Below, one piece after another: positions 1-64,000 of a stretch of DNA of 64,000 bases (position 1 is its first letter; each line of letters begins with the position of its first letter). A model generated the notes under the pieces. It searched no databases, was not told the origin of the DNA, and worked only from the letters and a program-made list of their open reading frames with translations. The translations under genes and the position numbers were made by a program. The stretch covers positions 10,996 to 74,995 of the forward strand of contig JBHGBG010000001.1 of the NCBI GenBank assembly GCA_041946875.1. The letters are read 5' to 3'. Source of the stretch: Candidatus Bathyarchaeia archaeon (lineage in GTDB: Archaea; Thermoproteota; Bathyarchaeia; Bathyarchaeales; Bathycorpusculaceae).

Positions 1-19
1 CGCCATATACTGCGCTTGT

Positions 20-1219
20 ATGAGCAGCCTTGAGATACAGATAATCACCGATCTCGCCATCCTGCTGGCTGTCGCGTCTGTAGTCACCTTGGTTTTCCAC
101 AAGCTGAAGCAGCCTCTCATAGTCGGATACCTCATCGCAGGTATCATCGTAGGACCCTACACGCCGCCCTTCAGTCTTATTGGGCACACGGAAATTCTAA
201 GTGTCTTCGCCGAGATAGGTGTTATACTGCTTCTCTTCACCATAGGATTAGAGTTTCCAGTAAACAGACTGCGGTCAATATCGCATGTTGTCATCGGTGT
301 TTCCGCCTTTGAAATAACCATGATGCTCGCCGTAAGCTGGGTTTTAGGCACCTTCCTGCGCTGGTCATATTTTGACACGCTGTTTCTGGGCGCAGCACTC
401 GCCAGCAGCAGCACGACTATAATCGCCAAAGTCCTGAGCGATATGGGAAAGCTCAAGGAAATCAGTTCCGTCATCATGCTCGGCATACTTGTCGTGGAAG
501 ATGTAGTCGTGGTGATTATCCTCTCGATGCTCCAGAACTTTGCCACCGTCAGCGCAATATCCCTCGAGTCAGCTCTTTGGCTAGTGTTGAAACTCGTCGC
601 TTTCATCGGCGGAACACTAATCATCGGACACCACTTCCTTCCTAAACTCATTGACCGGGTCGCTGGACTCGACAACCGAGAGCTCCTCTACATTCTCATG
701 CTTGGCTTATGCTTCGGCTTCTCCATAATCGCTTACCTCATCGGCTTCTCCGTAGCCATAGGCGCTTTCATAATCGGTGTCGTTGCAGCTAGGTCAGCCT
801 CACGAGAAGCAATCAACCGTGAAATTGACCCTCTCCAACTCGTCTTCGGCGCCATATTCTTCGTCTCTATGGGCGCCCTTATGGATATAAGTCAAATAGC
901 TAGGTATTGGCTTACAGCCTTATTTGTCACGTGCGCGGTTCTTGGAACAAAACTGGCAACCTGCGGGTTCGGTACCCGGTTCCTCGGATACGACAAGAAA
1001 ACGGCCTTAAGAGTCGGCTTGGGCATGGCGCAAATTGGCGAATTCGCCTTCATAGTCGTCAAAGCAGGTCAGGACTTGGGCGTTACGAGCAGCTTTCTGC
1101 TGCCTGTCATTGGCATAGCTGCCATAGTTACATCCTTCACAACGCCTTATCTGATTAGGTTCGCTTATAGGCAAGGGGTTGAGTCCACAGCACCAGAATC
1201 TCATGCTGATGGATGTTGA
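20..1219 (+). CDS. Cation:proton antiporter, CPA2/Kef-type membrane protein
   Basis: 399-aa polytopic membrane ORF. N-terminus LAVASVVTLVFHKLKQPLIVGYLIAGIIVGPY...EIGVILLLFTIGLEF is the typical Na+/H+ exchanger family signature. Confidence 0.75.
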   Translation: MSSLEIQIITDLAILLAVASVVTLVFHKLKQPLIVGYLIAGIIVGPYTPPFSLIGHTEILSVFAEIGVILLLFTIGLEFPVNRLRSISHVVIGVSAFEITMMLAVSWVLGTFLRWSYFDTLFLGAALASSSTTIIAKVLSDMGKLKEISSVIMLGILVVEDVVVVIILSMLQNFATVSAISLESALWLVLKLVAFIGGTLIIGHHFLPKLIDRVAGLDNRELLYILMLGLCFGFSIIAYLIGFSVAIGAFIIGVVAARSASREAINREIDPLQLVFGAIFFVSMGALMDISQIARYWLTALFVTCAVLGTKLATCGFGTRFLGYDKKTALRVGLGMAQIGEFAFIVVKAGQDLGVTSSFLLPVIGIAAIVTSFTTPYLIRFAYRQGVESTAPESHADGC

Positions 1220-1302
1220 CGCGGCAACTGGGCAGTCAAACTTAAACGTCCCCGCACGCCATATCGCATCCAAGACAACAAGGTCAACAGAAGAGGAGGC
1301 AC

Positions 1303-2493
1303 ATGTACAAACCGCTTGAAGTCTTGGGTCCGGAGCATGAGTTCTCCATAGTAGACTCTGATTTGAAACCGTTGCCCATCTCAGATCAGGTCATCAAAGA
1401 CTTCTGCGGACGCCTTGTGAACTTCGTCGAACTGCCCGACTTCACGTTCGGCAAAGAGCTTCAGCTGCACGTGATGGAGGTGAAAGCGAACGCGCCTTTC
1501 AAGTCGCCCGTCGAGTTCGAAGAAACCATGCACAAAGCCGTCGTTACCCTCGACAGCTTCCTTCAGAAGAAAATTGGTGCACATCTGCTGGGGACTGGGA
1601 TGCATCCGTTGCTTAAGCTTGAAGACACAGGCATCTGGCCACACAGACACAAAAAAATCTACCAAGCATACGCCCGCATCTTCAACCTGAAACAGCACGG
1701 CTGGCTGAATATCCAGAGCTTCCACCTAAATCTACCGTATGGAGACAGGAAGAGCGCCGTTGCACTCCACAACCGCCTAGCCTACTTAGCTGCGTACCTT
1801 CCAGCCATTTCAGCCTCGTCACCCATCTGCGAAGGAGCAATGGGCACAAGCGTGGACAACAGGCTAGCCTTCTACAAGGTTAACCAGCGTGAAGTGCCCA
1901 GCATCACGGGCGAAGTCATCCCAGAACCTGCCAGCTCACTCAGCCAATACAAAGAAAGCGTCATTGAAGGGTACAGCCGCGACTTGGCAGATGCAGGCGC
2001 AGACCGCTCAATCCTCCATAGGGAATGGGTTAACAGTCGAGGCGTCATATTCCGTTTCGACCGCCGCGCCCTCGAAGTTCGCATCATGGACGAGCAGGAG
2101 TGCGTCAAATCCGACGTAGCGCTCAGCTGTTTCATCCGTGCCACTCTGAGAGGACTAATCAAAGATGAAATAGCGCTCTTGCCGCATCCTGTGTTGGTTG
2201 GGGACTTCAACGCTGTCGCAGCACATGGACTCGACGCTGACGTCCAGAACTCGCTTGGTCCAACCGCACGTCAAGTGTGCGGGCATCTGTTCGAAATTGC
2301 TTGGGCAAACGCGCAGCCGGAAGAAAAGACGTACCTTCCTCTGGTTCAAAAGAGAATTGAAGGCGGCAACTTGTCCGACCTCATTCGCCAGAGAGTCCTG
2401 AAGAAGGCGCAGCGCACTGAACTCTCGGAGGCAATCGTCGCCGTGTATTCAACGCTTATTAACTGCCTCGCCACTAATCAACCCTACTTCTGA
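1303..2493 (+). CDS. Carboxylate-amine ligase / glutamate--cysteine ligase family 2 (GCS2) protein
   Basis: GAGGAGG ribosome-binding site a few nt upstream of the ATG. N-terminal GPEHEFSIVD and ELQLHVMEVKANAP...LLGTGMHP match the GCS2/YbdK pattern. Confidence 0.6.
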   Translation: MYKPLEVLGPEHEFSIVDSDLKPLPISDQVIKDFCGRLVNFVELPDFTFGKELQLHVMEVKANAPFKSPVEFEETMHKAVVTLDSFLQKKIGAHLLGTGMHPLLKLEDTGIWPHRHKKIYQAYARIFNLKQHGWLNIQSFHLNLPYGDRKSAVALHNRLAYLAAYLPAISASSPICEGAMGTSVDNRLAFYKVNQREVPSITGEVIPEPASSLSQYKESVIEGYSRDLADAGADRSILHREWVNSRGVIFRFDRRALEVRIMDEQECVKSDVALSCFIRATLRGLIKDEIALLPHPVLVGDFNAVAAHGLDADVQNSLGPTARQVCGHLFEIAWANAQPEEKTYLPLVQKRIEGGNLSDLIRQRVLKKAQRTELSEAIVAVYSTLINCLATNQPYF

Positions 2494-2515
2494 ACGAACC
2501 AGGAGAAACTGTCCC

Positions 2516-3052
2516 GTGTCTGAAGGCAAGACCTGCTCCTTCAACGTCTGCAGCCAGTGCAAGCTCAACTGCTGCGTGGATGCCAATCCTCCGTTAACGG
2601 CTGCGCGTCAGAGAACTATCTTGGAGTATCTTCGTGAGCAAGACCTTAATATCCCAGCCCCTTTTGTCCAAGAAGCGTATTTGCACGCCGCCGCAGACGA
2701 GGAAGGTTACTGCGTCTTCCATGAGAGACAAACGGGCCGATGCCTCATACACCCGATCAAGCCCGAAACCTGCAAGGCGGGACCTGTGACGTTCGACATA
2801 AACCCGCAAACAGGCAAAATCGAGTGGTTCCTGAAGAACAACGAAATCTGCAGGCTCGCCCAGGAACTTCGCGGGGACGATGAACGGTTCAGCGCGCATT
2901 TCAGCATAGCCAAGACCGAGTTGTTGCGGCTGACTTCTGAACTAGATTCGGAAGCCTTGAAGTCAATTCTGAAAATCGAGGAGCCGCAAACATCCAAGAT
3001 AGGCGAGAATCAACTATCTGAAGCAATGCTCCACAAACTTGGTATCCGATAG
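2516..3052 (+). CDS. YkgJ/UPF0153-type Cys-cluster (putative Fe-S/zinc) protein
   Basis: CSQCKLNCC N-terminal cysteine cluster plus a downstream C..H..C.IH...PE.CK pattern. Confidence 0.5.
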   Translation: MSEGKTCSFNVCSQCKLNCCVDANPPLTAARQRTILEYLREQDLNIPAPFVQEAYLHAAADEEGYCVFHERQTGRCLIHPIKPETCKAGPVTFDINPQTGKIEWFLKNNEICRLAQELRGDDERFSAHFSIAKTELLRLTSELDSEALKSILKIEEPQTSKIGENQLSEAMLHKLGIR

Positions 3053-3135
3053 AAGCTATCCGTGTTCTATGCAACAAGTTAATAAATCCGACTGTCATAC
3101 CTATAACTCCGCCCATTGGGGGAGAGAAGAATCAT

Positions 3136-3672
3136 ATGAAAGAAATTGAGCAGAGAATGCTCTGCGAACTCGTGAGAAACTCGAGGAGAAGCGACCGAGA
3201 ACTCGCCAAAGCAATAGGCACGTCGCAACCCACGGCGACCAGAGTCAGGACAAAGCTTGAGAAAGAAGGTTACATCAAAGAGTACACGGCACTGCCTGAC
3301 ATCGCCAAAATCGGCTATTCCATAATGGCGCTGCACTTCTTGAAACTGGACTTACGGCTGACGCAGCAGGAACTCCAAGAATTCAAGATATCGCACTGCG
3401 AGGCTATCATGAAGAGCAACTGTCCCGTGTTCATCTGCAAGAACGGCATGGGCTTGGGATACAATGCCGTAATCCTTTCACTCCACGAAAACTACCACTC
3501 TTGTGACCAGTTCCGCATGGCGATGCGGGAATCCATGCCCCAGTACCTGACCGATATGGACACGTTCCTGATAAACCTCGCCGATGAAAAAATGGGTCTG
3601 CCCTTCAGCTTCGGACTCTTCGCCAGTCAGCTGAAGCCCCCGTCAGCCAAGACTCAGCAGAACCAGCAATAG
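3136..3672 (+). CDS. Transcriptional regulator with N-terminal AsnC/Lrp-type winged HTH
   Basis: MLCELVRNSRRSDRELAKAIGTSQPTATRVRTKLEKEGYIKEY is an HTH_AsnC-like motif. The C-terminal half is not recognised. Confidence 0.5.
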   Translation: MKEIEQRMLCELVRNSRRSDRELAKAIGTSQPTATRVRTKLEKEGYIKEYTALPDIAKIGYSIMALHFLKLDLRLTQQELQEFKISHCEAIMKSNCPVFICKNGMGLGYNAVILSLHENYHSCDQFRMAMRESMPQYLTDMDTFLINLADEKMGLPFSFGLFASQLKPPSAKTQQNQQ

Positions 3673-3675
3673 CCT

Positions 3676-4005
3676 TCACAGCAGACCTGCCTGCTGTAAC
3701 CTCATCGCCAAACCGATGTCGCCCTTAAGTTGGAGTTTGCCAGAGAAAAAGGCCTGCATCCCACTCAATTTGCCGCTCATAAGATCCATGAAATCCTGCT
3801 CTTTCATACTCACCGAAAGCTTCGGCGATTGGTGAGTCCCCTCCTTGATGTCCAACTTCTGGTCTTTTATGGTGACAGCCCACTTGCCTCCGTTGGGACC
3901 GTCGATGTTTACCTGGACTAAGGCGTCTATGCCAGCAGCCTTAGCTGCGTTGAACCTTTGCGGAAAGACTTTTTCCATGAATTCTCTGGGGGTTATGGCT
4001 TCCAT
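3676..4005 (-). CDS. SCP2 sterol-binding-domain protein
   Basis: 109 aa ending FFSGKLQLKGDIGLAMRLQ, the typical SCP2 C-terminal motif. Confidence 0.65.
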   Translation of the reverse strand: MEAITPREFMEKVFPQRFNAAKAAGIDALVQVNIDGPNGGKWAVTIKDQKLDIKEGTHQSPKLSVSMKEQDFMDLMSGKLSGMQAFFSGKLQLKGDIGLAMRLQQAGLL

Positions 4006-4814
4006 ACAGTTTCCTGTCCTCTGAACAAGTCTTTTTGTTTGGGTCTCGTGAGTTCCCGTGCAGAGCCGGTCTCGTCGACACTGAATTTGTATCCTCTGAC
4101 GATGGCGGCTGGTATCCCCTCGCTTGCCTGTCCGATGACGAGTTCGGCGGCTGATGTTAGTTCATCAGCGATGCAGGTCTGTTTCACTCTGAGGACGTAG
4201 CCGAAAAGGTCTTTCTCGCCGCGCCTGTCTCGTATGGGCTTGAACCCAGCCACGCCTATAGCGACGTTGATTTCGCCCATCCGCAGCGGGCGACCATGGG
4301 TGTCGGAGACGATGACGGCGATGTTGCGGCCAGTCAACCTGCGGATTTCCTGCCTGATGCCCTGCGCTGAAGCGTCGGGGTTCTGGGGAAGCAGAGCCAC
4401 GTTCTTGTCTCCCTGTACGTTTGACCGGTCTACGCCAGCGTTGGCGCAGACTATGCCGTGCCTCGTCTCGGTTATGAGGCTGTTCTGCCCCAAGCGCACG
4501 ATCTCCTTGGTTTCGCGCAGAATGACCTCGACCATGGCGGGTTCCTTGTCAACCTGCTTGGCTATCTCCAGCGCTCTTGCAGAGGGTGTGACCTCGTCGA
4601 GGTTGACGACGTTGCCCTCGGCTTTCGAGACGGCGACGTGAGTGACGACGATGACGTCGTTTTCCTCGATAGGCGTACCCTGCTTCTCCGCTGCGGTGCA
4701 GATGAGTTGCCCTATGTTGTCTCCTTTTTTGAACAGTGGTAGACCCTCGACGGCGATGACTCTGACTGTGCCCACGTTTGTCGCCTTGATTATGACTTGC
4801 AAGTGCTTACACAT
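3993..4814 (-). CDS. cofE: Coenzyme F420-0:L-glutamate ligase
   Basis: Motifs VVTHVAVSKAEG, GIVCANAGVDRSN, VIVSDTHGRPLRMG and NVAIGVAG. I chose the internal ATG at 4814 (MCKHLQ); the track's upstream extension to 4937 has no homology. Confidence 0.85.
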   Translation of the reverse strand: MCKHLQVIIKATNVGTVRVIAVEGLPLFKKGDNIGQLICTAAEKQGTPIEENDVIVVTHVAVSKAEGNVVNLDEVTPSARALEIAKQVDKEPAMVEVILRETKEIVRLGQNSLITETRHGIVCANAGVDRSNVQGDKNVALLPQNPDASAQGIRQEIRRLTGRNIAVIVSDTHGRPLRMGEINVAIGVAGFKPIRDRRGEKDLFGYVLRVKQTCIADELTSAAELVIGQASEGIPAAIVRGYKFSVDETGSARELTRPKQKDLFRGQETVWKP

Positions 4815-4970
4815 ACTTATAAACAGAAACCCCGTCATGGCTCTCGAGAACGGTAACGCTGCAGAACCAGCTTTCTCCGTCAAAAGGCGGTTGCTGGGGC
4901 AAGAACTTGGCAGGACGACAGCTTTTAAAGCTTGCACTCAGTATAGCTTTCTCCAGAAGAAGGAATCTTC

Positions 4971-5252
4971 ATGGATTACCCGAAAATCGTTGAAATGATT
5001 CCCGCTGAGAAGTGGGGACCGCTATCTGAACAATTAGTCGGCGTCATTCTCGGGTCAAAAAACGACGAGAGGATGCCCAACGCACTCGCCAACGCCATGC
5101 TCCTGCACATGAAAAACGGCACAGCCAACACGAAAGCAGGCTTGGCTATTCTGCTGGAAGCGGCGGTAATGCTGGACGCTGAGAAAACCGTAACCACGCT
5201 GGGCGATATGCAGCTGCTGAAGATAGCTGAGCAAGTAGTCCAAGGAATGTGA
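4971..5252 (+). CDS. Hypothetical small protein (93 aa) between cofE and mer
   Basis: Clean ORF that fills the intergenic gap, with a stop 14 nt before the mer ATG. No motif recognised. Confidence 0.4.
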   Translation: MDYPKIVEMIPAEKWGPLSEQLVGVILGSKNDERMPNALANAMLLHMKNGTANTKAGLAILLEAAVMLDAEKTVTTLGDMQLLKIAEQVVQGM

Positions 5253-5268
5253 AAAGGAGGAAGATGAA

Positions 5269-6267
5269 ATGGCACTCAAATTTGGAATTGAATTCGTTCC
5301 AAAAGACCCCTACTGGAAACTAGCTGCGTACGCGATTCAAGCTGAGAACCGCGGGTTCAGCAACCTCTGGGTGACCGACCACTACGGCAACCGCAACGTC
5401 TACGTCACTCTAGCAGCCGCGGCCATGTACACGAATAAGATTACGTTCGGCACGGGCGTAACCAACCCCTGGATGGTCAACCCAGTCATAACCGCACAGG
5501 CTATCGCCACGCTGAACGAGCTGGCGCCAGGCAGAGTGGTTCTGGGCATGGGCGCCGGCGACAAGACTACTCTTGAAGCGGTTGGCGTGGAAATGGGTAA
5601 GCCACTCGCCGCCGTAAAAGAAGCCATAGAATTGTTCCGCAAATTGACCGCGGGCGAAACCGTGGCTTATCAGGGCGAAGTGTTCAAGACTGCGGGCGCC
5701 AAATTCAACTTCAAGACGAAGAACAAGATTCCCGTCTACGTCGGCGCTCAAGGTCCAAAGATGCTGGAGATGGCTGGAAAAATCGGGGACGGCGTCTTGG
5801 TCAACGCAAGCCATCCGAGCGACATAGGCTACGCCGTCAAAATGGCCGGCGAAGGCATGAAGCAAGCAGGTAAATCGGCAGCGGACGTGGACATCGCGGC
5901 GTACACCTCGTTCAGTATAAACGAGGACCCGAAGAAAGCCGTGAAAGCCGCCTTGCCAGTTGTCGCCTTCATCGTTGCGGGAAGCCCACCGCCCGTCCTC
6001 GAGAAGCACGGAATCAGCCCGGGAAAAGCTGACGAAATCCGCGCAGCCCTCAAGGTCGGCGATTTCCCGAAAGCATTGGGCGCGGTTACTCCCGAGATGA
6101 TAAACGCCTTCTCCATCAGCGGCACGCCCGACGTTTGCATCGAGAAAATCACGGAGCTGAAGAAAATCGGCATCAGCCAATTCGTCGTCGGCTCGCCCAT
6201 AGGCACGAACGTCAAAGCCGCCATAGACCTCATCGGCGCGAAGATTATTCCGCACTTCAAGGAGTAA
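5269..6267 (+). CDS. mer: F420-dependent 5,10-methylenetetrahydromethanopterin reductase (Mer), LLM-class oxidoreductase
   Basis: GGAGG ribosome-binding site upstream. Near full-length resemblance to Mer: KFGIEFVP, VTDHY.NR, GTGVTNP, GMGAGDK, YVGAQGPKMLEMAG, VAFIVAGSPP, FSISGTPD. Confidence 0.85.
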   Translation: MALKFGIEFVPKDPYWKLAAYAIQAENRGFSNLWVTDHYGNRNVYVTLAAAAMYTNKITFGTGVTNPWMVNPVITAQAIATLNELAPGRVVLGMGAGDKTTLEAVGVEMGKPLAAVKEAIELFRKLTAGETVAYQGEVFKTAGAKFNFKTKNKIPVYVGAQGPKMLEMAGKIGDGVLVNASHPSDIGYAVKMAGEGMKQAGKSAADVDIAAYTSFSINEDPKKAVKAALPVVAFIVAGSPPPVLEKHGISPGKADEIRAALKVGDFPKALGAVTPEMINAFSISGTPDVCIEKITELKKIGISQFVVGSPIGTNVKAAIDLIGAKIIPHFKE

Positions 6268-6378
6268 ACCGTTGGCATAGGCGCCTGCTTTCTTGGGCGC
6301 CATCAAAATATTTTTTAGGCATCTCCGTTTGACATTTCCAAAGCGACAGCGCGGTATGCGCTTCTGGCGGTTTCGGAC

Positions 6379-7032
6379 TTGGCTGTCTTTGCGGTTGTGC
6401 CTGTGAAGAGTCTGGGAGTTTCGAAAAGGCGGCTCTCTGCGCTGCTCAGCCCTCAGGAGCGCAAGTTGCTGACGTTGGCTATGCTGGAGGACGTGGTGCG
6501 AGTCCTGCAGGCTTCGGTTGTGCGTGAAACCGTCGTCGTCAGCAACGACCCTGACGTGCATGAAGTGGCTGCACGGTTCGGCGTCCGCTACTTGTCTGCG
6601 GCTCACTCGGGTCTGAACCCAGCCATCGAAGAGGCGACGGAGCTGTGCGTGCAGAGTCAGGCGGAATCCGTTCTTGTGATTCCAGCCGACGTCCCGCTTC
6701 TAAAGCCGAGAGACATCGACTGCACGGTCGGCTTGGGGTCAGACGGCGAAACCGTTGTGCTGTCTCCTTCGTCGACTGGGGGAACGAACGTGCTCTTCAG
6801 AAAACCTCCGAATGCGATAGCGGCGAACTTCGGGCCTCGGAGTTTCGTGAATCACTTCCGGGAAGCTCGACGCCGAGGTTTGAGGGTGAGGTTCTTCTAC
6901 TCTGTAGGAACTGGCACGGACATCGATTCCGCCGAGGACTTGAAGAAGCTGTTCGAAGTCCAGAACAACACACTCAGCAAACATGTTCTGGAGCAGATGC
7001 AACTGCGAAGCCGAAGACGCAGGCTGCGCTGA
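6379..7032 (+). CDS. cofC: 2-phospho-L-lactate guanylyltransferase
   Basis: TTG start. AVVPVKSLGVSKRRLS at the N-terminus and VLVIPADVPLL are typical CofC features. Confidence 0.75.
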   Translation: MAVFAVVPVKSLGVSKRRLSALLSPQERKLLTLAMLEDVVRVLQASVVRETVVVSNDPDVHEVAARFGVRYLSAAHSGLNPAIEEATELCVQSQAESVLVIPADVPLLKPRDIDCTVGLGSDGETVVLSPSSTGGTNVLFRKPPNAIAANFGPRSFVNHFREARRRGLRVRFFYSVGTGTDIDSAEDLKKLFEVQNNTLSKHVLEQMQLRSRRRRLR

Positions 7033-7064
7033 CGAAAAAGCAGATGCAGAAGAAGAGGGAATAG

Positions 7065-7751
7065 TTAGGTGCGTGGGACGCCGATTATGCGGATTCCTGC
7101 ACCCTTCACTTTGTACCTGATGTTTATGGAAATGAGCGCTGCAGTCATGGTTTCGACAACCACGGCGTTCTGAATCATGCCCGCGTCGAAAGCGCCGATG
7201 CCGACTTTCTTGATTAAGCCGATGACCATTTCGCGTGTGTCTCGGTCTGCGCCCACGACGAGGACGTCGGTTTCGATTTTCTCGTCGAATTTCTCCAGTT
7301 GCTCGGGGCTGATGTTCTGGAAGGCGTCGACGACCTTGGTTCCCTCGCCGAAGAACGTCTGGATTTCCATGGCGATGGAGCCTGCGGGATTTATGCGGGC
7401 GCGGCTTTTCTTCTCAGCGTCTAGGCTGCTGGCGATGTTTATGATGACTTTTCCAGCGGCGGCTGGTTTGATGTCTTCTAGGATGGGTTTCATGCCGTCG
7501 TACGGTACGGCGAGCAGGACGACGTCGGCTTTGGCTGTGGCTTCGCGGTTGGTGTAGCCTTCGACGTTCTTTATGCCAAATTTGCCGTTTATGACAGCTG
7601 CCGTGTTCTGGGCTTTCATGGCGTCGCGGCTGCCGATTATGGTGCGGACGCCTGCTTTGGCGAATCGCATGGCGATGGCGCTTCCTTCTTTGCCTGTGCC
7701 GCCGATTATCGCGAGTGAGGGGTTAGGGTTTAAGACTGTTTGGGTTGACAT
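7065..7751 (-). CDS. npdG: NADPH-dependent F420 reductase
   Basis: Rossmann motif IIGGTGKEGSAIAMRFAKAG, then VVLLAVPY and the rest of the NpdG/FNO-like layout. Confidence 0.8.
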   Translation of the reverse strand: MSTQTVLNPNPSLAIIGGTGKEGSAIAMRFAKAGVRTIIGSRDAMKAQNTAAVINGKFGIKNVEGYTNREATAKADVVLLAVPYDGMKPILEDIKPAAAGKVIINIASSLDAEKKSRARINPAGSIAMEIQTFFGEGTKVVDAFQNISPEQLEKFDEKIETDVLVVGADRDTREMVIGLIKKVGIGAFDAGMIQNAVVVETMTAALISINIRYKVKGAGIRIIGVPRT

Positions 7752-7845
7752 TTCTTATTCCTCTGGGCAGTACATCTCACCTGTTTCTTATTATTTTTTT
7801 CGGAGAGTCGAAGCTTGGGAAGATTTTAAAAAGGAACCGCGTCAA

Positions 7846-10566
7846 ATGAGCTACTGCATTGAGACTAGTTCATTCTGCAGACTGGTGAAACAAGGGTTGG
7901 GCATCGAAAACCTGAACAAGATATTTAATCCGCAGAGAATCGCCGTCATCGGCGCAAGCGACCGGGAGGACTCGTTGGGCGCTAAGATTCTCCGCAACCT
8001 CATAGGCGTGGGCTATAAGGGGACGGTTTTTCCTGTAAACCCCTTCAGGCAGGTCGTGCAGGGCATCATGGCTTACCCCAGCGTGAGCAAGATTCCGCGC
8101 AGAGTCGACCTTGCCATCGTCGCCACGCCGGCGCACACGGTGCCGCAGATCGTGGAAGAATGTGGGAAGACCGGGGTTTCAGGCGTCGTCATCACATCCG
8201 CGGGCTTCAGGGAGGCAGGCGAAGACGGCGAAGCGCTGGAGCGGCAGATACTTGAGCACAAGCGAAAGTACGGCATGCGCATCATCGGACCGAACAGCTT
8301 CGGCATCATCCGACCCAAGGCAGGGCTGTACGCCACGTTTGGCGACAAGAAAGCGAGACCGGGAAAAATCGCGTTCATTTCCCAGAGCGCCGCCTTGTGT
8401 GCTTCGGCTTTGGATTGGGCGCAGGAGGCGCAGGTGGGTTTCAGCGCTGTGATTTCGACGGGCTCGATGATTGACGTCGACTTGGGGGACCTGATTGATT
8501 TCTTCGGCACGGACGCTCAGACGAGGAGCATCGTGCTGTACGTGGAGTCGATTAAGAATGCGCGGAACTTCATGAGCGCCGCCCGAGGGTTCGCCCGGAC
8601 CAAACCTATAGTCGTCGTGCGAGCTGGGCGCTTCAAGGAGAGCAGCGTTCCTGCGCTGTCGCACAGTGGGAACATTGCAGGTGAGGATGCGGTTTACGAT
8701 GCGGCTTTCCGCCGAGCGGGCATCGTTAGAGTCGGCGCCATTAGCGACTTGTTTGACTGTGCCGAGGCTTTGGCTATGCAGCCGAACCCAACTGGGCCTA
8801 ACCTGACGATAATCACGAACGCTGGCGGACCGGGAATCATGGCGACGGACAGCCTCATCGCGAAGGGCGGGAAGCTGTCGAAGCTGAGCACGGAGACGGT
8901 GGAGGGTTTGCGGCGTGTGCTTCCGTCCTACTGCAGTCTGGCGAATCCCGTGGATATCTTCGAGGAAGCCACGCCCGAGCGGTTCAGGGTAGCGTTGGAG
9001 CTTTGTCTGCAGGACAAGGCTAGCAACGGCTACTTGGTCATTTACACGCCTCAGGGCGCCTCGGAGCCGTTTGCCATCGCGAAGGTCGTGGTGGGCTTGG
9101 CGAAGCAAACGAAGAAGCCCGTGCTCGTTTCGCTGATGAGCGTGGACCCCAGGTGCAACAGGGCGAAGCGTTTCCTGCAGAGCAACGGCGTGCCCGTGTT
9201 CAGCACGCCTGAGCAGGCGGTTTCGACGTTTATGTACATGTACAGCTACACGCAGAACCTTGGGCTTCTGTACGAGACGCCTGAAGAGGTGCCGCTGGAG
9301 TTGACGGTTCCCGCTTCCCTGAGGGCGGTGCTGAAGAGCGTTTATTGTGATGGGCGACAGGTTCTGACGCTTGCGGAGTCGCTTCGTTTCCTGGAGGGCT
9401 ATCGGATTCCTGTGGCGAAGACTATGGTGGCGCGTTCCGGGAATGAAGCTGAGGCTTTGGCTTCGAAGCTGGGTTACCCAGTGGTGATGAAGGCTTTGTC
9501 TCCTCAGGTTTCGCACAAGTCACAGATCGAAGGCGTGGTTCTCAACGTCTGCTCCAGCTTGGAGGTTCACACCTTCTTCGGCGAGCTGGAGAAGCGCGTC
9601 AAGAAATTCAGCGCCACGGCAGAGTTTCAGGGTGTGATGCTTCAGCCGATGATTCGAAGCAGGGGGCTGGAGCTGCTGGTGGGTTCGAAGAAGGACCCTC
9701 AGTTTGGCTCCGTCATCCTGTTCGGCATGGGCGGTTCAGCTGCGGAACTGTACAAGGATGTCAGTCTGGGGTTTCCTCCGCTGAACCAGGTTCTTGCGCG
9801 GAACCTGATAGAGGGCACAGCGGTTTACAGGCAGGCTTCGGCTCTGGGCGTCCCGCTCAACGCAAAAGCCCTGGAGGAAGTTTTGGTAAAGTTCTCGCAG
9901 ATGATTGTGGACCTGCCCGAAATCAAGGAGGTGGACATCAACCCGCTCATCGTGGACAAGGCAGGCGCCGTCGCCGTTGACGCCAGAATAGTCCTCGATG
10001 CGGACAGGATGACACACAAGGTTGTTCCGCACGAGCATCTGGTGATCGCGCCTTATCCGCAGAAGTACGTAAGCCGGTGGAAGCTGAAAAGTGGCGTTCC
10101 GGTGGTGCTTCGTCCCATCAAGCCTGAGGACGAGGGCATGTTCAACGAGCTTTTTAAGTCGCTGTCGGAGGAGACGATGCGGTTCCGGTTCTTCGAGATC
10201 ATCAAGGAGCTGCCCCACGAAACGCTGACACGCTACTGCAATCTGGATTATGATAGGGAAATCGCCATCGTTGCCGAACTGAAAGAAAACAACAGGCAAA
10301 TCATCGGTGCGATTAGGCTGATCTTGGAGCCGGATGGAAAAAGCGGGGAGTACGCGGTGCTCGTAGGCGACAAGTGGCACGGCGAGGGGCTGGGAAAGAA
10401 GCTGATGGAAACCATAATTGGCATCGCAAGGGGCATGCGGCTGGAGAAGGTTTTCGGCTTCGTCGTTGCGAACAACTACAAGATGCTCAGGGTCTGCGAA
10501 CGGTTAGGCTTCAGCAAGGAAGAGTATGACGAGAATACGCTGAAAGTGACGTTGCCGCTGTCCTGA
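7846..10566 (+). CDS. ADP-forming acetyl-CoA synthetase family protein (fused alpha/beta domains) with C-terminal GNAT acetyltransferase domain (Pat-like architecture)
   Basis: CoA-binding N-terminus (IAVIGASDREDSLGAKILRNL), a succinyl-CoA-synthetase-like flavodoxin domain and an ATP-grasp domain (GYPVVMKALSPQVSHKSQIEGVVLNV). The C-terminal GNAT domain shows RFRFFEII...GEGLGKKLME. Start moved to the ATG at 7846; the track's extension to 7573 is antisense to npdG. Confidence 0.8.
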   Translation: MSYCIETSSFCRLVKQGLGIENLNKIFNPQRIAVIGASDREDSLGAKILRNLIGVGYKGTVFPVNPFRQVVQGIMAYPSVSKIPRRVDLAIVATPAHTVPQIVEECGKTGVSGVVITSAGFREAGEDGEALERQILEHKRKYGMRIIGPNSFGIIRPKAGLYATFGDKKARPGKIAFISQSAALCASALDWAQEAQVGFSAVISTGSMIDVDLGDLIDFFGTDAQTRSIVLYVESIKNARNFMSAARGFARTKPIVVVRAGRFKESSVPALSHSGNIAGEDAVYDAAFRRAGIVRVGAISDLFDCAEALAMQPNPTGPNLTIITNAGGPGIMATDSLIAKGGKLSKLSTETVEGLRRVLPSYCSLANPVDIFEEATPERFRVALELCLQDKASNGYLVIYTPQGASEPFAIAKVVVGLAKQTKKPVLVSLMSVDPRCNRAKRFLQSNGVPVFSTPEQAVSTFMYMYSYTQNLGLLYETPEEVPLELTVPASLRAVLKSVYCDGRQVLTLAESLRFLEGYRIPVAKTMVARSGNEAEALASKLGYPVVMKALSPQVSHKSQIEGVVLNVCSSLEVHTFFGELEKRVKKFSATAEFQGVMLQPMIRSRGLELLVGSKKDPQFGSVILFGMGGSAAELYKDVSLGFPPLNQVLARNLIEGTAVYRQASALGVPLNAKALEEVLVKFSQMIVDLPEIKEVDINPLIVDKAGAVAVDARIVLDADRMTHKVVPHEHLVIAPYPQKYVSRWKLKSGVPVVLRPIKPEDEGMFNELFKSLSEETMRFRFFEIIKELPHETLTRYCNLDYDREIAIVAELKENNRQIIGAIRLILEPDGKSGEYAVLVGDKWHGEGLGKKLMETIIGIARGMRLEKVFGFVVANNYKMLRVCERLGFSKEEYDENTLKVTLPLS

Positions 10567-10580
10567 GCTGGGCAGGCTGG

Positions 10581-10639
10581 GTGGACCTACCCTCTATAGG
10601 TTTCTGCATCGAGTTTCTATTAGGCTCCAAATATGTTCG
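10581..10639 (+). repeat. Intergenic repeat family, copy R1
   Basis: GTGGACCTACCCTCTATAGGTTTCTGCATCGAGTTTCTATTAGGCTCCAAATATGTTCG. Near-identical copies are at 28674, 50534 and 50611, all on the same strand. Confidence 0.8.
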
Positions 10640-10683
10640 AATTCTCTTGGGAGTCGCGTGCACAGCTCTGCGCCGGTTTGCTG

Positions 10684-11748
10684 TTAGCCGATTAGTCTTC
10701 TGATGATGGGAATTTTCTTCAGAAGAATGACGATTCCAAGCGTGATGAAGAAGGTTATAGCGGTGATTAGGGGAATTTCGAGAACTGGGTCCATCGTGGC
10801 GAGGCTGATTTGGAATCCGAGGTAACCTTTCTGCAGTGTCTCCATGACCATGACGTGCATCAGGTAGATGGGCAGCGTGTATTGGCTAATCAGGTGAAGC
10901 AGTCGGTTTGCGCGTGGAAGGCTGATGTTCAGCTGGGCTGAGGAGACTTTGTTGAGCAGCAGAAACATGGCAACTGATGTTAGAATCACGTTGGCGCTTG
11001 AGGCATCGTAAAAGAACTGGCCGACACGTTCTCCGATCGTGCCCGTCACGACGTAGGTTGCGAGTATCGTTAGCACGTATCCTGAAAAGACCAAAATGTA
11101 CAGGGTTAAGGTGCGCCACTGCATTCGTTGTATGTATGCGCCGAGGAGGAAGTAGCCGAGCCATCCTGTCATTATGAAGACACCGCCGTTTAGGCTGTAG
11201 GGCGTGAGCAGGCTTATGAGAGGCACGAGAGCCGTACCTGTGAACCACAGCAGCAGGAAGTATCGGATGAGTTTCCAGTCTGCATAACCGACAAGTATCC
11301 GCAGCAGTGGAGCGATTAGGTAGAGTCCGACGAGTATGTAGAGGAACCAGAAGTGGTTGTATGGACCCATGAGTATGCCCTGCAAGATTGAAGACGAAGT
11401 CAGCGTCTCGTGGTTGACGAAGGCTCGCCACGCGAAGTATGCAGCTCCCCAAAAAACGAAGGGCAGGGCGATTCGGTTTAGCCGTTTCTTGAAGTACACG
11501 CCGAGGGGTTCATTGCTTTTGCTCGGTTGAAGCAACAACGCACCAGTCAGCATCACGAACAATGGGACGCAGGGTCTAGCTATGGAGTCGTAGATGTTCA
11601 CCGACCACCAAGAGGAAACGCCAGCAGGAGACATCAGGTCGGCGATTTGATACGGCTCTACCGCTGCGTGGAGCAGGATAACAAGTATGATGGCTACTGT
11701 GCGGATGAGGTCAACGGGTAGAGAGATGTCCCCAGCCTTTGGGTCCAA
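10684..11748 (-). CDS. Acyltransferase family 3 membrane protein
   Basis: About 10 TM segments. The N-terminus DLIRTVAIILVILLHA is typical of the acyltransferase_3 family. Confidence 0.7.
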   Translation of the reverse strand: MDPKAGDISLPVDLIRTVAIILVILLHAAVEPYQIADLMSPAGVSSWWSVNIYDSIARPCVPLFVMLTGALLLQPSKSNEPLGVYFKKRLNRIALPFVFWGAAYFAWRAFVNHETLTSSSILQGILMGPYNHFWFLYILVGLYLIAPLLRILVGYADWKLIRYFLLLWFTGTALVPLISLLTPYSLNGGVFIMTGWLGYFLLGAYIQRMQWRTLTLYILVFSGYVLTILATYVVTGTIGERVGQFFYDASSANVILTSVAMFLLLNKVSSAQLNISLPRANRLLHLISQYTLPIYLMHVMVMETLQKGYLGFQISLATMDPVLEIPLITAITFFITLGIVILLKKIPIIRRLIG

Positions 11749-11879
11749 ATTCCTGCCCCTTCATCGGACACATTTCTCTGGGCACGGATTTGTTAATAAG
11801 ACTTTAGCATAAAACCTGAAACCGGTTGGACTTTCGAGAAAAGGACAGTTTTGACTCTCAGAAAAGAAGAAAGGTTTGC

Positions 11880-12077
11880 TTTGTGTTTGAGCATGTTCTC
11901 AAGCGTCGGGCGCAGTTTCGCGTTCTCCGCCTGAATCTTCGCCTTGCCCAGCGCCTTCATGTCCGCGTCGATTTCCTTGATGACCTCAGCGCAGTAAACG
12001 TCTTCAGCCTTGGATACACATTCCGCGCCAAACCGCTGTTTACTCATACACGGCTTGAGGGAGTGTTCGAAGAACAT
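11880..12077 (-). pseudogene. Orphan 3'-terminal fragment of an hdrA/mvhD paralogue
   Basis: MSKQRFGAECVSKAEDVYCAEVIKEIDADMKALGKAKIQAENAKLRPTLENMLKHK aligns with the last ~57 aa of the intact HdrA-MvhD (MSEQRFRVEYVSAAEGIHYAEVIREIDADMKALGNDKIKAENAKLKPILENMLKPKK). Nothing upstream of it is HdrA-like. Confidence 0.55.
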
Positions 12078-12136
12078 AAAAGAAGCTGCGAAGTAAGTGT
12101 GAGCTAACGGCTAAGCCCGAAGCGGCTGGCGGCAAC

Positions 12137-12730
12137 TTGACCGACGACAGAGAACCCTTTGTTGTCCTTCGTGGAGTGTCAAAAAACTACTTCAATTTCC
12201 GCGCCTTAGACGACATTTCTTTTGAAATCAATGAAGGAGAAATCTTTGGCTACATAGGTCCAAACGGCGCGGGAAAAACCACGACCATGAAAATCTTGGT
12301 CGGACTCATCAGCGATTTCCAAGGCGAAGTGCTCCTTGGCGGGTACAGAGTGCCTGAGAAAAAAGAGGAAGTGCATAAACTGTTGGGTTACCTTCCTCAG
12401 AACGTGACGTTCCAAGAGTGGCGAACAGTGAACCACGCGCTGACGACCTTCGGAAGGCTTTCAGGTCTAACTGCGGAGCAGGTTGAAAGTCGCATCCCTG
12501 AAGTGCTGAATTTGGTTTCTTTGTCGGATGTTCGGCACAAGAAGATTTCTCAGCTGTCTGGGGGCATGACCCAGAAAGTGGGTTTAGCCCAAGCACTTCT
12601 CCATGAGCCGAAGCTTCTGGTTCTGGACGAACCGCTAGGTGGACTTGACCCGTTGATCCGCCACCAGTTCAAGGAAGTTGTCTCGGAGCTGGGCAAACGG
12701 GGCACCACTGTTCTGTTTTCTTCCCAGGGG
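12137..12730 (+). pseudogene. ABC transporter ATP-binding protein, 3'-truncated
   Basis: Walker A GPNGAGKTT, Q-loop, signature LSGGMTQK and Walker B LLVLDEP are present. Homology stops at TVLFSS, where the H-loop His should follow. The ORF tail to 12889 is simply antisense to the hdrA 3' end. There is no permease partner. Confidence 0.6.
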
Positions 12731-12748
12731 AGAAAGAGAGCGTCGCCG

Positions 12749-15211
12749 CTATTTCTTGGGTTTCAGCATGTTCTCGAGGATGGGCTTCAGCTTGGCGTTT
12801 TCGGCTTTGATTTTGTCGTTGCCCAGTGCCTTCATGTCTGCGTCGATTTCGCGGATGACTTCGGCGTAGTGTATGCCTTCTGCCGCTGAGACGTATTCGA
12901 CGCGGAACCGTTGCTCGCTCATGCCCAGCTTCGTCAGCATGCCTTTCAAGGCGTCGGTTCGGGCTTTCATCTTGTAGTTTCCGCTGATGTAGTGGCAGTC
13001 GTAGGGCAGGTGGCACGCGCCCACAAGGACCATGCCTGCGCCCAAGCGCAGGGCTTCGAGGATGAATTCGCGGTTGACTCTGCCCGAGCACATGACGCGG
13101 ATGGCTCGTACGCTTGGAGGGTACTCGAAGCGGCTTGTGCCTGCGAGGTCTGCGCCTGCGTAGCTGCACCAGTTGCAGAGGATAGCCAGAATTTTCTCTT
13201 CAGGCTTGTCCTCGAGCGCCGCACGAATCTGCGCCATGATTTGGGCGTTGGTGAAGTGCATCTGGGTGATGGCGCCTTGGGGGCATTCTGCGACGCATGT
13301 GCCGCATCCGTGACAGCTTGCCGTGATTATGTGCGCAGGCTTGTTGGGTTCGATTCTTATGGCTCCGTAGGGGCATTTGCTCTCGCAGACTCCGCACTTG
13401 GCGGTTTTGTTTCTGCATTTGGTCTCGTCAACGACGCTGACGATGGGTTCAATCTTCCACTTCGGCTTGCTGATGACCGTGGCTGCGCGTGAGGCGGCGC
13501 CGCTGCCCTGCGAAACGCTCGCGGGAATGTCCTTAAGCCCTTGGCAGGCGCCCGCGTAGAACACGCCGTCAGTCGGCGCGTCCATCGGCTTCAGCTTGGG
13601 GTGGCTCTCCATGAAGAAGCCGTCTGCGCCGCGTGATAGGTTGAGGATGCGGGCTATGTCAGCGGAGCCCTTCTTGGGAATGGACGCCGTTGCCAAGACG
13701 ACCATTTCCGCTTCAAGCTCAATGGGCATGCCGAGCGTCTGGTCTTCGCTGTGCAGGATGAGGTTGTGCGTCACGGGGTCTTCGTCGATGCGGCTGACGC
13801 GTCCGCGGATGAAGTTGACGCCTCGTTCGCGGGCTCGGTCGTAGAATTCCTCGTAGCCTTTGCCTGGGCTGCGGATGTCCATGTAGAAAACGGACACTTC
13901 GACGTCTTCCTTGTACTTCTCCTTCAGCTGCACGACGTGCTTCAGCGTGTACATGCAGCAGTAGTTGCTGCAGTAGGGGTACTTGTTCTTATCGCGGCTG
14001 CCGACGCACTGGATGAACGCCACACTGTGCGGCTTTTTGCCGTCGGATTGCCGAATGACTTTGCCGCCTGTGGGTCCAGCGGCGAGAATCAGCCGTTCGA
14101 ACTCCATGCTCGTTATGACGTTGGGGTACTTCCCGTAGCCGAGCAGCGGCATGTCGTAGGGCAGGTACACGTCGAAGCCTGTGCTGACGATTATGGCGCC
14201 GACTTCGATGTTGATTTCTTCGGGTTTTTGCTCGAAGTCTATGGCTTCGCGGGCGCCGCAAGCGTCCACGCACTTGTAGCATTCGATGCAGTAGTCCTTG
14301 TTCACGGTGTAAATCAGCGGCACTGCCTGGTCGAACGGCACCGAAATCGCTTTTCGAGTGCCCACGTTCATGTCCCACTCGTTGGGGAACTCGATGGGGC
14401 AGGCGTCTTTGCATTCGCCGCAGCCCGTGCACTTGTCGGCTTTGACGTAGCGGGGTTTCTTGTTGATTTTGACTTTGAAGTTGCCGATGTAGCCGTCGAC
14501 CTTGACGAGGTCGGCGTTGCTGATTATCTGGATGTTCGGGTGGCGTCCGCAGTCCACCATCTTCGGTCCTTCGATGCAGATGCTGCAGTCCAACGTCGGG
14601 AAGGTCTTGTCCAGGGCTGCCATGTGTCCGCCGATGCTTTCGGTGTTTTCGAGCATGTAGACTTTGAAGCCCATCTCCGCCAGGTCCAGCGCGGCGTTCA
14701 TGCCTGCGATGCCTCCGCCGATTATGAGGGCCTTGTTCGTGACGGGCACCTCGATGGTCTGCAGGGGCATCATTAGGCGTGCTTTGGCGACTGCCATGCG
14801 TACCGCGTCCTTCGCCCGTTCAGTGGCTTCCTGAGGCGTGTTGGGGTGGCACCAGGACGCGAACTCGCGGATGTTAGCCATCTCGAACAGGAACGGGTTC
14901 AACCCCGCCTCGGAAACTGTGCGTCGGAAGGTGGCTTCGTGCATTCTGGGTGAGCAGGCGGCGACGATAACGCGGTTCAGCTTGTGCTCCCTGATGCCCT
15001 TGCGGATTTCTTCCTGTCCTGGGTCAGCGCAGGTGTAGCGGTTCTCTTTAACGTAAACCACGTCGGGAATCGTCTTAGCGTACTCGACGACCTGTTTTAT
15101 GTCCACGGTGCCCGCGATGTTCAGACCACAGTGGCAGACGAAGACGCCTACCCGCAGGGGTTCAGGCGCCGGTGGTGGTGCGGGTTGTTTCGGTGTTTCT
15201 GGAGTGCTCAT
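12749..15211 (-). CDS. hdrA: Heterodisulfide reductase subunit A fused to an MvhD (methyl-viologen-reducing hydrogenase delta) domain
   Basis: N-terminal VFVCHCGLNIAG, FAD motif IIGGGIAGMNAALDLAEMG and four CxxCxxCxxxCP ferredoxin motifs. The C-terminal MvhD signature is ILCNWCSYAGADLAG...VMCSGRV. Confidence 0.9.
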   Translation of the reverse strand: MSTPETPKQPAPPPAPEPLRVGVFVCHCGLNIAGTVDIKQVVEYAKTIPDVVYVKENRYTCADPGQEEIRKGIREHKLNRVIVAACSPRMHEATFRRTVSEAGLNPFLFEMANIREFASWCHPNTPQEATERAKDAVRMAVAKARLMMPLQTIEVPVTNKALIIGGGIAGMNAALDLAEMGFKVYMLENTESIGGHMAALDKTFPTLDCSICIEGPKMVDCGRHPNIQIISNADLVKVDGYIGNFKVKINKKPRYVKADKCTGCGECKDACPIEFPNEWDMNVGTRKAISVPFDQAVPLIYTVNKDYCIECYKCVDACGAREAIDFEQKPEEINIEVGAIIVSTGFDVYLPYDMPLLGYGKYPNVITSMEFERLILAAGPTGGKVIRQSDGKKPHSVAFIQCVGSRDKNKYPYCSNYCCMYTLKHVVQLKEKYKEDVEVSVFYMDIRSPGKGYEEFYDRARERGVNFIRGRVSRIDEDPVTHNLILHSEDQTLGMPIELEAEMVVLATASIPKKGSADIARILNLSRGADGFFMESHPKLKPMDAPTDGVFYAGACQGLKDIPASVSQGSGAASRAATVISKPKWKIEPIVSVVDETKCRNKTAKCGVCESKCPYGAIRIEPNKPAHIITASCHGCGTCVAECPQGAITQMHFTNAQIMAQIRAALEDKPEEKILAILCNWCSYAGADLAGTSRFEYPPSVRAIRVMCSGRVNREFILEALRLGAGMVLVGACHLPYDCHYISGNYKMKARTDALKGMLTKLGMSEQRFRVEYVSAAEGIHYAEVIREIDADMKALGNDKIKAENAKLKPILENMLKPKK

Positions 15212-16140
15212 CTTATGACCTCCTCAGTGACGAAGCGTCGGGCAACCGTTTCTCGGGCTTTCTTGGAGCCTGTGGCTTTCAGCTCCTTCACAGCGTCCAC
15301 GGGCGACGTGATGCGCTGCAGAGTCTTGTTCCAGGTTCCCGAATGAATAGGAGTATGCAGTACCTTCGTGCGCTTCAGCGTCAGAGCCTCGGGTACGGGG
15401 CAAACGGCTTTGCAGGCGCCGCAGTAGACGCACGTGGCTTCGTTAACGTTCACTTTGCCGTTGGCAACGGTCAGCGTGCCCGTGATGGGGCAGACGTCCG
15501 CGCAGTCGGTGCAGCCTTCGGGGCATTTGGCTTGGTCGATGCTGATTTTTCCTTCGAAGGTCTTGCGCATCTTGATGACGCCGGGCGGGCACTTGTATTC
15601 GCATGCCCTACAGGTGGGGCACTTCTCTTTGGGAATGTCCACGCTGACCACAACGTGTCTTCGCTGGCTGGGGGACAATGCGTTTACGTCCTCGACGGGT
15701 TTGCCGTCGTACGTGACCTTCGTTATTTTTAACTGGTCGAGTGGGCAGGCTTCGGCGCAGGCGACGCAGTCCTTGGGGCAGTTGCGCGTGTCGATTTTGA
15801 TGTCTCGGATGAGCTCCGGAAAGCTCTCTTTCGCCACCACGTTTAGGTTGTGCTCGCCGTTCAAAGTGACTTTTATGGCGCCGAAAGGACAGACTATGTC
15901 GCATACGCCGCAGAAGTTGCATTTGGCAAGGTCTATGTCGACCTTGGCTTTCTGAGCTTTCCCGCCTGTCGCTTTCTGCTGTTTCGTCAGCTTAATGGCT
16001 TCTTTTGGGCAGGCTAAGCTGCAGATTTCGCAGCCTGCGCATTGGGCTTTGTCCAAGGCGAGTTTGTAATTCTTGACGTGTAAAATCCATTCTAGCGTGA
16101 GTGCGTTTGCCGTGTCGAGTTTTTGGGTTTTTAACGGCAT
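15208..16140 (-). CDS. Polyferredoxin (multiple 4Fe-4S clusters)
   Basis: At least six CxxCxxCxxxCP-type motifs (CAGCEICSLACP, CNFCGVCDIVCP, CPTCRACEYKCP, CVYCGACKAVCP and others). ATGA start/stop overlap with hdrA. Confidence 0.8.
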   Translation of the reverse strand: MPLKTQKLDTANALTLEWILHVKNYKLALDKAQCAGCEICSLACPKEAIKLTKQQKATGGKAQKAKVDIDLAKCNFCGVCDIVCPFGAIKVTLNGEHNLNVVAKESFPELIRDIKIDTRNCPKDCVACAEACPLDQLKITKVTYDGKPVEDVNALSPSQRRHVVVSVDIPKEKCPTCRACEYKCPPGVIKMRKTFEGKISIDQAKCPEGCTDCADVCPITGTLTVANGKVNVNEATCVYCGACKAVCPVPEALTLKRTKVLHTPIHSGTWNKTLQRITSPVDAVKELKATGSKKARETVARRFVTEEVIR

Positions 16141-16328
16141 GTGTCTTGTCCACCGTTACAGACAGGGATGCGATGCGCTGAAGTTTGGGTTTTCAGCGCT
16201 CTACAACCGTCTATTGGAAATTTGAGTGCGTTTGTTTGGATATAAATATTCCCTGAAGAACATTGAGAATCACACATCAATCTCAAATGAACCGAGGGAT
16301 ACGTGAAAAACCGCGGAATCATGGTTTC

Positions 16329-16895
16329 TTAGGTTTTAACGTTCACGGTTACGTAACACCTGAGCGCCTCATCATCCTTGAAGAAGACGACCCGCAACCC
16401 TGCCCGAGTCAACATTCTGCCCAGTGCCTTCAGGGAAATCGCCTTCTTCAAGCCAGTCACGACCAGGGAGCCGTCCTGCCGAAGGGCTCGCTTGGCTTCC
16501 CTCAGGGTCTCGACGGGTTTGGGCATGTTCTGGAGAACCGTGAAAACAAAGACTGACCTGAAGAAGGCATCTCGGAAGGGCAGGTGGTCCGCGTCAGCTT
16601 GAACCACGTAGATATTGCCGCACGCTTTGGCGCGGTCTCTCGCCTTGAGCAGCAGCGTGCGCGAGATGTCCACTCCAACGAGCGCCTTAGCCTTCTCGAT
16701 TGCGTGGCGGAAGAACAGCCCCGTGCCGCATCCAACATCCAAAACAGCACTATCGCGGCTTAGGCTGAGGCATTGGAGGGCTGCTTGGTACTTGGCTTCC
16801 TGCTCCTCGCTGTACCGTTCGTCGTACATCTGCGCCGTCAGGTCGTAGCGGCGCTTGACCGCGCGCTTCCTGCTCCAAGTGCTCACTGTCACCAA
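16329..16895 (-). CDS. Class I SAM-dependent methyltransferase
   Basis: Motif I VLDVGCGTGLF, then the DADHLPF motif. Confidence 0.7.
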   Translation of the reverse strand: MVTVSTWSRKRAVKRRYDLTAQMYDERYSEEQEAKYQAALQCLSLSRDSAVLDVGCGTGLFFRHAIEKAKALVGVDISRTLLLKARDRAKACGNIYVVQADADHLPFRDAFFRSVFVFTVLQNMPKPVETLREAKRALRQDGSLVVTGLKKAISLKALGRMLTRAGLRVVFFKDDEALRCYVTVNVKT

Positions 16896-16946
16896 CGCTC
16901 AGAACTCTTATGTACGCGGCGCATGTAAAACTATTCCTGAACCGCC

Positions 16947-17738
16947 ATGCAGCAAAGCAACCGACAAGTCATCCTCGCGAATCCAAGCCTCAGCGAAGCC
17001 GCCGCGGCGATTGAGAAGGCGCTCACGCAGAGGCGCACCCTCATCGTGGCGGGCAGATGTCACGTGCACTACGCTGGCAGGGCGAGGTCCACGCTTGAAA
17101 AAGGCGAACGACTGCTAATCATAAAAGAAGACGGCTCGCTGCTAGTTCACCGCCCAGTCGGCTACGAACCCGTCAACTGGCAACCCTCCGGAAGCGTCTT
17201 CCACGTCCAAGTCAAGGACGGCACGCTGGAGGTGCATGGGGTGAGGCAGAAGCCCCGCGAAAGCGTCCGCGTCACGTTCGACGCGGTCTTCATGGTTTCC
17301 GCCCTCGCGCTTCAAGACTCAGGAGACTTTCTCCTCTACGCCACAGAAGAGGACATGCACCGAGCAGTGCTCCTGAAGCCCGAACTGTTCGAGGAAGGGT
17401 TCAAGCCGATAAGCTGGGAGAAACACGTGGAGCCCGGATTCGTGGACATCTACGGCGAGGACAAAGACGGCAAACTCGTCATCATCGAAGTCAAGCGGAA
17501 AACCGCCACCAAAGAAAACGCCCTGCAACTCGCCAAATACATCGAGCCCATCCGAGCCAAGGTGAACCGTGAAATCCGAGCCGTTCTGGCAGCGCCTAGC
17601 TTGGGCAAGGACGTGCAGCGCCTTCTTGTCTCCATGGGCTTGGAGTACAAGGCTTTGGACCCGAAGAAGTGCGCCGAAGTGCTGAAGAAAGCCGAGAACG
17701 TCAAACTTGAATCCTTCTTCAACGAGAAAAGCCGTTGA
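16947..17738 (+). CDS. nucS: Endonuclease NucS/EndoMS
   Basis: N-terminal half-barrel region (LIVAGRCHVHYAGRA...LLIIKEDGSLLVH) and C-terminal PD-(D/E)XK motif (VDIYGEDKDGKLVIIEVKR). Confidence 0.8.
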   Translation: MQQSNRQVILANPSLSEAAAAIEKALTQRRTLIVAGRCHVHYAGRARSTLEKGERLLIIKEDGSLLVHRPVGYEPVNWQPSGSVFHVQVKDGTLEVHGVRQKPRESVRVTFDAVFMVSALALQDSGDFLLYATEEDMHRAVLLKPELFEEGFKPISWEKHVEPGFVDIYGEDKDGKLVIIEVKRKTATKENALQLAKYIEPIRAKVNREIRAVLAAPSLGKDVQRLLVSMGLEYKALDPKKCAEVLKKAENVKLESFFNEKSR

Positions 17739-17798
17739 CCGACCGAAGAATGCTTAAATTGCCGAGTCGCACTCTGCTCTCAAGGTGAAAAATCAGCC

Positions 17799-18341
17799 AT
17801 GAACTTCTGGAAAGACCTCCCAGCGGGAGACAACCCACCGCTGCTGTTGAACATGGTGGTCGAGGTCACAAGCGGCTCCAGAGACAAATACGAGTACAGC
17901 ACCAAATGGGAAGCCTTCGTCCTCGACAGAATCATCCCCTCATCAGTCGTTTTCCCCGTCGAATACGGGTTCGTCCCCCAAACCTGGTTCGACGACGGCG
18001 ACCCCATGGACATCATGGTCCTCAGCTTCGAACCCCTACAAGTAGGCGCCGTAGTCAAGGTCAGAGTAATAGGCGCGCTCATCATCGAAGACGAAGCCGG
18101 ACTCGACGCAAAAGTCCTGTCCGTCCTCGTGAACGACGCAAGGTTCGAGGGCTACCACGACATAAGCGACATCCACCAGCACCAGCTCAAAGAGATTCAG
18201 GAATTCTTCGAAACCTACAAGCGCCTAGAGCCCCACAAATGGGCAAAGGCGAAGGAATGGAAAAACGCCAAAGAAGCTGGGAAACTCGTCGAATACGCCA
18301 TGGAGAAGTACCGCAAACTAGACAAAGAGCATCTCGAATAA
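17799..18341 (+). CDS. ppa: Inorganic pyrophosphatase
   Basis: VVEVTSGSRDKYEY and YGFVPQTWFDDGDPMDIMVL are canonical family I PPase motifs. Confidence 0.9.
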   Translation: MNFWKDLPAGDNPPLLLNMVVEVTSGSRDKYEYSTKWEAFVLDRIIPSSVVFPVEYGFVPQTWFDDGDPMDIMVLSFEPLQVGAVVKVRVIGALIIEDEAGLDAKVLSVLVNDARFEGYHDISDIHQHQLKEIQEFFETYKRLEPHKWAKAKEWKNAKEAGKLVEYAMEKYRKLDKEHLE

Positions 18342-18363
18342 CCTGCGCAGACTCTTCTGCCGT

Positions 18364-18840
18364 CTACTTCTGGGTCTTCTTGCCCAGGTCCTTCTCCATC
18401 GCCTTAGCTAAGAGCTTCCAGGCTTGGGCGTCGTCTTTGCACAGCTTGTCTGCCAGCTGTTTGACTTCTGCTTCGCTCATCTTCTTCTCGTACTCGAGCT
18501 GAAGACCAGTGAAACTCAAACGCGAGGCTTTCCCGCCGACCGCCCGAATCGCGTAGAGAAACTGCGAGTACTTATAAGGACCCGCCAGGTGCGTGGAGAC
18601 CCAGAACAGCTGGTTAGGGTACAACTGCACGAGTTTCTGCTTCTCGACTTTTGAACCGCCAACGAGAAAAGCATCCGTCAGAATCACCGTGCTGTCGGTC
18701 AGCCAGTTGATTTGCCTTTCGGCGCCGACTTCGCCCATGAGCGCGTGGTCGCTTGGGTCGTAGTCGGTGCACCACTCGTATGCCTTGCGAGCGGGAACTG
18801 AGAAGCGTTGAGTGAAGTGGTAACGGATTGGACACGGCAT
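18364..18840 (-). CDS. Hypothetical protein, possibly SRPBCC/START-like
   Basis: 158-aa clean ORF. The fold guess is weak and rests on the N-terminal pattern (F.VPARKAYEWCTDYDP). Confidence 0.4.
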   Translation of the reverse strand: MPCPIRYHFTQRFSVPARKAYEWCTDYDPSDHALMGEVGAERQINWLTDSTVILTDAFLVGGSKVEKQKLVQLYPNQLFWVSTHLAGPYKYSQFLYAIRAVGGKASRLSFTGLQLEYEKKMSEAEVKQLADKLCKDDAQAWKLLAKAMEKDLGKKTQK

Positions 18841-18905
18841 GGAAACTCACCTGCCTCAAACTGCGTGGAACGGTTATATTACACTTGCGCCGCGCCCATC
18901 GAGGG

Positions 18906-20252
18906 TCAGCTGGAGCGGAAGTAGTCGGTCAGCCTCTTCTGGAACAGCAGGTTCCTCAGCATGTGACCCTGAACAATCCACTGGTGCATAGGAATCTCGA
19001 ACCGGCCGCTGATGAACTTCAACGCCTCGTTCAGCGTCCTAAACTGGAAAGGCTTCTGACGCATGGCATTCCGCACATTCTCCCTTACTTGCCAAACGCC
19101 CACGGGCATGATGTAGCCGGGTCGGGCTTCGCGCAGAACGACGACGGTTGCCTGCCTGCGTTCCTTCACAAGTTGCTCGCACACCGCAAGCCTCGCCGAG
19201 TAGTAGCATCCGCCAATCTGCGCGTACGTGGTTCTGCCGTCGTTGCCTTCCCAGTCGGAGTAAATCTCCACCGTTGCCCCGTTCGGGTTCCAAACTGTGC
19301 CGGGGTACCAGGCTTCCATAGACTCGTAGCTCCACTGCGCTGGGACCATGAGAATCTCGAACACGTTGTCCAAGTAGATGGACTCGTACACGCGGAACTC
19401 GTTGATTTCGGGAAAAGTCTTCACCTGCTCCACAAGGCCTTTGCCGATGATGTCGTCAACCGCGGTGATGCTCCAGCGTGTGGGCACGAGGCGACGCTTC
19501 TTCTCCAGTCCGAAGGCGCCGACGCTGAAGGCTTTCTGAATCTTCGTGACCATGACGCCGCTCTTGTACAAGTCCAGCACCGCGGGCTGAGCCTTCAAGT
19601 CCGTATCGTAATAAGCCTTCTCCACGTGATGATCAAACCTCGCGTCTCCCACGTGCAAGTCCCGAATTGGCGCGGAGGGACCGAAAGGCTGCACTTCAGC
19701 GTCCATGAAAATCGAGCCGCGAGGCTTCTTCGTCAGGTTTAACTCGATGTCCACGCTGTTCTCCGCCAGAGCCAACTCCCGCGTCTGCTCCACGATTTTC
19801 CCTGCCTGCGTGAACGCCTGCACATGGACGCGGTGCTTGCCGCGAACGAGGAGACTGCGGAACCCGACGATTTCGTCTATGGTCTTTCCGAACCACCGCT
19901 CGGGCAAGTCGAACAGCGAAGTATCCTCTTGAACGGGCGGAACGAGCGGTCCAGCGTAGACGTAAGGATAGCCGATTCTGCCGATGAACACACTGGGAGG
20001 CGAAACCCCGTCGATGTCCTCGCTAAACATGAGGGGCACGCTGCGCAGGTAGCTGTTGACCTTGACCATGATGGGGCAGCGGGTTTTTCCGCACAGGTTT
20101 CGGGCGCCCTTACAGAGAACGCAGAGGCTACTCTGCCGGGCACGGGTTGTTATCTGCCGCTCTTCCACGGCGGCGCTGTTGACCTGCCTGATGACGTTGA
20201 GTAGCCAGTTGTCGCCCGAAGAGGCAGAACCGCGAACCTGAGTCTGAATCAT
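18906..20252 (-). CDS. Nre-family (COG1602, DUF650/DUF651) putative DNA-repair protein
   Basis: Cys motif LCVLCKGARNLCGKTRCP followed by GVSPPSVFIGRIGYPYV, which I recognise from archaeal NreA-like proteins. Confidence 0.55.
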   Translation of the reverse strand: MIQTQVRGSASSGDNWLLNVIRQVNSAAVEERQITTRARQSSLCVLCKGARNLCGKTRCPIMVKVNSYLRSVPLMFSEDIDGVSPPSVFIGRIGYPYVYAGPLVPPVQEDTSLFDLPERWFGKTIDEIVGFRSLLVRGKHRVHVQAFTQAGKIVEQTRELALAENSVDIELNLTKKPRGSIFMDAEVQPFGPSAPIRDLHVGDARFDHHVEKAYYDTDLKAQPAVLDLYKSGVMVTKIQKAFSVGAFGLEKKRRLVPTRWSITAVDDIIGKGLVEQVKTFPEINEFRVYESIYLDNVFEILMVPAQWSYESMEAWYPGTVWNPNGATVEIYSDWEGNDGRTTYAQIGGCYYSARLAVCEQLVKERRQATVVVLREARPGYIMPVGVWQVRENVRNAMRQKPFQFRTLNEALKFISGRFEIPMHQWIVQGHMLRNLLFQKRLTDYFRSS

Positions 20253-20392
20253 CGCTAATTCTGGTGAGGCTTGCTCTCATATGTTTTCTGCACGCAAAAA
20301 GCTCAAAACAACATAACCCCTCAAGCTTCAAGAAGCACGGAGAAAAACAGAAGCTTTTTCTTCACGGACCGTCTTGTCGAAGAACGAGCAGC

Positions 20393-21166
20393 ATGAAGGA
20401 AGAAACTGAAAGCTTCATCAAAGGTTACGTCAAGGCTTGCAGGTCAAAGGTGCCCACCGCTACAAGCTGGGAAGAACCCTTGGTAGCCTTCGCAGACGCC
20501 CAGGACCCCTTGTTCCCGAGGCTCAAACAACTCGTGGATGCCCAGCACTTCCTGCCCGCGGACCTGCAGGCTGACGCAAAGACGGTCGTTTCCTACTTTC
20601 TTCCGTTCACAAGAGAAACCACGTTGAGCAACGCGCGGGGCAGAGGCGCCTCGGAGCAGTGGGCAAAATCCTACGTCGAAACCAACCAGCTGATCACAAA
20701 CCTCAGCAAAGCTATCTGCGAAATGCTGGAGCAGCACGGGTTCAGAGGAGCAGTAACATTGCCGACTCACAACTTTGACGAAGAAAAACTCGTCTCCAAC
20801 TGGTCTCAGAAGCATGTAGCTTACATCGCGGGCTTGGGCACGTTCGGACTGCACAGCATGATAATCACCGAGAAGGGCTGCTGCGGCAGACTCGGAAGCA
20901 TAGTCACAAACGCAGAAATCACACCCACCCAAAGGAGTGCAAAGGAGTTCTGCCTGTTCAAACTGGACGGCTCATGCGGAGCATGCGTCAAGAAATGCAG
21001 ACCGAAAGCTCTCAAAGCAGACTCTCTGGACAAGCGGGCGTGTTATGAGGAATGCCTTACAAACGCCAGAAAGTACGCGGCGCTCGGGTTGGCCGACGTG
21101 TGCGGGAAATGCGTGGTCAACGTTCCGTGCAGCTTCACAAACCCCTCCAGAGCTGCGAAAACCTGA
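20393..21166 (+). CDS. QueG/reductive-dehalogenase-superfamily-like Fe-S protein
   Basis: AGLGTFGLHSMIITEKGCCGRLGSIVT resembles the QueG core, and C-terminal cysteine clusters (CGACVKKC, CGKCVVNVPC) follow. Start chosen at the internal ATG at 20393. Confidence 0.45.
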   Translation: MKEETESFIKGYVKACRSKVPTATSWEEPLVAFADAQDPLFPRLKQLVDAQHFLPADLQADAKTVVSYFLPFTRETTLSNARGRGASEQWAKSYVETNQLITNLSKAICEMLEQHGFRGAVTLPTHNFDEEKLVSNWSQKHVAYIAGLGTFGLHSMIITEKGCCGRLGSIVTNAEITPTQRSAKEFCLFKLDGSCGACVKKCRPKALKADSLDKRACYEECLTNARKYAALGLADVCGKCVVNVPCSFTNPSRAAKT

Positions 21167-21245
21167 CCAAGACAATCCTACGTTCCGATAGGCTTCGGTT
21201 GCAAGAAAGGCTTAAAGCCCCAGCATGGTCTTGGCTTAGACTCAA

Positions 21246-22172
21246 GTGGAAAACTTGGACGCAAACCTCTTAGGCAACTCAGCCGCGATTCTTACCGCGT
21301 TCCTGTGGACCGGCAGCTCCATCCTGTTCACCTCCGCAGGCAAGCGAATGAGTTTCTTCAGCGTCAACGCCTTCCGCTCCGCCATCACAGTCGGCATGCT
21401 CGCCCTCGCCCATGTTGTCCTACTGGGCTATGTTCTGCCTGCTGCCAGCGGCGAGCAGTGGTTCTGGATGGGGTTGAGCGGCATCGTGGGGCTGGGCATC
21501 GGCGACTTCGGCTTGTTTGCCGCCTACATCCTAATTGGTCCGAGGCGAGCGCTTCTGATAATGGCTTCCTCGCCCATCTTCGCGTCCGTCGGCGCCTTCC
21601 TCATGCTCGACGAAACGTTTCCGGCACTTGCCATTCTTGGAGTGGCGGTTACGTTGATGGGCATAGTTGTGGTCTTGCTGGAAAGGGAAAACGGCACGGA
21701 ACAACCAACCGACGGAAGCAAGCGCAAGGCTTGGGGGCTGTTTGCCGCCACCGTCGCCGCGGCGGGTCAGGGAATCGGCTTGGTGCTCTCCAAACAAGGA
21801 ATGTACGTCGGAGGAGAAGTAGCCATGAACCCCGTGTCGGCAGCCCTGATTCGGATGATGATTGCTACGGTGTTCGTGTGGGTCGCCGCATTGCTGTTCA
21901 AGAAACTGCCTGAACTGCGCAAAACGGCGAAAGACAGAGAGGGCTTGAAGTTTGTTTCTGGCGGCGCCCTGATTGGGCCTTTCCTGGGTATGACACTCTC
22001 CCTGCTCGCGGTGTCTTACACGGAGGCGGGCATTGCTCAGACGCTGCTCTCGCTGGAGCCGCTGATTATCATCCCGCTCATGTGGTTGCTGTATCGCGAG
22101 CGGACGAACTGGCGAGGAATCCTCGGAGCCGTCTTAGCCGTAGTCGGCGTGACAATCTTAATGCTGACTTGA
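21246..22172 (+). CDS. DMT-superfamily (EamA) transporter
   Basis: Ten TM helices arranged as two EamA-like halves. Confidence 0.75.
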   Translation: MENLDANLLGNSAAILTAFLWTGSSILFTSAGKRMSFFSVNAFRSAITVGMLALAHVVLLGYVLPAASGEQWFWMGLSGIVGLGIGDFGLFAAYILIGPRRALLIMASSPIFASVGAFLMLDETFPALAILGVAVTLMGIVVVLLERENGTEQPTDGSKRKAWGLFAATVAAAGQGIGLVLSKQGMYVGGEVAMNPVSAALIRMMIATVFVWVAALLFKKLPELRKTAKDREGLKFVSGGALIGPFLGMTLSLLAVSYTEAGIAQTLLSLEPLIIIPLMWLLYRERTNWRGILGAVLAVVGVTILMLT

Positions 22173-22267
22173 AGCTGAAGTCTTCTTTGGAAACGGCGGA
22201 TGCGGCTGTGCGGTGAAACCGCAAGGTTTAAACGCTTTTCGCAGAAACTATTGTTTGGTGTTTTGAT

Positions 22268-22546
22268 ATGGAAAAATCCAGTCAGAAATATTTCTCAATG
22301 ATAAAACTAGGTCCAGCGGGCGCAGGAAAACTGTACGCTGCAGTCATGAAGTGGAAAGAAAAACCAATCGACGGCGTCAAGCTTGAAGAAGCCTACCAAG
22401 TGTTTGGCAAGTGGGATTTCGCCATTCTGTTCGAGGCGGACACAAATGAGAACGCACTTCACTTCGTCGGCGACGTTGTGCGACCCATTGAAGGCGTGGC
22501 TTCGATGAAGACAACGCCCATTTCGCCGATTAGAAAATGGCGCTGA
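22268..22546 (+). CDS. Stand-alone Lrp/AsnC ligand-binding (RAM-like) domain protein
   Basis: 92 aa. VFGKWDFAILFEADTNE...IEGV..T.T resembles the AsnC_trans_reg effector domain. There is no HTH. Confidence 0.4.
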   Translation: MEKSSQKYFSMIKLGPAGAGKLYAAVMKWKEKPIDGVKLEEAYQVFGKWDFAILFEADTNENALHFVGDVVRPIEGVASMKTTPISPIRKWR

Positions 22547-22588
22547 ACCTGAGCATTCTTTTTCTTGTTTTCCTCAAAAGGAGTAGAG

Positions 22589-22695
22589 TGGCGCCCAGGC
22601 CGGGATTCGGACCCGGGTCCTGCGGGCGACAGCCGCATATACTGCTCCGGCAACATGAAAGAACTCATGTTGAGACCGGACTATACTACCTGGGC
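22589..22695 (-). tRNA. tRNA-Asp (anticodon GUC) with a 29-nt non-canonical intron in the D-loop; CCA encoded
   Basis: The minus strand reads GCCCAGG UA GUAU AGUCCGGUCU [CAACATGAGTTCTTTCATGTTGCCGGAGC] A GUAU A UGCGG CUGUCGC CCGCA GGAC CCGGG UCCGAAU CCCGG CCUGGGC G CCA. The cloverleaf closes only after the 29 nt at 22644-22672 are removed. The intron contains a perfect 8-bp hairpin (CAACATGA/TCATGTTG). Confidence 0.8.
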
Positions 22696-22721
22696 AGTTC
22701 GTTTCGTGCAGAATCTCTCTC

Positions 22722-23654
22722 TTATTCAGACATATAAAGATACTTTTTGCCCGTGATGCTTTCAAAGCGCTTTGCGTGTTTTTGATTGTGGAAACCAATA
22801 GATTTGGCGAATTTATCAACTTCCCTTCTTGCATACAGACCGCATTTTGGCGAAGGCGTGTCAGACCATTTACTAGGCTTGAAGCCAAGTTGCAGAAGAC
22901 CTCGTCTGTATGTTTCCTGAATTCCTTTAATCTTAGAGGTTAGTTCCAACTGGGGCATGCTTCGATTGGAAGATTTGGGGAAAACTGTTCCGTCGGTGTC
23001 AAACAATCCTCTTATGCATGACTTAAGATAAGAATTATTCTCAAAAATCCATGACGGTATGCCTACATTTTGCTTTTTCTTGTTCCCAGGCTTGAGTCCG
23101 TAGTATTCCAACGTAAATACTAAATTCTTGTCATTGACATAAAACATCACAGCCCTTGCAGTCTTAAGTCTGAAACTCTTGAGTGGTTGTCCTAGAACTC
23201 TTGAGAACAACGGAGAAACAAAGGACTCAAGATATTTCCAGTCGTCTTCACCTCCACATATCCTTGCGGCATATTGTCCAGACTCGGAAGAGTCATCAAG
23301 ATGGCCATCACCTAGAATCACACCAATGATTTCAGCCAAGTCACTAGATTTTTCGCAAAGAAGTTTAACCCTCTTTGGCTTTCCGCCTCCACCGGTGACA
23401 CCTCCTTTCTTTTGCCCCCAGTTGGACTTTACCAGTCCAACCACATCGCTGTCGCATTCTTCCTCGGAAATAGCACACAATTGTTTGAATGTTGAGAAGG
23501 AAAGCGTGCATTCCCCATTTCTTAATTCATGACAGAGGTAGTGTGGGTTAAGACCGAACTGCAATGCTAATTCCGCCCACGATAAGCCGGTTTTCGCTTT
23601 CGCTTTTTCAATTAACTTTTTTTGTTTTTCCCTGGGGAGTTTTACTCTTTGCAT
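22722..23654 (-). CDS. Free-standing double-motif LAGLIDADG homing endonuclease with N-terminal HTH
   Basis: Two LAGLIDADG motifs (LAEIIGVILGDGHL and LKSCIRGLFDTDGTV) and an N-terminal HTH-like segment (TGLSWAELALQFGLNPHYL). Confidence 0.8.
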   Translation of the reverse strand: MQRVKLPREKQKKLIEKAKAKTGLSWAELALQFGLNPHYLCHELRNGECTLSFSTFKQLCAISEEECDSDVVGLVKSNWGQKKGGVTGGGGKPKRVKLLCEKSSDLAEIIGVILGDGHLDDSSESGQYAARICGGEDDWKYLESFVSPLFSRVLGQPLKSFRLKTARAVMFYVNDKNLVFTLEYYGLKPGNKKKQNVGIPSWIFENNSYLKSCIRGLFDTDGTVFPKSSNRSMPQLELTSKIKGIQETYRRGLLQLGFKPSKWSDTPSPKCGLYARREVDKFAKSIGFHNQKHAKRFESITGKKYLYMSE

Positions 23655-23847
23655 TTAATTGTCATCTTTTATTAATTTATAGAAATAGCTACACTACTTA
23701 AACCTTACCACGTCCATTCCTCTAGATGGCTGCAAGCGATACTTCTATTTTGAACAGCCATTGCAATTAAGTAACCACGGACTGAAAGCTGCGTAATGCT
23801 TAAAAGGAAATGATACGGAAATACGAACTGTACAGGAGGCCAAAATA

Positions 23848-24498
23848 ATGGCAGACTATCCTTGGACGCTAAAAACCAGCGCACTTGAAGACTTTCTTAA
23901 GAAAATGTCCACAAGACCCGAACCTGCAAGGGTCACGCAAGAGTTTTTGAAATCTTTGGGTTATACGAGCAGCAACGATTGGCAGACGATACCTATCCTC
24001 AAGTTTTCAAAGTTTCTTGACGCAAACGGTAATCCGACTGAATTCTATAGGAACTTCAGAGACACGAGCAAAGCAAAAGCAGTTATGGCACAAGCAATAC
24101 GAGAGAGTTACTCGGAATTGTTTTTGGCTCATGCAGCTCCTTGGCAAGCGAGCGATGTGGACTTAGAGAATTTCTTTCGGACAAAAACAGGCAGAGGCGA
24201 AAGGATGTTACGTGCAACAGTTGGAACATTCAAGGAACTGTGCCAATTTGCGGATTTTGGAGCCGCACCAATCCAAATGCAGCCTTCTTTGCAACAGGCA
24301 AACGCAACAGTCACAACGTTATCAACAGCTAGTGCGCAACCCCCAACAATTCATTTGCCAATTACAAGAGAAGGTGGAGTAAATTTGAACGTTGACATAA
24401 GACTTGAACTGCCTGCCACACAGGACGCGAGCGTCTATGACAAAATCTTCGAGTCTCTCAAGAAACACCTTCTCAACCCAAACTCAAAAGCAGATTGA
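23848..24498 (+). CDS. DUF5343-like protein
   Basis: YPWTLKTSALEDFLKKM....P.RVTQEFLKSLGYTSSND...ILKFSKFLD..GNPTEFYRNFR.....KAVMAQAIRESYSELF matches my memory of the DUF5343 family pattern. The C-terminal tail is NVDIRLELPATQDASVYDKIFESLKKHL. Confidence 0.55.
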   Translation: MADYPWTLKTSALEDFLKKMSTRPEPARVTQEFLKSLGYTSSNDWQTIPILKFSKFLDANGNPTEFYRNFRDTSKAKAVMAQAIRESYSELFLAHAAPWQASDVDLENFFRTKTGRGERMLRATVGTFKELCQFADFGAAPIQMQPSLQQANATVTTLSTASAQPPTIHLPITREGGVNLNVDIRLELPATQDASVYDKIFESLKKHLLNPNSKAD

Positions 24499-25036
24499 GA
24501 ATATTCTAAGAGAAGTGTCCAGTTTCAAGACAGAAGCAGATGGTATCCTAATCAAGTTTAAGCCCGTCACTCCTCCGAAAGAGCCAGCGCAAATCCTTGA
24601 GAATCTGTTTTTGAGGTTTCATATCGTGGCAAAGCAACTTCAAAAGAGGCAAAGAAACCGACAACCACTTGAAATAAATGATGAATATGATGTCCAAGAT
24701 TTGTTACATGGGCTTCTCAAAATATTTTTTGATGACGTTAGACCTGAAGAGTACTGTCCGAGCTATGCTGGAACATCTCCTCGTGTTGATTTCTACCTCA
24801 AAAAGGAGCAAATTCTAGTTGAAGCGAAAATGGCAAGCACAAACCATCGTAAGAAGAAAGTTGCCGAGGAGCTAGTTCTAGACAAAGAGTATTATCGCAA
24901 GAAAGAAGGATGTCAAGCGATGTACGCGTTGGTTTACGAGCCTGAAGAAGTGATATCAAATCCCCGTGGTTTTGAAAGCGATTTATGTGAAAAGAGAGAA
25001 AACTTCGAAGCAAGGTTTTTTGTGGTTTCAAAGTAG
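24437..25036 (+). CDS. PD-(D/E)XK-like nuclease-fold protein (start uncertain)
   Basis: DEYDVQDLLHGLL...RPEE...SPRVDFYLKKEQILVEAKM gives a D...(D/E)xK arrangement. The ORF overlaps the upstream gene. Possible starts are ATG 24404 or 24437, or GTG near 24515. Confidence 0.5.
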   Translation: MTKSSSLSRNTFSTQTQKQIENILREVSSFKTEADGILIKFKPVTPPKEPAQILENLFLRFHIVAKQLQKRQRNRQPLEINDEYDVQDLLHGLLKIFFDDVRPEEYCPSYAGTSPRVDFYLKKEQILVEAKMASTNHRKKKVAEELVLDKEYYRKKEGCQAMYALVYEPEEVISNPRGFESDLCEKRENFEARFFVVSK

Positions 25037-25055
25037 TGAAAAACGGTAGTCGCTT

Positions 25056-25088
25056 GCATAATACTAGACCGGACTATACTACCTGGGC
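25056..25088 (-). repeat. Partial, intron-less tRNA-Asp 5' fragment (distal att-like repeat)
   Basis: The minus strand reads GCCCAGGTAGTATAGTCCGGTCT-AGTATTATGC. This is exon 1 joined directly to an exon-2-like sequence (spliced tRNA: ...GGTCT-AGTATATGC). Confidence 0.7.
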
Positions 25089-25125
25089 TCCTAAAGCGTA
25101 GAACAATACTGACTTCCTCCACTAA

Positions 25126-25626
25126 TTAACTTTTCTCGGACGCGTTCAGGGTTTCGGGTTTTTGGTGCTGCTTGCCCGTCATGCAGTGGATGTGGATTTT
25201 GCCCATGGTAGTCTTGGCGAGTTTCTCAGGTTTTATCTTCGCCAGTTTCTCTTCTGGCTTCGCTGACAACTGCCGAACAATGACTTCAATAGCATGCCGC
25301 TTCTCTGCAGCGTCTTCGATGAGGCTGAATTTTCCGGCGAAGTGGACGCTGGTATAGGCGTAGTCGCATTCGTCGGTGACACCGTAGTCATGCACTGCCT
25401 GCCCCCAGACTTTGGTGTTTGATTTCAGGAAAATGAGCTTCTTGCCCTCGGAGGCACAGTGAAAGTACAAGCAGTTGTTTTCTTTGTCGTAGCCGTGACT
25501 CAGCGACACGAGGTAAGGCTCGTTGTCCATGCTCATGGCGATTGTGACGTACTTGGTAGATTTCAAGACGTTTTGCATGGTTTCGCGGTCGGTTATTTCT
25601 CGGTCCCTGCGTCTAACGTGAAACAT
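25126..25626 (-). CDS. Pyridoxamine 5'-phosphate oxidase family (FMN-binding split barrel) protein
   Basis: MFHVRRRDREITDRETMQNVL....YVTIAMS.DNEPY.V.LS.......LYFH.A..G.K is the typical PNPOx-like N-terminus. Confidence 0.7.
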   Translation of the reverse strand: MFHVRRRDREITDRETMQNVLKSTKYVTIAMSMDNEPYLVSLSHGYDKENNCLYFHCASEGKKLIFLKSNTKVWGQAVHDYGVTDECDYAYTSVHFAGKFSLIEDAAEKRHAIEVIVRQLSAKPEEKLAKIKPEKLAKTTMGKIHIHCMTGKQHQKPETLNASEKS

Positions 25627-25684
25627 AGTTTCTCCTATCGCTGAAAGGCGATATTAACCTGCAGGATACCAAACATGGAAAACC

Positions 25685-26221
25685 TCAATCTGTCTTGCCA
25701 GACGTTTTGCCTCGCATCCTCGCAATCCCTCTTGCTGCCAAGTTCACCACATCAGGAGTGAATATTGACAATGCGGCAAGTATGAAGTTAATTGGGAAGA
25801 CGAAAACGCTTTCGAACAGGTTGTAGCTTCCTCCAGGACCGCTTATCAGAAGGTAGTATCCCCCGAACTGGATTGCAGACCAAACTGCTGTCTCGCTCAG
25901 TGCTCCAGCAAGCCGAGCCAGATACTTTGCACGACCAGAGACTGCGTTGCCTCGGTAGTTGCTGAGGAATATCTCGCCTGCGACGCCTCCCGCGCCTCCG
26001 GGGAAGAAGGCGTTGACCAGAACTTTCTCCAGCATGTTGCCTGGAATTATGTGGCCAATCCAGAATCCAGGAAAGTTCAAGATGGGGAGGGCAACTGTGC
26101 CCGTGGCGTAGCGGATGGCTGCTGGGATAGCGTATATGACGGCGCCGCCTGCCTGCCAACGCCAGAACCGCCTGCTTTTCAGCGTCGCCTTCATTGCCCC
26201 GAGTAGGTTCATAGGTTCCAA
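25685..26221 (-). CDS. Hypothetical membrane protein
   Basis: 178-aa ORF with several hydrophobic helices. No motif recognised. Confidence 0.45.
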   Translation of the reverse strand: MEPMNLLGAMKATLKSRRFWRWQAGGAVIYAIPAAIRYATGTVALPILNFPGFWIGHIIPGNMLEKVLVNAFFPGGAGGVAGEIFLSNYRGNAVSGRAKYLARLAGALSETAVWSAIQFGGYYLLISGPGGSYNLFESVFVFPINFILAALSIFTPDVVNLAARGIARMRGKTSGKTD

Positions 26222-26283
26222 GAGAACCCTGAGGTTAAAAGCCTTGCCATTCGCTGAGAACGTGGAGTGGCGAGCGCCGAGGG

Positions 26284-26553
26284 CTACTTCTTCAGAACCC
26301 GCAGAGTTCGCTCAGCCGTGGACACGCATGAAAGAAGGTCGTCGATTGTGGCGGTAAACGTGGCCAATTTGCCTTCAGTCGCTATGTCTGTGATGACGGC
26401 TTTGCCCCTGTGCTCTGTCCTGATGGCCAAGCCGGGCGGCGTTTTGAAGTTGTCGGGTGAAACTCCATCGGCGACGGCACGCGCTGTTTTCTCGTCGTTG
26501 TACTCAAGCGTTATCTTGGCTTCCAACTTCCTCGCCTCTGAGCTGTTTCCCAA
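26284..26553 (-). CDS. pcc1: KEOPS complex subunit Pcc1
   Basis: 89 aa. LEAKITLEYNDEKTARAVADGVSPD...TATIDDLL..V..AE aligns with archaeal Pcc1. It overlaps the 3' end of the DHH gene by 50 nt. Confidence 0.6.
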   Translation of the reverse strand: MGNSSEARKLEAKITLEYNDEKTARAVADGVSPDNFKTPPGLAIRTEHRGKAVITDIATEGKLATFTATIDDLLSCVSTAERTLRVLKK

Positions 26554-27961
26554 CGAGGGCGTTGACTGCGCTCACGAAAGCCTCGACCTTGTCTAGCGGC
26601 GACTGGCCGCCCGCGGCTATGTTGTGCCCTCCGCCCTTGCCCGAGGCTCTTTCTGCCGCGGCGTGCATGACTTCGCCCAAGTTTATGCCTTTGCGGACGG
26701 CGAGGTCGGTGGTTCGTGCGGAGAACTTGGCGACGCCCTCGCCTGGGACGGTGGCGTAGGCGAGGAGGGGTTTTTCGACGTTGGGCAGGCTGGTGGTGAG
26801 TATGCTGCTGATGGTGCCGATGACTTTTTCGTTCACAAAGTCTTCGCCGTTCAGGACGTAGATGTTTTCGAGTTCTCTGAGGCGCTCGGGTTTCTCGTTG
26901 ACCCAGTTGAGGTATTTGTTGATGTCTTTACGGTAGTTCTCGAGGACCCGGTTGGCTTCTTCCAGCGCCTTGGTGCGGTCGCCCATGCAGACGGCTATTC
27001 CGAGGCTGGGTCTGCCCATGCGTCCGGTGGAGTTGAGGACGACGGCGAATTCTCTTGCGTCTCGGAGGCTGGTCCAGGGTTCCTCTTGTGTGAGGGTGTA
27101 GATGTTTCCGATGAGGTTGGTGACTTCGTAGTGCAGTCCCTTTGACAGGAGGTAGTCTGCGAGTGCGGAGCAGAGTCGTTTCTTCTCGTCTTCGGTGAGG
27201 TCGCGAAGTGCGCGCCATTTGTCGCCGCTCTTCAGCGGGATGTCGAGGCTGGAGAGGAAGGCGAGGCTTTTGTCTTCTTCGCCGCTTATGCCTGGAATGA
27301 ACGGGTTCGTCGTGGTGGAGAGGGTTTTGTGGATGGGGCGGGTTTCTCTGCCGAAGAAGGTTAGGTCTTTTTCGACTTTGACTAAGCCTGCGTTGACAGC
27401 GTCGTTGACGATTTGTTCGTTGAGTCCGCCGAGTTTGCGTTGGTCGTACCGGTCTTGCAGGTCGCCGAGGGCGCCGACGAGGGCGATGGGTGCGAGGTCC
27501 ACGTTTCGCTGGTCTACTGCTCGGGCTGCGAAGTAGGCGACGCCTGAGCCGCTGACGTCTGTGGCGCCGTCGAACCCGTGGAGGTGTGGGTTGACTTGGA
27601 CAAAGTTGGTGTTCTGCGTTGTGCCCGAAACTTGGTGGTGGTCGAGGATGACGACTTTGACTGCGGGTATTTTCTCGTTGAGTAGGTCGAGGTAGCCGCT
27701 GCCGAAGTCGGTGAATATGACGAGTTCGGGTTTGTCGGCGGTGATTTCGCCTATGATTTTTTCGTCTACCCACTGCGTGATTCTCGTGCGGAAGCGTGCG
27801 TCGAGGCGGAAGAGGGTTTTTGCCATGATGCCTGCGGCGGCGATGCCGTCTGCGTCGAGGTGGGAGAAGACGTGGATGAAGCCGTCTTTTTGGGTGGTTT
27901 CGTGGATGGTTTTGGCGGCTTCGTTTGCTGATGTGAGGAAGGTTGTGGTGTCTTGGGTCAT
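26504..27961 (-). CDS. DHH-family phosphoesterase, archaeal RecJ/Cdc45-like (GAN-type) nuclease
   Basis: DHH motifs: HLDADGIAAAGI (motif I/II), FTDFGSG, VILDHHQ, and a C-terminal GGGHNIAAG (DHHA1) motif. It sits directly downstream of rps15, as in many archaea. Confidence 0.8.
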   Translation of the reverse strand: MTQDTTTFLTSANEAAKTIHETTQKDGFIHVFSHLDADGIAAAGIMAKTLFRLDARFRTRITQWVDEKIIGEITADKPELVIFTDFGSGYLDLLNEKIPAVKVVILDHHQVSGTTQNTNFVQVNPHLHGFDGATDVSGSGVAYFAARAVDQRNVDLAPIALVGALGDLQDRYDQRKLGGLNEQIVNDAVNAGLVKVEKDLTFFGRETRPIHKTLSTTTNPFIPGISGEEDKSLAFLSSLDIPLKSGDKWRALRDLTEDEKKRLCSALADYLLSKGLHYEVTNLIGNIYTLTQEEPWTSLRDAREFAVVLNSTGRMGRPSLGIAVCMGDRTKALEEANRVLENYRKDINKYLNWVNEKPERLRELENIYVLNGEDFVNEKVIGTISSILTTSLPNVEKPLLAYATVPGEGVAKFSARTTDLAVRKGINLGEVMHAAAERASGKGGGHNIAAGGQSPLDKVEAFVSAVNALVGKQLRGEEVGSQDNA

Positions 27962-28067
27962 GTGGTTTTCCTTGGTGGTTTGTGGGGTTGTTTGGTATTT
28001 AGGTTTTTTGAGAACGGAGATGGGCTGTGTAGCGGTGGAAGAGAGGTTGGTTCTTAAAAGGGTGGGT

Positions 28068-28508
28068 TTAGGTTATGGAGGCGATTTTTGGTTCGTATTT
28101 CCAGTTTTTGGGCAGGACGCCTTCGCGTTTGTAGTAGCGGCTGAGTTTGTGTATTTTTGCTTCGATGAGTTGCATGTTGCGTTTGTTGTGGCTGTCTTTT
28201 TTGTTTTTTTCCATGTGGACTGCCATGCTTTGGGCTTTTTTCATGAGGTTGGCGAGGTCTTCGGGCATGGTTGGGGCGAGTTGGGCTTGGCGGAGGGTTT
28301 GGCTGATGCTTTTGCCGGTGATGGGTTTGACGAGTGGGATGGCGTATTGGTCTCTGAGGATGGTGCCTATGCTGCTGAGGTTGTGTCCTTCTTTGGCTAG
28401 GCGTATGATGAAGGCTTCGACTTCTTCGGGTTCGTATTTGCACCAGGTTGGTGGGCGTCTGCTGACTGGGCGGATGCTGTGGGATTTGCCTTTTTCCTGT
28501 TTTGGCAT
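28068..28508 (-). CDS. rps15: 30S ribosomal protein S15 (uS15/S13e)
   Basis: The N-terminal S13e-type extension (RRPPTWCKYEPEEVEAFIIRLAKEG) and a C-terminal S15 domain (HNKRNMQLIEAKIHKLSRYY). Confidence 0.9.
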   Translation of the reverse strand: MPKQEKGKSHSIRPVSRRPPTWCKYEPEEVEAFIIRLAKEGHNLSSIGTILRDQYAIPLVKPITGKSISQTLRQAQLAPTMPEDLANLMKKAQSMAVHMEKNKKDSHNKRNMQLIEAKIHKLSRYYKREGVLPKNWKYEPKIASIT

Positions 28509-28550
28509 TTGTTCACCTTGAGTTTGCAGTTATGTTGCACGGGGAACGGG

Positions 28551-28562
28551 TATTTAAAAATA
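28551..28562 (-). promoter_or_regulatory. Candidate TATA box for rps15
   Basis: The minus strand reads TATTTTTAAATA about 45-50 nt upstream of the rps15 ATG. An AGGTGA SD-like element lies just before the start codon. Confidence 0.35.
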
Positions 28563-28673
28563 GCTGTGGGGGTGTGGGTTTCGGTTGGGGGTTGGGCGGG
28601 TTTGGCTGCGCTGATGTGCTCGGTGATGTCTATAGCCCCCTTATTTATAGTGTGAGTAGCTGGTGGGTTTGTG

Positions 28674-28732
28674 GTGGACCTACCCTCTATAGGTTTCTGC
28701 AATGAGTTTCTAATAGGCTCCAAATATGCTCC
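28674..28732 (+). repeat. Intergenic repeat family, copy R2
   Basis: GTGGACCTACCCTCTATAGGTTTCTGCAATGAGTTTCTAATAGGCTCCAAATATGCTCC. Confidence 0.8.
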
Positions 28733-29017
28733 AAGTGCGCCATCGGTTTGCCATCTGCATTGGGCTTTCTCAGAATGGCCCCAGAAAAGGCTGAGGATTC
28801 CTCTCTGGCTCTCACCTCCCGGCAAGCTCATGCAGTTTCACCTGCCGAAAACTGCAGAAGGCTGTGCCTGAAGAACCCTCACGAAATTTAGAAATTTACC
28901 AATTCACAGATTTTTTAACAAGACAAATTTCAGAAAAAAGGATGCTTGCAAGACTGCAAATCTGACTTTTTTGGACCCACACAATAGCATATCATCTTTG
29001 CTTGAATTCTGTCGAGT

Positions 29018-29704
29018 CTATCCTTGGGCTTCTTCCGTATACAATCGAACTTTCACTTTCGCTGGTACTCTTCCTCGGTTCTCCATAATCAGATACCATG
29101 ACCCTTTTCGCGGTGTCACGTAGTCTATTTCGGTTTCTAAAACTCCTTCGTTGCAATCTTCAGATTCGAAATCCCTGTTACCTGTCCAATCTTCGAAGTT
29201 TAACCAATCCACAAAATAGACATCAATAGGATTGTCTGAGACTATTTTTCCTTTCAGGTGGTCATCTTTCATTAGTCTAAACTCGTAGGAATAGCCGTCA
29301 GATGGTTTCACGACGATTGTTTCTTTACGAATAAATGCTTTCTTTTCTGCTTGGCTGCTCTGTGGGTGTTCTTCTTTTTTTGAAGCTACAGTAATACTGA
29401 CCTTTGATTGATCATGTGCCATTACTTGAATCCCAGAGGATTTTTTCTGTATTTGTTTGTTATGCGAATCCGAACTATCTTCGTCTTTCCCAATGTTCTT
29501 GAAAAACCGGACGGCAATTTCCCCTATTGAATCTGGTTTCAATAAACACCCGGCTCCCAGTCCGCCAACAAAAATAGCTAGGACCCACATCACTACAGAG
29601 GTTAGGTTTAACCCCATGCTGATCGCGGAAACCAAGAATATTGGAAAAGCAATCATTAAACAAGTCAAACCAGTGACGTAACTATCTCTTCTTTTCTTGT
29701 CCAT
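29018..29704 (-). CDS. Hypothetical membrane-anchored protein (two N-terminal TM helices plus a soluble C-terminal domain)
   Basis: Low-GC ORF. The C-terminal segment VYFVDWLNFEDWTGNRDFE...PRKGSWYLIMENRG...KVKVRL loosely recalls the DUF1883 pattern; this is a weak call from memory only. Confidence 0.45.
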   Translation of the reverse strand: MDKKRRDSYVTGLTCLMIAFPIFLVSAISMGLNLTSVVMWVLAIFVGGLGAGCLLKPDSIGEIAVRFFKNIGKDEDSSDSHNKQIQKKSSGIQVMAHDQSKVSITVASKKEEHPQSSQAEKKAFIRKETIVVKPSDGYSYEFRLMKDDHLKGKIVSDNPIDVYFVDWLNFEDWTGNRDFESEDCNEGVLETEIDYVTPRKGSWYLIMENRGRVPAKVKVRLYTEEAQG

Positions 29705-29817
29705 GCATATTCAATTAACATAGGTTGCCTATTTCTTTTGCTCTTCAAAGATAAGACTGAGACAATCCGAATTGTTCACAAAGTCTTAAATCTACTAAGC
29801 GTAGAATAGCCTGAATT

Positions 29818-30708
29818 ATGATGAAATATTCCACCAGAAGGTTATCTTTGCTTATCGTATTCATAACCTTAATAGTGATCACATTTGTTGTTGGCTCTCC
29901 AATTGAAAAAGTGCATTCAGCTTCGTTTAGAATAGCGAGCGGAGAAGTCGAGTTTCAGGATATAGATACTTCTTCAGGAATGGTGTTGCTCCATTTCGTT
30001 TTCGATGAACAAACAGGTTCGGATGACTATAGAGACCGCTCGATGAGTTGGATAATATGGGAATATGGCAAATCGGGAGGTTTCGTATCAACTCCAATAG
30101 GTCCTGCTGACCCTGATTGGAAGTTAATTGGGACGAACAACGACACTAGTTGGAAATGGAGACTTGAGAAAACATTGTGGGCTAACTATCACCACAGTGG
30201 CTTCTTTCCCCTTGAACAGTTTAAGGTAAGTTTCTATGTCTGCTCAAATGAAAGCCGTGGCTTCGAAGTCAGAAGTCTTATTCCTAATTCATTTCCTTCA
30301 ATATTCCAAACGGGGGTAGTTCCTGAGGAAGTTCCTCATAGTTTCAAGTTTGAAGGAGTCCCAGAGCAAATTAGAGTCGATATTTCTTTCGGTCCAGATA
30401 GTATCTCTTCTCTGATAGGAGTAATGCTTTACGTTCTCTTTGGTGTACTCATCGTTCTTTGGGGAGTGCTATTTCAAAGGAGAAGAAGCACTAAACTTGA
30501 ACATTCAATTATGATAACGTCAAGTGTTTTGGTTTTTCTACCCATACTAGTGTTTACCTTTAGAACGTCCATCGCTCCGAAATACCTGATGCCGATTGAC
30601 ATACTGGGATTCTCCGTGATGTTGGTCTTTGGGATTCTGCTCATCTACGAGTTCTACGCAAAAACGAGAACCCCCAGAATGAACTTCGATCCTGGACTAT
30701 ACGATTGA
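29818..30708 (+). CDS. Hypothetical membrane protein (signal anchor, extracytoplasmic domain, three C-terminal TM helices)
   Basis: Low-GC ORF transcribed divergently from 29018..29704. No motif recognised. Confidence 0.45.
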   Translation: MMKYSTRRLSLLIVFITLIVITFVVGSPIEKVHSASFRIASGEVEFQDIDTSSGMVLLHFVFDEQTGSDDYRDRSMSWIIWEYGKSGGFVSTPIGPADPDWKLIGTNNDTSWKWRLEKTLWANYHHSGFFPLEQFKVSFYVCSNESRGFEVRSLIPNSFPSIFQTGVVPEEVPHSFKFEGVPEQIRVDISFGPDSISSLIGVMLYVLFGVLIVLWGVLFQRRRSTKLEHSIMITSSVLVFLPILVFTFRTSIAPKYLMPIDILGFSVMLVFGILLIYEFYAKTRTPRMNFDPGLYD

Positions 30709-30811
30709 ACAGAAATGACAACAGTCTGTGCGCGGCAGACGGAATCTTTGCAGACAAGAATAGAAAACAGATAGCAACGAATTGTCACTTTAGCTGATTT
30801 CATTTCGCTAA

Positions 30812-31399
30812 TCATATCGTGCTCTTGTACCAATGTGCGAACTGGAGGAGAGCCCTTGCCCTATGCGAGAAGCCGTTTTTCTCTTCAAGAGTCATTTCCG
30901 CAAATGTTTTGTTGCTGCCTTCGGGTTGGAAGATGGGGTCGAACCCGAACGCGGACCTGTCGCCTTTCCTCTCTTGGGTCGTGATTTGTCCTGTGGCTTC
31001 GCCGTGGAAGCATATGTGCGCCTTGTTTGTGCTGTTGCAGTAGGCTATGGCTGAGCGGAATGTGGCGTGTCTGTTCGGCTGGTTCTCCATGAGCTTGAGG
31101 AGTCCTTTGTTGCCGACGGTTTTGTAGACGTACGCCGCGTACGGTCCAGGAAAGCCTTTCAGCGCTTCGACGAAAAGTCCTGCGTCCTCGACGATGAGGG
31201 GCAGGTGGCAGCGGTTAAACGCGTCGATGGCGCTTGCGGCGGCTATTTCGCTGAGGCTGTCGCTCTGGATTTCCACCGCCTTCACTCGCAGCATGCCTAC
31301 GGCTATGCCTTCCTGGGCGAGGACGGCGCGGGCTTCGTGGAACTTGTGGACGTTGCCCGTCGCGAAGAAAACCACCTTCCCCTTCAATCCTGCGTTCAT
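30812..31399 (-). CDS. Non-canonical purine NTP pyrophosphatase (XTP/dITP diphosphatase, RdgB/HAM1 family)
   Basis: VVFFATGNVHKFHEA, VEDAGLFVEAL.GFPGPY and FGFDPIF are HAM1 family motifs. Confidence 0.85.
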   Translation of the reverse strand: MNAGLKGKVVFFATGNVHKFHEARAVLAQEGIAVGMLRVKAVEIQSDSLSEIAAASAIDAFNRCHLPLIVEDAGLFVEALKGFPGPYAAYVYKTVGNKGLLKLMENQPNRHATFRSAIAYCNSTNKAHICFHGEATGQITTQERKGDRSAFGFDPIFQPEGSNKTFAEMTLEEKNGFSHRARALLQFAHWYKSTI

Positions 31400-32067
31400 G
31401 CGGTTGGCTCCTGTCTCCTTTCAGAGACGTAGCGCCCTCTTTTCTCTATTTCCCTAATCTTCGCCAAAACCCGCTCCGCCACATCCACGCCCAGCACGGC
31501 GCTGTAGCCCTTGAGGACGTGGCTGAAGCAGTCGTCCGCGTGCTCGAAATGTGTGCTCTGCAGCGCCCGCTTCATCAGGTGCAGGTCCACGCCCTGCGCC
31601 TCGACCTCGGCGGTTTTCTCGCCCAACCCGAAGTCCACGAAGAAAACCCTGCCATCCCCCGCCAGAATCATGTTCGACGTCGTCAGGTCGCCGTGAACCA
31701 CACCGTGACGGTGCAGCCTGGCTATGAGTCCGCCTATCCTCTCGCAGAGCGCACGCCTCTCCGCCTCCGCCATGCCGTTCAGCAGCTGCTTCACCTGCCC
31801 CCCCTCCACGTAGCCCATGACTATCGAGGCGCCCGCCACGTCCACAACGTAAATCGTTGGGGTCGGCACACCCGCCAGCTTCGCCTCATGCATCAACTGC
31901 GGCTCATGAACCGTCCTGTACGTGCGGATGGTCTGATCCAACGCGGCAGGGCGGTACCGCTTGGGCAACCGCGCCTTAACGACAACGCGCCTGCCATGCC
32001 AATCAGCCAAGAACAGGCTGGCTTCAGCACCCTTCTTCAACAGCCGCCGCGCAGTTACTTCACCCAT
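31396..32067 (-). CDS. bud32: Kae1-associated kinase Bud32
   Basis: GAEASLFLADW.GRRVVVKAR.PK.YR and HGDLTTSNMIL...FVDFGL. Start set at the ATG at 32067, overlapping the kae1 stop; the track's extension to 32139 was rejected. Confidence 0.8.
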   Translation of the reverse strand: MGEVTARRLLKKGAEASLFLADWHGRRVVVKARLPKRYRPAALDQTIRTYRTVHEPQLMHEAKLAGVPTPTIYVVDVAGASIVMGYVEGGQVKQLLNGMAEAERRALCERIGGLIARLHRHGVVHGDLTTSNMILAGDGRVFFVDFGLGEKTAEVEAQGVDLHLMKRALQSTHFEHADDCFSHVLKGYSAVLGVDVAERVLAKIREIEKRGRYVSERRQEPTA

Positions 32068-33083
32068 GGCACATCCACCTTCTCCACCCGCCAACGCAGC
32101 TTGACAAAGCTCTCCTCGACAGGCGTCACCAAGCCGCATCCGTACGCGAGCACGCCCGTCCAGGCAATCATGGCGCCGTTGTCCGTGGCGAACTCCCGAG
32201 GCACCACACTGAACCGCGCCTCGTGCTCTTCCGCGATGACGCTGAGCATCTGCTGAAGCCGCTGGTTAGCCGCAACGCCGCCCGTGAGCAGAACCTCCCG
32301 CTTCTCGGTGTGCGCCAACGCGCGCTCCGTGACCTCGGTAACCATAGAGAACGCGTGCTCCTGCAGACTGTAACACAGATCCTCCAGCCTCTGGTCGCCC
32401 TTCTTGAGCGCGGCGGTGGCGGCGGTAAGCAAACCGCTCAGCGACAGGTCCATGCCCTTCACGACGTAGGGCAGCGGAACCAGCACCGTGCCTTCGGCGG
32501 CAAGCTGCTCGACCGCGGCGCCCAGCGGCAAACCCTTCCTGTGCCGCAACCCCGCCTCTCGGGCGAAAACGTCCAGGCAGTTGCCCAGCGCGATGTCCAG
32601 GGTCTCGCCGAAGACTCTGTACCGCCCAGCAGCGTAGGCGGTGACCATGGTGTTGCCGCCCGAAACATACAACGCAACCGGGTCTTCGGCGCCTGTTTTC
32701 AGCTTGCCGATCTCTATGTGCGCCACAGAATGGTTCACACCCACCAGCGGCACCCGCAGATAAGACGCCAAAGCACGCGCCACCGTAGCCCCAGTCCGAA
32801 GGCACGGACCCAGCCCCGGACCCTGAGCAAAAGCCACCAAATCCACTTGGTTCGGCTTCAACCCCGCCTCGCCCAAGGCTTCAGAAAGGACCGCTGCAGC
32901 CACGTCCGCGTGGTGCCTCGCCGCTTCCCTCGGGTGTATCCCGCCCTGCTCGGGCACGTAGCCGCTGGAGACGTTCGCCAGAATCTCACCGCTGAACGTT
33001 GCCACTCCCACACCGAAGTCGTCCGCCGTCGACTCCACGCCCAAGCAGCACCGTTCCTCGGGTTTACCTCTGCGCTTCGCCAT
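32055..33083 (-). CDS. kae1: tRNA N6-adenosine threonylcarbamoyltransferase Kae1
   Basis: LGVESTADDFGVGV, VNHSVAHIE, YVSGGNT and the C-terminal CTDNGAMIAW-like ATDNGAMIAWTG. Confidence 0.9.
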   Translation of the reverse strand: MAKRRGKPEERCCLGVESTADDFGVGVATFSGEILANVSSGYVPEQGGIHPREAARHHADVAAAVLSEALGEAGLKPNQVDLVAFAQGPGLGPCLRTGATVARALASYLRVPLVGVNHSVAHIEIGKLKTGAEDPVALYVSGGNTMVTAYAAGRYRVFGETLDIALGNCLDVFAREAGLRHRKGLPLGAAVEQLAAEGTVLVPLPYVVKGMDLSLSGLLTAATAALKKGDQRLEDLCYSLQEHAFSMVTEVTERALAHTEKREVLLTGGVAANQRLQQMLSVIAEEHEARFSVVPREFATDNGAMIAWTGVLAYGCGLVTPVEESFVKLRWRVEKVDVPWVK

Positions 33084-33182
33084 AGCCTTCGTCCTCCAAG
33101 CAGAATCGTCACGTTCTGGGGATACATATTTTTATCTGGCACCTACCCCATATATAAGATGAAACTGCGGTACTGATTTAAC

Positions 33183-33551
33183 ATGCCGAAACGCAACGAC
33201 CTCGAACAGAAAGCTCTTCATTTCGTTGTTAACACTGGCTTCAAGGGCGTGCTCCAATCCGAACTGTGGAGAGAACTGGGCGCAAGCAGCCGAGAAGGCT
33301 CCCGAGTCGCCATAAAACTCGAAGAAAAAGGCCTCATCCGCAGAGAAAAAGAACTCGAAGGCGGCAGATGGACCTACAGGCTGTTCCCCAAACGCATGCC
33401 CGCCAGCATAGAAAGCATAGTCGACTGCCCCTGCCTCATGTGCCAAGACAACGCCCGATGCGACCCGACGACGGCGATTTCTCCGAAAAGCTGCGAGAAA
33501 CTCACGGGTTGGATCCTCTCGCTGGACAAGGAAGTCGACCCACCCCAATAG
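33183..33551 (+). CDS. Winged-helix protein with C-terminal Cys cluster (possible TFE-beta/RPC34-like)
   Basis: Winged-helix segment VLQSELWRELGASSREGSRVAIKLEEKGLIRRE, then CPCLMCQDNARC....SPKSC. The identity as TFE-beta is inference. Confidence 0.4.
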   Translation: MPKRNDLEQKALHFVVNTGFKGVLQSELWRELGASSREGSRVAIKLEEKGLIRREKELEGGRWTYRLFPKRMPASIESIVDCPCLMCQDNARCDPTTAISPKSCEKLTGWILSLDKEVDPPQ

Positions 33552-33563
33552 GAACGAACGGCA

Positions 33564-34205
33564 GTGCCCAAGTCCAAGAACTGGATCAAAGAGAGAAAAC
33601 AAGAATTCTACTACAAAAAAGCCAAGGCAGAAAACTACCGCTCCCGCGCCACCTACAAGCTCGCCCAAACCATAGCCAAATACCACTTCATAAAATTCGG
33701 CGACGTCGTCGTCGACCTGGGCGCAGCGCCCGGTGGATGGATCCAAGCCGCCCGAAAAGCCGCTGGCAAGAAAGGTTTCGTCCTAGGCGTTGACCTCAAA
33801 CCCATCGAGCCCTTCGAACAAACGTACATCCGTACAATCGTCTGCGACATGACCGACCCCGAAGCGGTGCAGCAGATTCTGAATTTTCTGCCGCGCAGAC
33901 CCAACGTGGTCCTGTCGGACATGTCGCCCAACATCTCAGGCGTCTGGGAAGTGGACCACGCGAGGCAGATAGACCTGGCGACGAAAGCCTTGGAGACCGC
34001 GGTCCAGATTCTTCGCCCGCACGGCAACTTTTTCGTCAAGGTCTTTGAAGGCGACCTGCTGCAAGACTTCATCAAGACAATCAAGCGCCACTTTGCGGAA
34101 GTCAAGTTCGTGAAGCCGAAGGCAAGCCGCAGCCAGAGCAGCGAAATGTACATCCTGGCGCTGGGCTTGAAGAGTCCGGCGGTTCAGGCTGAAGGACAAA
34201 CCTAA
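33564..34205 (+). CDS. rlmE: 23S rRNA (uridine-2'-O)-methyltransferase RlmE/FtsJ
   Basis: YRSRATYKL, VVDLGAAPGGW, VLSDMSPN.SG and FVKVFEG motifs. Confidence 0.85.
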   Translation: MPKSKNWIKERKQEFYYKKAKAENYRSRATYKLAQTIAKYHFIKFGDVVVDLGAAPGGWIQAARKAAGKKGFVLGVDLKPIEPFEQTYIRTIVCDMTDPEAVQQILNFLPRRPNVVLSDMSPNISGVWEVDHARQIDLATKALETAVQILRPHGNFFVKVFEGDLLQDFIKTIKRHFAEVKFVKPKASRSQSSEMYILALGLKSPAVQAEGQT

Positions 34206-34229
34206 TCTTCTCAGCATGCCTTAATCGTT

Positions 34230-34931
34230 TTGGTGACGCGCGTGAGGATAGTCTCGGCGGATTCCGCAGCCGCAATCTTGGATGAAAAGTTCACTCCCGT
34301 GTTCCTTGTCGCTTCCGCTTCAGTTTTAGTCACACCACCTTACAGAGAGGCACAAGCCAGGTTGGCTGACCCCATCTTCGCAGACCCCGAAATCGGACAC
34401 GAAGCCGTGGTCCACGAGGCTGAACTCTGCCTGAATCTGCTGGAGCGGGTGCAAGCGGATGTAGTGCACTTGGACGCTTCGCTGGGCGGCGTATCCGTTG
34501 AAAACTTGTCACCAGTGGAACTCTCCAACATGCGCATCTCCCTCAAAGCAAGGCAACATCTCCTGAAAATCCTGCCCAAGCTCCGAAAAATCGCGGGCGA
34601 CATCAAGAGAAAACACGGGATAGAGGTGCTCGCCATCGGCAAAGAGAGCATCCCGGTGAGAATCGCCGAGTTGACGGCAGGCGCCGAAGCTGTGATCTAC
34701 GCCTGTCGGAGAGCGCTGGAGAAACACGAGGCAGTCCTCCTTGGGTTACCGTCCAGATGCCAATTCAGAGTGGCGGACGGCAGGGTGTACCTGCACTCGC
34801 TCATGGAGGCAGAACATGACGTTCGGGGCTACGCGGAAGACGCTGATGGCGTGCTGAGCCGAACAAGTTTGAAGGAGCTGTTGAACCCTGTTGCGAGGGG
34901 GTTCCGCGCTCTGAGGATTACGCCGAAGTGA
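34230..34931 (+). CDS. Conserved hypothetical protein
   Basis: 233-aa clean ORF (TTG/GTG start) with codon usage like its neighbours. No motif confidently recognised. Confidence 0.45.
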   Translation: MVTRVRIVSADSAAAILDEKFTPVFLVASASVLVTPPYREAQARLADPIFADPEIGHEAVVHEAELCLNLLERVQADVVHLDASLGGVSVENLSPVELSNMRISLKARQHLLKILPKLRKIAGDIKRKHGIEVLAIGKESIPVRIAELTAGAEAVIYACRRALEKHEAVLLGLPSRCQFRVADGRVYLHSLMEAEHDVRGYAEDADGVLSRTSLKELLNPVARGFRALRITPK

Positions 34932-34956
34932 GGCGGGGCAAAGTCTTTTAGCCGCC

Positions 34957-35655
34957 GTGCGTTGGAAGGTAGAAAGAGGCAGTTTTGTGCAACCCCAGCA
35001 TTCCAATGTGATTTCGCCTTTGGAAGCAGTCTTGGTAGTGGTGGCCACGTTCTTCTTGAGCATCTTCGTCGGCGCCATCATCCTCCTGACCCTGGGAGAC
35101 GCGGTAACGCTCGTGCTGGGCGAACTCATCATTCTCCTCGTTCCGCTCGGGTTCATGGCGTTCAAGCGCGTCAGCATCCGAAGCTACGTGCCGATGGAAG
35201 TGAAACCCAAGTTTATCCTGTTGGGCTTAGCATTCGGCGTCGTGCTAGTTCTGATAGACATAGTCGTCTCGAACGTGTTGACCGCTATTTTCGGCGTCAG
35301 TCAAGCCGTCGAGGAATCCAACACCCTCCTCACTGGTTTGAGCGGCTCGGCTTGGGGCTTGGCTGCGGTCGTGGCTTCGCTGGCTTTGGCTGGCGTGTGC
35401 GAGGAATTCGCCTTCCGAGGGTTCTTGCAGAATGCGCTGAACCGCAGATTTTCGTTCCTGCCGTCGGTCCTAATCTCGGCAGCCGCATTCGGCATCTTCC
35501 ACTTTGATCCGCAAGGAGTGTACATACTCTCGGCTTTCATAAGCGGCTTGGTCTTGGGATATGTCTACCACCGATGGAATTCGTACGTGGTTTCCGCCCT
35601 GGCACATTCCACACTGAATCTGATTGTCCTGGCGCTGCTCCTGCTGGGCTTGTAG
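34957..35655 (+). CDS. CPBP-family intramembrane glutamic endopeptidase (CAAX protease-like)
   Basis: EEFAFRGFLQ and FGIFH...H motifs within a polytopic membrane protein. Confidence 0.75.
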   Translation: MRWKVERGSFVQPQHSNVISPLEAVLVVVATFFLSIFVGAIILLTLGDAVTLVLGELIILLVPLGFMAFKRVSIRSYVPMEVKPKFILLGLAFGVVLVLIDIVVSNVLTAIFGVSQAVEESNTLLTGLSGSAWGLAAVVASLALAGVCEEFAFRGFLQNALNRRFSFLPSVLISAAAFGIFHFDPQGVYILSAFISGLVLGYVYHRWNSYVVSALAHSTLNLIVLALLLLGL

Positions 35656-35679
35656 AACAGGTGCGAAAAGCCTTCCGGG

Positions 35680-36540
35680 CTAACCGACCTTTGAAATCTC
35701 CAAGCTTATGTCCAACTCCTTCACGCTGTGAGTCAACTCGCCCAGACTAATCAAATCGGCTCCCGCCTCGGCGTACTCCAGCAGGTTTTCCGATGTGATT
35801 CCGCCGCTCGCCTCCAGCAGGACCCTGTCGTGGAGCCCAGCCTTTTTCATCAACGCAACAGCTTCTCGAACTTGGCTCGGCTGGAAGTTGTCCAGCAGGA
35901 CCAGGTCTGCGCCCAGCTCCGCCGCCTTCACGGCGTCGGCGGGTTTCGTGATTTCGACCTCGAGTTTCTTGCTGAAGGAAGCGTTCTGCTTGGCGCGTTT
36001 CACGGCGTTCTCCAACCCGCCAGCCAGCGCGATGTGATTGTCCTTGATGAGAACCATGTCGTCCAAGTGCAGCCTGTGCGGGTCGCCTCCGCCCACGAGA
36101 ACGGCTTTCTTGTCGAAGTACAGCAGGCCAGGTGCGGATTTGCGAGTAGCCGCAATCCTTGTGGTCAGACCGGCTTCCTTGATTTTCGTGGTCAGGTTTC
36201 TAGTTGCTGTGGCGATTCCGCTCATCCGCGAAAGCAAGTTCAGTAGCGTCCGCTCCGCCGACAGAATTGTCCGAGCATTTCCCGAAAGCATGAGGATTAC
36301 TCGTCCCTTCTTGGCGAGTGCTCCGTCGGCTATGGCTGTCTTCGCCTTGAGCCCCAGAAGCTCGGCTAGAACGGAGGCTTCTTCGACGCCAGCCACGATG
36401 CCTTCGGCTTTGGCAGTGACTTCGGCTTCAGCCTTCAGTCCTTCGGGTATGATTGCGGCGCTTGTCACGTCGCCTTGGCCGATGTCTTCGGCGAGGAACT
36501 GGGTGAGTTTTTCTTCCAGAATTCTGCGCGGAATAAACAT
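35680..36540 (-). CDS. nadC: Nicotinate-nucleotide pyrophosphorylase (carboxylating)
   Basis: AEDIGQGDVTS, ERTLLNLLSRMSGIAT, RKSAPG, KDNHI and LLDN motifs. Start set at the ATG at 36540. Confidence 0.85.
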   Translation of the reverse strand: MFIPRRILEEKLTQFLAEDIGQGDVTSAAIIPEGLKAEAEVTAKAEGIVAGVEEASVLAELLGLKAKTAIADGALAKKGRVILMLSGNARTILSAERTLLNLLSRMSGIATATRNLTTKIKEAGLTTRIAATRKSAPGLLYFDKKAVLVGGGDPHRLHLDDMVLIKDNHIALAGGLENAVKRAKQNASFSKKLEVEITKPADAVKAAELGADLVLLDNFQPSQVREAVALMKKAGLHDRVLLEASGGITSENLLEYAEAGADLISLGELTHSVKELDISLEISKVG

Positions 36541-36660
36541 GACTGCTAATTCTTCTTCTTCGCTTAAACGCTTTTCTCCATCAAGCCATGAAGACCCTGA
36601 GATTGGATGCGTCTGACCACAAAGTCTCTTAAGCGCAAGCCACACAATTGAAACCCAAGC

Positions 36661-37425
36661 GTGGTTCAAATGACCATCAAACTCTCCAAAATCTTCTTCG
36701 AAGTGCACAGCGGACTCCCGAGAGAAGGCCCAGGCGACAACGAATCCACACGCAAAGCCTACATGATGCTGAGCAACCTGCCTCAGAACCCCAAGATTCT
36801 GGACATTGGCTGCGGTCCCGGCATGCAGACGCGGTGGCTAGCCCATCTGTCCAACTCAAGTATAGCGGCGGTTGACAATCACCAACCCTTTCTTGACCAG
36901 TTGACAGAGGCAGCCGAGGCGGAGGGCATCAGTGACAGAATCCATGTGGTCAAAGGAGACATGACGTCGTTAAACTATGCAGACGGCTCTTTCGACGTGG
37001 TTTGGTCAGAAGGCTCAATCTTTATTATAGGCTTCGAAAAGGGTCTGCGTGACTGGAAACGCCTGCTTGCGCCAAGAGGCTACCTCGTTACGTCCCATGC
37101 GTCCTGGCTGAAACCCGACCCTCCTGAAGAGGTCAAGCGATTCTGGGCGGAGGTTGACTCTTCAATCACGACAATTCAGCAGAACTTAGAAATCGCCACA
37201 AGGGCAGGTTACGATGTTGTCGGCTACTTCGTGTTGCCTGAGAAGAGTTGGTGGGACAACTATTACACGCCCATTCTTGAGAAGCTGCCTGCTCTTCGGA
37301 AGGCGCACGCGGGCGACGAAGAAGCGTTAAGGTATGTTGAGTTTGAAGAGCTGGAAATCGACATGTTCCGCAGGTACTCGGACTACTACGGCTACGTCTT
37401 CTACGTCCTCCAATCCCGAGGTTAG
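36661..37425 (+). CDS. Class I SAM-dependent methyltransferase
   Basis: Motif I ILDIGCGPGMQT and post-I AVDNHQ. Confidence 0.7.
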   Translation: MVQMTIKLSKIFFEVHSGLPREGPGDNESTRKAYMMLSNLPQNPKILDIGCGPGMQTRWLAHLSNSSIAAVDNHQPFLDQLTEAAEAEGISDRIHVVKGDMTSLNYADGSFDVVWSEGSIFIIGFEKGLRDWKRLLAPRGYLVTSHASWLKPDPPEEVKRFWAEVDSSITTIQQNLEIATRAGYDVVGYFVLPEKSWWDNYYTPILEKLPALRKAHAGDEEALRYVEFEELEIDMFRRYSDYYGYVFYVLQSRG

Positions 37426-37457
37426 GGATAGACAGAAATAACATACCAAACAAATGC

Positions 37458-38603
37458 TTGAGCATGAGACTGCTGTACGCCTGCAGCGAGCTGGGTTTGG
37501 GACACGCTTCGCGCACCATAGCCTTAGGCAAGCGGCTGGAGCAGCGCGGGCACGAAGTCCACTTCTTCTCAGGCGGCAGAGCCTACAGCCTCCTCAAAAA
37601 AGAATTCAAGAACGTCTACCCAGCCACCCCAGTCGCGTGGTACGAGAACGCCAGCGGCATAATCACGTCGGCATCCCTCATCAACATCTTGTTCCCGCTG
37701 CCGTACTTCGACAGCGAAAGCGGCAAGTTCAGACTGAAAACGTCAAGCGCCATGGAAACCGCACACCGCTACTACGACCTCAGACGACACATCCGACAAA
37801 TCACACCCGAACTGCTCATAGCCGACGGAGACCTCCACGCCCTCAGACTGGCAAGCAGGTGGCACATTCCGGCAGTCTACATCACAAACCTCATCAGACC
37901 AAGCTACGGCTTCAACAGACTGCTCAATCCCGGCGAGAGATTCACGGAACGCTATGTCAAGAGCTGCGCACGCATAATTGTTCCCGACAACCCACAGCCG
38001 TACGCCGTCTGCGAATACAACCTTGGCGACTTGCGCCACGTCGGAATTGCCGACAAAACAGAATTTGTGGGAAGCTTCTTCGACACTAATCCGACAAATG
38101 GTTTAGAAAAACACGTGTTTGCGCCCGTGAGCGGACCCTTCGGCACCAGGTCGAAGCTTCTGCAGATGCTGATTCCGACATTTGACGAGTTGGGCGTGAA
38201 GTGTATCGTCAGTCTCGGACAGCCCGGCGAGAAGAGAAGTGGCAGACGTGGCAACTGCGAGGTGCACACGTGGCTGACCGCGGAAGAGCGTCAGGAGTGC
38301 ATGCGCAACGCCACCATCGTGGTTTTCAGCGGCGGCCACATCACCTGCTTCGAGACGATAAAGCACGCGAAGCCGAGTGTGTGCGTTCCGACACAGCCTG
38401 AGCAGATGGCGAACGCAGCCAAACTCCGAGACCTACACTGCGCGTTGATTGCCAAGAACAAGCAGCAGCTGAAAGCGGCGGTTCGAGAAATCGAAGCAAA
38501 CCGCGACAGGTACAGGTGCAGCGTCGAAGCGCTGAACAGGTTTTCGAACAGGTTCAACGGTCTGGACCGAGCGGTCGAAATCATCGAAAACGTTGTTGGC
38601 TAG
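37458..38603 (+). CDS. Glycosyltransferase (GT-B fold, MurG/GT28-like)
   Basis: The N-terminus CSELGLGHASRTIALGKRL is typical of GT1/GT28-like enzymes, and the C-terminal segment VVFSGGHITCFE is also consistent. Confidence 0.5.
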   Translation: MSMRLLYACSELGLGHASRTIALGKRLEQRGHEVHFFSGGRAYSLLKKEFKNVYPATPVAWYENASGIITSASLINILFPLPYFDSESGKFRLKTSSAMETAHRYYDLRRHIRQITPELLIADGDLHALRLASRWHIPAVYITNLIRPSYGFNRLLNPGERFTERYVKSCARIIVPDNPQPYAVCEYNLGDLRHVGIADKTEFVGSFFDTNPTNGLEKHVFAPVSGPFGTRSKLLQMLIPTFDELGVKCIVSLGQPGEKRSGRRGNCEVHTWLTAEERQECMRNATIVVFSGGHITCFETIKHAKPSVCVPTQPEQMANAAKLRDLHCALIAKNKQQLKAAVREIEANRDRYRCSVEALNRFSNRFNGLDRAVEIIENVVG

Positions 38604-38607
38604 CCGC

Positions 38608-39255
38608 TCAGGCTTGAGCGAGGCTTCGGCGCTTGACTTCGCCCTTCGGCGTTTCCTCCTCGAAGACGATGGCGCTGAAGCGGTAGACCCGGGCGCCTTT
38701 CGTGAGCCAGCTGTCGGGCGGCAAGCCCGCCTTAACGCAGCATTGACAGAGGAATTCTTCTTCGCACCATCCCCACTCGACGGGCACCTGCGGCAGCAGC
38801 AGCCCTTTGTAGAAGCCTTTCTCGACGATTAAGCCGTGTTCGCCCACCTTGATTTCCCGCAAGTAATCCTCAGGCTTCTCGGCTTTGACGGGTTCGGGCG
38901 GCGTGAGCACGCTGACCTCGAAGACGACGCTGTCCAGGTCGCTTTTCCTGAGCGGGTTGAATCTTGGGTCTTGGGTTGCTGACTGTATCGCCGCGTCAAT
39001 CACCGCTTCGACGAGCGGGTTAGTGGGGTAGGGGTAGCCGATGCATCCGCGGAGTTGTTTCTCGCCGTGTCTCAGCGCGTTTATCGTGACGAAGACGCCG
39101 CATTTCTCGAAAAGTTTCTTGGGCGTGTTTTCTGGGGGGTTCAACGTCTTGCCTGTTTCCAAGTAAGTTTGCACGGTGTTGCGTGCGAGGGTTATGAGGA
39201 GTTTTCCTTCTTCGTCGGTCAGTTGAAACGACACTGTGGTTCCTCCTGCGGGCAC
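38608..39255 (-). CDS. AMMECR1-domain protein
   Basis: LRGCIGYPYP signature. Confidence 0.8.
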   Translation of the reverse strand: MPAGGTTVSFQLTDEEGKLLITLARNTVQTYLETGKTLNPPENTPKKLFEKCGVFVTINALRHGEKQLRGCIGYPYPTNPLVEAVIDAAIQSATQDPRFNPLRKSDLDSVVFEVSVLTPPEPVKAEKPEDYLREIKVGEHGLIVEKGFYKGLLLPQVPVEWGWCEEEFLCQCCVKAGLPPDSWLTKGARVYRFSAIVFEEETPKGEVKRRSLAQA

Positions 39256-39290
39256 CGTTGTTGGATGCCTTTTTCCCCTCGGAAGAGGGC

Positions 39291-39944
39291 TTAGAATTTT
39301 ACGGATTCTTCCGTCGTGCCTTCCTTGGTGATGGTGAGGAAGTCGATGCCGTCACCGCTCATGATGTCCCTGCTTATGGCGGACTTGATGGCGCGTGTAA
39401 CTAGAGCCTTGGCTTCGTCCACAGGCATGTCCTTTCGGTAGCCTTCCTCGAGGACGCCAATGGCGATTTCCGTGCCTGAACCCACGACCGCGTAGTCGTC
39501 CGGCAGGACCGAGCCGAGGACGTCGAGCACCCAGAGTGAGGGTCCTTCGTCGTCTATGCCTCCGACGATGGTCTGCGTTATGAGCGGCATCATGCGCCGG
39601 TTGAAGAGGATGTTGCTCATGAGCTTCGCCGCGGCTCGGACGCTGATGCGTCTGCCGACATCCATGTCAAACAGGTTGGCGTTCGCCTCGACGTCGCGGA
39701 CGAGGACTTGCATGTCGCTGACTAGCCCAGCGCAGGCTGCGCCGATGCGGTCGGTTATCTTGAAGACTTTTTTGCCGCCTTTGCTGACGATGAGGTAGCC
39801 GTAGCTGACGCGTTTTTCGCTGGCGAGGATGATTCCGTCTTGGCAGACCACGCCGATGGTGGTTGCGCCTGGAATCCACGCCATGCCGCCTTGTTGGGCT
39901 TGGGGCTGAGTGGTTTGTGGTCCGTAGGGTTCCATGGTTTGCAC
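39291..39944 (-). CDS. psmB: Proteasome subunit beta
   Basis: Propeptide followed by the GATTIGVVCQDGIILASEKR catalytic Thr context. Confidence 0.9.
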   Translation of the reverse strand: MQTMEPYGPQTTQPQAQQGGMAWIPGATTIGVVCQDGIILASEKRVSYGYLIVSKGGKKVFKITDRIGAACAGLVSDMQVLVRDVEANANLFDMDVGRRISVRAAAKLMSNILFNRRMMPLITQTIVGGIDDEGPSLWVLDVLGSVLPDDYAVVGSGTEIAIGVLEEGYRKDMPVDEAKALVTRAIKSAISRDIMSGDGIDFLTITKEGTTEESVKF

Positions 39945-40063
39945 CTTTTTCTGGTTGTTTTACGCAGGTCGAACTATTAAGTTTACTTCTGACTTTTCGT
40001 GGCATCTGAGGATGGGGAGAAACTGTTTTTAGAGTCGCTAAGCCAATCGTACATTGACCCGAA

Positions 40064-40213
40064 ATGAGTGACGCTCAGCCTGTGAGGTGCCAGAAGTGTG
40101 GGAAACCCGTCGGCTATGTGACCGTGTTGGCGAAGGGCTTGATTGGGATGCAGCAGCGGCTTGAGAACGTGAAGGTGGTCGCCGTCTGCATGGACTGCGC
40201 CAAGAAGAAGTAG
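40064..40213 (+). CDS. Small zinc-ribbon protein (49 aa), not in the ORF track
   Basis: ATG at 40064 to TAG at 40211-40213. The product is MSDAQPVRCQKCGKPVGYV...VAVCMDCAKKK, with a CxxC...CxxC pattern. Confidence 0.35.
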   Translation: MSDAQPVRCQKCGKPVGYVTVLAKGLIGMQQRLENVKVVAVCMDCAKKK

Positions 40214-40295
40214 CCAAGCCTGCGTTGGGAAAAGCTTTTACACGCAGGCAGTCCTCACAGTAACCAAGACAAAGCGTTCGAGAAGGGAAAACGGA

Positions 40296-40889
40296 ATGAT
40301 AGGACTCTACACCAAGAAAAGCGGAGGCACATGGTTCGGCGTTGCCTGCGACGAGCAGCACGTCTTCGCCACATCTTTCACTGCTACCGAACAGAAAGCC
40401 GTGCGTGACCTGCTGACTTGTCTGCCGTTCAACGCGGAATTCCAAGTTTCCTCGGCTGCCACGGGCTTGGCTGAGAAAGCTCTGAGAGTCGTAGAGGACA
40501 TCTACGATGGGAAGGGCCAAACGCAGAACGTGCCCTTAGCCATGGAGTGGCTGCCAGCGTACACTCAACGCGTCCTGCAGACCGTGGCTCTCATCCCAGT
40601 CGGCTACGTGTCCAGCTACGGCAGAGTCGCAGCAGCAGCGGGCGGAGGTGCAAGGGCTGTGGGCAACGTGATGGCGTCGAACCCGTTCGCACCCATCGTC
40701 CCCTGCCACAGAGTCGTAGGCTGGAACCTTGGGCTGGGCGGGTACGGCGGCGGCTTGGACAGGAAACAAGCGTTTCTAGTCCGCGAGAAAAGAAGCTACA
40801 AAGAGCCGCGGGACATTCCTGTGGGCGAGAAGAAGCTCACGGTTTTTCCAGTGGAGAACGTGCTGAACAGACTCAAGACGAAGAAATGA
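40296..40889 (+). CDS. ogt: Methylated-DNA--protein-cysteine methyltransferase (Ogt/MGMT family)
   Basis: Active-site PCHRVV within VSSYGRVAAAAG...RAVGNVMASNP....VPCHRVVG. Confidence 0.75.
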   Translation: MIGLYTKKSGGTWFGVACDEQHVFATSFTATEQKAVRDLLTCLPFNAEFQVSSAATGLAEKALRVVEDIYDGKGQTQNVPLAMEWLPAYTQRVLQTVALIPVGYVSSYGRVAAAAGGGARAVGNVMASNPFAPIVPCHRVVGWNLGLGGYGGGLDRKQAFLVREKRSYKEPRDIPVGEKKLTVFPVENVLNRLKTKK

Positions 40890-40969
40890 CTCGGTTTGCC
40901 GGGCGTCCTGTTGCGCGAAGTGATGAGTGGACGGCCGGTTTCCAATTACGGTTGGCTTTCTCAGAAAAG

Positions 40970-41220
40970 TCAGATCTTCGGAAGCCTTTGAGTATCTCCC
41001 TTCTTTGTCAGTGTACGAGTATGCTTTATGCCTCCTTTCTTGAGTTCGACGGGAAACTCCTGTATTGGAACCTCAGCTATCTCAGCTGCCTTTCCAACAC
41101 TTGTCGAACCTCGCAAAAGGCTTCTACGGCGACAGCCACTCTGATGTCTCTTTCTGACGAGAATTCGGGAACCCTATCCTGAACTACCTTTGTCAAGAAA
41201 GAACCTTCCTGACTCGTCAT
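40970..41220 (-). pseudogene. Frameshifted UPF0175-like antitoxin remnant
   Basis: Frame 1 reads MTSQEG...ERDIRVAVAVEAFCEVRQV and then hits TAG. A shifted frame continues SVGKAAEIAEVPIQEFPVELKKGGIK, which matches the UPF0175 GKAAE.A....EF...L...GI motif. Confidence 0.35.
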
Positions 41221-41339
41221 GATTTAAAGGTGCTTTGGAACTAAGTTGTTTTGGTTGCTAGAGCAGTTGACTCTCTAAATCGTCGTCTTTCTTGTTTTTC
41301 TCGGGTCAAAGAATCCCAGAAATCAACTTGAGCCAGACT

Positions 41340-44300
41340 TTAATGAGTTCCGGGTTTCAGCTCGATTTTGTCTTTTCTGCTCCAGATCATTTTAGTCAGT
41401 TCAAGCAGCGCGACTGGAGCCAAGCCCAGTGCCAGCACTATTGACCAGTCGATGACGGTCAGGGGAAGTATCTCGAAGTTTATGCCTATCGCGGCGAAGC
41501 CGTACTGCATCTGGGGGATGTACATTAGCATCGCGTGGAACACGGGGATTGAGAGGACGAGGGGCATTATCTTCCAGTTCCAGTCTTCCCGCAGGGACTT
41601 GTACATGGGCTTGTTCAGGCGTCTAAGCGACAGGATAAGGACGCTTTGAGCGATTATGGCAACGGACAGCAGCATCGTTCGCGCTTTCGCTTGCTCCCAC
41701 AGTATGGCGCTTGGGGTCTCGATGTCTGAGCCGAGCACGTGACCGACCTCATTCGCACCAAATACTGGGATTATGTCAAACAGGGCTAAGAGGTAGGAGA
41801 TGGTGAGCATAAGCGCCAAGGACAGGGAGAACACGATGAGTGCTGTTCTTCGTTTTCCACTGATTAAGCCTTCCTTGCTGCGGGGCTTCTCCTTCATGAC
41901 GTCGGGACTGAGCTTGTCTGTTACCAAGGCGAGTGAGGGGGCGAACTGCGTTATGGCTATGTAGATGAGTTGCCATGTCTGCAGGATGAAGAATTCTTTC
42001 ACGAACGAGGCGCCGAAGAAAACCAGCGCCTCTGCGATGCTTATGGCTACGTAGAAGAACACGATGTTCTGGATTTTTTCGAAGACGCCTCTGCCCTGTC
42101 GAATTCCCGTCACGATGGAGTTGAAGGAATCGTCCGCGAGCACGACTCCCGCTGACTGCCTCGCCACATCCGTTCCAGTGGCGCCCATGGCTATGCCCAC
42201 GTCAGCCGCGACAATTGCCTGAGCGTCGTTCACTCCGTCACCCGTCATGGCGACGACGCAGTTCAGTTCTTTGTACCGCGCAACTATCGCCCTCTTGTCG
42301 TCGGGCGAGGTTCTGGCGAAGACGGCAACGTTCAAGAATTCTTCGTCCGAAAGTTTTCCGATTTGGGACCCTTCGACGACAAGCTGGTTGTCCTTTATCA
42401 GCCCGATTTCCTTCGCGATGCTTCTGGCTGTGGCTAGGCTATCGCCCGTTATCATGACCGGTTTGATTCCTGCAGTGTTAAGTTCGGACACGGCGGAGCT
42501 GACTCCTTCTCTCGGCGGGTCGGTGATTGCGACGAATCCGATGAAGGTTAGGCAGGTTTCGCAGAGTTCTCGCACTGCGCTTTCGTCGAAGTCGTCGACT
42601 TCTCGGAGCGCGAAGGAAACGATTCGTTGCCCCTGCTGAGAAAAGAGATCCACTCTATCAAGCACTTGGTTCTTATAATCTTGGGTGAAAGGTTCGACTT
42701 CGTTTTCCCTACAGAGGACGGTACTGCACTTTATCAAGAGGTTCTCGATTGAGCCTTTCACAAAGAAGACGAAGCGGTTAGTCTTGGTGTCATGGAAGAC
42801 CTTTGTTATGAGTTTCGTTTTTGGGTCAAGCGGCCAGCTCGTGAGGAGCGTGAATCTTCCCGTGTACATCTCAGGCTCAAGAATGGCTCTCTCAAAGAGG
42901 CACAGCATTGCTATGTCGGTGGCGTCGCTTGTAATTTTCTTGCTCGTGTCGATTTGGCAGGCTTTCAGTTGGCTTTCGTCGTCTCCGAAGATGGGTCTGT
43001 CGTTGTTGAGCAGAGACGCGGCTAGGAGGTATTCGAGGGCGTTTTCTTCCTCGATTTTGATGTGGACTGGTTCTACGAATTCTTGAGGCTGATGCAGTAC
43101 TTTGTCGAAGCCTTGAGTAATGTCTATCTTGGCGATTCTACCCGCATCGACGGAGTCTGGACTCGTCACGTAGTAGAGTTTTTCTTGTCCCTGTTTGATG
43201 GGGGTGTAGACCCATTTTACGGTCATCTTGTTCTGCGTAATCGTTCCCGTCTTGTCTGTGCACAGGACGGACAGTCGACCTGCGCTTTCTATGGCGTTTA
43301 GGTTACGGACAATCACGTTGCTCTTGACCATGATGAGCGCGCCCGCCAGCATGACGATTGTGACGAGTAGAGGTATGCTTACGGGCATGATGTTCAGCGC
43401 GGTGATGAGGGCGTTCGCGATGGCCTGAGCGATTGTTGCTACGTTGGGCGTGCTGCCAGTCAGGTACATTGTCCCAAAGGTGAAGGTTATCGAAAGCCCG
43501 AGGTAAATCAAGACTATATAGGTAAGGTTTTTTGCGAGTACGTTTATCCTCTTGCGAAGAGAAATTTCTGGAGCAGCATCGATTTTCAGTTTGCCCGCCA
43601 TCTTGCCTATTTGGGTGTTTCTTCCAGTCTCTACAACCATTGCGGTCGCGTTTCCAGTTACGATGGATGTCCCGAGGAACAGGCTGTCATGCTTCTGAAA
43701 AATCGAAGTCCCTTCCTTTTCCGAGGTGGAATGCTGGGATTTTTCGACATCGGCCGATTCACCTGTTAGGATTGCCTCGTTCGCTCTGAGGCTCACGGAG
43801 GTGATTACTCGTGCGTCGGCGGGAATGATGTCGCCCTGCTTGAGTAGGATGATGTCGCCGGGAACCAGTTCTTCGGAGGGAATGAGGGTGACTTTGCCGT
43901 CGCGCTTGACGTTGCACTTCGGGCTTGAGAGTTTCTGAAGCGCAGTCAGCCCTCTCTCCGCCCTCACAGACTGAACTACGATCACCACAACGTTGCCCGT
44001 GATTATGGGAAGCCACACCGCCACCTGAAACCACAGGGACGGCAAAATGACAAGGGCGAGAACCGCTAACGCTGTGCTCACTATCAGGTATACGACTATC
44101 AGCCAGTTCGACAGAGGCGCGAGGTACATTTTCAGGCGGTTGATGGCGATTTTCGGAACGCAGTTTGGCCCGGTTTTTTGGAGTCTTTCTGTTGCTTCCT
44201 GCCGAGTTAGACCATTCTCGAGATTGGTTTTGAGTTTCTTGCTAATGTCAGCGAGCGGCAGTCTGAACGCTTCGTCTTCGTTTAGGATGAATTCTACCTC

Positions 44301-44453
44301 TTTGATTGCAGGCGATTTTTGTTTGTTCAAGTCAGTTTGTACCTGTGGAGATTGGTGTCTATGGAAATGTTCTCGGTCAAGTCCTCTTAATCGTTTGTAG
44401 CAACAAGGTGTTACCACAAGTGTTTCGGAAAGAGCTGAAAGCGACCTAAACAC
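41340..44453 (-). CDS. Cation-transporting P-type ATPase (type II, Ca2+/Na+-like)
   Basis: TGES, phosphorylation site CTDKTGTITQNKM, TGD, MTGDGVNDAQAIVAADVGIAMG and about 10 TM helices. Confidence 0.9.
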   Translation of the reverse strand: MFRSLSALSETLVVTPCCYKRLRGLDREHFHRHQSPQVQTDLNKQKSPAIKEVEFILNEDEAFRLPLADISKKLKTNLENGLTRQEATERLQKTGPNCVPKIAINRLKMYLAPLSNWLIVVYLIVSTALAVLALVILPSLWFQVAVWLPIITGNVVVIVVQSVRAERGLTALQKLSSPKCNVKRDGKVTLIPSEELVPGDIILLKQGDIIPADARVITSVSLRANEAILTGESADVEKSQHSTSEKEGTSIFQKHDSLFLGTSIVTGNATAMVVETGRNTQIGKMAGKLKIDAAPEISLRKRINVLAKNLTYIVLIYLGLSITFTFGTMYLTGSTPNVATIAQAIANALITALNIMPVSIPLLVTIVMLAGALIMVKSNVIVRNLNAIESAGRLSVLCTDKTGTITQNKMTVKWVYTPIKQGQEKLYYVTSPDSVDAGRIAKIDITQGFDKVLHQPQEFVEPVHIKIEEENALEYLLAASLLNNDRPIFGDDESQLKACQIDTSKKITSDATDIAMLCLFERAILEPEMYTGRFTLLTSWPLDPKTKLITKVFHDTKTNRFVFFVKGSIENLLIKCSTVLCRENEVEPFTQDYKNQVLDRVDLFSQQGQRIVSFALREVDDFDESAVRELCETCLTFIGFVAITDPPREGVSSAVSELNTAGIKPVMITGDSLATARSIAKEIGLIKDNQLVVEGSQIGKLSDEEFLNVAVFARTSPDDKRAIVARYKELNCVVAMTGDGVNDAQAIVAADVGIAMGATGTDVARQSAGVVLADDSFNSIVTGIRQGRGVFEKIQNIVFFYVAISIAEALVFFGASFVKEFFILQTWQLIYIAITQFAPSLALVTDKLSPDVMKEKPRSKEGLISGKRRTALIVFSLSLALMLTISYLLALFDIIPVFGANEVGHVLGSDIETPSAILWEQAKARTMLLSVAIIAQSVLILSLRRLNKPMYKSLREDWNWKIMPLVLSIPVFHAMLMYIPQMQYGFAAIGINFEILPLTVIDWSIVLALGLAPVALLELTKMIWSRKDKIELKPGTH

Positions 44454-44482
44454 TTTTTTGGTCTCGTTTCCTTCTCTCTGGT

Positions 44483-44983
44483 GTGTTCACCTTGCCCGAA
44501 CCTTTCAGTCTTGAGGAGAACCTGAAGGAATGGCTCAGAGGAGCCTCCAGCGCCGTGGTTGCTGGCATCGGCAACGCCATCCGCATGGACGACTACGTCG
44601 GCGTCAAAATCGTCGAAGACCTGCAGGGCAAAGTCTCCCCGCGGGTGCACCTCATCGAGTGTGAGACCGTGCCCGAGAGCTTCATGGACGAAATTGTGGA
44701 ACTGAGGCCGACGCATGTGCTGTTGATTGACGCGGCAGTACTGGGGCTGAAGCCAGGCGAGGTTCGGCTGTACGACGCCGAGAAGGTCGTGAACATCCCC
44801 GCCATCTCCACGCATATGCTGCCGCTCAGGGTATTCTGCGACTACATCAAGCAACTCTCCGAGGCGAAGATTGCCCTACTGCTCGTTCAGCCGGCAAGCG
44901 TTGAGTTCGGTGAAGGCTTGTCAGCCGAGGTGGCAGCTTCAGCGGCATGTATCGTGAAGGTGTTACTGCGGGTTCTTCCCTGA
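44483..44983 (+). CDS. Hydrogenase maturation endopeptidase (HycI/FrhD-type)
   Basis: VVAGIGNAIRMDDYVG...LIDAA is the typical hydrogenase maturation protease motif set. GTG start. Confidence 0.65.
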   Translation: MFTLPEPFSLEENLKEWLRGASSAVVAGIGNAIRMDDYVGVKIVEDLQGKVSPRVHLIECETVPESFMDEIVELRPTHVLLIDAAVLGLKPGEVRLYDAEKVVNIPAISTHMLPLRVFCDYIKQLSEAKIALLLVQPASVEFGEGLSAEVAASAACIVKVLLRVLP

Positions 44984-45159
44984 CGGGTCGCTTTGGCGGT
45001 TTCGGGCTTGAAAAAGGGTTCGTTATGCATAAACAAACCATTCGTGCCTTTATTCTTTGGAATGCAACTGTTCCATGCGTTTTCTCCATCAAAATCCATT
45101 AGGTTTATATCCCCTCCACCTGCCTAGTACTAAAACACGTACGAGGGGAACAAAACAGA

Positions 45160-47073
45160 ATGTACTCTTACGCTGGAAAAATCCTCCGCGTCAACTTATC
45201 CACGGGGCAAATCAGCACCGAGCCGCTGACCGAAGAGCTGGCTAAAAACTACATAGGCGGCATCGGTCTAGGCATCAAACTCCTGATGGACAACTCCGTT
45301 CCAGGAGCAGACGCCTTCGACCCGTCCAATCCACTCATCTACATGACTGGACCGCTCAGCGGCACAATGGGTCCAACAGGCGGCAACAGTTACGCTGTCG
45401 TGTCGAAGTCACCCGCCACGGGCTGTGTCGGCAACGCTGAGGCGCACGGCTTCTTCGGACCTGACCTGAAGCGGGCTGGCTACGACGCTGTTATAATCAC
45501 GGGCAAAGCGCCCAAACTTAGCTACCTCTGGATAGACGACGACAAAGTCCAGATTATGAATGCGGAACACCTGAAAGGCTTTACTGTGGCAGAAACTGAC
45601 AAGACCATCCGCAAAGAACTCGGCGACTTCTACATCCGCGTCTCCGCCATAGGCGAGTCAGGCGAAAAACTCTGCCGATTCGCAGCCATCATAAACGACG
45701 AGTTCCGCGCCATCGGACGCAGCGGCATGGGCGCCGTCATGGGCAGCAAGAACCTCAAGGCGGTCGCGGTCCGCGGAACCCACGACGTGAACGTCGCGAA
45801 CATGGATGGCTTCCGAGAATTCGTCAAACTCATCCACGAACGCATGAAGGGACCTGCCACCAAGAAGTACAAGACGCTGGGTACACCCGAAAACGTCCTT
45901 GTCTTGAATTCTCTCTCGGCTCTGGCAACGAGGAACTGGACCAACGCTACGTTTGAAGGTGCCCAGAAAGTCAGCGGCGAATGGCTCAACGAGCACTACG
46001 TTAAGAAGGTCGTTGGCTGCGCCACATGCGGCATGCGCTGTGACCACATCGCCGTCGTCCCCGAAGGACCATACAAAGGAAGCACCAGCAGGCTTGAGTT
46101 CGAGTGCCTCTGGAGCATGGGACCCCTCTGCGGAATCGACCGCTTGGACGCCATCATCGAGGCCATGCGCATAGTCAACGAGTATGGTATGGACGGCATC
46201 AGCATAGGCGTCGTCGTCGCCTTCGCCATGGATCTCTACGAACGCGGCATCATAACCAAGGAGCAAACCGACGGCATAGACCTTAAGTTCGGCAACGCCG
46301 AAGCCCTCATCCAAATAATCCACAAAATCGGCAAACGCGAAGGCTGGCTCGGAAACATCCTCGCCGAAGGCACAGCCAAAGCCGCAGAACTCATCGGTGG
46401 AGACGCCTACAAGTACGCTTGCCACATCAAAGGCTTGGAGCTCCCCGGATACGACCTACGAACCCTCAAGACCGCAGCGCTCGGATTCTCCGTCAGCTTC
46501 CGCGGTGCATGCCACCTCCGAAACGGCGCTTACAGCCCCGATGTCAAGGGCAAAGTGAACCGCTTCAAGATTGAGAAAGGCCGCGGCAAGATGATCACCG
46601 ACGAGAGCTACATGTACAACATCATCGACTCACTCATCGTCTGCAAGTTCAGCCGAGGCACCTACTACGACGGCTGGAAGGACCTCACCAACTACTACAC
46701 GCTCGCCACAGGCATCCCGATAACGCCGGAAGAAATGATCGCAGATGGAGACCGCATCGAGAACCTCGCCAAACTCTTCAACCTCCGCGAAGGCAAGGGC
46801 ACACGCAAGTACGACGATGTCCCCTACAAGATAAAGCACTTCCCAGTCCCCGACGACGGACCAGCCAAAGGCGTCTTCGTCAGCGACGACGAAATGCAAA
46901 TCGGCTTGGACGACTATTACGCTTCACGAGGCTGGACACCCCAAGGAATCCCCACATTGGAGCGCCTGCAGAAACTCGGGTTGGGCAACTACGCCTACAT
47001 CGCCGAGAAAGCCCTTAAAGAAAACCCCTTACCGCCTCCAGCAGCACCTCAGGCACCCGCAGGAGGAGCCTAA
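45160..47073 (+). CDS. aor: Aldehyde:ferredoxin oxidoreductase (tungstopterin AOR family), copy 1
   Basis: Full-length AOR family layout: YAGKILRVNLSTG, GGIGLG, CATCGMRC, ELPGYD.R. Confidence 0.9.
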   Translation: MYSYAGKILRVNLSTGQISTEPLTEELAKNYIGGIGLGIKLLMDNSVPGADAFDPSNPLIYMTGPLSGTMGPTGGNSYAVVSKSPATGCVGNAEAHGFFGPDLKRAGYDAVIITGKAPKLSYLWIDDDKVQIMNAEHLKGFTVAETDKTIRKELGDFYIRVSAIGESGEKLCRFAAIINDEFRAIGRSGMGAVMGSKNLKAVAVRGTHDVNVANMDGFREFVKLIHERMKGPATKKYKTLGTPENVLVLNSLSALATRNWTNATFEGAQKVSGEWLNEHYVKKVVGCATCGMRCDHIAVVPEGPYKGSTSRLEFECLWSMGPLCGIDRLDAIIEAMRIVNEYGMDGISIGVVVAFAMDLYERGIITKEQTDGIDLKFGNAEALIQIIHKIGKREGWLGNILAEGTAKAAELIGGDAYKYACHIKGLELPGYDLRTLKTAALGFSVSFRGACHLRNGAYSPDVKGKVNRFKIEKGRGKMITDESYMYNIIDSLIVCKFSRGTYYDGWKDLTNYYTLATGIPITPEEMIADGDRIENLAKLFNLREGKGTRKYDDVPYKIKHFPVPDDGPAKGVFVSDDEMQIGLDDYYASRGWTPQGIPTLERLQKLGLGNYAYIAEKALKENPLPPPAAPQAPAGGA

Positions 47074-47074
47074 G

Positions 47075-47584
47075 ATGGTGCGTCCTCAAGACCGAAAGTT
47101 CGTGACCGCTGACCCCGACAAGTGCATTGGATGCGTCGTCTGCGAGTACGCCTGCAGTATGGTCAACGAGAACACGTTCAACCCCACGAAGAGCCGCATA
47201 CGCGCCATGCGCATTGGACCCCTGACCAACTTAGCCATCACCTGCCGGCATTGTGAAGACCCCGCCTGCGTGGCAGCCTGCCCCAGAGACGCGTTGACTC
47301 AGGAAGAGAACAGCGGCATAATCCGCGTCGACGAAAACGCCTGCAACGGCTGCGGCTGGTGCATCGCCGCGTGTCAGTTCGGCGCCATGAACATGCACCC
47401 CGAGAAGAAAGTTGTCTTCACCTGCAACAGCTGCACCGACCACGCCGAGGGCGAACCGCAGTGCGTCAAGTGGTGTCCCGAAGAGGCGTTGACTTTCGTC
47501 ACGGCAGAGCAACTTGCGCAGAAGTCTCGGGCGAAAGCCGTGAAGAACCTGTTCCAAATAGCTGAGACTCCAAAGGCAAAGTAG
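47075..47584 (+). CDS. 4Fe-4S multi-cluster protein, AOR-associated electron-transfer subunit
   Basis: Four Cys clusters (CIGCVVCEYAC, CRHCEDPACVAACP, CNGCGWCIAAC, CNSC...CVKWCP). The start follows 1 nt after the aor stop. Confidence 0.8.
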   Translation: MVRPQDRKFVTADPDKCIGCVVCEYACSMVNENTFNPTKSRIRAMRIGPLTNLAITCRHCEDPACVAACPRDALTQEENSGIIRVDENACNGCGWCIAACQFGAMNMHPEKKVVFTCNSCTDHAEGEPQCVKWCPEEALTFVTAEQLAQKSRAKAVKNLFQIAETPKAK

Positions 47585-47620
47585 TCGCAATAACCAACAA
47601 TTACCCTCTTCTTTCTCTTT

Positions 47621-47908
47621 CTATCCGCCCGTCATAAGGGACATGAGGATGATGATGTCGCCATCCTTCAGAGGAGTGTTCACGCCTTTCAGCTGATCCA
47701 TCAGGACTCCGTTGACCATGGCGACAAAGGTTGCCTTCATCGCCTTCTGGGCGGGGTCGTAGACTTCTTTGGTGAAGGGTGTTCCGTAGGTTGCGGCGAT
47801 TTTTTCCATCAAATCGGACAGTAAGGTGCCTTCTGGGAGTTCGAATGTGTCTTGGCTTCGGTTTGTGTAGCTTTTGACGAGGCTTATGTATTGTGCCGTA
47901 ACCTTCAT
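47621..47908 (-). CDS. MoaD/ThiS-family ubiquitin-like small protein (ends in GG)
   Basis: 95 aa with a C-terminal ...GDIIILMSLMTGG diglycine. Confidence 0.65.
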   Translation of the reverse strand: MKVTAQYISLVKSYTNRSQDTFELPEGTLLSDLMEKIAATYGTPFTKEVYDPAQKAMKATFVAMVNGVLMDQLKGVNTPLKDGDIIILMSLMTGG

Positions 47909-48104
47909 CCTGTGGGCACCTGTCTTCTGTTGTGCTCATGATGATAAGGTGGGGTTTCTCATATTTTCTTTTCCCTTGCATGCGGTTTTTCCGCTTGGAA
48001 AGGGCTGGCACAGTCAAGACAAAGCGAATATTCGGTCATGTTTTCTCCGCGGATTAAGCCATTAAGTTAATATAGTTTTCACAGGACTTATAGTTTCTTA
48101 ATCT

Positions 48105-49979
48105 ATGGAGGACAAGAGTTTGCTCGGTTACGCTGGCAAAATTCTCCACGTTGACCTGACCGTTGGCGAGACGCGGACTGAAAAACTCACCGAAGAAATG
48201 GCCAAGAAGTACATCGGCGGCATAGGCTTAGGCATGCGGCTATGGCTAGCAAAAGCCAAAGCAGGCGTCGACCCGCTAAGCCCAGAGAACCCGCTTGTTC
48301 TTGCGCTCGGTCCAGTTTCAGGCACCATGTTCCCCACGGGCGGAAATGGGCACGCGTTCATCTCAAAGTCACCCGCAACCAACGGCGTCGGCGAAGCAGT
48401 TTCTCATGGCACTTTCGGCGCAGAGCTGAAGCGCGCAGGGTACGACGCTATTGTATTGACGGGCAAGTCAGAGAGACCTGTTTACCTGTGGATTGACGAT
48501 GACTCCGTGCAGCTTCTGGACGCGGCGCACCTGGTGGGCAAGTCTCCCAGCCAAACCGAGGACGCCATCAAAGAGGAACTAGGCGACTACTACGTTCGAG
48601 TCGCCTCGATAGGCTTAGCTGGAGAGAAACTCTCCAAGATAGCCTGCATAATCAACGAGAAAACCCGCGCAGCTGGCAGAACTGGCTTGGGCGCGGTCAT
48701 GGGGTCGAAGAACCTCAAAGCGATTGCGGTCCGCGGAACACGCGACATCGTTCCCGCGAAGCCCGACGAGTTCATGGACATGGTTAAAGAGTTTCACGAG
48801 CGCATGAAGGGACCCGCGACGCAGAAGTACCGCACGTTGGGTACGGTTGAGAATGTCCTGATTAACAACACGTTGTTCTGTATGCCTAGCCGCAACTACA
48901 GCAGCGCGCACTTCGATAATGCGGAGAAAGTCAGCGGCGAAGCGTTGAACGAGCGGTACGTTGCCCGAATCATCGCCTGCAGCTCCTGCCCCATGCGCTG
49001 CGAACACGAGGCAGTGGTCCGTGAAGGTCCGTACAAGGGAACCTTGGCGCGAATCGAGTACGAATCGCTTTGGGCTATGGGACCATACACGGGCGTGGAA
49101 AAGCTTGACGCAATAATCCGAGCCGCGGAGCTGTGCAACTACTACGGCATGGACGCCCAAAGTACAGGCGTGACCATCGGCTTCGTGATGGACTGCCACG
49201 AAAGAGGAATTCTCACTCACCAAGACCTCGAGGGAATCGACGCACACTTCGGAAACGCGGAAGCAATGCTGCAGCTCATCGAGAAGATGGGCAAACGCGA
49301 AGGCATAGGCGACACTCTCGCCGACGGCGTCAAAGCCGCCGCGCAGAAAATCAGCAAAGGCTCAGAGCAATTGGCACAGCATATCAAGGGTTTGGAGGTT
49401 ACGGGCTACGATTTGCGCTGCCTCAAAACCGCTGCCTTGGCTTTCGCCGTGTCTTTCCGTGGGGCGGATCACAACCGAAGCAGCGCCTACGCCATCGACC
49501 TCAAAGGCAAAGTGGACCGCTTGAAAGCGGAGAAGGGACGTGGAAAAATCGTCAAAGACCAAGAGGACGCCTACGCGCTGATCGACTCGCTCATCGTCTG
49601 CAAGAACGCCCGAGGCACGTTCTACAAGGAGCTGCCCGAGATGGCGAAGCTGTACAGCCTTGTCACCGGCTACGACATGGCACCCGAAGAACTCGGCGTT
49701 GCGGGTGAACGAATAAACGTCTTGGCGCGGCTCATCAACATCCGCGAAGGCTTAAGCCGAAAAGACGACACGCTGCCCTGGAAGGTCATGAACGAACCCA
49801 TCCCCGACGACGGACCAGTCAAAGGCGCCATCGTCACGCAAGAAGAACTCGATTTAATGCTGGACGACTACTATCAGGCTCGCGGCTGGACGCTGGACGG
49901 CGTGCCAACTACGGCGAAGCTCAAGGAGCTTGGTATGGAAGACCTGAGCAGCATCGTCGAAGCGAAACAGGAGGCATAA
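48105..49979 (+). CDS. aor: Aldehyde:ferredoxin oxidoreductase (AOR family), copy 2
   Basis: Paralogue of 45160..47073 (YAGKILHVDLTVG, CSSCPMRC, EVTGYD.R). Confidence 0.9.
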   Translation: MEDKSLLGYAGKILHVDLTVGETRTEKLTEEMAKKYIGGIGLGMRLWLAKAKAGVDPLSPENPLVLALGPVSGTMFPTGGNGHAFISKSPATNGVGEAVSHGTFGAELKRAGYDAIVLTGKSERPVYLWIDDDSVQLLDAAHLVGKSPSQTEDAIKEELGDYYVRVASIGLAGEKLSKIACIINEKTRAAGRTGLGAVMGSKNLKAIAVRGTRDIVPAKPDEFMDMVKEFHERMKGPATQKYRTLGTVENVLINNTLFCMPSRNYSSAHFDNAEKVSGEALNERYVARIIACSSCPMRCEHEAVVREGPYKGTLARIEYESLWAMGPYTGVEKLDAIIRAAELCNYYGMDAQSTGVTIGFVMDCHERGILTHQDLEGIDAHFGNAEAMLQLIEKMGKREGIGDTLADGVKAAAQKISKGSEQLAQHIKGLEVTGYDLRCLKTAALAFAVSFRGADHNRSSAYAIDLKGKVDRLKAEKGRGKIVKDQEDAYALIDSLIVCKNARGTFYKELPEMAKLYSLVTGYDMAPEELGVAGERINVLARLINIREGLSRKDDTLPWKVMNEPIPDDGPVKGAIVTQEELDLMLDDYYQARGWTLDGVPTTAKLKELGMEDLSSIVEAKQEA

Positions 49980-49982
49980 GCC

Positions 49983-50480
49983 ATGGTGAAGATGCACGAA
50001 AGACAATTCGTTTCCTGCGACCCTGACAAATGCGTAGGCTGCCAAGTCTGCGAGTATGCCTGCTCATACACTAAGGAGAAAGCCTTCAACCCCATCAAAT
50101 CCCGCATACGCGTCGTCCGCCAGAACCAAATCGTCAACATGGCAGTCGCCTGCAGACTCTGCGAGGAACCAGCATGCGTCGCCGCCTGCCCGCGTGATGC
50201 CCTCAAGCAGTCCGAGGAGACAGGAGCCATCACGATTGACCCGGACAAGTGCAACGGCTGCGGCTGGTGCATCGAAGCCTGCGACTACGGCGCCATAATG
50301 CTGCACCCCGAAACCAAGACCGTCTACACGTGCGACCTGTGCAAGGAGAAGCCCGAGGGACCGCAATGCGTCAAGTGGTGCCCTGAAGAGGCTTTGACGG
50401 TGGTCACGAGCGATGTGCTGGCGCAGAAAGCCCGCATAAGCGCCATAAAGAAGCTCTTCCAAGAAAAAGCAAAAGATTAA
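49983..50480 (+). CDS. 4Fe-4S multi-cluster protein, AOR-associated, copy 2
   Basis: Paralogue of 47075..47584 with the same four Cys clusters. Confidence 0.8.
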   Translation: MVKMHERQFVSCDPDKCVGCQVCEYACSYTKEKAFNPIKSRIRVVRQNQIVNMAVACRLCEEPACVAACPRDALKQSEETGAITIDPDKCNGCGWCIEACDYGAIMLHPETKTVYTCDLCKEKPEGPQCVKWCPEEALTVVTSDVLAQKARISAIKKLFQEKAKD

Positions 50481-50533
50481 ACCAAACAGGGATTTTTCCC
50501 TCTCCTACCTTTTCCTCTCTCCGTTCCTTCTCG

Positions 50534-50592
50534 CAGACCTCCCCCTCTATAGGTTTCTGCAATGAGTTTCTAATAGGCTCCAAATACGTTCG
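50534..50592 (+). repeat. Intergenic repeat family, copy R3
   Basis: CAGACCTCCCCCTCTATAGGTTTCTGCAATGAGTTTCTAATAGGCTCCAAATACGTTCG. Confidence 0.8.
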
Positions 50593-50610
50593 CCTCTGCC
50601 CCTGCTCTGG

Positions 50611-50666
50611 ATAGCCCCTCTATAGGTTTTCTGCATTGATTGGCTATTAGGCTCCAAATATGTTCG
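50611..50666 (+). repeat. Intergenic repeat family, copy R4 (more diverged)
   Basis: ATAGCCCCTCTATAGGTTTTCTGCATTGATTGGCTATTAGGCTCCAAATATGTTCG. Its core starts 73 nt after the core of R3. Confidence 0.75.
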
Positions 50667-50747
50667 TCTGAAACAATCAGCTGTCAGAGAAGGCGCGTTG
50701 GTTGAGGCAAACCTTAAACCCACGTACCTCCCAAGGTTCTCTCTAAG

Positions 50748-51827
50748 GTGAACGCCTTGAACCGCATTGAAGCACTCAGAAAAGCCGCCTTCACCCCAGA
50801 AGGCTACGACGGATACCTCATCCTCAACGGCGTGAACATGCTCTACTTCCTCGGGTTCCCCGGAACCAGCGCGCTACTCATCCCACCCAACGGCGAAAGC
50901 ATAGTCTACGTTTACAGCGTGAACTACGAGCAGGCGAAAGCCGAGGGCAAAGGCTTCAACATTCAGCTGGTCAAGGGCGACGAGAACTTGATGGAGAAAA
51001 TCGCCCAGCAAGCCCGAAGTTTGAAGATTCGAAAGCTCGCAGCCGACGTCCTTAGCGTGGAGAACTGGCGCGCTCTGGCGCGGATGTTTCCAAGCGAGAA
51101 CCTGCCAGAAGCCAACAACAGCCACGTGCAGGCGCTCCGCGCCGTGAAAGACGCAGACGAGATTCAGCTCATGCGCCGGGCTGCGGAACTTACAAGCATC
51201 GGCATGAAGGTCGCCTACGAAGCGGTGCAGCCGGGCATGAAGGAGTACGAAGCCGCTGCAGAAATCGAGTACGCCATGAGAAAGCGCGGTTCAGGCGGAA
51301 CAGCCTTCGAGACAATTGTGGCTTCGGGCGCGTGCTCCGCGTTTCCCCACGGAGGCTGCTCGGGCAGAGAAATCCGCGAAGGAGACCTTGTGGTCGTCGA
51401 CATCGGAGCCACGTTCAACCACTACTGCTCCGACATGACCCGAACCATCGCGGCAGGGAAGCCTTCCGAAAAGCAGACCCGAATCTACGGCGCCGTGAAG
51501 GAAGCTCAGGACCAAGCCTTCAAAGCCATGAACGCAGGCACGCCTCTGGCGGATGTGGATGCAGCCGCCCGAAACGTAATCTCAAAAGCAGGCTACGGAG
51601 ACTACTTCGTTCACAGGCTGGGTCACGGGGTAGGCTTGGAAGTGCACGAGCCACCCAGCATGGGACCGACCTCGCAAGGCACGTTGGCCGCGGGCAATGT
51701 AGTGACGAACGAGCCAGGAGTCTACCTGGTCGGCTACGGCGGCGTCCGCATCGAGGACACAGTTCTCGTGGCGAAAGACGAGCCCGAGAAACTCACCGTC
51801 GGACGCTACAGCCTCAGCAGGGAGTGA
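50748..51827 (+). CDS. pepQ: Xaa-Pro dipeptidase / M24-family metallopeptidase
   Basis: Creatinase-like N-terminal domain plus M24 motifs (VVVDIGATFNHYCSDMTRT, HRLGHGVGLEVHE, NEPGVY, VRIED). Confidence 0.85.
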   Translation: MNALNRIEALRKAAFTPEGYDGYLILNGVNMLYFLGFPGTSALLIPPNGESIVYVYSVNYEQAKAEGKGFNIQLVKGDENLMEKIAQQARSLKIRKLAADVLSVENWRALARMFPSENLPEANNSHVQALRAVKDADEIQLMRRAAELTSIGMKVAYEAVQPGMKEYEAAAEIEYAMRKRGSGGTAFETIVASGACSAFPHGGCSGREIREGDLVVVDIGATFNHYCSDMTRTIAAGKPSEKQTRIYGAVKEAQDQAFKAMNAGTPLADVDAAARNVISKAGYGDYFVHRLGHGVGLEVHEPPSMGPTSQGTLAAGNVVTNEPGVYLVGYGGVRIEDTVLVAKDEPEKLTVGRYSLSRE

Positions 51828-51877
51828 CGGGCAAAGTTAAAATGCGCGGTCCCCGCATTAGTGGACGGGGAGTTTTC

Positions 51878-52444
51878 ATGAAGAATCCAGCCATAATAGT
51901 AATCGACATGCTCAACGACTTTGTCACAGGCAAACTCCAAGTCGACCGCGCCAAAAACGTGGTTCCAGTCATCAAGCGACTCATAGAAGCCGCCCGCAGC
52001 AAGGGCGTGCCCGTCATCTACAGCAACGACGCCCACTACCCTCAGGACGTGGAAGTCACCCGCAAGTGGGGCAAACACGCCATCAAAGGTACAGAAGGCG
52101 CCGAAGTCATCCCCGAACTCGCACCGTCAGCCAAGGATTACATTGTAGAGAAGCGGACGTACAGCGGCTTCTACGAGACAGGCTTGGACCCGTTGCTGAG
52201 GAGCCTGTACAAGGACGCAGGCGCGAAAACCGTTGTCCTCTGCGGCTTGCATACCCACATGTGCGTCAGGCACACCGCGGCAGACGCCTTCTTCCGAGGC
52301 TACAGCATCGTCGTGGTCAAGGACGGCGTAGAAGCCTTCACGAAAGAGGACCACGAGCAGGGCTTGAAGTACTTGGAGTACGTCTACAACGCCAAGATAA
52401 TGACCGCGGACGAGATCATAGCGAACCTGAACAAACCTAATTAA
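51878..52444 (+). CDS. Isochorismatase-family cysteine hydrolase (nicotinamidase-like)
   Basis: AIIVIDMLNDF, K.TYSGF and VLCGLHTHMCV (catalytic Cys). The upstream part of the track ORF (from 51332) overlaps pepQ out of frame and was rejected. Confidence 0.8.
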   Translation: MKNPAIIVIDMLNDFVTGKLQVDRAKNVVPVIKRLIEAARSKGVPVIYSNDAHYPQDVEVTRKWGKHAIKGTEGAEVIPELAPSAKDYIVEKRTYSGFYETGLDPLLRSLYKDAGAKTVVLCGLHTHMCVRHTAADAFFRGYSIVVVKDGVEAFTKEDHEQGLKYLEYVYNAKIMTADEIIANLNKPN

Positions 52445-52478
52445 CCCGCGAAGTACAGTACCCTCGGAGAACGGGAAC

Positions 52479-52952
52479 ATGAGAATCCTCGTGATCTACG
52501 ACTCGAAGAGCGGAAACACCGAAAAAATGGCCCAAGCTGTAGCTGAAGGCGCAAAAAACGCGGGCGCTGAAGTAGCCGTGAAAACTGCAGACCAAACCCT
52601 GATGAAAGATCTGTTGGCTGCGGACGGCGTAGTCATGGGTTCACCCACCTACTTCGGCCAGATGTCCGCAAAGCTCAAGCATCTTATAGACGAGTCCGTC
52701 GAGGTCCACGAGCGGTTGACGGGCAAGGTGGGCGGCGCGTTCACTAACAGCGGTGGAACTGCCACGGGCGCGGAAACCACGCTAATCAGCATCGTGCAGG
52801 CTATGCTTGTGCACGGCATGATTGTGCAGGGCAACGCTGAAGACATGCACTACGGCGTAGCCGCGAAAGGAGAGCCCAAGGAAAAAGACCTCAAAGCATG
52901 CAGCGAACTGGGCACCAGAGTGGCTATGCTCGTCCAGAAACTCAAAGCCTAA
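52479..52952 (+). CDS. Flavodoxin-like fold protein (WrbA/NAD(P)H-dependent FMN reductase-like)
   Basis: MRILVIYDSKSGNTEKMA and GSPTYFGQMS motifs. Confidence 0.75.
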   Translation: MRILVIYDSKSGNTEKMAQAVAEGAKNAGAEVAVKTADQTLMKDLLAADGVVMGSPTYFGQMSAKLKHLIDESVEVHERLTGKVGGAFTNSGGTATGAETTLISIVQAMLVHGMIVQGNAEDMHYGVAAKGEPKEKDLKACSELGTRVAMLVQKLKA

Positions 52953-52954
52953 CG

Positions 52955-54070
52955 CTATGGGGGCTTGAGGGACTTCGCCCTCTTCGGCTTCGGTTCAGGA
53001 CACGACTTCGTTCGCCACGCGGTCCAGCCGTAGCACTTGTTGCAGATGAACGGGATACAGCGCTCGAAAACTGTGACCTGGAAGAAGCCGAAGGAGAGCA
53101 CGAGCTTGAACCAGAAGCCCGCAAACCCAGCCAGCAAGCTCGACGCGATGGCTATCCCAGCGGTTATGCCCAGGACCTGGTAGAGCTCGCTGGAGACTAT
53201 CTGAGAAACGCCCGCAAGCGCGATGCCCTGCCCCTGAACGTTGTTGACTATCGTGTTCGTTATCACGACTTTGTCGATTCCAATTAAGGAGCCAATCGCG
53301 ATGAACACGAGGAAAAAAGACAAAACTTCAAACACCCATGTCAACGACTGATAGACGATTGGCTTGAACATGGCCTTCGGGTTGTTCTTTATGGTCAGTA
53401 TTCCCTCGCGGAACTCCGTTATCTGGTGATGCACCTTTTCTTGAAGCGCCACCCCGTTGGTTTGTTTTCCCTTGATTCTCGCAACCAGCCTCTCAATCGC
53501 CCGCAGAAGCTTCTCGGTTGCCCGCGTGCTCACGCTCAGATAAACAATCACGACCAGCGGCAGAGCCAAAAACACCATCGTAATCCCGATAGCTGCCATG
53601 ACAGAACTGTTAACCGAATAGTTCATAACCAACAGAGCAATACCCACGACCAGCGACCCCAAGACGACGAGAAGTTCCAAGACATCCTTGATGATTATTG
53701 AAGCCGCCGCTTTGGATCCATTCACATCCTTATCTTTCGTCAGAAGGTAAGTCTTGAAGGCGTCGCCACTTAAGCCTCCGGGAATGAGCGTGTCGACGAA
53801 ATGCCCAACCCAGCTGAGGCTGAAGACCCTCCTGAAAGTGGTGCCTACGGCGAGACTGTCAAGCGTCGCCTTCCAAGCCAGCGCGTCAAACGCCGAGCCG
53901 ACCACGACGCAGAGGAACGCCAAGACGTAGATTGCAGGGTTTATCCCTCCGATCACGGTTCCAACTTGGGCGAAGTCGGTAAAGAAGACGAGGTACAGCA
54001 TGAAAGCCAGGAACCCAAGCATCGCTGTTACCGTTATCCATTTCTTGAACGCCGGCTTCTCAGTCAACAT
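52955..54070 (-). CDS. Flippase-like (UPF0104 / LPG-synthase TM-domain) membrane protein
   Basis: Polytopic membrane protein with an RR.FS.SW.G.F......PGG.SGD.FK-like motif (FRRVFSLSWVGHFVDTLIPGGLSGDAFK). Start set at the ATG at 54070. Confidence 0.6.
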   Translation of the reverse strand: MLTEKPAFKKWITVTAMLGFLAFMLYLVFFTDFAQVGTVIGGINPAIYVLAFLCVVVGSAFDALAWKATLDSLAVGTTFRRVFSLSWVGHFVDTLIPGGLSGDAFKTYLLTKDKDVNGSKAAASIIIKDVLELLVVLGSLVVGIALLVMNYSVNSSVMAAIGITMVFLALPLVVIVYLSVSTRATEKLLRAIERLVARIKGKQTNGVALQEKVHHQITEFREGILTIKNNPKAMFKPIVYQSLTWVFEVLSFFLVFIAIGSLIGIDKVVITNTIVNNVQGQGIALAGVSQIVSSELYQVLGITAGIAIASSLLAGFAGFWFKLVLSFGFFQVTVFERCIPFICNKCYGWTAWRTKSCPEPKPKRAKSLKPP

Positions 54071-54288
54071 TATGTTCTTACCCGTTCCTTTTGAAATCTG
54101 AAAGAAACTCGGTGCGGTTTTCCTAAGTGCCCCATCAGCGCAACCAATGTCCTCGAATGCTATGGCGTAAATCTGCGTTTCGGGGGTTCTTAAACGCATG
54201 TGGCTACAAACACGAAACAACATGTTGAAAACCTCAAAACAAGAAATTTCAAAAAAGGAAGAGTGGGCAACTTCCAGAACCGGCTAAA

Positions 54289-54798
54289 TCACACACGAAT
54301 CTCGGCTCGCAACAGCAGCGTAAAGTTCTCGTTTACAGTTGACAGTCGTGCTCCGATTCTAGCCACGTACAGGTGCCCGCCGAGCCAGAAGTACCTTCCA
54401 GCCAACTTCAGCGTCACGGGTTGACCATCCGGTCCGGTTCCCTGCGCCTGCAGCAAGATTAAGTGTCTGCCGCGGAGGACTCCGCCGTTGCCAGAAGCAA
54501 TCGAGTAGGGTACTTCGTTGACGAAGACGGTTCCGCCCGTGACGTTAAACCGTGGAACGTCGGTGCTCTCCGAACGCTCCAAGACCAGCGTGAAGTTCGC
54601 GGGGAAAGTCACGTTCTCGCCGTTGACGATTCTGGCGATGCCTTTCGCAACGAGTGTTCTGCTTTCAGCCAAGGCGTTTTCGTCGCTGGCTGGCAAAGCG
54701 TAAGCCGCGTAGGGCGCGACCACCACCATCAAAGCCACAACCGCCGCCGCTGCGATGAGGATTTTGCTTTTCTTTGTGAAGGTTACCATCGTTTTCAC
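54289..54798 (-). CDS. Hypothetical secreted/anchored protein
   Basis: N-terminal signal anchor KILIAAAAVVALMVVVAPYAAYA. No motif recognised. Confidence 0.4.
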   Translation of the reverse strand: MKTMVTFTKKSKILIAAAAVVALMVVVAPYAAYALPASDENALAESRTLVAKGIARIVNGENVTFPANFTLVLERSESTDVPRFNVTGGTVFVNEVPYSIASGNGGVLRGRHLILLQAQGTGPDGQPVTLKLAGRYFWLGGHLYVARIGARLSTVNENFTLLLRAEIRV

Positions 54799-54880
54799 CT
54801 CCAGTCTGCTTCTTTACAGTTTCCTCTAGGCTGAAAGCTTAAAAGGCAGCCGCACTCTTAATGTGCACCAGAAATGTACA

Positions 54881-55285
54881 CTAACCTTGCTTCTCGTTCA
54901 GCTTCTCCGCCAGAAGTTCTTCCTCCATGTGGAGGAGCAGACCTACGCGGCGTTCCCAGCGACTGAAGAACCGAAACTGCGAGTACAAGGCGTAGATGCT
55001 GTAGCCCAAGAAGACGCCTGCAGCGAGCAGAAGCAGAAATTCAACCAGACCTAACCCAAAGAGCCTGCTGCGCAGGAGTATCAGCACCACGACTATGAAG
55101 AGGATGCTGGAGGAGACCAAGCTGATGAGGACGCCGTTCCTGAACTTGCTCCATTCCCTGTCCAACTCAAACAGAAAGTCATGCAGCGACCTTACTGGGT
55201 AAACCTTGTCCGTTTCGTGTTCAGACATTTCTTTCTCTTCCGCTCCTTTTTCCCCTGTTCGATGTTCATATACCCGATGCACCAC
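54881..55285 (-). CDS. Hypothetical membrane protein
   Basis: Two central TM helices. The start is uncertain (the M at residue 20 is possible). Confidence 0.35.
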   Translation of the reverse strand: MVHRVYEHRTGEKGAEEKEMSEHETDKVYPVRSLHDFLFELDREWSKFRNGVLISLVSSSILFIVVVLILLRSRLFGLGLVEFLLLLAAGVFLGYSIYALYSQFRFFSRWERRVGLLLHMEEELLAEKLNEKQG

Positions 55286-55297
55286 AGGTGAACCCTG

Positions 55298-55564
55298 CTA
55301 GAGAATCGAGGGCAGAGACCTCCGCAAGTCCAAGTAGAGCTTTCGTCCTTCGTCCGTCAGCATGCAGGCGCCTTCGTCGGTTTCCTTGATGAGCTTTTTC
55401 TCCTTCAGGTACTCCAGGTGCTTCAGAAAATCATCGTACGCGAGGTTCGTGGATTTCCGCCAGACCTTCGTCCGCAGCTGGGGTTTGCTGTCGAAGAAGA
55501 GGTATTCTAAGATTTCGAACCGTATCTGGACCGCGCTCTTCCGCAGCCGCCCCATGAGATGCAC
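55298..55564 (-). CDS. Small winged-helix DNA-binding protein
   Basis: 88 aa. FEILEYL.....LRTKVWRKSTNLAYDDFLKHLEYLKEKKLI...D has a wHTH-like pattern. Confidence 0.45.
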   Translation of the reverse strand: MHLMGRLRKSAVQIRFEILEYLFFDSKPQLRTKVWRKSTNLAYDDFLKHLEYLKEKKLIKETDEGACMLTDEGRKLYLDLRRSLPSIL

Positions 55565-55684
55565 CGGAAAACAAGACTATTATCGTCTACGATTGCACAT
55601 AAAGATTCCCGACACGTCGGAGTTCGGTCGGGTTAGCGTTAGTTTTATTAGGCTTCTGTGGGATGATTATGTGGGACAAATCCG

Positions 55685-55945
55685 ATGTCAACGGCAAGAG
55701 TCGACGAAAAAAACAGAATCGTCATCGACAAAAGAACGAGGGCAAAAACGCGCATAAAAGCAGGAGACATCGTCGTAATTGAACCGCTTGATGACCACAG
55801 CTTCAGAGTGAGAGTGCTTGACTTTTCGGGAAAGGTCGAAGACGACCCCGGATGGAAGGCTTTCCATCCACCAGCCAAAGCCAAGAAATACATTCCTCCA
55901 GAAAGACTGGACAAATTCATGGAGGAAGAAATTTGGCTAGAGTAG
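55685..55945 (+). CDS. vapB: AbrB/SpoVT-family antitoxin (VapB-type)
   Basis: RVDEKNRIVIDKRTRAKTRIKAGDIVVIEP is a SpoVT-AbrB looped-hinge motif. Confidence 0.7.
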   Translation: MSTARVDEKNRIVIDKRTRAKTRIKAGDIVVIEPLDDHSFRVRVLDFSGKVEDDPGWKAFHPPAKAKKYIPPERLDKFMEEEIWLE

Positions 55946-56391
55946 CTGTGTCTGAATCGAAACGTCACGCTTTGCTAGATACAAACGTGATTGTCTATGC
56001 AATGGTAACTGACTACTCAGATAGACTCCATCGAAAATGTCTTGCGCTTGTGGAGAAGGGGCTCAAAGGAGAGACAGACTACATTCTAGCTTTAGACCCA
56101 ATAATAATAGTCGAAACATTTTCGGTGTTAAAAGAAACATTGGGCTACACTGAAGCCGAATCGCGCGTAAGCACCCTCTTGCGTTCAAGGCGTATTGATT
56201 TCCTACTAACTTCAAGAGAAGCTTGCCAAAACGCTGTTCGATGGGCAAAAGAGAAAGCTGTGCCAGTCAATGATGCGATGATTGGTGCCAACGCAGCAGA
56301 ACACTCAGCCTTGGTCTACACCGCAGATGAAGGGCATTTCAAGAAACTTGAAAAATATGGAGTAAGAATTGTTAACCCCACCAAACCTTAG
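55933..56391 (+). CDS. vapC: PIN-domain ribonuclease toxin (VapC-type)
   Basis: LLDTNVIVYA near the N-terminus and NDAMIGANA....LVYTADEGHF at the C-terminus. The start is ambiguous: TTG at 55933 overlaps the vapB stop, and GTG at 55948 is the alternative. Confidence 0.7.
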   Translation: MARVAVSESKRHALLDTNVIVYAMVTDYSDRLHRKCLALVEKGLKGETDYILALDPIIIVETFSVLKETLGYTEAESRVSTLLRSRRIDFLLTSREACQNAVRWAKEKAVPVNDAMIGANAAEHSALVYTADEGHFKKLEKYGVRIVNPTKP

Positions 56392-56407
56392 CCGCGCCGG
56401 AATTTTA

Positions 56408-56509
56408 TGGTGGGCCCGGGGAGATTCGGACTCCCGACCAACAGGTCTCTCAGTGCCCTAATAGGCATCTTATGAGCCTGGCGCTCTAACCTAGCTGAGC
56501 TACGGGCCC
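56408..56509 (-). tRNA. tRNA with anticodon CAU (elongator Met or Ile2) and a 24-nt intron at the canonical 37/38 position; CCA encoded
   Basis: The minus strand reads GGGCCCG UA GCUC AGCUAGGUUA GAGC G CCAGG CUCAUA[AGATGCCTATTAGGGCACTGAGAG]A CCUGU UGGUC GGGAG UCCGAAU CUCCC CGGGCCC A CCA. The G1:C72 pair argues against an initiator tRNA. Confidence 0.8.
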
Positions 56510-56663
56510 GCACTGCGCTTTCGCTACTATTGCTGTTTCAGACGGAATTTAAACGTTTTCCGCAGCATCCATCCCAAGCAAAGCCCAGAGTGCGTTCCCA
56601 AACAGTTGTTCGTGAGATGCTATGGAACAAAAAAAGGAAGAGGAAGTTTGCCGTTTTCGCCGT

Positions 56664-59258
56664 CTACTTACGTCTTCTGAGGACTAACAATGCGGCAGCG
56701 GCAACAACCACTACGACAACTGCTGCAGCGGCGGCGACATACAATTCATTTCCTGGGGCTTGCTCTGGCTGTGGCACCTGCGTTGGTGAAACTGTTGGCG
56801 GAGGCGGTGTTGGAGTAGTCGGTGTTGTTGGTGGCGACGTCGGAGCTGTGGTTGGTGGCGGCGGAACAGACGCTGCTGGAGCGGTGGCAGGACCGACGGT
56901 TATGAAGGTTTCGTCGTAGGAACTGCCGTAGGCGTCAGAACCTGGGAATGTGGCCGTGATCTTGTACAAGCCTTGGTCTGGCGGAGTCCAAGAGTAGCCG
57001 AATTTCCCGCTCATCTCGCTGATGACAGTCCCGATTTCTATCACGTTGCCGTTTGGTCCTCTGGCGCTCAGAATCACTGGAACCCCTTTGGCGTCTCCAG
57101 GTATGGGCTGCTGCATGTATATGTACTGCATCCAAGCACTCATGCTGGTGTCCGCTATGGCGGGTGAGCCTTTCGCGCCTGCCGACTCGTCGGTAACTCC
57201 ACCCGTGATCGTTATCGCTTGTCCTTTGGGAACGGCTGTGAGCGGTGCCTGAACCGTGGTGGCGCTCGGTCCTTTGCCGATGGCGTAGATCCGGTTGTCG
57301 TAGATGTTCTGGTATACTATCACGCCGTCGGCGATGGCTGGGTTGTTGGACCAGTGGGGCGAGTAGAACGGTAGCTTCCAGAGTTCTTGTCCTGTTTCTA
57401 TGTCTATGCAAGCCATCGGCGCACCTCGCTCTTTGGGATCGTCAGGCGAGTGCTCCCCGGCTATCACGTAGACTCTTCCGTCGGCAATGATTGCCACATC
57501 GAGGACGTAGCGTCCACTCCACTTTGCGTCGCCGAAGTAGTCGTCTTTGGCTTCCCACGCCCACAGTCTATTGCCCGTGGTGACGTCGTAGCAGTAAACA
57601 ATTCCGCTGTAGCCGTATGTGAACAGTTTGCCGTAGGCGATGTTACCTCTCGTGCCGACCGTGTAGTCCCATGCGTCTTGAGATTGGGTTGGACCCCAAA
57701 TTTGCTGTCCGCTGGCGAGGTTGTAACCCCAGTGTTGCCTTGACTCAGTTCCCCATATCGTGAAGACGTTGCTTTCAACGTTTGCCGCTTCGAGACTGCG
57801 CGTGACGCCGTCAGTTGCTGTGTAGTCTTTTGTCCATAGCAGCTGCCCTTCCTGTCCGGGTTTAAGGCTGAGGCACCAGACTGTCCAGTTGGCGGTTCCG
57901 AGGTTCAGCCGACCTGTCTGTCCCAGACCTGACGAACCAAGGATTCTGTCGGGGAAAACAAAGTTGATGGCTCCCGCTATGTTTGACGGTATTGTTACGT
58001 TCCATTGGAAACCCCTCGTTCCGTTCACCGTTTTGCCGTAAGGTCTCCACTGCCAGTTCTGAGTTCCCGTTGCGGCGCCAAGCAGTTCTGGAATGGCTGA
58101 AGAGTTCCAGCAAGCAAGCCAGTGGCCCGCGGCGTTAAGCTGGTATCTCATTATGCTTCCGTCCGAACTGGAAATCTGGCTTCCAGCTGGTACGCCGTTG
58201 ATGGTGTACACCCAGATTCCAGTCTGAGGGTCGTATGCGCGCCATTGAGAGCCGCTGATTGCCCACAAGTATGCGACTGCGCCGTGCTGGTTGGGTGAGT
58301 CATAGCGGTAGATTTGGCCAAAGTCTATCCTTGTATCGTTGTTGAACCACAGTTGTTCTCCGGTCTGCAGGTCCACACAGGCAAAGCCTGGCAGGGGTGC
58401 TCTGCGTGGGTACTGAATTCCACCATCGGTGCTGCCGTAGTAGGTGTCGGACGGGTATAGGTTGTAGTAGAGCTTTCCGTTTATGATAATCGGCGGGTTC
58501 CATTGTCCTTCATAGGCGTTTCCGCTGTAGTAGCTAGTGTCTCCGAATTCGCCTCCAACCAAGCCTCCCATCGTCAACTGTTTCGTCCAGAGTATGTGTC
58601 CAGTTTTTGGTCCTCTCGTGTAGGGGGCGAAGACCAAGTCATTTCTGGCTGGCGGTGACTCGAGCCAGTTCCCTGTTATGGGGTACCAGCCTCTGTTCTC
58701 AGGAAATACGGGGCGAGTCCAGTAGTCATTCGGGATTGGCGTTGCAGGAAACTCTGGAACCGGATTCTGCTGCACCATTATGGATACCGTGTCGCTTGTG
58801 CTAGGCTGGAAGTAGTCTCCTATGTACTCCTGTCCAGTCTTGTCGGTTGGGTTGAGGTTTTCGCCTGCGAGGGTTTGCCCTGGAAAACTAACCTGGAAGC
58901 TGTAATTGCCAATCGAGGTTGGCGCGTACATTGTCCATGCGAACCCGATTGGGTCTGAGTTGAATGGTCCCTTGGTTTCTGTTGTGCCGTCGGGCTTGGT
59001 AATTGTCAGTTTGATTCCATGCCATCTGTCACCGTAAGCGCCCAATGCTGTTGGCGGTTGTATGGAAAGCCACATGTAGACTTCCACTTGCTGACCCAGA
59101 CCCACCGTTACTGGTGAGACGCTGAGCATGGAGTACGTCTTGATGGACCACGCTGGTGTATGAGCGTTTGCGTACAATATGCTTCCGGAAATGGCGGCTA
59201 TGGTCATCGTCAGAACCAAAGTGATCGCAGCTAGAGTCTTGTTTTTTTGGTTTTTCAA
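56664..59258 (-). CDS. Large secreted PQQ-like beta-propeller repeat protein with Pro/Thr-rich linker and C-terminal TM anchor
   Basis: N-terminal signal peptide, repeated ..G..LW...-type propeller blades (TGQELWKLPF, TGNRLWAWEA, TGEQLWFNN), and an Ig-like C-terminal region. The tail reads PPPPTTAPTSPPTTPTTPTPPPP...AAAAAVVVVVVAAAALLVLRRRK. Confidence 0.7.
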   Translation of the reverse strand: MKNQKNKTLAAITLVLTMTIAAISGSILYANAHTPAWSIKTYSMLSVSPVTVGLGQQVEVYMWLSIQPPTALGAYGDRWHGIKLTITKPDGTTETKGPFNSDPIGFAWTMYAPTSIGNYSFQVSFPGQTLAGENLNPTDKTGQEYIGDYFQPSTSDTVSIMVQQNPVPEFPATPIPNDYWTRPVFPENRGWYPITGNWLESPPARNDLVFAPYTRGPKTGHILWTKQLTMGGLVGGEFGDTSYYSGNAYEGQWNPPIIINGKLYYNLYPSDTYYGSTDGGIQYPRRAPLPGFACVDLQTGEQLWFNNDTRIDFGQIYRYDSPNQHGAVAYLWAISGSQWRAYDPQTGIWVYTINGVPAGSQISSSDGSIMRYQLNAAGHWLACWNSSAIPELLGAATGTQNWQWRPYGKTVNGTRGFQWNVTIPSNIAGAINFVFPDRILGSSGLGQTGRLNLGTANWTVWCLSLKPGQEGQLLWTKDYTATDGVTRSLEAANVESNVFTIWGTESRQHWGYNLASGQQIWGPTQSQDAWDYTVGTRGNIAYGKLFTYGYSGIVYCYDVTTGNRLWAWEAKDDYFGDAKWSGRYVLDVAIIADGRVYVIAGEHSPDDPKERGAPMACIDIETGQELWKLPFYSPHWSNNPAIADGVIVYQNIYDNRIYAIGKGPSATTVQAPLTAVPKGQAITITGGVTDESAGAKGSPAIADTSMSAWMQYIYMQQPIPGDAKGVPVILSARGPNGNVIEIGTVISEMSGKFGYSWTPPDQGLYKITATFPGSDAYGSSYDETFITVGPATAPAASVPPPPTTAPTSPPTTPTTPTPPPPTVSPTQVPQPEQAPGNELYVAAAAAVVVVVVAAAALLVLRRRK

Positions 59259-59362
59259 TTTCTCTCCTCCAATTCTCTGGGTTTCCTTTCTGTTTGGTCC
59301 GTGTATTTAACACTTCTCGCAAAAAAGGCACTGGACTCCAGACAGAGATAGAGCACTTGCTC

Positions 59363-60226
59363 TCAGGCTTTCATCCTCTCGTAATGATACAGATACTCTT
59401 GGGCGTATCCTGCGTACTCTCCGAAATACTTCCTGCCCCATGAGTTCAGCCGTTCGTAGTCAGCGTTGCTCAGCGTTTCCCGCTCCGACAGCCTCTGCAC
59501 AGAGTCCACAGGAAGCTTATCCGCGTAGTGATTCAGGATGACTCGTCGCATCCAAACGTCCACGGGAAACGCCTCCAGCTTGTCCAGCGAGAACAGCAGC
59601 ACACAGTCAGCCACCTTTGGACCTACGCCTGGAAACTCGCAGAGCCCTTTCTTCGCCTCCATGTAAGGCATTCGCCTGATCCCCTCCAGGTTGAAATCGT
59701 CTTTGGCGATGCGTCTTGAGGTTGCGCTGACGTATTTGGCTCTGTAGCCTAAACCGCACTCAGCGAGGTCTTTCTCGGATGCAGCCGCAAGCATGCCGGG
59801 TTCAGGGAACGTGTAGAAACCCATGCCGTCCAGCGTAGTCCTCTCACCGAATTTCCGTGCGAGGTTGTTCAGCATGTGTCGGATGGCGGGGATGCTCTTG
59901 TACGCAGCGCAGATGTAGCTTATGAGGCACTCCCACGGGTCCTGCCTGATAAGGCGCAGTCCCCAGAAGGCTTTGAGCGCTTTGGCTATGTGCTCGTCCT
60001 TGTTTATGCTTCCGCTGATAGCCTGAAAGTCAACGTCCAAGCTGAAGTAGCGTTTCACGAATGCCTCGTCCACATTAGCGTATTCAAGCCTGCTCCGTGT
60101 CTGCCGCACCTTGAAGACTCTGTCTCTGCAGACGCCGTACCACCAGTCACCCACTTTTTCCCATCTGAAGACCTGCCCGCAGCAAACCGTCGCCTCCAAG
60201 TTAAACGGGACGACTTCAAGGTTCAC
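59363..60226 (-). CDS. ogg: 8-oxoguanine DNA glycosylase / HhH-GPD base-excision repair enzyme (Ogg-type)
   Basis: OGG_N-like CCGQVFRWEK and HhH-GPD motif FPGVGPKVADCVLLF. Confidence 0.75.
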   Translation of the reverse strand: MNLEVVPFNLEATVCCGQVFRWEKVGDWWYGVCRDRVFKVRQTRSRLEYANVDEAFVKRYFSLDVDFQAISGSINKDEHIAKALKAFWGLRLIRQDPWECLISYICAAYKSIPAIRHMLNNLARKFGERTTLDGMGFYTFPEPGMLAAASEKDLAECGLGYRAKYVSATSRRIAKDDFNLEGIRRMPYMEAKKGLCEFPGVGPKVADCVLLFSLDKLEAFPVDVWMRRVILNHYADKLPVDSVQRLSERETLSNADYERLNSWGRKYFGEYAGYAQEYLYHYERMKA

Positions 60227-62378
60227 CGCCGGTCTCCTCCATGAACTTGCTGGCAGGTGGCACCTCAGGAGACAAGCCCTTCGTCCTACGGGTTTCTGTG
60301 ATGACTTTGGCCGCCAGCTTCTCGGGCATTCTCTCCCAGCGGTCGAACAGGTTCTGCCACAAAGCTCTGCCCGAGGACATGGACCGCAGTTCCCTACTCA
60401 GCCCGAAGGTCTCCGCAACCGGGATGAACGCGGTGATGACTGCGGAGGCGCCTTTCTGCTCGAAGAACTTGATTTTGCCACGTCTGGTGGTGACAATTCG
60501 GGAGCATTCTCCGGCCAGCTCCGCGGGCAGCGTGAAGACTGTCCTGTAGACGGGCTCCAGCAAGACAGGCTCAGCGGTCAGGAAAGAGCCGAAGATGGCT
60601 TTGCCCACGGCGTGCATGATTTCGGTTGGGCTTCGGAATTCGGCTTTTTCACTCAACTGCAAGTCTTGAATGTGTACGCGCACGTGCCGCATGTTCTCTC
60701 CGCATAGGGGTCCTGCCCTGCAGGCAAACTCGAAGCCCGCGATGACGGATTCCAGCGTTTCCTCCTCGAGGTTTTCGGTTTTTCGGCTGCAGTCCAGCAG
60801 CACATTCCGATGCTCATCCACGGAGAGAATGTTGTCGTCTTCCTTGAAGATATGGACTTTTCCATCCTGAGGCATCTCCTCCTGAAGGGGTTCCACGCGG
60901 ACCGTGAACCTGTTCTGCCTGTTAGGGCTCGACGCCGTGGCTGCTGCGCCTTGCTTCGTGACGGTTTCCCTGTACACCACTCGGGGCGAGGACTCCACGA
61001 TCTCCAACCCGCTGCCCATGGCTTTCAGCTGGTTCAAGGCGACTTCCAAGTGCAGTTCGCCCATGCCGCTCAGGAGGTACTCGCCCGTTTCCTCGTTCAC
61101 CTCGACTAAGAGGTTCGGGTCTTCCGCCTCGAGTCTCCGCATTGCCTCCAGCAGGGTCTGCAGGTTCTCAGGGTTCTTGGGCTCGACCGCGACGGTCACG
61201 ACTGGTTCGGATACGTAGGTTATGCCCTCGAACGGCACCATGCCCGCCTTGTGCGCTACATCCACGAGGGTTTCGCCAGCCTTCACCGCGTCCGAAACCG
61301 CCAACGCCGCCAGGTTTCCAGCAGAGACCTCGTCGACTTCTTCCCTGAAGGAGCCCATGCTGACGTAGACGTGGCGTACGTCGGTTTCACCCAGCGCCTC
61401 GACCAAGTGCAGCCGGTCACCTTTCTTGACTGTGCCGGAGAAGACTCTACCCGCGGCAACCATGCCCACATCTGGGTCTGCCTGCACGTTCGTCACGCAG
61501 ATGACCGTGGGTCCCTCGTCGCTGCAGTCCGCCATGGCTAAGCCTGCCTCTGATTTCATGACGCCGTCCCAGATTCTCTCGACACGGTACACTTGGGCAA
61601 CCCGCGGGTTCGGAATACTCTTCACGGCCATAGCGAAAACGGCGTCGTGGACGGGCAGGACTTTCTTTAGGCTGTCTTGCTCACTTTTTGCGTACAGGTC
61701 GGCTATGTCGGCGAATCTCACGCCTTTTTGTCGCGCCATGGCTAACGTGAAGCCCCACCCGTGCAACGCCGAGCCGAAGGCAACGCTGCCTGTCGCCGGG
61801 TCCACTTTCCACTGCTCCTTGAGCGGTGTTTCTCCGTGGAGTTCGATGAGGTCGTTGAAGCTGTTGATGATGTGGGTTAGTTTCTTCTCAATCCCCTCCG
61901 CGTTCAAGTGCAGTTCGGTGATTAGGCGGTCGACCTTGTTGATGAACAGGACTGGGCGGACTCTTTCTTCGAGTGCCTGACGAGTCACAGTTTCGGTCTG
62001 CGCCATGATTTCTTCCACCGCGTCCACAACGACGACGGCGCCGTCTATGGCGCGGAGGGCTCGGGTGACCCTGCCCGTGAAGTCCACGTGCCCGGGCGTG
62101 TCCACGAGGTTAATCACGTAGCTGGCTTGCGCGGTCTTGTGAAGCAGGGTTATGTTGGCGGTTTTTATCGTGATTTTCCGCTTCTGCTCCTCTTCGAGGT
62201 AGTCGAGGACCCGGGCTGTTCCCGCCATCGTGGGAGACAGCAGCCCCGCGCCAGCCAGCAACGCGTCCGCCAGCGTGGTCTTGCCGTGGTCGATGTGGGC
62301 GATTATTCCCACGTTCCGTATGGATTCTTTCTGGCGCATGAGTTCTTGGATTTTGCCGATTTGTCTGAACCTTGGCAT
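60216..62378 (-). CDS. Elongation factor 2 family GTPase lacking the diphthamide histidine (probable aEF-2 paralogue)
   Basis: G1 AHIDHGKTT, G3 DTPGHVDF, G4 NKVD and full five-domain length (720 aa). The domain IV tip reads LSEKAEFRSPTE where canonical aEF-2 has LHEDAIHRGP.Q. Confidence 0.85.
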   Translation of the reverse strand: MPRFRQIGKIQELMRQKESIRNVGIIAHIDHGKTTLADALLAGAGLLSPTMAGTARVLDYLEEEQKRKITIKTANITLLHKTAQASYVINLVDTPGHVDFTGRVTRALRAIDGAVVVVDAVEEIMAQTETVTRQALEERVRPVLFINKVDRLITELHLNAEGIEKKLTHIINSFNDLIELHGETPLKEQWKVDPATGSVAFGSALHGWGFTLAMARQKGVRFADIADLYAKSEQDSLKKVLPVHDAVFAMAVKSIPNPRVAQVYRVERIWDGVMKSEAGLAMADCSDEGPTVICVTNVQADPDVGMVAAGRVFSGTVKKGDRLHLVEALGETDVRHVYVSMGSFREEVDEVSAGNLAALAVSDAVKAGETLVDVAHKAGMVPFEGITYVSEPVVTVAVEPKNPENLQTLLEAMRRLEAEDPNLLVEVNEETGEYLLSGMGELHLEVALNQLKAMGSGLEIVESSPRVVYRETVTKQGAAATASSPNRQNRFTVRVEPLQEEMPQDGKVHIFKEDDNILSVDEHRNVLLDCSRKTENLEEETLESVIAGFEFACRAGPLCGENMRHVRVHIQDLQLSEKAEFRSPTEIMHAVGKAIFGSFLTAEPVLLEPVYRTVFTLPAELAGECSRIVTTRRGKIKFFEQKGASAVITAFIPVAETFGLSRELRSMSSGRALWQNLFDRWERMPEKLAAKVITETRRTKGLSPEVPPASKFMEETGGEP

Positions 62379-62443
62379 GCTGTAACCCGCGGCTGATGTG
62401 CAGTTTTTGAGTGAACGAGGGGTTCCTATTAAATCTATGACCC

Positions 62444-63250
62444 GTGTATTTTACTGTGTTGTCACCGAAAGGGAGGAAATGTGTGAAGGACCCTGTCGTC
62501 GTCGCGGTGGAGCAACTGCATGAGGAGCCTTACGCGTCAGTCTTGTGCTATCCGAAACCCAACGACTGCGAGCTACAGCGTCGGCAATCGGAGCTGTGCA
62601 GTCTCGGGGTGACAGCCGTGGAGTTCTCGGGAACAGCCAGCGCATTCGGCGTTCCAGGTCCAATTCTGGGCAAGGGATATGTGGGCATTGTCTTAGTAGC
62701 CCACGTGGGCGGCGAGAGGTTGGCGCTCAAGATTCTCCGATTGGACGCTGGTCGTCCTGACCTGATGCACGAGGCAGCGATGCTCAAGAAAGCCAACTCT
62801 GTAGGTGTCGGTCCGAAGCTGAAGAGCGTGAGCCAGAACTTCCTGTTGACGCAGCTAATCGACGGCGACCTACTGCCCGCGTGGCTGAAGAGCCACAGAG
62901 AAAGAGAGGTGGTTCGCTCAGTTTTGAAGGAGGTCTTGGAGCAGTGCTGGCGGCTAGACCAAGCAGGCTTAGACCACGGAGAACTGAGCAAGGCACCCAA
63001 ACACGTCATCATCGACCGAGAACAGAAGCCTTGGCTCCTGGATTTCGAGACAGCCAGCGACAAGCGAAAACCCGCAAACGTCACTGCCATCTGCAACTTC
63101 CTCTTCACAAATGCAGGCACCGTAGCTACGGCAGTTGCGGGGGCGATAGGCGAAAGAGACAGAACAGAAATAGCCAGAACGTTGAAGGCTTACAGGAAGG
63201 AGAGAACCCGAGCCAGCTTCGAGCGAGTAGTTCACGTGTGTCTGGACTGA
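62444..63250 (+). CDS. Predicted small Ser/Thr protein kinase (RIO/COG2112-like)
   Basis: GKGYVGIVLVA....RLALKI (P-loop and Lys), LDHGELS....HVII (catalytic loop) and LLDFETAS (DFG-like). The start is uncertain: GTG at 62444, or GTG at 62483 preceded by GGGAGG. Confidence 0.5.
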   Translation: MYFTVLSPKGRKCVKDPVVVAVEQLHEEPYASVLCYPKPNDCELQRRQSELCSLGVTAVEFSGTASAFGVPGPILGKGYVGIVLVAHVGGERLALKILRLDAGRPDLMHEAAMLKKANSVGVGPKLKSVSQNFLLTQLIDGDLLPAWLKSHREREVVRSVLKEVLEQCWRLDQAGLDHGELSKAPKHVIIDREQKPWLLDFETASDKRKPANVTAICNFLFTNAGTVATAVAGAIGERDRTEIARTLKAYRKERTRASFERVVHVCLD

Positions 63251-63259
63251 ACTTTACGT

Positions 63260-64000
63260 TCAGCTCGTTCTTTTCTGCAGTCTCCTCGCAATCACTGCTG
63301 TTGGAAGCACGAGAGCCATCAGAGCCAACGCCAGGATTATGCTTGGGAACTCTGGCACCGGGTCAGCGCTTATGAGCACCGTTTTCGACGAGGGGTTGGC
63401 GCTCATGTGGCTGGCGCTTCCGCCGCTGCTCCCTCCGCCGTCTGAGTCCCAGAATATCGAAATTGTGCCGATGTCACCCTGCGCCCAGCCTATGTCTTTG
63501 CCCTCGGCGTCTCCGCTGTTCAGCGGCTTCTTCAACTCGACGATGACGAATTTTGAAGCGTTAACATTAATGACTCCTTTCCCGTCTTGGCGGGCGTCGT
63601 TGGCGGGGACGATTCCGCCTTCGGTGAAGTGTATGTCCACGTATCCGTTCGGCGAGAGGTTGTCGTCCCCGAAAACCGCGCCGTCCGCCGAGGTTGACAT
63701 GCAGAAGCTTGGTCCAAGCTGGAACGCCACCCACGGGTTTTCGGAGTCGGCGACGAATCTTAAGCCGACGTAGAGGTTGGTTCCGTCCTGTTTCAGCCAG
63801 AGATGTGCAATGCCCCAGGGGCTGATGGCCACATTGGTGAAGGAGCCCGCGTCGTCCCACTCGCTTCCGATGACTCCGTCGATTTGGCTGTCGGGTATCG
63901 AGTTTCCCCGGAAGGCTTGGCAGTCTTCCTGCGCGCAGACAAGGCTGACCGAAACAAGTGAGGCGAGAAGCAGTCCAACTACTGTGAGACCGTAGATAAA
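63260..64000 (-). CDS. Secreted protein with C-terminal PEF-CTERM-like sorting signal (5' end runs off the window)
   Basis: The reading frame stays open to position 64000, and the upstream part encodes a signal peptide (...GLLLASLVSVSLVCAQE). The C-terminus PVPEFPSIILALALMALVLPTAVIARRLQKR gives a PEF motif + TM helix + basic tail. Confidence 0.6.
   Translation of the reverse strand, partial: FIYGLTVVGLLLASLVSVSLVCAQEDCQAFRGNSIPDSQIDGVIGSEWDDAGSFTNVAISPWGIAHLWLKQDGTNLYVGLRFVADSENPWVAFQLGPSFCMSTSADGAVFGDDNLSPNGYVDIHFTEGGIVPANDARQDGKGVINVNASKFVIVELKKPLNSGDAEGKDIGWAQGDIGTISIFWDSDGGGSSGGSASHMSANPSSKTVLISADPVPEFPSIILALALMALVLPTAVIARRLQKRTS

What the first reader, a model, noticed from the sequence alone, without database searches (positions are those of the whole stretch)
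22589..25088. Low-GC 2.4-kb islet inserted at the 5' end of tRNA-Asp, bounded by 23-bp direct repeats and lacking any recombinase
The 23-mer AGACCGGACTATACTACCTGGGC occurs at 22673-22695 and again at 25066-25088. The first copy is the reverse complement of the first 23 nt of the tRNA-Asp gene. My spot counts of 60-nt lines between the two copies give 40-43% GC, against about 62% just outside (22081-22140). The segment carries only three ORFs: a LAGLIDADG endonuclease, a DUF5343-like protein and a PD-(D/E)XK-like protein. This is the signature of site-specific integration into a tRNA gene. However, there is no tyrosine or serine recombinase and no split int halves next to the repeats. The insertion is also on the 5' side of the tRNA rather than the commoner 3' side. 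The islet is therefore either a decayed or minimal integrated element, an element mobilised in trans, or one using a non-canonical route. After insertion, the intact tRNA must be transcribed from islet-derived sequence. A TTTATAT box sits at 22733-22739 inside the 3' end of the endonuclease ORF, about 40 nt upstream of the tRNA. The displaced 5' fragment keeps a comparable AT-rich box (GTTAATTAG, about 25121-25131) at a similar distance.
Basis: partly seen in the sequence, partly recalled or inferred. Interest (0 to 1): 0.75.

Follow-up and report, generated by a model that had tools for sequence, protein, structure and literature searches.

The report
Homing-endonuclease cassette inserted in tRNA-Asp
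The 2.4-kb low-GC islet is most likely not a decayed integrase island but a cassette driven by a LAGLIDADG homing endonuclease that cuts into an archaeal tRNA-Asp gene, brings its own promoter, 5' tRNA part and a small D-loop intron, and carries defence-like genes as cargo.

Summary
The 23-mer occurs twice, the islet has 42% GC against 55% for the window (z = -4.3), and it holds three ORFs and no recombinase. Related Bathyarchaeia genomes have empty sites.

The interpretation changes. The copy at 22673-22695 is the 22-nt 5' exon plus the first base of a 29-nt D-loop intron of tRNA-Asp(GTC). The copy at 25056-25088 is a 33-nt orphan 5' fragment of an intronless tRNA-Asp.

The HTH-LAGLIDADG gene belongs to a family that lies immediately upstream of a tRNA gene (Gln, Glu, Asp) in at least 69 of 74 testable loci from Bathyarchaeia and other uncultured archaea, probably DPANN. 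In eight loci only this gene lies between an orphan fragment and the tRNA.

All nine Asp-type cassettes carry the D-loop intron, and all six orphans lack it. D-loop insertions are enriched next to these genes (16/39 against 2/35).

The space between orphan and endonuclease gene holds different cargo in three loci: PDC-M34A plus an REase here, an Mrr-like REase, and a TIR-like protein.

My best reading is homing-endonuclease mobility with replacement of the tRNA 5' part. Endonuclease activity, its target and any protective role of the intron are inferred, not shown.

One architectural precedent exists (Caldiarchaeum tRNA-Thr, 2012) and was attributed to an integrase.

The parts
22589..22695 (-). 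Functional tRNA-Asp(GTC) gene with encoded CCA and a D-loop intron
   Evidence: Rfam tRNA model, 45.8 bits, E 6.6e-08, with a 34-nt insertion in the D-loop. The anticodon loop CTGTCGC was read directly. The predicted fold is a cloverleaf plus an intron hairpin.
22674..22695 (-). 5' exon, 22 nt. With base 22673 it forms repeat copy 1.
   Evidence: In intronless orthologues (L006, L081, L007, L015, L016, L034, L045), nt 1-22 are joined directly to nt 52-107.
22645..22673 (-). 29-nt intron at a non-canonical D-loop position, of the bulge-helix-bulge type
   Evidence: It is absent from the intronless orthologues. The 4-bp helix CCGG/CCGG is flanked by the 3-nt bulges UC|U and AG|C, and the inner hairpin shows compensatory changes in 9 sequences.
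22732..22738 (-). TTTATAT TATA-like box carried by the cassette, about 36 nt upstream of tRNA nt 1
   Evidence: ATTTATATG is conserved at the same distance in window, L004, L016, L082-84, L093 and L179. In L082-84, L093 and L179 it lies after the endonuclease stop codon, so it is conserved as DNA and not only as coding sequence.
22722..23654 (-). HTH-LAGLIDADG homing endonuclease gene (310 aa), the proposed mobility gene
   Evidence: Pfam LAGLIDADG_3, 1.1e-09. Two motifs with invariant Asp116 and Asp221 in 30 homologues. AlphaFold model with pLDDT 87.9; the best folds are the archaeal intron-encoded I-Tsp061I and I-DmoI. Family members sit upstream of tRNA genes in at least 69 of 74 testable loci.
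23655..23707 (-). Conserved leader/promoter region of the endonuclease gene; left edge of the conserved core
   Evidence: DNA homology to L004 runs from 22577 to 23707 and stops there. The same AAGG(C/T)TTAAGTAGTGTAGCTAT(A/T)TCTATAAATT is present in L084 and L179.
23848..24498 (+). Cargo gene 1: DUF5343 protein, matching PADLOC candidate defence protein PDC-M34A
   Evidence: Pfam DUF5343, 6.6e-37. PADLOC PDC-M34A, 2e-53.
24437..25036 (+). Cargo gene 2: PD-(D/E)XK nuclease of the REase_DpnII-MboI family
   Evidence: Pfam PF18742, 4.7e-46. It resembles the REase effector domain of Aga_Helical-REase, 9.3e-31. The start at 24437 follows the gene call on the Logan contig.
25056..25088 (-). Orphan 5' fragment of an intronless tRNA-Asp (contains repeat copy 2, 25066-25088)
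   Evidence: The sequence is GCCCAGGTAGTATAGTCCGGTCTAGTATTATGC. Alignments to intronless loci L034, L045, L010 and L021 run through it to 25056, whereas the alignment to intron-bearing L008 stops at 25066. L045 shares the GGTC-T-AGTAT variant.
25122..25130 (-). Native tRNA promoter box GTTAATTAG, left upstream of the orphan
   Evidence: AAA(A/G)GTTAATTAG is conserved upstream of tRNA-Asp in the empty-site loci L008, L011, L020, L034 and L045. It is also conserved upstream of the orphans in L004, L084 and L093.

Best explanation
The islet is a mobile cassette driven by a homing endonuclease and specific for the tRNA-Asp gene.

The conserved core, in tRNA orientation, is: endonuclease leader, HTH-LAGLIDADG gene, TATA box, tRNA 5' exon, 29-nt D-loop intron.

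Proposed mechanism (inferred, not shown):
1. The endonuclease cuts an intronless tRNA-Asp gene somewhere between the D-arm and the anticodon loop.
2. The 3' side of the break invades a cassette-bearing allele.
3. Copying proceeds through the intron, 5' exon, promoter, endonuclease gene and whatever lies upstream of it.
4. Where the upstream flank is homologous, this is ordinary homing.
5. Where it is not, the copied DNA is joined illegitimately to the broken left end. That end keeps the recipient's own promoter and 5' tRNA fragment as an orphan.

On this reading the '23-bp direct repeat' is the recipient's old 5' part next to the cassette's replacement 5' exon. It is not an att core.

The working tRNA is transcribed from the cassette's TATA box, spliced at the bulge-helix-bulge motif and trimmed by RNase P. 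The D-loop intron travels with the cassette. It probably keeps the resident gene from being cut, for example by separating the subsites bound by the HTH domain and the nuclease core.

Genes inserted between orphan and endonuclease gene ride along. Here they are a two-gene candidate defence module.
For: Shown by tool results:
- Empty sites exist in related Bathyarchaeia. Composition is foreign, and the endonuclease gene keeps about 0.39-0.44 GC in hosts of 0.41-0.55 GC.
- The orphan is of the intronless type.
- The same architecture occurs in L004, L084, L093, L176 and L179.
- In eight loci (L084, L093, L179, L118, L128, L131, L140, L154) orphan and tRNA are 946-1152 nt apart, with room only for the endonuclease gene (split into two ORFs in L093). 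The control search gave 0 hits in 205 kb.
- A tRNA gene starts next to the stop codon on the same strand in at least 69 of 74 testable homologue loci, down to about 26-30% identity. The chance expectation is about 0.7% per locus.
- Both catalytic Asp residues are invariant. The fold matches I-Tsp061I and I-DmoI.
- All 9 Asp-type cassettes have the D-loop intron, against 4 of 13 loci without the gene (Fisher p = 0.0017). All 6 orphans lack it.
- D-loop insertions: 16/39 tRNAs adjacent to the endonuclease gene against 2/35 elsewhere (p = 0.0004).
- Decay stages are present: a split gene in L093 and a 3' remnant in L016.
- No integrase was called within 6 kb in L176, L178 or L179.

Inferred: cleavage, its position, the repair route, and immunity conferred by the intron.
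Against: - No activity or target site has been demonstrated.
- About 23 tRNAs adjacent to family members have no intron at all, so the intron cannot be the general means of protection.
- L016 has a cassette remnant in front of an intronless tRNA.
- Orphan ends vary (tRNA nt about 23, 28, 32, 32, 32, 44). This fits end resection, but it gives no single cut site. A cut near the anticodon loop would put the D-loop intron outside a typical 22-bp LAGLIDADG site.
- DNA identity of the endonuclease gene between window and L004 (about 71%) is similar to that of the flanks, so vertical inheritance of an old insertion with many losses is not excluded for that pair.
- Most homologue loci from other uncultured archaea show no orphan (8 of 59 searchable loci gave a hit, 7 of them orphans and one an intact tRNA).
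- The statistics ignore phylogenetic non-independence.
- A test for chimeric acceptor stems (excess G-U pairs) was negative.
Confidence: 0.68

Rival explanations
1. [quoted passage not shown] Its tyrosine or serine recombinase was lost or acts in trans. The LAGLIDADG gene is just cargo. 2012.
For: - A direct repeat equal to a tRNA end, a reconstituted tRNA and foreign composition are the classical signature.
- The near-identical Caldiarchaeum tRNA-Thr architecture was interpreted as a pNOB8-type integration (PMC3293823).
- Three orphans (window, L004, L093) end at the same tRNA base.
Against: - There is no recombinase in the islet or its flanks, nor within 6 kb in L176, L178 or L179.
- Eight loci have only the LAGLIDADG gene between orphan and tRNA.
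- The LAGLIDADG-tRNA linkage holds across three or more isotypes and distant archaeal lineages. Random cargo would not do this.
- Orphan end points differ among loci, from nt about 23 to 44.
- The 'recombinase' call in the 2012 paper rests on SVMProt classification, not on homology.
Confidence: 0.12
2. The LAGLIDADG protein is a resident, domesticated protein associated with tRNA genes (a regulator or maturase-like factor, as WhiA is a LAGLIDADG-derived factor). It is inherited vertically, and the orphan is a relic of a local duplication. Patchiness reflects repeated loss.
For: - The position next to tRNA genes is very widely conserved.
- The N-terminal HTH domain and a WhiA complex appear among the fold matches (rank 29).
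- Divergence between window and L004 is similar to that of the flanks.
Against: - Only 2 of 19 tRNA-Asp loci found through the neighbouring DHH gene carry the gene.
- GC3 is 0.42 against 0.55-0.74 in the host genes.
- The catalytic Asp residues are invariant.
- Pseudogenised and remnant copies exist.
- The orphans are colinear with intronless alleles found in relatives, which indicates insertion rather than duplication in place.
Confidence: 0.08
3. The 'orphan' is a working alternative 5' exon. A transcript from the native promoter would pair the orphan's UCCGG-UCU with the CCGGAG at the end of the small intron, so the whole 2.4-kb islet would be removed as a giant bulge-helix-bulge intron (a split-like tRNA arrangement).
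For: - The orphan keeps a perfect 22-nt exon plus the T that preserves a UCU bulge.
- It also keeps the native promoter box.
Against: - No inner helix can form after the bulge (read directly).
- The transcript would run antisense through both cargo genes.
- Orphans in other loci carry mutations in stem positions, for example L084 TATAATCC, L128 and L154.
- A complete tRNA with its own conserved promoter lies downstream.
Confidence: 0.03

Closest known systems
Caldiarchaeum subterraneum tRNA-Thr(GGU) insertion (Sugahara et al. 2012, PLoS One, PMC3293823)
   Same: A 5' tRNA fragment (nt 1-27) with the native upstream region is followed by a 1.87-kb insertion. An ORF of about 270 aa lies immediately upstream of the tRNA on the same strand. 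The tRNA has gained an extra intron at 24/25 that arrived with the insertion. Composition is foreign.
   Different: That case is a single locus, and its ORF was called a putative recombinase from SVMProt alone. The model was integrase/att recombination of a pNOB8-like plasmid. Here the ORF is demonstrably a LAGLIDADG enzyme, the linkage is family-wide, and no integrase is present. Homology between the Caldiarchaeum ORF and this family could not be tested: no Caldiarchaeum name appears among the top 120 profile hits.
Collaborative homing: free-standing F-CphI next to the intron-containing psbA of cyanophage S-PM2 (Zeng, Bonocora and Shub 2009, as summarised in PMC6083498)
   Same: A free-standing endonuclease gene lies next to an intron-bearing gene. 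The intron blocks self-cleavage and the endonuclease gives the intron mobility. That matches the association of endonuclease gene and D-loop intron seen here.
   Different: That system involves a phage, a group I intron, an Endo VII-type nuclease and a protein-coding gene. This one involves an archaeal chromosome, a protein-spliced bulge-helix-bulge intron, a LAGLIDADG nuclease and a tRNA gene, plus duplication of the gene's 5' part. Protection by the intron is untested here.
Archaeal intron-encoded LAGLIDADG endonucleases (I-DmoI, I-Tsp061I)
   Same: They are the closest solved folds (E 8e-10 to 3e-07, TM about 0.73 on the target). They are monomeric two-motif enzymes associated with bulge-helix-bulge introns of stable RNA genes.
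   Different: Those genes lie inside rRNA introns. This gene lies outside the 29-nt intron, upstream of a tRNA gene, and has an extra N-terminal HTH domain. There is no sequence-level match to any PDB chain.
tRNA-targeting integrative elements of archaea (SSV-type and pNOB8-type integrases)
   Same: A direct repeat of a tRNA part, a reconstituted tRNA and foreign DNA in between.
   Different: Those elements are defined by a tyrosine recombinase and a fixed attP. Here there is no recombinase, and the fragment ends vary.
Free-standing homing endonucleases of T4-like phages ('intronless homing', e.g. SegF/SegG; SegB in the tRNA cluster)
   Same: An optional endonuclease gene lies between conserved genes, cuts a neighbouring conserved gene and spreads by co-conversion (PMC6083498; PMC13096335, listed).
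   Different: Those are GIY-YIG or HNH enzymes in phage, and no duplicated gene end is left behind.
Mitochondrial endonuclease elements that carry a replacement gene end (Allomyces atp6; Ophiostoma rps3). From my own memory; not verified in the paper library.
   Same: The insertion disrupts a gene and supplies a substitute terminal segment, leaving the displaced original segment as a fragment.
   Different: Those elements target protein-coding genes and replace the 3' end through in-frame fusions in organelles. Here the 5' end of a tRNA gene is replaced, together with its promoter.

Membership tests
LAGLIDADG homing endonuclease (monomeric, two-motif) | Two LAGLIDADG motifs, each ending in a catalytic acidic residue | tested here: met
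   The motifs are LAEIIGVILGDGH (Asp116) and LKSCIRGLFDTDGT (Asp221). Both Asp residues are invariant in 30 homologues. Pfam LAGLIDADG_3, 1.1e-09.
LAGLIDADG homing endonuclease (monomeric, two-motif) | The alpha-beta-beta-alpha-beta-beta-alpha double-domain fold | tested here: met
   AlphaFold2 model with pLDDT 87.9. Foldseek top hits are I-Tsp061I (E 7.9e-10) and I-DmoI.
LAGLIDADG homing endonuclease (monomeric, two-motif) | Sporadic, optional distribution, with loci lacking the gene in relatives | tested here: met
   The gene is present in the window and L004 but absent from 17 other tRNA-Asp loci found through the neighbouring DHH gene. Degenerate copies occur in L093 and L016.
LAGLIDADG homing endonuclease (monomeric, two-motif) | Site-specific double-strand cleavage of the allele that lacks the gene | not testable with these tools
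   This needs an in vitro cleavage assay.
Integrase-mediated tRNA-targeting genomic island | A tyrosine or serine recombinase gene in or next to the element (intact, split or decayed) | tested here: not met
   The three ORFs between the repeats all belong to other families, and the flanking genes are PNPOx, a membrane protein, a DHH-family protein, a GYD-like protein and EamA. No integrase was called in L176, L178 or L179. Eight loci have room only for the endonuclease gene.
Integrase-mediated tRNA-targeting genomic island | Direct repeats identical to part of the tRNA, bounding the element | tested here: met
   However, the repeat ends at the intron splice site, and the orphan continues colinear with exon 2.
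Integrase-mediated tRNA-targeting genomic island | The same att boundary in independent insertions | tested here: inconclusive
   Three orphans end at tRNA nt 32. Others end at about 23, 28 and 44. Sequence decay blurs the ends.
Archaeal bulge-helix-bulge intron (the 29-nt D-loop insertion) | Precisely absent from orthologous genes, which restores a canonical tRNA | tested here: met
   Seven intronless orthologues join nt 22 to nt 52, giving the D-loop AGTCCGGTCCA.
Archaeal bulge-helix-bulge intron (the 29-nt D-loop insertion) | Two 3-nt bulges separated by a 4-bp helix, with the splice sites in the bulges | tested here: met
   The helix CCGG/CCGG is flanked by the bulges UC|U and AG|C, and both cuts fall after the second bulge base. 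The outer helix is the D stem, in a relaxed form. The helix is conserved and the inner hairpin covaries.
Archaeal bulge-helix-bulge intron (the 29-nt D-loop insertion) | Removal by the tRNA splicing endonuclease | not testable with these tools
   This needs tRNA-seq or an in vitro assay.
Intron-encoded homing endonuclease (I-DmoI type) | The endonuclease ORF lies inside the intron it mobilises | tested here: not met
   The ORF (22722-23654) lies 26 nt upstream of tRNA nt 1. The intron is only 29 nt.
Collaborative homing (free-standing endonuclease plus intron) | The endonuclease gene is adjacent to an intron-bearing target gene, and the two are statistically linked | tested here: met
   Intron present in 9/9 Asp-type cassettes against 4/13 loci without the gene (p = 0.0017). 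D-loop insertions 16/39 against 2/35 (p = 0.0004). Phylogenetic dependence was not corrected.
Collaborative homing (free-standing endonuclease plus intron) | The intron blocks cleavage, and the intronless allele is cut | not testable with these tools
   Indirect support only: all 6 orphans are intronless. Against it: about 23 family-adjacent tRNAs have no intron.
PDC-M34 candidate defence system (cargo) | A PDC-M34A protein with its partner gene | tested here: inconclusive
   The DUF5343 protein matches PDC-M34A at 2e-53. The partner matches REase models but no PDC-M34B model was returned.

The most novel reading that the evidence does not exclude
This HTH-LAGLIDADG family is a previously unrecognised class of homing element specific for archaeal tRNA genes. 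It avoids killing its target not by splicing itself out, but by carrying a replacement promoter and 5' tRNA part. It would also be the vehicle that plants non-canonical D-loop bulge-helix-bulge introns in tRNA-Asp, tRNA-Glu and tRNA-Gln genes. The intron would serve as the immunity determinant, making this an archaeal counterpart of collaborative homing. Loss of the endonuclease gene by recombination between the two 22-nt exon copies would leave intron-bearing tRNA genes such as those in L008, L011 and L020. That would give a concrete mechanism for tRNA intron gain and for orphan tRNA halves in Archaea. The slot between orphan and endonuclease gene would be a mobile landing pad for defence genes.
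Probability: 0.4. Interest if true: 0.85.

Novelty: new variant of a known kind. Interest (0 to 1): 0.72.

Why it matters
How archaeal tRNA genes acquire introns at non-canonical positions is a long-standing open question. So is where orphan or split tRNA halves come from. The one population-level case described so far (Caldiarchaeum, 2012) was attributed to an unseen integrase.

Here the same architecture recurs in many lineages with a recognisable endonuclease as the one constant gene. This yields a directly testable mechanism: cleave the intronless tRNA gene, then copy in a cassette that carries a promoter, a 5' exon and an intron.

Three further consequences follow.
- Some 'integrase-less tRNA islands' bounded by tRNA-derived repeats may be homing products, which matters for island-finding software.
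- The family offers new monomeric LAGLIDADG enzymes with natural tRNA-gene targets and an accessory HTH domain.
- Small defence modules (PDC-M34-like, Mrr-like, TIR-like) appear to travel as passengers of a homing endonuclease in archaeal chromosomes.

Tried and rejected
- ARAGORN on the window found no tRNA, and Rfam at gathering threshold missed tRNA-Asp. Only E-value mode found it.
- Exact-protein look-up of the PNPOx gene: not on record.
- The look-ups of the LAGLIDADG and DUF5343 proteins returned only a 2.7-kb Logan contig identical to the window. It gave no empty-site information.
- Group I intron reading: no Rfam hit other than the tRNA and two weak snoRNA-like chance matches in 22400-25300. 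All archaeal group I introns in PMC6125680 are in rRNA genes.
- Viral vector: the IMG/VR scan gave only distant LAGLIDADG hits (24-35% identity over the core, plus one 35-residue stretch at 51%) and no family members.
- Sequence search of the PDB: no hit.
- Link to the Caldiarchaeum ORF 'b': the paper's supplements hold no sequences, and no Caldiarchaeum protein is named among the top 120 profile hits. The link remains open.
- Signature of chimeric tRNAs (excess G-U pairs in acceptor stems next to the endonuclease gene): 15/65 against 16/72, no difference.
- Search for a recombinase in the second low-GC stretch (28.8-31 kb): only membrane-like ORFs.
- Six literature searches found no description of LAGLIDADG genes systematically upstream of archaeal tRNA genes. 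The library is incomplete, so this is not proof of absence.
- An attempt to document the mitochondrial gene-end-replacement analogues from the library failed. They are cited from memory only.

Full report
**1. The observation**

The 23-mer occurs exactly twice, at 22673-22695 and 25066-25088. None was expected by chance.

The first copy is the start of a tRNA-Asp(GTC) gene on the - strand. The gene runs 22695->22592, with CCA encoded to 22589. ARAGORN and Rfam's default filters miss it, but Rfam finds it at 45.8 bits once the filters are relaxed.

The segment between the copies has 42.1% GC, against 54.8 +/- 3.0% for all other windows of that length (z = -4.25). GC3 is 0.39-0.43, against 0.55-0.74 in neighbouring genes.

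The segment holds three ORFs: an HTH-LAGLIDADG protein (22722-23654, -), a DUF5343 protein (23848-24498, +) and an REase_DpnII-MboI nuclease (24437-25036, +). None is a recombinase.

A Logan contig from run SRR29307520 is identical to 22615-25342. Both junctions are therefore reproduced in another assembly.

**2. What the repeat really is**

The source organism is a Bathyarchaeia archaeon. The neighbouring DHH-family protein (a phosphoesterase family; window 26504-27961, - strand) retrieved 80 Bathyarchaeia loci at 66-83% identity.

Seven of these loci carry an intronless tRNA-Asp in which nt 1-22 are joined directly to nt 52-107 of the window's gene. The window's gene therefore has a 29-nt intron in the D-loop (22645-22673).

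The intron folds as a bulge-helix-bulge motif. The 4-bp helix CCGG/CCGG is flanked by the bulges UC|U and AG|C. The inner hairpin shows compensatory changes among nine sequences.

The 23-bp repeat is therefore the 22-nt 5' exon plus one base.

The second copy does not stop there. It continues TAGTAT(T)ATGC, colinear with exon 2 of an intronless gene. Alignments to the intronless loci L034, L045, L010 and L021 run through it to 25056, while the alignment to intron-bearing L008 stops at 25066. L045 even shares the GGTC-T-AGTAT variant.

So 25056-25088 is a 33-nt orphan 5' fragment of an intronless tRNA-Asp. It still sits behind the native promoter box (AAAAGTTAATTAG) that precedes tRNA-Asp in the empty-site loci.

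**3. Empty sites**

- L034, L045, L011, L020, L021 and L027 have the PNPOx homologue directly upstream of tRNA-Asp.
- L008 joins the spacer homologous to window 25140-25089 directly to a tRNA that is 97% identical, intron included.

The islet is an insertion.

**4. The same architecture elsewhere**

| Locus | Orphan | Between orphan and endonuclease gene | tRNA-Asp D-loop intron |
|---|---|---|---|
| window | intronless, ends ...ATGC | DUF5343 + REase | yes |
| L004 | intronless, ends ...ATGC | 384-aa Mrr_cat protein | yes |
| L084 | yes | leader only | yes |
| L179 | yes | leader only | yes |
| L093 | yes | leader only; endonuclease gene split into two ORFs | yes |
| L176 | runs through the anticodon loop | 339-aa TIR-like protein | yes |
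| L178 | none found | 634-aa ORF upstream | yes |
| L016 | none | about 200-nt remnant of the endonuclease gene's 3' end plus the cassette promoter | no (intronless) |

DNA homology between the window and L004 covers 22577-23707 only. That span is the tRNA, the endonuclease gene and about 50 nt of its leader. This is the conserved core, and what lies between leader and orphan is variable.

The ATTTATATG box about 36-44 nt upstream of the tRNA is conserved in all type-1 cassettes. In some it lies after the stop codon, so it is a DNA element, plausibly the TATA box for the tRNA.

**5. The endonuclease family**

The protein has an N-terminal helical HTH-like domain, a glycine-rich flexible linker and two LAGLIDADG motifs. 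Asp116 and Asp221 are invariant in 30 homologues.

No PDB sequence matches it. The AlphaFold model (pLDDT 87.9) is closest to the archaeal intron-encoded enzymes I-Tsp061I and I-DmoI.

A profile scan of metagenome contigs returned 80 loci. A tRNA gene starts within about -50 to +40 nt of the endonuclease stop codon on the same strand in at least 69 of the 74 loci with enough downstream sequence. The expectation is about 0.7% per locus. This holds even for homologues of about 26-40% identity. Named homologues in the protein searches come from Nano-, Aenigmat-, Pace- and Woesearchaeota (DPANN lineages), so many of these unnamed contigs are probably DPANN.

The tRNAs are mainly Gln, Glu and Asp. 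In many of these loci the ORF ends inside the tRNA: GCC CCG GTA GTG TAG reads as ..APVV*.

Orphan 5' fragments lie 946-1152 nt upstream of the tRNA in L084, L093, L118, L128, L131, L140 and L154. Only the endonuclease gene fits in that space. The control search of 205 kb gave no hit.

The IMG/VR scan gave only distant relatives.

**6. Link to the D-loop intron**

- All nine Asp-type cassettes carry the intron.
- Among loci without the gene, 4 of 13 carry it (p = 0.0017).
- All six orphans lack it.
- In the metagenome loci, insertions before the anticodon stem occur in 16 of 39 classifiable tRNAs adjacent to the endonuclease gene, against 2 of 35 others (p = 0.0004). One of those two is in fact adjacent to a family member as well.
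- The introns of L008, L011, L020 and L027, which lack the endonuclease gene, are homologous to those of the window and L004, and they sit behind the native promoter.

That last pattern is expected in two ways. The cassette could be lost by recombination between the two exon copies, or only the intron could be co-converted.

These statistics do not correct for shared ancestry.

**7. Mechanism (inferred)**

I propose that the endonuclease cuts intronless tRNA-Asp genes between the D-arm and the anticodon loop.

Repair then copies the cassette from a carrier allele. With a homologous upstream flank this is ordinary homing. Without one, the copied strand is joined illegitimately to the broken left end.

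This would explain four features:
- the orphan fragment;
- its variable end points (nt about 23-44);
- its intronless nature;
- the variable DNA next to it.

The cassette supplies the promoter, 5' exon and intron, so the tRNA stays functional.

The intron may protect the resident gene, as in collaborative homing of F-CphI and the psbA intron (PMC6083498). One possible way is by separating an HTH subsite from the nuclease subsite.

Weak points:
- Activity is untested.
- About 23 tRNAs adjacent to family members have no intron.
- L016 has an intronless tRNA behind a cassette remnant.
- Divergence of the endonuclease gene between window and L004 is similar to that of the flanks.
- A test for chimeric acceptor stems was negative.

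In favour of transfer: the endonuclease gene keeps 0.39-0.44 GC in hosts ranging from 0.41 to 0.55 GC.

**8. Cargo**

The DUF5343 protein matches the PADLOC candidate defence protein PDC-M34A (2e-53). Its partner is a PD-(D/E)XK nuclease similar to the REase effector of Aga_Helical-REase proteins.

L004 carries an Mrr_cat nuclease protein and L176 a TIR-like protein in the same slot. The slot therefore seems to collect defence-type genes, which would be co-converted with the endonuclease gene.

**9. Comparison with what is known**

The nearest precedent is the Caldiarchaeum tRNA-Thr(GGU) locus (PMC3293823). It has a 5' fragment (nt 1-27), a 1.87-kb insertion with an 813-bp ORF next to the tRNA, and an extra intron at 24/25. 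It was interpreted as a pNOB8-type integration, and the ORF was called a recombinase from SVMProt alone. I could not test whether that ORF is a LAGLIDADG protein.

Other relatives in kind:
- archaeal intron-encoded LAGLIDADG enzymes, where the gene lies inside the intron (not so here);
- free-standing phage endonucleases;
- integrase islands, whose defining recombinase is absent here;
- mitochondrial endonuclease elements that bring a replacement gene end (from memory).

Six literature searches found no description of this tRNA-linked family.

**10. Verdict**

- The integrase-style interpretation is replaced by a homing-endonuclease cassette with 5' tRNA replacement. My confidence in this is about 0.68.
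- I rate it a new variant of a known kind, with interest 0.72.

Noticed in passing
window 56411-56509 (-): A second tRNA gene of 99 nt, so also intron-bearing. Rfam scores it 52.9 bits, but ARAGORN misses it. Standard tRNA finders under-call tRNAs in this genome.
   Followed up: no
window about 28800-31000: A second low-GC stretch (0.36-0.44) holds two membrane-like ORFs of unknown function (29018-29704 on the - strand, 29818-30708 on the + strand). It lies between a ribosomal-protein-like gene and a HAM1-like gene. No recombinase or endonuclease was seen. It may be another acquired islet.
   Followed up: partly
window 20233-22587: Three + strand genes of normal GC (a 300-aa Cys-rich ORF, an EamA transporter and a GYD/AsnC-like 92-aa ORF) lie directly downstream of tRNA-Asp. 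They are absent in L007, L008 and L015, where the tRNA is followed within about 150-200 nt by the sequence homologous to window 20233 and below; L004 and L016 likewise have the Nre gene right after the tRNA. Both sides of this tRNA are therefore variable.
   Followed up: partly
window 23655-23707; L084 about 720-770; L179 about 5960-6000: The conserved endonuclease leader contains AGC-TTAA-GTAGTGTAGC. This resembles the 5' end of the tRNA-Gln/Glu genes next to distant family members (AGCCCCGTAGTGTAGC). It may be a fossil orphan from an earlier tRNA host of the cassette.
   Followed up: no
L088, L097, L104-L107 and many other loci among L085-L156: In distant homologues the endonuclease ORF ends inside the tRNA gene (GCC CCG GTA GTG TAG = APVV*). 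RNase P processing of a co-transcript would therefore remove the stop codon. This suggests coupling between tRNA maturation and endonuclease expression.
   Followed up: no
L010 15319-15345; L021 13290-13320; L027 13279-13313: Some Bathyarchaeia tRNA-Asp genes carry another non-canonical insertion of 25-33 nt between the variable loop and the T stem, with or without the D-loop intron. The tRNA-Asp gene is polymorphic for at least two intron positions.
   Followed up: no
L016 11780-11968: A decayed 3' remnant of the endonuclease gene, with the cassette-type ATTTATATG promoter, lies directly upstream of an intronless tRNA-Asp with no orphan. This is a late stage of the element's life cycle and a counter-example to strict linkage of cassette and intron.
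   Followed up: partly
L176 6940-6986; L178 6895-6939; L006/L081 upstream of the tRNA: A second type of tRNA-proximal region (AAAACTTAAGTA...CGATTAATCACTTCGGCAC) lies between the endonuclease gene and the tRNA in L176 and L178. It is also the upstream region of the intronless tRNA-Asp of L006 and L081, which lack the endonuclease gene. Either those loci descend from cassettes, or this cassette type captured a native promoter.
   Followed up: no
L159 and L160: The most distant homologues (26% identity) sit in a tRNA-Ser/Ser/Arg cluster, with tRNA-Arg about 38 nt downstream of the stop codon. The tRNA linkage therefore extends beyond Asp, Glu and Gln.
   Followed up: no

Follow-up and report, generated by a model that had tools for sequence, protein, structure and literature searches.

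Introduction

At the tRNA-Thr(GGU) locus of Caldiarchaeum subterraneum, 1.87 kb of compositionally foreign DNA has been inserted after a 5' fragment of the tRNA (positions 1-27) (Sugahara et al. 2012, PMC3293823). The rebuilt tRNA-Thr has acquired an intron in its D-arm (24/25), for which the authors held the mobile element responsible; an 813-bp ORF was classified as a putative recombinase by SVMProt only, and attP/attB integration by a pNOB8-type plasmid was modelled (PMC3293823). The tRNA-Asp locus described here lies in a 64,000-nucleotide stretch (the window) of a contig from a Candidatus Bathyarchaeia archaeon, and its anatomy is near-identical to that of the Caldiarchaeum insertion, down to a same-strand ORF immediately upstream of the rebuilt tRNA. 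The Caldiarchaeum insertion was found at one locus in one population, whereas the arrangement studied here is a family trait across tRNA-Asp, tRNA-Glu, and tRNA-Gln genes of many archaea. The ORFs, compared by description only, also differ: a putative recombinase in Caldiarchaeum, and a LAGLIDADG homing endonuclease, with no integrase in the island, in our case.

In the WHO elements of yeasts, a LAGLIDADG-type gene lies beside its target, and homing swaps one end of the target for a resistant copy (Coughlan et al. 2020, PMC7282813). The window shares with them an endonuclease gene beside the target, replacement of one target end, and an old end left behind as a fragment. Coughlan and colleagues are said to have found in 2020 that repeated homing also leaves truncated fragments of the target gene. 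WHO elements are, however, eukaryotic and intein-derived with a zinc finger, replace the 3' end of a protein-coding target (FBA1), and acquire resistance by substitutions, whereas the window cassette has a helix-turn-helix (HTH)-LAGLIDADG protein, replaces a tRNA 5' end, and is proposed to gain resistance through a spliceable bulge-helix-bulge (BHB) intron. Judged by its sequence, the cassette is an analogue of WHO and not a member; the Hint domain and zinc finger of WHO/HO were not detected in it.

Zeng, Bonocora and Shub reportedly described, in 2009, collaborative homing between the free-standing endonuclease F-CphI and an ORF-less group I intron of cyanophage psbA. There, as here, the endonuclease gene adjoins a gene whose ORF-less intron interrupts the target of the enzyme, and both spread together. 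The F-CphI system differs in its phage host, self-splicing group I intron, and endonuclease family, and it has neither a duplicated fragment nor a replacement promoter. The enzyme fold, host domain, and intron-splicing machinery are those of I-DmoI and I-Tsp061I from archaeal rRNA BHB introns. The genes of these two enzymes lie inside the mobilised intron, whereas in the window the intron is a 29-nt ORF-less one, the gene is outside the tRNA, and the protein has an additional N-terminal HTH. Finally, the hypothesis of Randau and Soll (2008), in its outline, holds that tRNA introns shield genes from integrating elements (PMC4090602). As in that outline, the intron interrupts a tRNA-gene DNA site used by a mobile element; the outline treats the intron as a host defence against integrases, whereas here it seems to come from the element and to shield the element's own rebuilt gene.

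Results

The tRNA-Asp gene and its D-loop intron

The coordinates of the features are collected in Table 1.

Table 1. Features of the tRNA-Asp locus (positions within the window)
Feature	Position	Strand	Basis or remark
tRNA-Asp(GUC) gene, encoded CCA, D-loop interrupted	22589..22695	-	Rfam tRNA, 45.8 bits
Exon 1, 22 nt, tRNA positions 1-20a	22674..22695	-	BHB register
Predicted D-loop intron, 29 nt, TCAACATGAGTTCTTTCATGTTGCCGGAG	22645..22673	-	MFE fold, 18 homologous introns, cleavage rule
Exon 2, begins CAGTAT; holds anticodon GTC, T-arm, CCA	22589..22644	-	
BHB bulges	bulge 1, 22675-22673; bulge 2, 22646-22644	-	MFE fold
BHB central helix	22679-22676 with 22650-22647	-	MFE fold
h' hairpin	22672-22664 with 22659-22651	-	MFE fold
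Cassette TATA-like box TTTATAT, 36 nt upstream of tRNA position 1	22732..22738	-	
310-aa protein, N-terminal HTH and double-motif LAGLIDADG homing endonuclease	22722..23654	-	Pfam PF14528, PADLOC HEase
Cargo gene, DUF5343, PADLOC candidate defence protein PDC-M34A	23848..24498	+	Pfam 6.6e-37; PADLOC 2e-53
Cargo gene, DpnII/MboI-type restriction-endonuclease-fold protein	24404..25036	+	Pfam PF18742, 5.5e-46
DNA inserted relative to intronless ancestral gene, ~2.42 kb	22639..25060	-	ends ambiguous within repeated 28 nt
Displaced 5' fragment of intronless tRNA-Asp, 28 nt	25061..25088	-	similarity to 25056 across 1-nt insertion
Native host tRNA-Asp promoter motif GTTAATTAG, now driving the fragment only	25122..25130	-	

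On the minus strand (22695 to 22589), the tRNA-Asp gene reads GCCCAGGTAGTATAGTCCGGTCT CAACATGAGTTCTTTCATGTTGCCGGAGC AGTATATGCGGCTGTCGCCCGCAGG...GCGCCA. Its Rfam tRNA score exceeded the gathering score of 29, and the alignment required a 34-nt insertion where the consensus D-loop has 3 nt. The covariance fold thus bore out the original prediction that a cloverleaf forms only if 29 nt are removed from the D-loop. Without them, the product is 75 nt long, as are the intronless Bathyarchaeia tRNA-Asp genes, and its sequence, GCCCAGGTAGTATAGTCCGGTC-CAGTATATGCGG..., is an allele that occurs among those genes. An independent Logan assembly contig (L001) covers both repeats described below and is identical to the window.

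ARAGORN called no tRNA in the window, and an Rfam run at the gathering score with default filters missed the tRNA-Asp gene; an Rfam E-value run on four loci missed the known intron-containing tRNAs of L103 and L125. A custom acceptor/T-arm finder was therefore adopted. Since intron-bearing tRNAs escape standard finders, tRNA complements of MAGs are under-called.

The insertion site lies between D-loop positions 20a and 20b, and the intron belongs to the non-canonical class, not to that at 37/38. Both the intron hairpin (8-9 bp) and the pairing of UCCGG with CCGGA noted earlier are present in the minimum free energy (MFE) fold (z = -3.5), as is a BHB motif, which the earlier reading had not managed to draw in strict form: a 4-bp CCGG:CCGG helix between the 3-nt bulges UCU and AGC on opposite strands. 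Across 18 homologous introns, 93.3% of cells were paired (0 of 500 shuffles scored as high), as were 95.8% for the central helix. The motif is retained in introns of 17 other loci, with compensatory changes that include some in h'. The 3' bulge requires a U16:A21 pair, and an alternative U16:A pair gives a 2x3 internal loop, so that the outer helix h is weak and the BHB is relaxed on that side.

The splicing cut falls after the second bulge base (PMC4090602), and the rule, applied to the window, gives the junction GGUC-CAGUAU. The cleavage register was taken from this rule and from introns of the GCCCTGG clade. The window also contains a tRNA(CAU) gene with a canonical intron, in which both bulges end in A, and the register therefore could not be calibrated from it. 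In the GCCCTGG clade, identity between fragment and gene stops after 22 nt, and the register proposed originally would yield bases (A or G) that no intronless gene showed. We infer that the exon/intron boundary is 1 nt 5' of the one first proposed (Table 1), which had been thought fixed by the distal fragment, and that the 29 nt would be spliced from the RNA at this junction. The 23rd base of the repeat (T, 22673) then becomes the first base of the intron; it equals T20b of the fragment only because position 20b is C or T among relatives.

Direct repeat, native promoter, and putative cassette promoter upstream of tRNA-Asp

A 23-nt exact repeat links the tRNA gene (22673-22695) to a distal copy (25066-25088) located 2.4 kb upstream, with a low-GC island between them; none of 100 shuffles gave any match. 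The intron, as predicted, is thus associated with mobile DNA that has the 5' end of the tRNA repeated on either side. The sequence of the distal copy is GCCCAGGTAGTATAGTCCGGTCTAGTATTATGC, i.e., exon 1 joined directly to exon-2-like sequence, in agreement with the earlier description. The proposed end of identity at the exon 1/intron junction holds to within 1 nt, and not to the exact nucleotide.

Equivalent fragments of 22-43 nt were found in L123, L126, L131, L132, L134, L137 (two), L139, and L160. Similarity to the tRNA ends, depending on the locus, at 22, 28, 30, 31, 32, 36, or 43 nt; part of this spread may be due to later decay. All fragments read as intronless tRNA with the native promoter upstream. 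At L182, the displaced fragment and the resident 3' half form a Watson-Crick A7:U66 pair; the cassette copy gives G.U.

The motif GTTAATTAG is present at equal spacing upstream of the intronless tRNA-Asp genes of relatives and of fragments at other loci. Upstream of the rebuilt gene, a TTTATAT box overlaps the 3' end of the endonuclease ORF, and the motif aaaaagta(n)aTTTATATg recurs at this position in the window, L103, and nine GCCCTGG-clade loci. From its position and recurrence, the box is a putative promoter of the rebuilt tRNA. Because the distal fragment stands behind the native promoter, it is the former, intronless 5' end of the host gene; with the rebuilt gene behind the cassette TATA box, it follows that promoter, exon 1, and intron were all most likely supplied by the cassette. 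The earlier assignment, in which an att arm of the element mimics an intronless tRNA and the intron belongs to the host, is thereby reversed. In the endonuclease-positive locus L125, no recognisable fragment or native promoter was present between the upstream gene and the endonuclease gene. A screen of 120 genome loci, taken as fixed 8-kb blocks, found the tRNA 5' end duplicated in the window's own contig only.

Genes of the island

The GC content of the island is 0.41-0.45, versus 0.52-0.60 in the flanks. The gene closest to the tRNA is free-standing, i.e., not within an intron or intein, and ends 26 nt upstream of the tRNA. Its product scored 38.9 bits against PF14528 (cutoff 22.5), HTH and LAGLIDADG_3 being the only domains detected. 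The motifs AEIIGVILGDG (D116) and RGLFDTDG (D221) are present in a single chain, and both Asp residues are invariant in 32 homologues. The best PDB matches of an AF2 model (pLDDT 89) were I-Tsp061I (2dch; Foldseek E 5.6e-10, TMt 0.74) and I-DmoI (TMt about 0.72), and PDB profile matches were to homing-endonuclease domains of inteins and to 2dch. WhiA and LAGLIDADG maturases were also among the structural matches. By these features, the enzyme is recognised as a LAGLIDADG homing endonuclease with a cleavage specificity that is predicted below. In a scan of viral_contigs, matches were confined to remote LAGLIDADG cores (22-35% identity); none belonged to the family, and nothing pointed to a viral vehicle. 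No published account of LAGLIDADG genes preceding archaeal tRNA genes came up in a literature search with subscription journals largely outside its reach.

Between the endonuclease gene and the fragment are two cargo genes. The restriction-endonuclease-fold protein matches the PADLOC Aga_Helical-REase nuclease domain; it is 199 aa long in the Logan gene call, and the true start is probably downstream of 24404.

No integrase domain was found in the window island, in related islands, or in the minimal, 1,078-bp island of L126, in which the LAGLIDADG gene is the only gene between fragment and tRNA. A neighbouring low-GC stretch (28.7-30.7 kb) has no recognisable integrase. An SSV-type split integrase spanning the island junction was considered and rejected, since both terminal ORFs stop before the repeats. 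Thus, of the hallmarks of an SSV or pNOB8-type element, the locus has direct repeats (the 23-nt exact repeat) and lacks a tyrosine or serine recombinase, and the att-type integration originally suggested was not borne out.

Distribution in related genomes

The LAGLIDADG gene is the sole gene common to related islands. A fragment, an adjacent endonuclease gene, and a replaced tRNA end occur together in the window and at least nine other loci. The anatomy of the locus thus recurs in many genomes, and endonuclease gene and intron are strictly linked at tRNA-Asp: a D-loop intron is present in 15 of 15 distinct tRNA-Asp loci that adjoin a family member, though this figure overstates independence, since the loci are phylogenetically related; at least two clades, distinct in introns and in genomic contexts, are represented. 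In an unbiased GTDB sample, 61 tRNA-Asp genes without the endonuclease gene were intronless and four contained an intron; where the gene was present, one tRNA-Asp contained an intron and none was intronless. Comparison of relatives thus shows that most tRNA-Asp genes are intronless, 61 of 66 where the endonuclease gene is absent, and that the intron tracks the endonuclease gene.

The 61 related species with an intronless tRNA-Asp and no upstream endonuclease gene mostly have it in a conserved PNPOx/Nre neighbourhood, with PNPOx about 80 nt from the tRNA at these empty sites. No conspecific empty-site allele was found for the organism of the window, and an exact-protein look-up of the PNPOx neighbour gave no match. 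Five intron-containing loci without the endonuclease gene have native promoters and introns homologous to those of cassette-bearing loci. The endonuclease genes of L139 and L160 are truncated, and the two fragments of L137 are successive.

For endonuclease homologues of 30-40% identity, the distance to a downstream tRNA-Glu or tRNA-Gln gene was -9 to +45 nt, and many of these tRNA genes carry an insert at the same D-loop site. Many tRNA-Gln and some tRNA-Glu genes beside family members lack the D-loop intron, and the intron therefore cannot be the sole route to immunity. Given such intronless neighbours, the link of the family to tRNA genes might have another basis.

Discussion

We think it probable that a free-standing LAGLIDADG cassette invaded a single-exon Bathyarchaeia tRNA-Asp gene and rebuilt it. 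In tRNA orientation, the locus consists of the native promoter, positions 1-28 of the old tRNA as a dead fragment, two defence-like cargo genes, the endonuclease gene, the cassette TATA box, the new exon 1, the 29-nt BHB mini-intron, and the rest of the tRNA. Intronless tRNA-Asp DNA, such as GCCCAGGTAGTATAGTCCGGTCYAGTATATGCGGCTGTCGCCCGCAGG, would be cut by the enzyme around position 28, in the D-arm/anticodon-stem region, because well-preserved fragment sequence yields there to cassette sequence; the target site was read from junction positions alone. A donor cassette would then be copied in by repair of the break, with homology arms provided by the 5' part of the tRNA and by the 3' exon. The intron, 6 nt from the presumed cut point, would split the recognition site and so make the rebuilt gene immune, and the host splicing endonuclease would excise it from the RNA, so that the tRNA would still work. 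If the 22-nt repeats later recombined, or if the endonuclease gene decayed, an intron-containing tRNA could remain behind the native promoter, and endonuclease loss or decay would thus be a route by which non-canonical tRNA introns are gained. The intron-containing loci that lack the gene and have a native promoter fit what is expected from deletion between repeats, and the truncated genes and the double fragment are in keeping with a homing-and-decay cycle.

Low-GC DNA bounded by direct repeats of the 5' part of a tRNA is the classical signature of integration, and the published Caldiarchaeum case was read in this way. The locus could then be what is left of an integrase-type element (pNOB8/SSV-like), or of one mobilised in trans, that recombined with the 5' part of the tRNA; the repeats would be attL/attR, and the intron would have lain in attP, as in the 2012 model of Sugahara and colleagues, or in the host gene, as originally proposed for the window. 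This is unlikely, given that every examined island and the neighbouring low-GC stretch lack an integrase domain, that the endonuclease is the only common gene, and that repeat extents, which range from 22 to 43 nt, perhaps in part through later decay, suggest no fixed core. Moreover, an attP mimicking an intronless tRNA should favour intronless genes, which are found in about 92% of relatives, yet 0 of 15 rebuilt genes are intronless. It is less probable still, and in our view quite improbable, that some Bathyarchaeia tRNA-Asp genes have long carried the intron as a feature of the host, the cassette having preferred the sites upstream of such genes or been tolerated only there, with intron and cassette of independent origin. 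The five intron-containing loci with native promoters and no endonuclease gene would agree with such a history, but their introns are homologous to those at loci with the gene, and cassettes in another context (L126, in an RpoB/NosD neighbourhood) also bear the intron. Furthermore, the upstream fragments are intronless in every case, and the invaded genes were therefore intronless.

The family is consistently found beside genes for three related tRNAs, many of the tRNA-Gln genes among them being intronless, and its structural matches include WhiA and LAGLIDADG maturases. Both observations could also be explained if the HTH-LAGLIDADG protein had been domesticated, either as a WhiA-like transcriptional regulator of tRNA genes or as a maturase-like helper in splicing, and were co-inherited with tRNA-Asp, tRNA-Glu, and tRNA-Gln. 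We regard this as the least probable of the explanations weighed here: both motifs have invariant catalytic acidic residues, unlike WhiA, related genomes differ in whether they carry the gene at a site that is otherwise syntenic, island GC is foreign, and both truncated copies and displaced tRNA fragments exist. BHB introns, in addition, require no maturase.

Under invasion by a homing cassette, the locus ceases to exemplify tRNA introns that disrupt integration sites, as had been suggested, since exon 1 and intron travel with the endonuclease gene. With a fragment behind the native promoter and an intron borne by the cassette, the intron is more probably a device of the element itself than a host barrier that limited integration. 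The idea of the intron as a host shield would thus be turned around, the intron appearing to serve the mobile element, in a prokaryotic counterpart to yeast WHO/HO-type homing.

The origin of non-canonical archaeal tRNA introns and orphan tRNA halves has been debated since the discovery of split and multi-intron tRNAs, and intron transposition, integrase-borne introns, and protection against viruses have been proposed. The tRNA-Asp locus suggests one way in which archaeal tRNA genes gain unusual introns, by a stepwise path of invasion, endonuclease-gene decay, and an intron left behind. Together with its relatives, it points to a concrete agent open to laboratory tests, for it offers a specific endonuclease family and predicts both the DNA target and the immune allele. 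With rather less confidence, we lean slightly towards a wider generalisation, namely that a widespread archaeal family of HTH-LAGLIDADG cassettes homes into tRNA-Asp, tRNA-Glu, and tRNA-Gln genes, replaces their promoter and 5' part, often with an immunising BHB mini-intron, ferries defence genes between fragment and endonuclease gene, and leaves non-canonical introns and orphan tRNA fragments when the endonuclease is lost. If so, the cassettes would be a direct source of both.

The islands of L123 and L103 carry cargo other than that of the window. Variable defence-like cargo, of DUF5343/REase, Mrr-like, and TIR-like types, suggests that the cassettes also act as small carriers of defence genes.

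A tRNA-Asp gene interrupted in the D-loop

The tRNA-Asp gene was recovered with the Rfam tRNA model at permissive filters (45.8 bits, gathering score 29), with a D-loop of 34 nt versus 3 in the consensus. It was missed by Rfam at default filters, and ARAGORN reported no tRNAs in the whole window, missing also a tRNA(CAU) gene at 56411-56509. An exact 23-nt repeat, GCCCAGGTAGTATAGTCCGGTCT, is present at 22673-22695 and 25066-25088 (no match was obtained in 100 shuffles), and its distal copy runs on as AGTATTATGC, exactly as the original prediction had it. GC content is 0.41-0.45 between the copies versus 0.52-0.60 outside. A contig of the independent Logan assembly of run SRR29307520 (L001) crosses both repeats without a single difference from the window, which argues against an artefact peculiar to the window's own assembly. 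Another Logan contig (L002, window about 18000-22620) stops inside tRNA-Asp; the assembly graph may branch there because of the repeat or because of variation within the population.

The minimum free energy fold of the 107-nt precursor retained the acceptor, anticodon, and T arms (z = -3.5). In the D-loop, UCCGG:CCGGA pairing led into a bulge of 3 nt (UCU) and then a hairpin of 9 bp; the pairing and an intron hairpin had both been anticipated. The original prediction could not draw a strict bulge-helix-bulge (BHB) structure, made up of a 4-bp helix and two 3-nt bulges (Yoshihisa review, PMC4090602); such a motif, relaxed on its outer side, was found here. In an alignment of 18 homologous intron-containing D-arms, 93.3% of cells were paired in the proposed structure, a value reached by 0 of 500 shuffles, while all slid registers gave ≤59%. 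Three pairs of inner helix h' had at least four sequences changed on both sides. The original observation of a D-loop intron and of a repeated 5' end is confirmed.

In canonical pre-tRNAs, the central helix contains the first two anticodon bases (PMC4090602), so an intron at 37/38 is cut after the second bulge base. The tRNA-Asp junction was set by this rule, giving a predicted mature D-loop of ...GGUC-CAGUAU. Both bulges of tRNA(CAU) end in A, and the cleavage register therefore could not be calibrated from that gene. The junction proposed originally lay 1 nt further 3' and was thought to be fixed by the distal fragment, which is unable to do so because intronless Bathyarchaeia tRNA-Asp genes (75 nt) carry either C or T at this position. 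In loci whose tRNA-Asp acceptor stem begins GCCCTGG, intron base 1 is A or G. There, the BHB register yields GGTC-TAGTAT, the sequence that intronless alleles and that clade's upstream fragments also have, while the alternative register yields GGTCA or GGTCG, which were never seen. These comparative data decide between the two registers, putting the predicted junction at 22674/22673 as the BHB rule does.

Features of the window and of related loci
Feature	Position or loci	Strand	Details
tRNA-Asp(GUC)	22695->22589	minus	CCA encoded; sequence and Rfam tRNA model
Exon 1	22695-22674	minus	22 nt, ends GGTC; BHB register
Intron	22673-22645	minus	TCAACATGAGTTCTTTCATGTTGCCGGAG; BHB register
Exon 2	from 22644	minus	BHB register
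BHB central helix			C17-C17a-G18-G19 with CCGG of intron
BHB bulges			5' U-C-U; 3' A-G-C
BHB inner helix h'			8-9 bp
BHB outer helix			only U16:A21, stacked near D-stem; motif relaxed on this side
HTH (N-terminal) + LAGLIDADG_3 protein	22722-23654	minus	310 aa; stop codon 26 nt before tRNA
DUF5343 protein	between repeats		PADLOC candidate PDC-M34A, 2e-53
DpnII/MboI-type REase-fold protein	between repeats (within 23848-25036, with DUF5343)		
tRNA, anticodon CAU	56411-56509	minus	canonical 24-nt intron at 37/38; Rfam 52.9 bits
tRNA-Asp, insert at same D-loop site	L037, L056, L069, L103, L113, L122		
Intron-endonuclease linkage	window; L103; L123/L124; L125/L136; L126-L128/L133; L129; L130; L131; L132; L134; L135; L137; L139; L140; L160		tRNA truncated in L135, inverted in L140

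The island encodes a homing endonuclease and no recombinase

The 2.4 kb between the repeats codes for three proteins (HTH-LAGLIDADG, DUF5343, and REase-fold), none of which is a recombinase. No ORF split across the repeat, as expected of an SSV-type integrase, was found, and no integrase was found in the neighbouring low-GC stretch of the window. The smallest island, 1,078 bp from fragment to tRNA in L126, holds the endonuclease gene alone. Contrary to the original reading, the repeat is most likely not an att site. The neighbouring low-GC stretch (about 28750-30750, GC 0.39-0.42) may be another foreign insertion; its ORFs at 29018-29704 (-) and 29818-30708 (+) had no Pfam match and encode no integrase.

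Between the endonuclease gene and the displaced fragment, the cargo slot is occupied by DUF5343 (PDC-M34A) and DpnII/MboI-type REase genes in the window (23848-25036), by a gene for an Mrr-like (Mrr_cat) protein in L103 (6923-7954, -), and by one for a weakly TIR-like protein in L123 (4731-5750). The cargo is defence-like and differs across genomes.

The 310-aa endonuclease, on record as from a Bathyarchaeia MAG, has 64 homologues, about 28 of them full-length at 57-72% identity. An invariant Asp is present in both LAGLIDADG motifs (D116 in LGDG, D221 in DTDG), and the best matches to the protein's AlphaFold model (pLDDT 89) are I-Tsp061I and I-DmoI, which are archaeal intron endonucleases, together with intein homing-endonuclease domains. 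More distant homologues (30-40% identity) precede tRNA-Glu(UUC/CUC) or tRNA-Gln(CUG/UUG) genes at distances of -9 to +45 nt. Most of these tRNA-Glu genes carry a D-loop insert at the equivalent site, as do some of those for tRNA-Gln; many others for tRNA-Gln lack it, so the intron is not the family's only solution. In L141, L142, L144, L148, and L149, the downstream tRNA-Glu(UUC) carries a canonical intron in the anticodon loop in addition to its D-loop insert.

Linkage of intron and endonuclease gene in relatives

A pattern scan of species-representative genomes yielded 120 loci, mostly from Bathyarchaeia. The conserved order is membrane protein, PNPOx, and tRNA-Asp, with Nre directly downstream or, as in the window, a few genes later; where relatives are intronless, about 80 nt separate the end of PNPOx from tRNA-Asp. 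Sixty-nine of 75 Bathyarchaeia-type tRNA-Asp genes are intronless, and six have an insert at the window's D-loop site. An insert at another place in the D-loop is present in L111, which belongs to a different lineage. The endonuclease gene adjoins an intron-containing tRNA-Asp in 15 of 15 distinct loci (every close-clade context recovered), which are phylogenetically non-independent and form at least two clades differing in intron sequence and neighbourhood (PNPOx/Nre versus RpoB/NosD). In 14 of them the gene directly precedes the tRNA on the same strand; in L140 the tRNA-Asp copy beside it is inverted. The background intron frequency is about 8%, and no intronless tRNA-Asp with a family member upstream was seen among the genomes surveyed.

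Two of these loci are rearranged: in L135 (about 5944-6025) the tRNA-Asp following the endonuclease gene ends after the variable loop, and in L140 (about 750-860) the gene beside the inverted tRNA-Asp is partial. L126 also contains a tRNA-Lys(UUU) with a 25-nt D-loop insertion (11267-11359, -) and no adjacent endonuclease gene; D-loop introns of that lineage thus extend beyond tRNA-Asp.

The displaced fragment as the probable original 5' end

About 34 nt upstream of position 1, native promoter regions of Bathyarchaeia tRNA-Asp share the conserved motif gagaaaaGTTAATTAG. The window has it at 25122-25130, before the distal fragment and not before the full gene, and it likewise precedes the fragments in L123, L131, L132, L137, L139, and L160. 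Before the full genes stands a different conserved motif, aaaaagta.aTTTATATg, which belongs to the cassette and lies where the endonuclease ORF ends. All fragments (22 to 43 nt) have the intronless tRNA reading. The native promoter motif and intronless reading point to the fragment as the original 5' end of the invaded gene. Most likely, then, the fragment is the host's, while exon 1 and the intron came with the cassette, the reverse of the original assignment. Of that interpretation, a real intron linked to mobile DNA stands; the att site and the exact junction do not, and the intron is most likely the element's own.

L182, a tRNA-Gln locus (4847 and 5796), weakly hints at replacement of the 5' half: fragment A7 forms a Watson-Crick pair with U66 of the resident 3' half while G7 of the cassette copy gives G.U. 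The fragment's D-loop is 1 nt shorter than that of the cassette-borne 5' part, and the tRNA-Gln is intronless. Loci of the cargo-free clade have a fragment that is well conserved to position 28 and then, at a constant distance, the conserved cassette end TTGATTCATTGTTTCT, as expected if at each homing event the recipient supplies a new fragment that reaches to a break near 28. Upstream of a single endonuclease gene, L137 (2856 and 3711) has two intronless tRNA-Asp 5' fragments in succession, a degenerate one of 36 nt and a fresh one of 28 nt, as expected after two rounds of invasion.

Proposed life cycle and known systems

From the sequences, we infer both endonuclease cutting of tRNA-Asp and splicing of the intron. 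The endonuclease would cut intronless tRNA-Asp DNA in the D-arm/anticodon-stem region, and the break would be repaired from a cassette-bearing donor, with homology arms provided by tRNA positions 1-28 on one side and the 3' exon on the other. Immunity of the rebuilt gene would follow from the intron, 6 nt away, splitting the target site, and that of the old fragment from its truncation; the host splicing endonuclease would restore the tRNA at the RNA level. Truncated endonuclease genes (L139, residues 98-310; L160, residues 181-310), the double fragment of L137, and five intron-containing loci with native promoters and homologous introns that have no endonuclease gene fit the usual cycle in which invasion is followed by decay and loss. 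Exactly such gene-free alleles would result if the 22-nt repeats recombined, so the cassette could plausibly give rise to non-canonical tRNA introns.

In described anatomy, the closest published case is the Caldiarchaeum tRNA-Thr locus, with a 5' fragment (positions 1-27), a 1,868-bp insertion, a new intron at 24/25, and an ORF of unnamed family adjoining the rebuilt gene on the same strand (PMC3293823). Its authors regarded a mobile element as the intron's source and assumed an integrase-type attP/attB event (PMC3293823), whereas the window island has a LAGLIDADG endonuclease and no integrase. Mechanistically, it is the WHO element of yeasts that comes nearest, a neighbour of FBA1 whose homing replaces the 3' end of that gene each time (PMC7282813). 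Introns have also been proposed to protect tRNA genes against integrating elements (Randau and Soll 2008, summarised in PMC4090602), a relevant idea that appears to be turned around in the cassette. In the literature searched, coverage of which was incomplete, we came across no account placing LAGLIDADG genes upstream of archaeal tRNA genes. The cassette combines known kinds, a free-standing homing endonuclease and a BHB intron, and offers a testable mechanism of archaeal tRNA intron gain.

Both window tRNAs have the T-loop UCCGAAU, with C at position 55 (22600-22616 and 56420-56436). Position 55 is near-universally U (pseudouridine 55). The same T-arm was seen in >120 archaeal tRNA-Asp genes from Bathyarchaeia, Methanosarcinales, and Micrarchaeota (loci L003-L122); other Bathyarchaeia tRNA-Asp T-loops read UUCAAAU or UUCGAAU.

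Follow-up and report, generated by a model that had tools for sequence, protein, structure and literature searches.

Two overlapping genes of a Bathyarchaeia genome, which encode a DUF5343 protein (ORF1) and a PD-(D/E)xK nuclease (ORF2), probably form a mobile conflict module that combines a sensor or regulator with a nuclease effector, and that serves either an abortive-infection-style defence or a toxin–antitoxin-like function. We assign this reading a probability of about 60%. The pair is located in a 64,000-nt stretch of a Candidatus Bathyarchaeia archaeon contig, which is referred to here as the window (Table 1). A first-pass annotation had proposed an uncharacterised sensor- or adaptor-like protein coupled to a nuclease effector on a mobile islet, and this picture was not only borne out but strengthened, as both the effectors and the N-terminal domains of the partner proteins are exchanged among related loci.

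Table 1. Sequence features of the islet and of the gene pair (positions in the window)
Feature	Position	Strand	Remarks
tRNA-Asp(GUC)	22592..22695	-	Rfam RF00005, 45.8 bits; 29-nt D-loop hairpin insertion directly after the repeat
23-nt direct repeat, inner copy	22673..22695		Coincides with the first 23 nt of the minus-strand tRNA-Asp gene
HTH + LAGLIDADG homing-endonuclease-like ORF, 310 aa	22722..23654	-	Pfam LAGLIDADG_3, E 1e-9
Cargo module, 1.35 kb	23702..25056		Pair and upstream region; missing from the homologous L127 element
GGAGG, Shine-Dalgarno-like	23835..23839	+	8 nt 5' of the ORF1 ATG; read from the sequence, putative role
ORF1, 216 aa	23848..24498	+	N-domain, disordered linker and conserved C-terminal tail; candidate sensor/regulator or antitoxin
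DUF5343 N-domain, aa 5-139	23860..24264	+	Pfam stretch; model
Linker, aa ~140-173	24265..24366	+	Pro/Thr/Gln-rich; predicted disordered, pLDDT 40-42
C-terminal tail, REGGVNLNVDIRLELPATQDASVYDKIFESLKKHLLNPNSKAD	24367..24495	+	Strand-like segment, then amphipathic helix; candidate effector-docking module
Out-of-frame overlap, 62 nt	24437..24498	+	ORF2 ATG formed within YDKIF of ORF1 by codons Tyr197-Asp198 (tATGac)
ORF2, 199 aa	24437..25036	+	Effector: N-terminal leader, helical adaptor, PD-(D/E)xK domain (REase_DpnII-MboI)
Helical hairpin, ORF2 aa 14-70	24476..24646	+	H14-41, H50-59 and H61-70 in the model
PD-(D/E)xK core	24680..25024	+	E83/D85 in DEYDVQD, D118 in RVDF, E129-x-K131 in VEAKM
23-nt direct repeat, outer copy	25066..25088		Displaced tRNA-Asp 5' part, adjoining the native upstream flank

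ORF1 was recovered at the position and on the strand originally given, ending in the tail that had been quoted, and its assignment to DUF5343 is secure: Pfam PF17278 matches with 127.3 bits against a gathering cut-off of 27 (E 6.6e-37), residues 5-139 being aligned to profile positions 1-137 of 140. In the AlphaFold model of the protein (pLDDT 81), the N-domain has a pLDDT above 90 throughout and is all-alpha except for a single beta-hairpin, with the elements H10-18, H31-36, H42-53 and E57/E63 followed by five further helices. The order of elements in residues ~10-65 of this model is winged-helix-like, and we probably see here a wHTH domain. A fold search of the PDB with DUF5343 gave no match below E 0.7; as the domain is thus left without a significant structural relative, a sensing role is a guess. 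TAF10, which gave only a weak match (E 0.014) in a profile search of PDB sequences, was dropped as a possible relative. Among the homologues gathered (n=40), the N-domain has one invariant motif, G38-x-x-S41-x-x-D44 (LGYTSSNDW), while the linker differs in both sequence and length.

The best-conserved stretch in the alignment of ORF1 homologues is the tail, with the consensus …NVNIRLELPATQDAxVYDKIF…. It is also the sole region that DUF5343 proteins have in common with a second family of tail-bearing proteins (hhalign probability 99.3), the N-domain of which comprises 190 aa, is unrelated to DUF5343 and belongs to no Pfam family. The tail is C-terminal in all 67 representative proteins listed, one more match being without an aligned stretch, and as it is never internal, there are no fused proteins. 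That match, a protein of 2221 aa (P0161), came first in the tail search and probably reflects composition. We also considered a ribbon-helix-helix interpretation of the tail, which resembles the strand and first helix of that fold, yet no Pfam match was obtained and the idea was abandoned.

The second gene encodes a nuclease of the REase_DpnII-MboI family (PF18742, E 5.5e-46, 156.3 bits against a gathering cut-off of 27), the alignment covering profile positions 2-147 of 150. The restriction-endonuclease motifs reported earlier, DEYDVQD … RVDFYLKKEQILVEAKM, are present, as is the helical region of about 70 aa ahead of the nuclease core (H14-41 and H50-70 in the AlphaFold model, pLDDT 84). The core itself is modelled with the expected element order, alpha-beta-beta-alpha-beta-alpha-beta, at a pLDDT above 90. 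The residues E83, D85, D118, E129 and K131 (numbered from ATG 24437) are invariant across 31 homologues, so that ORF2 bears both the family signature and the intact catalytic residues on which the nuclease assignment depended, and from its sequence the domain is catalytically complete. The top Foldseek matches of the core are all PD-(D/E)xK nucleases (Can2, R.BspD6I and EcoO109I) at E-values of 0.05-0.5, which are below significance. A sequence profile of ORF2 gave a significant match (E 1e-7) to EcbAgaN (PDB 23wq), a nuclease associated with Argonaute whose structure has been solved. The substrate is likely to be DNA.

As the Pfam family bears the name of the DpnII/MboI restriction enzymes, and as R-M genes are found close to some homologues, ORF2 might be taken for a type II restriction endonuclease on its own, or for what is left of an R-M system, with ORF1 as its controller or specificity subunit. 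We regard this as very unlikely. None of the three ORFs of the islet has a methyltransferase domain according to Pfam, and most of the related loci are without an adjacent methyltransferase among the best 25 families per scan. Moreover, ORF1-type proteins also have HEPN RNases as partners, and these do not belong to the restriction enzymes; the modelled nuclease, of about 120 aa plus an adaptor, has no obvious DNA-recognition domain.

An unusual property of the pair is the way in which the two genes overlap. The ORF2 frame is +1 relative to ORF1, and from the embedded ATG at 24437 the overlap amounts to 62 nt; this is the lower end of the range of 62-95 nt given at first, the upper end of which would require a TTG start. 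In 51 of 51 distinct loci where the partner is without a downstream start of its own, its ATG is found inside the Tyr-Asp codons (TAT GAC) of the tail, with a null probability of about 0.14 per locus. These include all 34 loci with the type of REase found here; the overlaps range from 47 to 65 nt, and in 30 of the 51 the embedded ATG is the only canonical start. Where the partner has its own start, the +1 frame is interrupted by stops in 17 of 18 loci and the Tyr codon is TAC in 12 of 18. Both REase and HEPN variants have conserved this embedded start. Of the explanations offered initially for the overlap, translational coupling is therefore supported, and would operate via this internal ATG. 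The only Shine-Dalgarno candidate for ORF2 is a weak AGGA 12-16 nt upstream, which is forced by conserved Q/K/E-D codons and to which we assign no role.

The +1 relation between the frames and the unusual length of the overlap could also be explained by a gene that was split by a frameshift, by programmed +1 frameshifting, or by a true ORF2 start at GTG 24515, and the gene call made on this contig in the sequence collection (P0041) is indeed a 173-aa product beginning at that GTG. These possibilities we consider barely credible. The GTG codon exists, but it lies within the conserved adaptor helix, which would be truncated, and it is not kept as a start in homologues; the ORF2 homologues (n=562, typically 199-201 aa) span 100% of the form that starts at ATG 24437. 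An originally fused gene is not supported either, as no fusion was found: the tail is terminal in each of the representative proteins listed, apart from the one unaligned match. Loci such as L006 and L029 show a gap followed by a separate partner ATG, and the ATG in the Tyr-Asp codons is present in every one of the 51 loci, though a frameshift site needs no ATG.

The association of the two genes, which the original proposal had required to be conserved, extends well beyond the window. There are 69 distinct loci for which the downstream sequence is long enough, a sample biased to tail-bearing members as the loci were retrieved by their YDKIF pattern. Every one of them has, after the gene with the tail, a partner gene in the same direction that is either adjacent or overlapping, and in 36 cases the partner is a REase_DpnII-MboI protein. 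Of these, 34 have the shared N-terminus and two have another one; the remaining partners are 12 HEPN proteins with RNExAHP, 11 HEPN proteins of the Ymh type, five that are cut and five others. One match, in a Rhizobiaceae genome (L008), was attributed to chance and left out. When REase partners are compared with class-2 HEPN partners, only the first 43 residues align (hhalign probability 96, E 3.7e-9), and it is the N-terminal positions of the REase HMM that match partners other than REases. The first helix of the ORF2 hairpin, QIENILREVSSFKTEADGIL, is common to the class-2 HEPN partners, and we propose that it is a tail-binding adaptor. In the Ymh and DUF4145-like HEPN-type partners no shared N-terminal helix could be detected. 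The residue that precedes YDKIF (V, I, A or Q) co-varies with the class of the partner. On the evidence of these alignments, modularity extends to both halves of the system, with N-domains that swap on the tail and effectors (REase or HEPN) that swap on the helix.

We favour the following mechanism for the conflict module. ORF1 would consist of a variable recognition domain, a disordered linker and a strand-helix tail, and ORF2 of a short disordered leader, the adaptor and a DNase domain. The tail of ORF1 would bind the adaptor helix of ORF2 and so hold the nuclease inactive. A trigger acting via the N-domain, for which a viral component or the loss or shut-off of ORF1 synthesis are candidates, would then release or activate the nuclease, and cleavage of DNA would stop either the cell or the invader. 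Translation of ORF2 from the embedded ATG would tie synthesis of the effector to the ORF1 message and probably keep its level at or below that of ORF1. The physical contact between tail and helix, the inhibition and activation of the nuclease by ORF1, a role against viruses, and the function of the pair, be it abortive-infection defence or toxin–antitoxin, are parts of this scheme that we infer.

A broader idea, which we put forward with more doubt than confidence, is that the loci represent an uncharacterised two-component conflict family with a portable "tail–helix handshake" as its common core. With the start codon fixed by the invariant Tyr-Asp codons, the amount of effector made would depend on how ribosomes move along the sensor gene, and any disturbance of sensor translation, such as viral shut-off, could make the module fire. 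Because a single tail–helix interface would accommodate the exchange of both sensors and effectors, the idea translates into a testable protein-interaction hypothesis.

It is also possible, although we think it rather unlikely, that the pair is a type II toxin–antitoxin (addiction) module that chiefly stabilises the islet, with ORF1 as antitoxin and ORF2 as nuclease toxin; the N-domain would bind DNA for autoregulation, while the tail would fold onto the toxin and neutralise it. The gene order conforms to this, as an antitoxin-like gene with a strong Shine-Dalgarno sequence comes first and the toxin gene starts inside it, and the small sizes, the overlap and the coupling fit as well. In many type II antitoxins, as in ORF1, the N-domain is followed by a disordered linker and then by a short C-terminal element that is conserved, and the exchange of HEPN RNases for a PD-(D/E)xK nuclease is typical of the mixing and matching of toxin–antitoxin systems. 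Furthermore, the cassette stands alone, surrounded by housekeeping genes or carried on small mobile islets, and mostly not in defence islands. Against this, the ORF1 family came to notice through its location inside defence systems, and in one locus (L005) the pair adjoins a type I R-M system. A DNA-binding fold of DUF5343 was not confirmed in the PDB search, and the N-domains, with 140-190 aa, are larger and more varied than the typical DNA-binding domain of an antitoxin. Large and varied N-domains in two unrelated families fit sensing better than autoregulation. To our knowledge, toxin–antitoxin systems have not been described as having a long overlap of this kind, out of frame and with a conserved motif that contains the start codon.

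The addiction module and the conflict module that we favour overlap to a large extent as explanations, the main difference being the biological role.

The pair is mobile low-GC cargo of a LAGLIDADG element that has inserted into a tRNA-Asp gene. The islet had been described as a low-GC tRNA islet from the start, and both parts of that description hold: the GC content of the cargo is 0.427 vs 0.543 for the window, a tRNA-Asp(GUC) gene was found with Rfam, and an exact 23-nt direct repeat of its 5' part brackets the islet. ARAGORN found no tRNA here. The predicted fold of the tRNA shows the inserted hairpin, and the same tRNA is present without the insertion in a relative (L125) that has an intact tRNA-Asp site without the pair; the flank next to the outer repeat has its homologue directly ahead of this intact tRNA, on its upstream side. 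Only three ORFs are encoded in the 2.4 kb between the repeats, for the LAGLIDADG-like, DUF5343 and REase proteins. The first of these also matches PADLOC HEase and NCBIfam intein-endonuclease regions, and a homologous LAGLIDADG gene is located at the same tRNA site on a related Bathyarchaeia contig (L127). BLASTN aligned positions 11413-11445 of that contig to 25089-25057 of the window, and positions 11494-12627 to 23701-22577; between the two matches there are 48 nt in L127 vs 1,355 nt in the window. Contigs and reads show an even depth across the islet, with only unrelated abundant tRNA fragments besides. None of the RNA sequencing runs searched contains this sequence.

A viral origin was considered and rejected: neither DUF5343 nor the tail occurs on IMG/VR contigs or in GenBank phages, and the REase_DpnII-MboI proteins of viruses are single genes (261-300 aa) without a tail partner. 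DUF5343 is absent from the plasmids in PLSDB, and the REase homologues encoded on plasmids match ORF2 in the nuclease core only.

At related loci, the surroundings of the pair are varied. Homologous pairs are located beside a type I R-M system and an integrase-like gene (L002 and L005), between integrases (L092 and L093) or among metabolic genes (L089). Among 140 neighbouring ORFs from 29 loci, considering the best 25 families per scan, R-M genes were found at about four loci and integrases at four to seven, the rest being housekeeping genes. The enrichment near defence genes that might be expected of such a module is thus modest rather than strong.

It had been stated that no named defence system has this composition, which needs to be qualified. 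ORF1 corresponds to PDC-M34A of PADLOC (PDLC04589, E 2e-53), with residues 3-208 aligned to profile positions 4-207 of 208. ORF2, in contrast, falls outside PDC-M34B: neither it nor 14 partners from related loci matched the PDC-M34B models at E-values up to 1, so that the window pair is a variant with another effector. PDC-M34, with 97 instances, likewise consists of two genes (FAM_01148>>FAM_01657), and what led to its nomination was its position within loci of BREX, DISARM or type I R-M systems (Payne et al., bioRxiv 10.1101/2024.01.29.577857). All 145 PDC systems, which were identified by guilt-by-embedding, are listed there as untested candidates (10.1101/2024.01.29.577857), and the one name that applies to the family is therefore only that of such a candidate. 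In the literature on DUF5343, PDC-M34, DpnII-MboI and AgaN with pAgo, we found nothing informative beyond this PADLOC preprint.

Should the pair prove to be an active conflict module, DUF5343 would gain a function and the candidate PDC-M34 a new effector variant, and a defence or toxin–antitoxin system would be added from the Bathyarchaeia. We know of almost no characterised immunity in this group. The embedded start would be an example of compact dual coding used in gene coupling. The context is unusual as well: the tRNA gene harbours a homing-endonuclease element, which has taken up the pair as its cargo, and this illustrates how such modules travel.

Several known systems are reminiscent of the pair without being identical to it. 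Can2 and Card1, ancillary nucleases of type III CRISPR systems, have a CARF domain that binds cyclic oligoadenylate. They are the nearest structural neighbours of the ORF2 core, although the matches are weak and below significance (Foldseek E 0.05-0.06), and their logic is alike, with a PD-(D/E)xK nuclease under the control of a sensor module; their sensor is the fused CARF domain, however, whereas ORF2 is without CARF. In the case of PD-Lambda-3, the C-terminal Ymh/HEPN part of PD-Lambda-3_B matches the Ymh-class partners (E 1e-15). This likeness is confined to the sister loci, as the window has an REase of the DNase type for its effector; the A components, too, have no relationship to each other. 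Type II toxin–antitoxin systems likewise consist of two small, co-directional and translationally linked genes with interchangeable nuclease toxins (e.g. of the HEPN type), and are carried on mobile elements, but the known antitoxin families have no match to ORF1 in sequence or fold. PDC-M34 shares with the window pair the two-gene arrangement and an A component that is matched end to end by ORF1, tail included; it differs in being embedded in defence systems, which the window pair is not.

The effectors associated with Argonaute (Aga_Helical-REase, Aga_HEPN and EcbAgaN) belong to the same domain families as those found here, with a helical region ahead of the nuclease in both. The PADLOC model Aga_Helical-REase matches the nuclease core of ORF2 (E 9e-31), and Aga_HEPN matches the Ymh-type partners; the former match is limited to the core and excludes the N-terminal adaptor. 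Argonaute itself (MID-PIWI) gave no Pfam match among the three ORFs of the islet, and is absent from the best 25 families per scan among the 140 neighbouring ORFs of the related loci. The upstream partner is in this case a different one, namely a DUF5343 protein that carries the tail.

In every one of the 69 distinct loci with enough downstream sequence, the gene that carries the conserved C-terminal tail of ORF1 (the DUF5343 protein, our proposed sensor or regulator) is followed, in the same direction, by a partner gene abutting or overlapping it; co-occurrence, the check that the first-pass annotation set for ORF1 and ORF2 (the downstream nuclease, the proposed effector), is clearly conserved. 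The loci came from species-representative genomes (4) and metagenomes (80), with several more from exact-protein look-ups, and deduplication left 74 distinct loci. The partner is a REase_DpnII-MboI nuclease with the N-terminus of ORF2 in 34 loci and a REase with another N-terminus in two (Pfam E 1e-15 to 5e-21). Twelve loci carry a ~190-aa family with weak Pfam HEPN matches and an invariant RNE(C/S)AHP, the canonical HEPN Rx4H motif (HEPN class 2), and eleven carry Hypoth_Ymh/TIGR02391 HEPN proteins (Pfam E 7e-30; PADLOC PD-Lambda-3_B and Aga_HEPN). The remaining partners are cut by contig ends (5 loci) or are other or degenerate (5 loci, one with a weak DUF4145 match).

Among individual loci, the DUF5343 partner is a 214-aa protein without a family match in L046 (3316-3960) and, in L004 (1209-1724), one of 171 aa that weakly matches DUF4145 (HEPN-like), the tail 5' of the latter being divergent (…IDQIFASMGKHLYRR). 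Truncated partners of 73 aa (L047, L075, L079) and 88 aa (L072) also occur, at some of these loci behind an upstream gene broken into two frames, and are likely to represent decaying copies of the module.

ORF1 is a match to Pfam DUF5343 (PF17278; E 6.6e-37; 127 bits, cut-off 27). A GGAGG motif precedes its ATG by 8 nt, and the gene is co-directional with ORF2 on the + strand; the sequence motifs named in the first-pass annotation are present in the ORFs. Its anatomy, drawn from an alignment of 40 homologues and an AlphaFold model (pLDDT 81), comprises an N-domain with the invariant motif G38/S41/D44, a linker, and a strongly conserved tail (GGVxLNVNIRLELPATQDAxVYDKIFESLKKHLL), with pLDDT <50 throughout residues 149-181 and about 40 within the linker. 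In the model, residues ~10-65 (helix, helix, helix, hairpin) may resemble the winged-helix order; Foldseek against the PDB returned nothing below E 0.7 for it.

ORF2 matches PF18742 REase_DpnII-MboI (E 5.5e-46) and has 562 homologues, the closest of which (199-201 aa) span the ATG 24437 form completely (100%). Residues E83, D85, Q87, D88, E104, D118, E129 and K131 are invariant in the 31 homologues aligned and make up a complete PD-(D/E)xK site; the D...ExK signature noticed at first reading (D118, E129, K131) is borne out. Among solved structures, the family profile matches one, that of 'EcbAgaN', an Argonaute-associated nuclease (E 1e-7); the core is also matched by PADLOC Aga_Helical-REase models (E 9e-31). 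For the AlphaFold model (pLDDT 84), the top Foldseek matches are the PD-(D/E)xK nucleases Can2, R.BspD6I, EcoO109I and Card1, at non-significant E-values (0.05-1.2).

Features of the window and of the two proteins of the pair
Feature	Position	Strand	Remarks
tRNA-Asp(GUC)	22592-22695	-	Rfam 45.8 bits in shorter scans
Exact 23-nt direct repeat bounding the islet	22673-22695 and 25066-25088		
LAGLIDADG element	22696-23701		
Pair region absent from L127	23702-25056		1,355 nt
ORF1	23848-24498	+	216 aa
ORF1 N-domain	residues 1-140		all-alpha, well folded, one beta-hairpin; pLDDT >90
ORF1 linker	residues ~140-173		Pro/Thr-rich, variable
ORF2 open reading frame	24404-25036	+	
ORF2 leader	residues 1-13		Ser-rich, predicted disordered (model)
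ORF2 helical hairpin	helices 14-41, 50-59, 61-70		model
ORF2 alpha/beta core	C-terminal to helical hairpin		model
Second low-GC stretch	29000-30800		GC 0.39-0.44
Second tRNA gene	56411-56509	-	99 nt

The overlap of the two genes had been put at 62-95 nt for an ATG start and tentatively ascribed to translational coupling, a GTG start near 24515 or a frameshift in an originally fused gene; from ATG 24437 it is 62 nt. In all 51 distinct loci where the partner has no start of its own after the upstream stop, its ATG is formed by the invariant YDKIF Tyr-Asp codons (TAT GAY) and the +1 frame is open until the upstream gene ends. The overlap (47, 50, 53, 62 or 65 nt) is set only by the tail length after YDKIF; in 30 of the 51 this embedded ATG is the sole canonical start available. 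When synonymous codons were resampled with the codon usage of each locus, the mean null probability of ATG and open +1 frame together was 0.14 per locus (the loci are not phylogenetically independent); protein identities across the sampled loci go down to about 25-45%. The opposite pattern is seen where the partner has a start codon of its own (18 loci), with +1-frame stops in 17 and the Tyr codon TAC in 12. Taken together, these two patterns argue for the long overlap as a conserved coupling of effector translation to the upstream gene; we reject a frameshift, a broken fusion or an artefact of annotation as its source. The GTG start is likewise rejected, as it would fall inside a helix kept across ORF2 homologues and also in those partners that start right after the upstream stop (e.g. 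in L006, MRQIRTILAEVQAFEEEAHAIL); between ATG 24437 and GTG 24515 there is no further in-frame ATG, GTG or TTG. The leader peptide (MTKSSxxS…), predicted to be disordered, is missing from partners with their own start and is thus probably a side effect of the overlap.

Both sides of the pair are modular. A second upstream family of 256-261 aa (L007 at 5410-6183, L065, L067, L073, L077, L091; plus one 297-aa case) resembles DUF5343 proteins only in its last ~52 residues, the tail (hhalign probability 99.3, E 3e-20). This family has no match in Pfam, NCBIfam or PHROG; its conserved ~190-aa N-domain (…NAGNPYDRLDLAKA…SSEFRMLITSSGQFGL…) looks, by eye, like two winged-helix-like units, and its genes all sit 5' of the same REase, again with a 62-nt overlap. 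On the partner side, REase and class-2 HEPN proteins resemble each other only over the first 43 residues (hhalign probability 96, E 3.7e-9), which comprise the leader and the first helix. The residue before YDKIF varies with the partner class, being V in 31 of 34 loci with the shared-N-terminus REase, I in 12 of 12 with class-2 HEPN, A in 9 of 11 with Ymh and Q in both with the other REase. Searched with the tail alone, 1.84 billion representative proteins yielded 68 clusters, with the tail C-terminal in all 67 matches listed with an aligned stretch and no tail-effector fusion seen. From the pattern of sharing, the tracking of partner class by the residue before YDKIF and the C-terminal position of the tail, we infer that tail and first effector helix are matching interaction surfaces.

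The low-GC tRNA islet described at first reading is confirmed: GC is 0.42-0.43 in the pair region vs a window mean of 0.54, and the 23-nt repeat is the 5' part of tRNA-Asp(GUC), a gene missed by ARAGORN and by the Rfam default filters on the whole window. The islet holds three ORFs, namely a 310-aa HTH+LAGLIDADG endonuclease-like gene (HTH N-terminal), ORF1 and ORF2. Directly after the repeat, the tRNA D-loop contains a perfect 29-nt hairpin insertion (CAACATGA…TCATGTTG), which could be a non-canonical intron or an insertion scar; a similar hairpin is present in L127. The neighbouring RecJ-like gene led to two related Bathyarchaeia contigs. In L125 an intact tRNA-Asp without insertion occupies the syntenic place adjoining a Pyridox_ox_2 gene, and the islet is absent. 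In L127 the tRNA 5' part is likewise duplicated and the LAGLIDADG region is homologous (74.6% identity over 1,138 nt), with 48 nt in place of the pair. The L127 element is without the pair and the L125 tRNA is intact; the pair is thus a discrete cargo that a LAGLIDADG/tRNA-Asp element has acquired.

This small element (11413-12627 in L127) is inserted in tRNA-Asp, whose 5' part is duplicated; the L127 LAGLIDADG ORF has only 174 aa, yet DNA homology extends further upstream, and the ORF is possibly decayed. Assembly depth across the islet is even (~13). A short contig of depth 74 from the same metagenome (run X1) links the 3' part of the tRNA, across 18 other letters, with the outer 5' copy (window 22619 / 25060), and most likely represents the uninterrupted tRNA-Asp of more abundant relatives, not excision. 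Only one sequencing run, a soil metagenome, contains the window DNA, which comes from a Bathyarchaeia archaeon; the flanking RecJ-like protein has 78-79% identity to proteins named Candidatus Bathyarchaeia/Bathyarchaeota, and its closest matches reach 83%. Elsewhere in the window, the second tRNA gene probably contains an intron, as it is longer than a standard tRNA, and the second low-GC stretch, beside the S15 and RecJ-like genes, encodes two membrane proteins (predicted; 228 and 296 aa) in divergent ORFs; at this position large genes, PQQ_2-like or unannotated, are found in L125 and L127.

In other genomes the association with mobile DNA is clear. The pair lies between two integrase-like genes in L092/L093, has an integrase fragment on its 3' side at the P0124 locus and mobile-element genes (DUF3854, HTH_17) nearby in L003; in the Bathyarchaeia loci L002/L005 a type I R-M operon lies before it and the gene after it has a Phage_integrase match that is weak and below threshold, and in L089 it lies amid methylamine-metabolism genes. 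Among 140 neighbouring ORFs at 29 loci, integrases number four by Pfam and seven by a PADLOC recombinase-like model, beside three N6_N4 methyltransferases, two REases of type II and a single type I R-M system, the remainder being housekeeping genes; the association with defence islands is real but modest. An R-M reading of the pair itself is rejected. The ORF1 family was not found in the viral, phage and plasmid collections searched, and the REase_DpnII-MboI proteins of viruses are encoded by longer, single genes that lack a tail partner. Those on IMG/VR contigs (L094-L124) have 261-300 aa and another ~110-aa N-terminal helical domain (phrog_29450); the nuclease core also occurs on many enterobacterial conjugative plasmids.

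That the module is real, conserved and mobile is well supported. We favour, with a probability of roughly 0.6, a mobile conflict module of sensor or regulator plus nuclease, in which the ORF1 tail would hold or control ORF2 via its adaptor helix, specificity would come from the variable N-domain of the ORF1-type protein, and the toxic output would be the PD-(D/E)xK domain or, in sister systems, the HEPN domain. Such a module could serve either abortive-infection defence or addiction (TA); to a primarily TA-type role we give a lower probability than to the general mechanism.

A literature search found no main-text mention of DUF5343, PF17278 or PDC-M34. The ORF1 family does correspond, over its full length, to PDC-M34A of PADLOC-DB (E 2e-53). 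The PDC set of Payne et al. (bioRxiv 10.1101/2024.01.29.577857) comprises 145 untested candidates, selected for their embedding in loci of BREX, DISARM or type I R-M, and includes PDC-M34, a two-gene cassette (FAM_01148>>FAM_01657) with 97 instances. The two-sided modularity, the second sensor domain and the tail-embedded start codon appear to be previously undescribed. The window pair has the A component by family match but differs in B, as PDC-M34B models match neither ORF2 nor any partner class tested, and it is a new effector variant of this already flagged candidate family.
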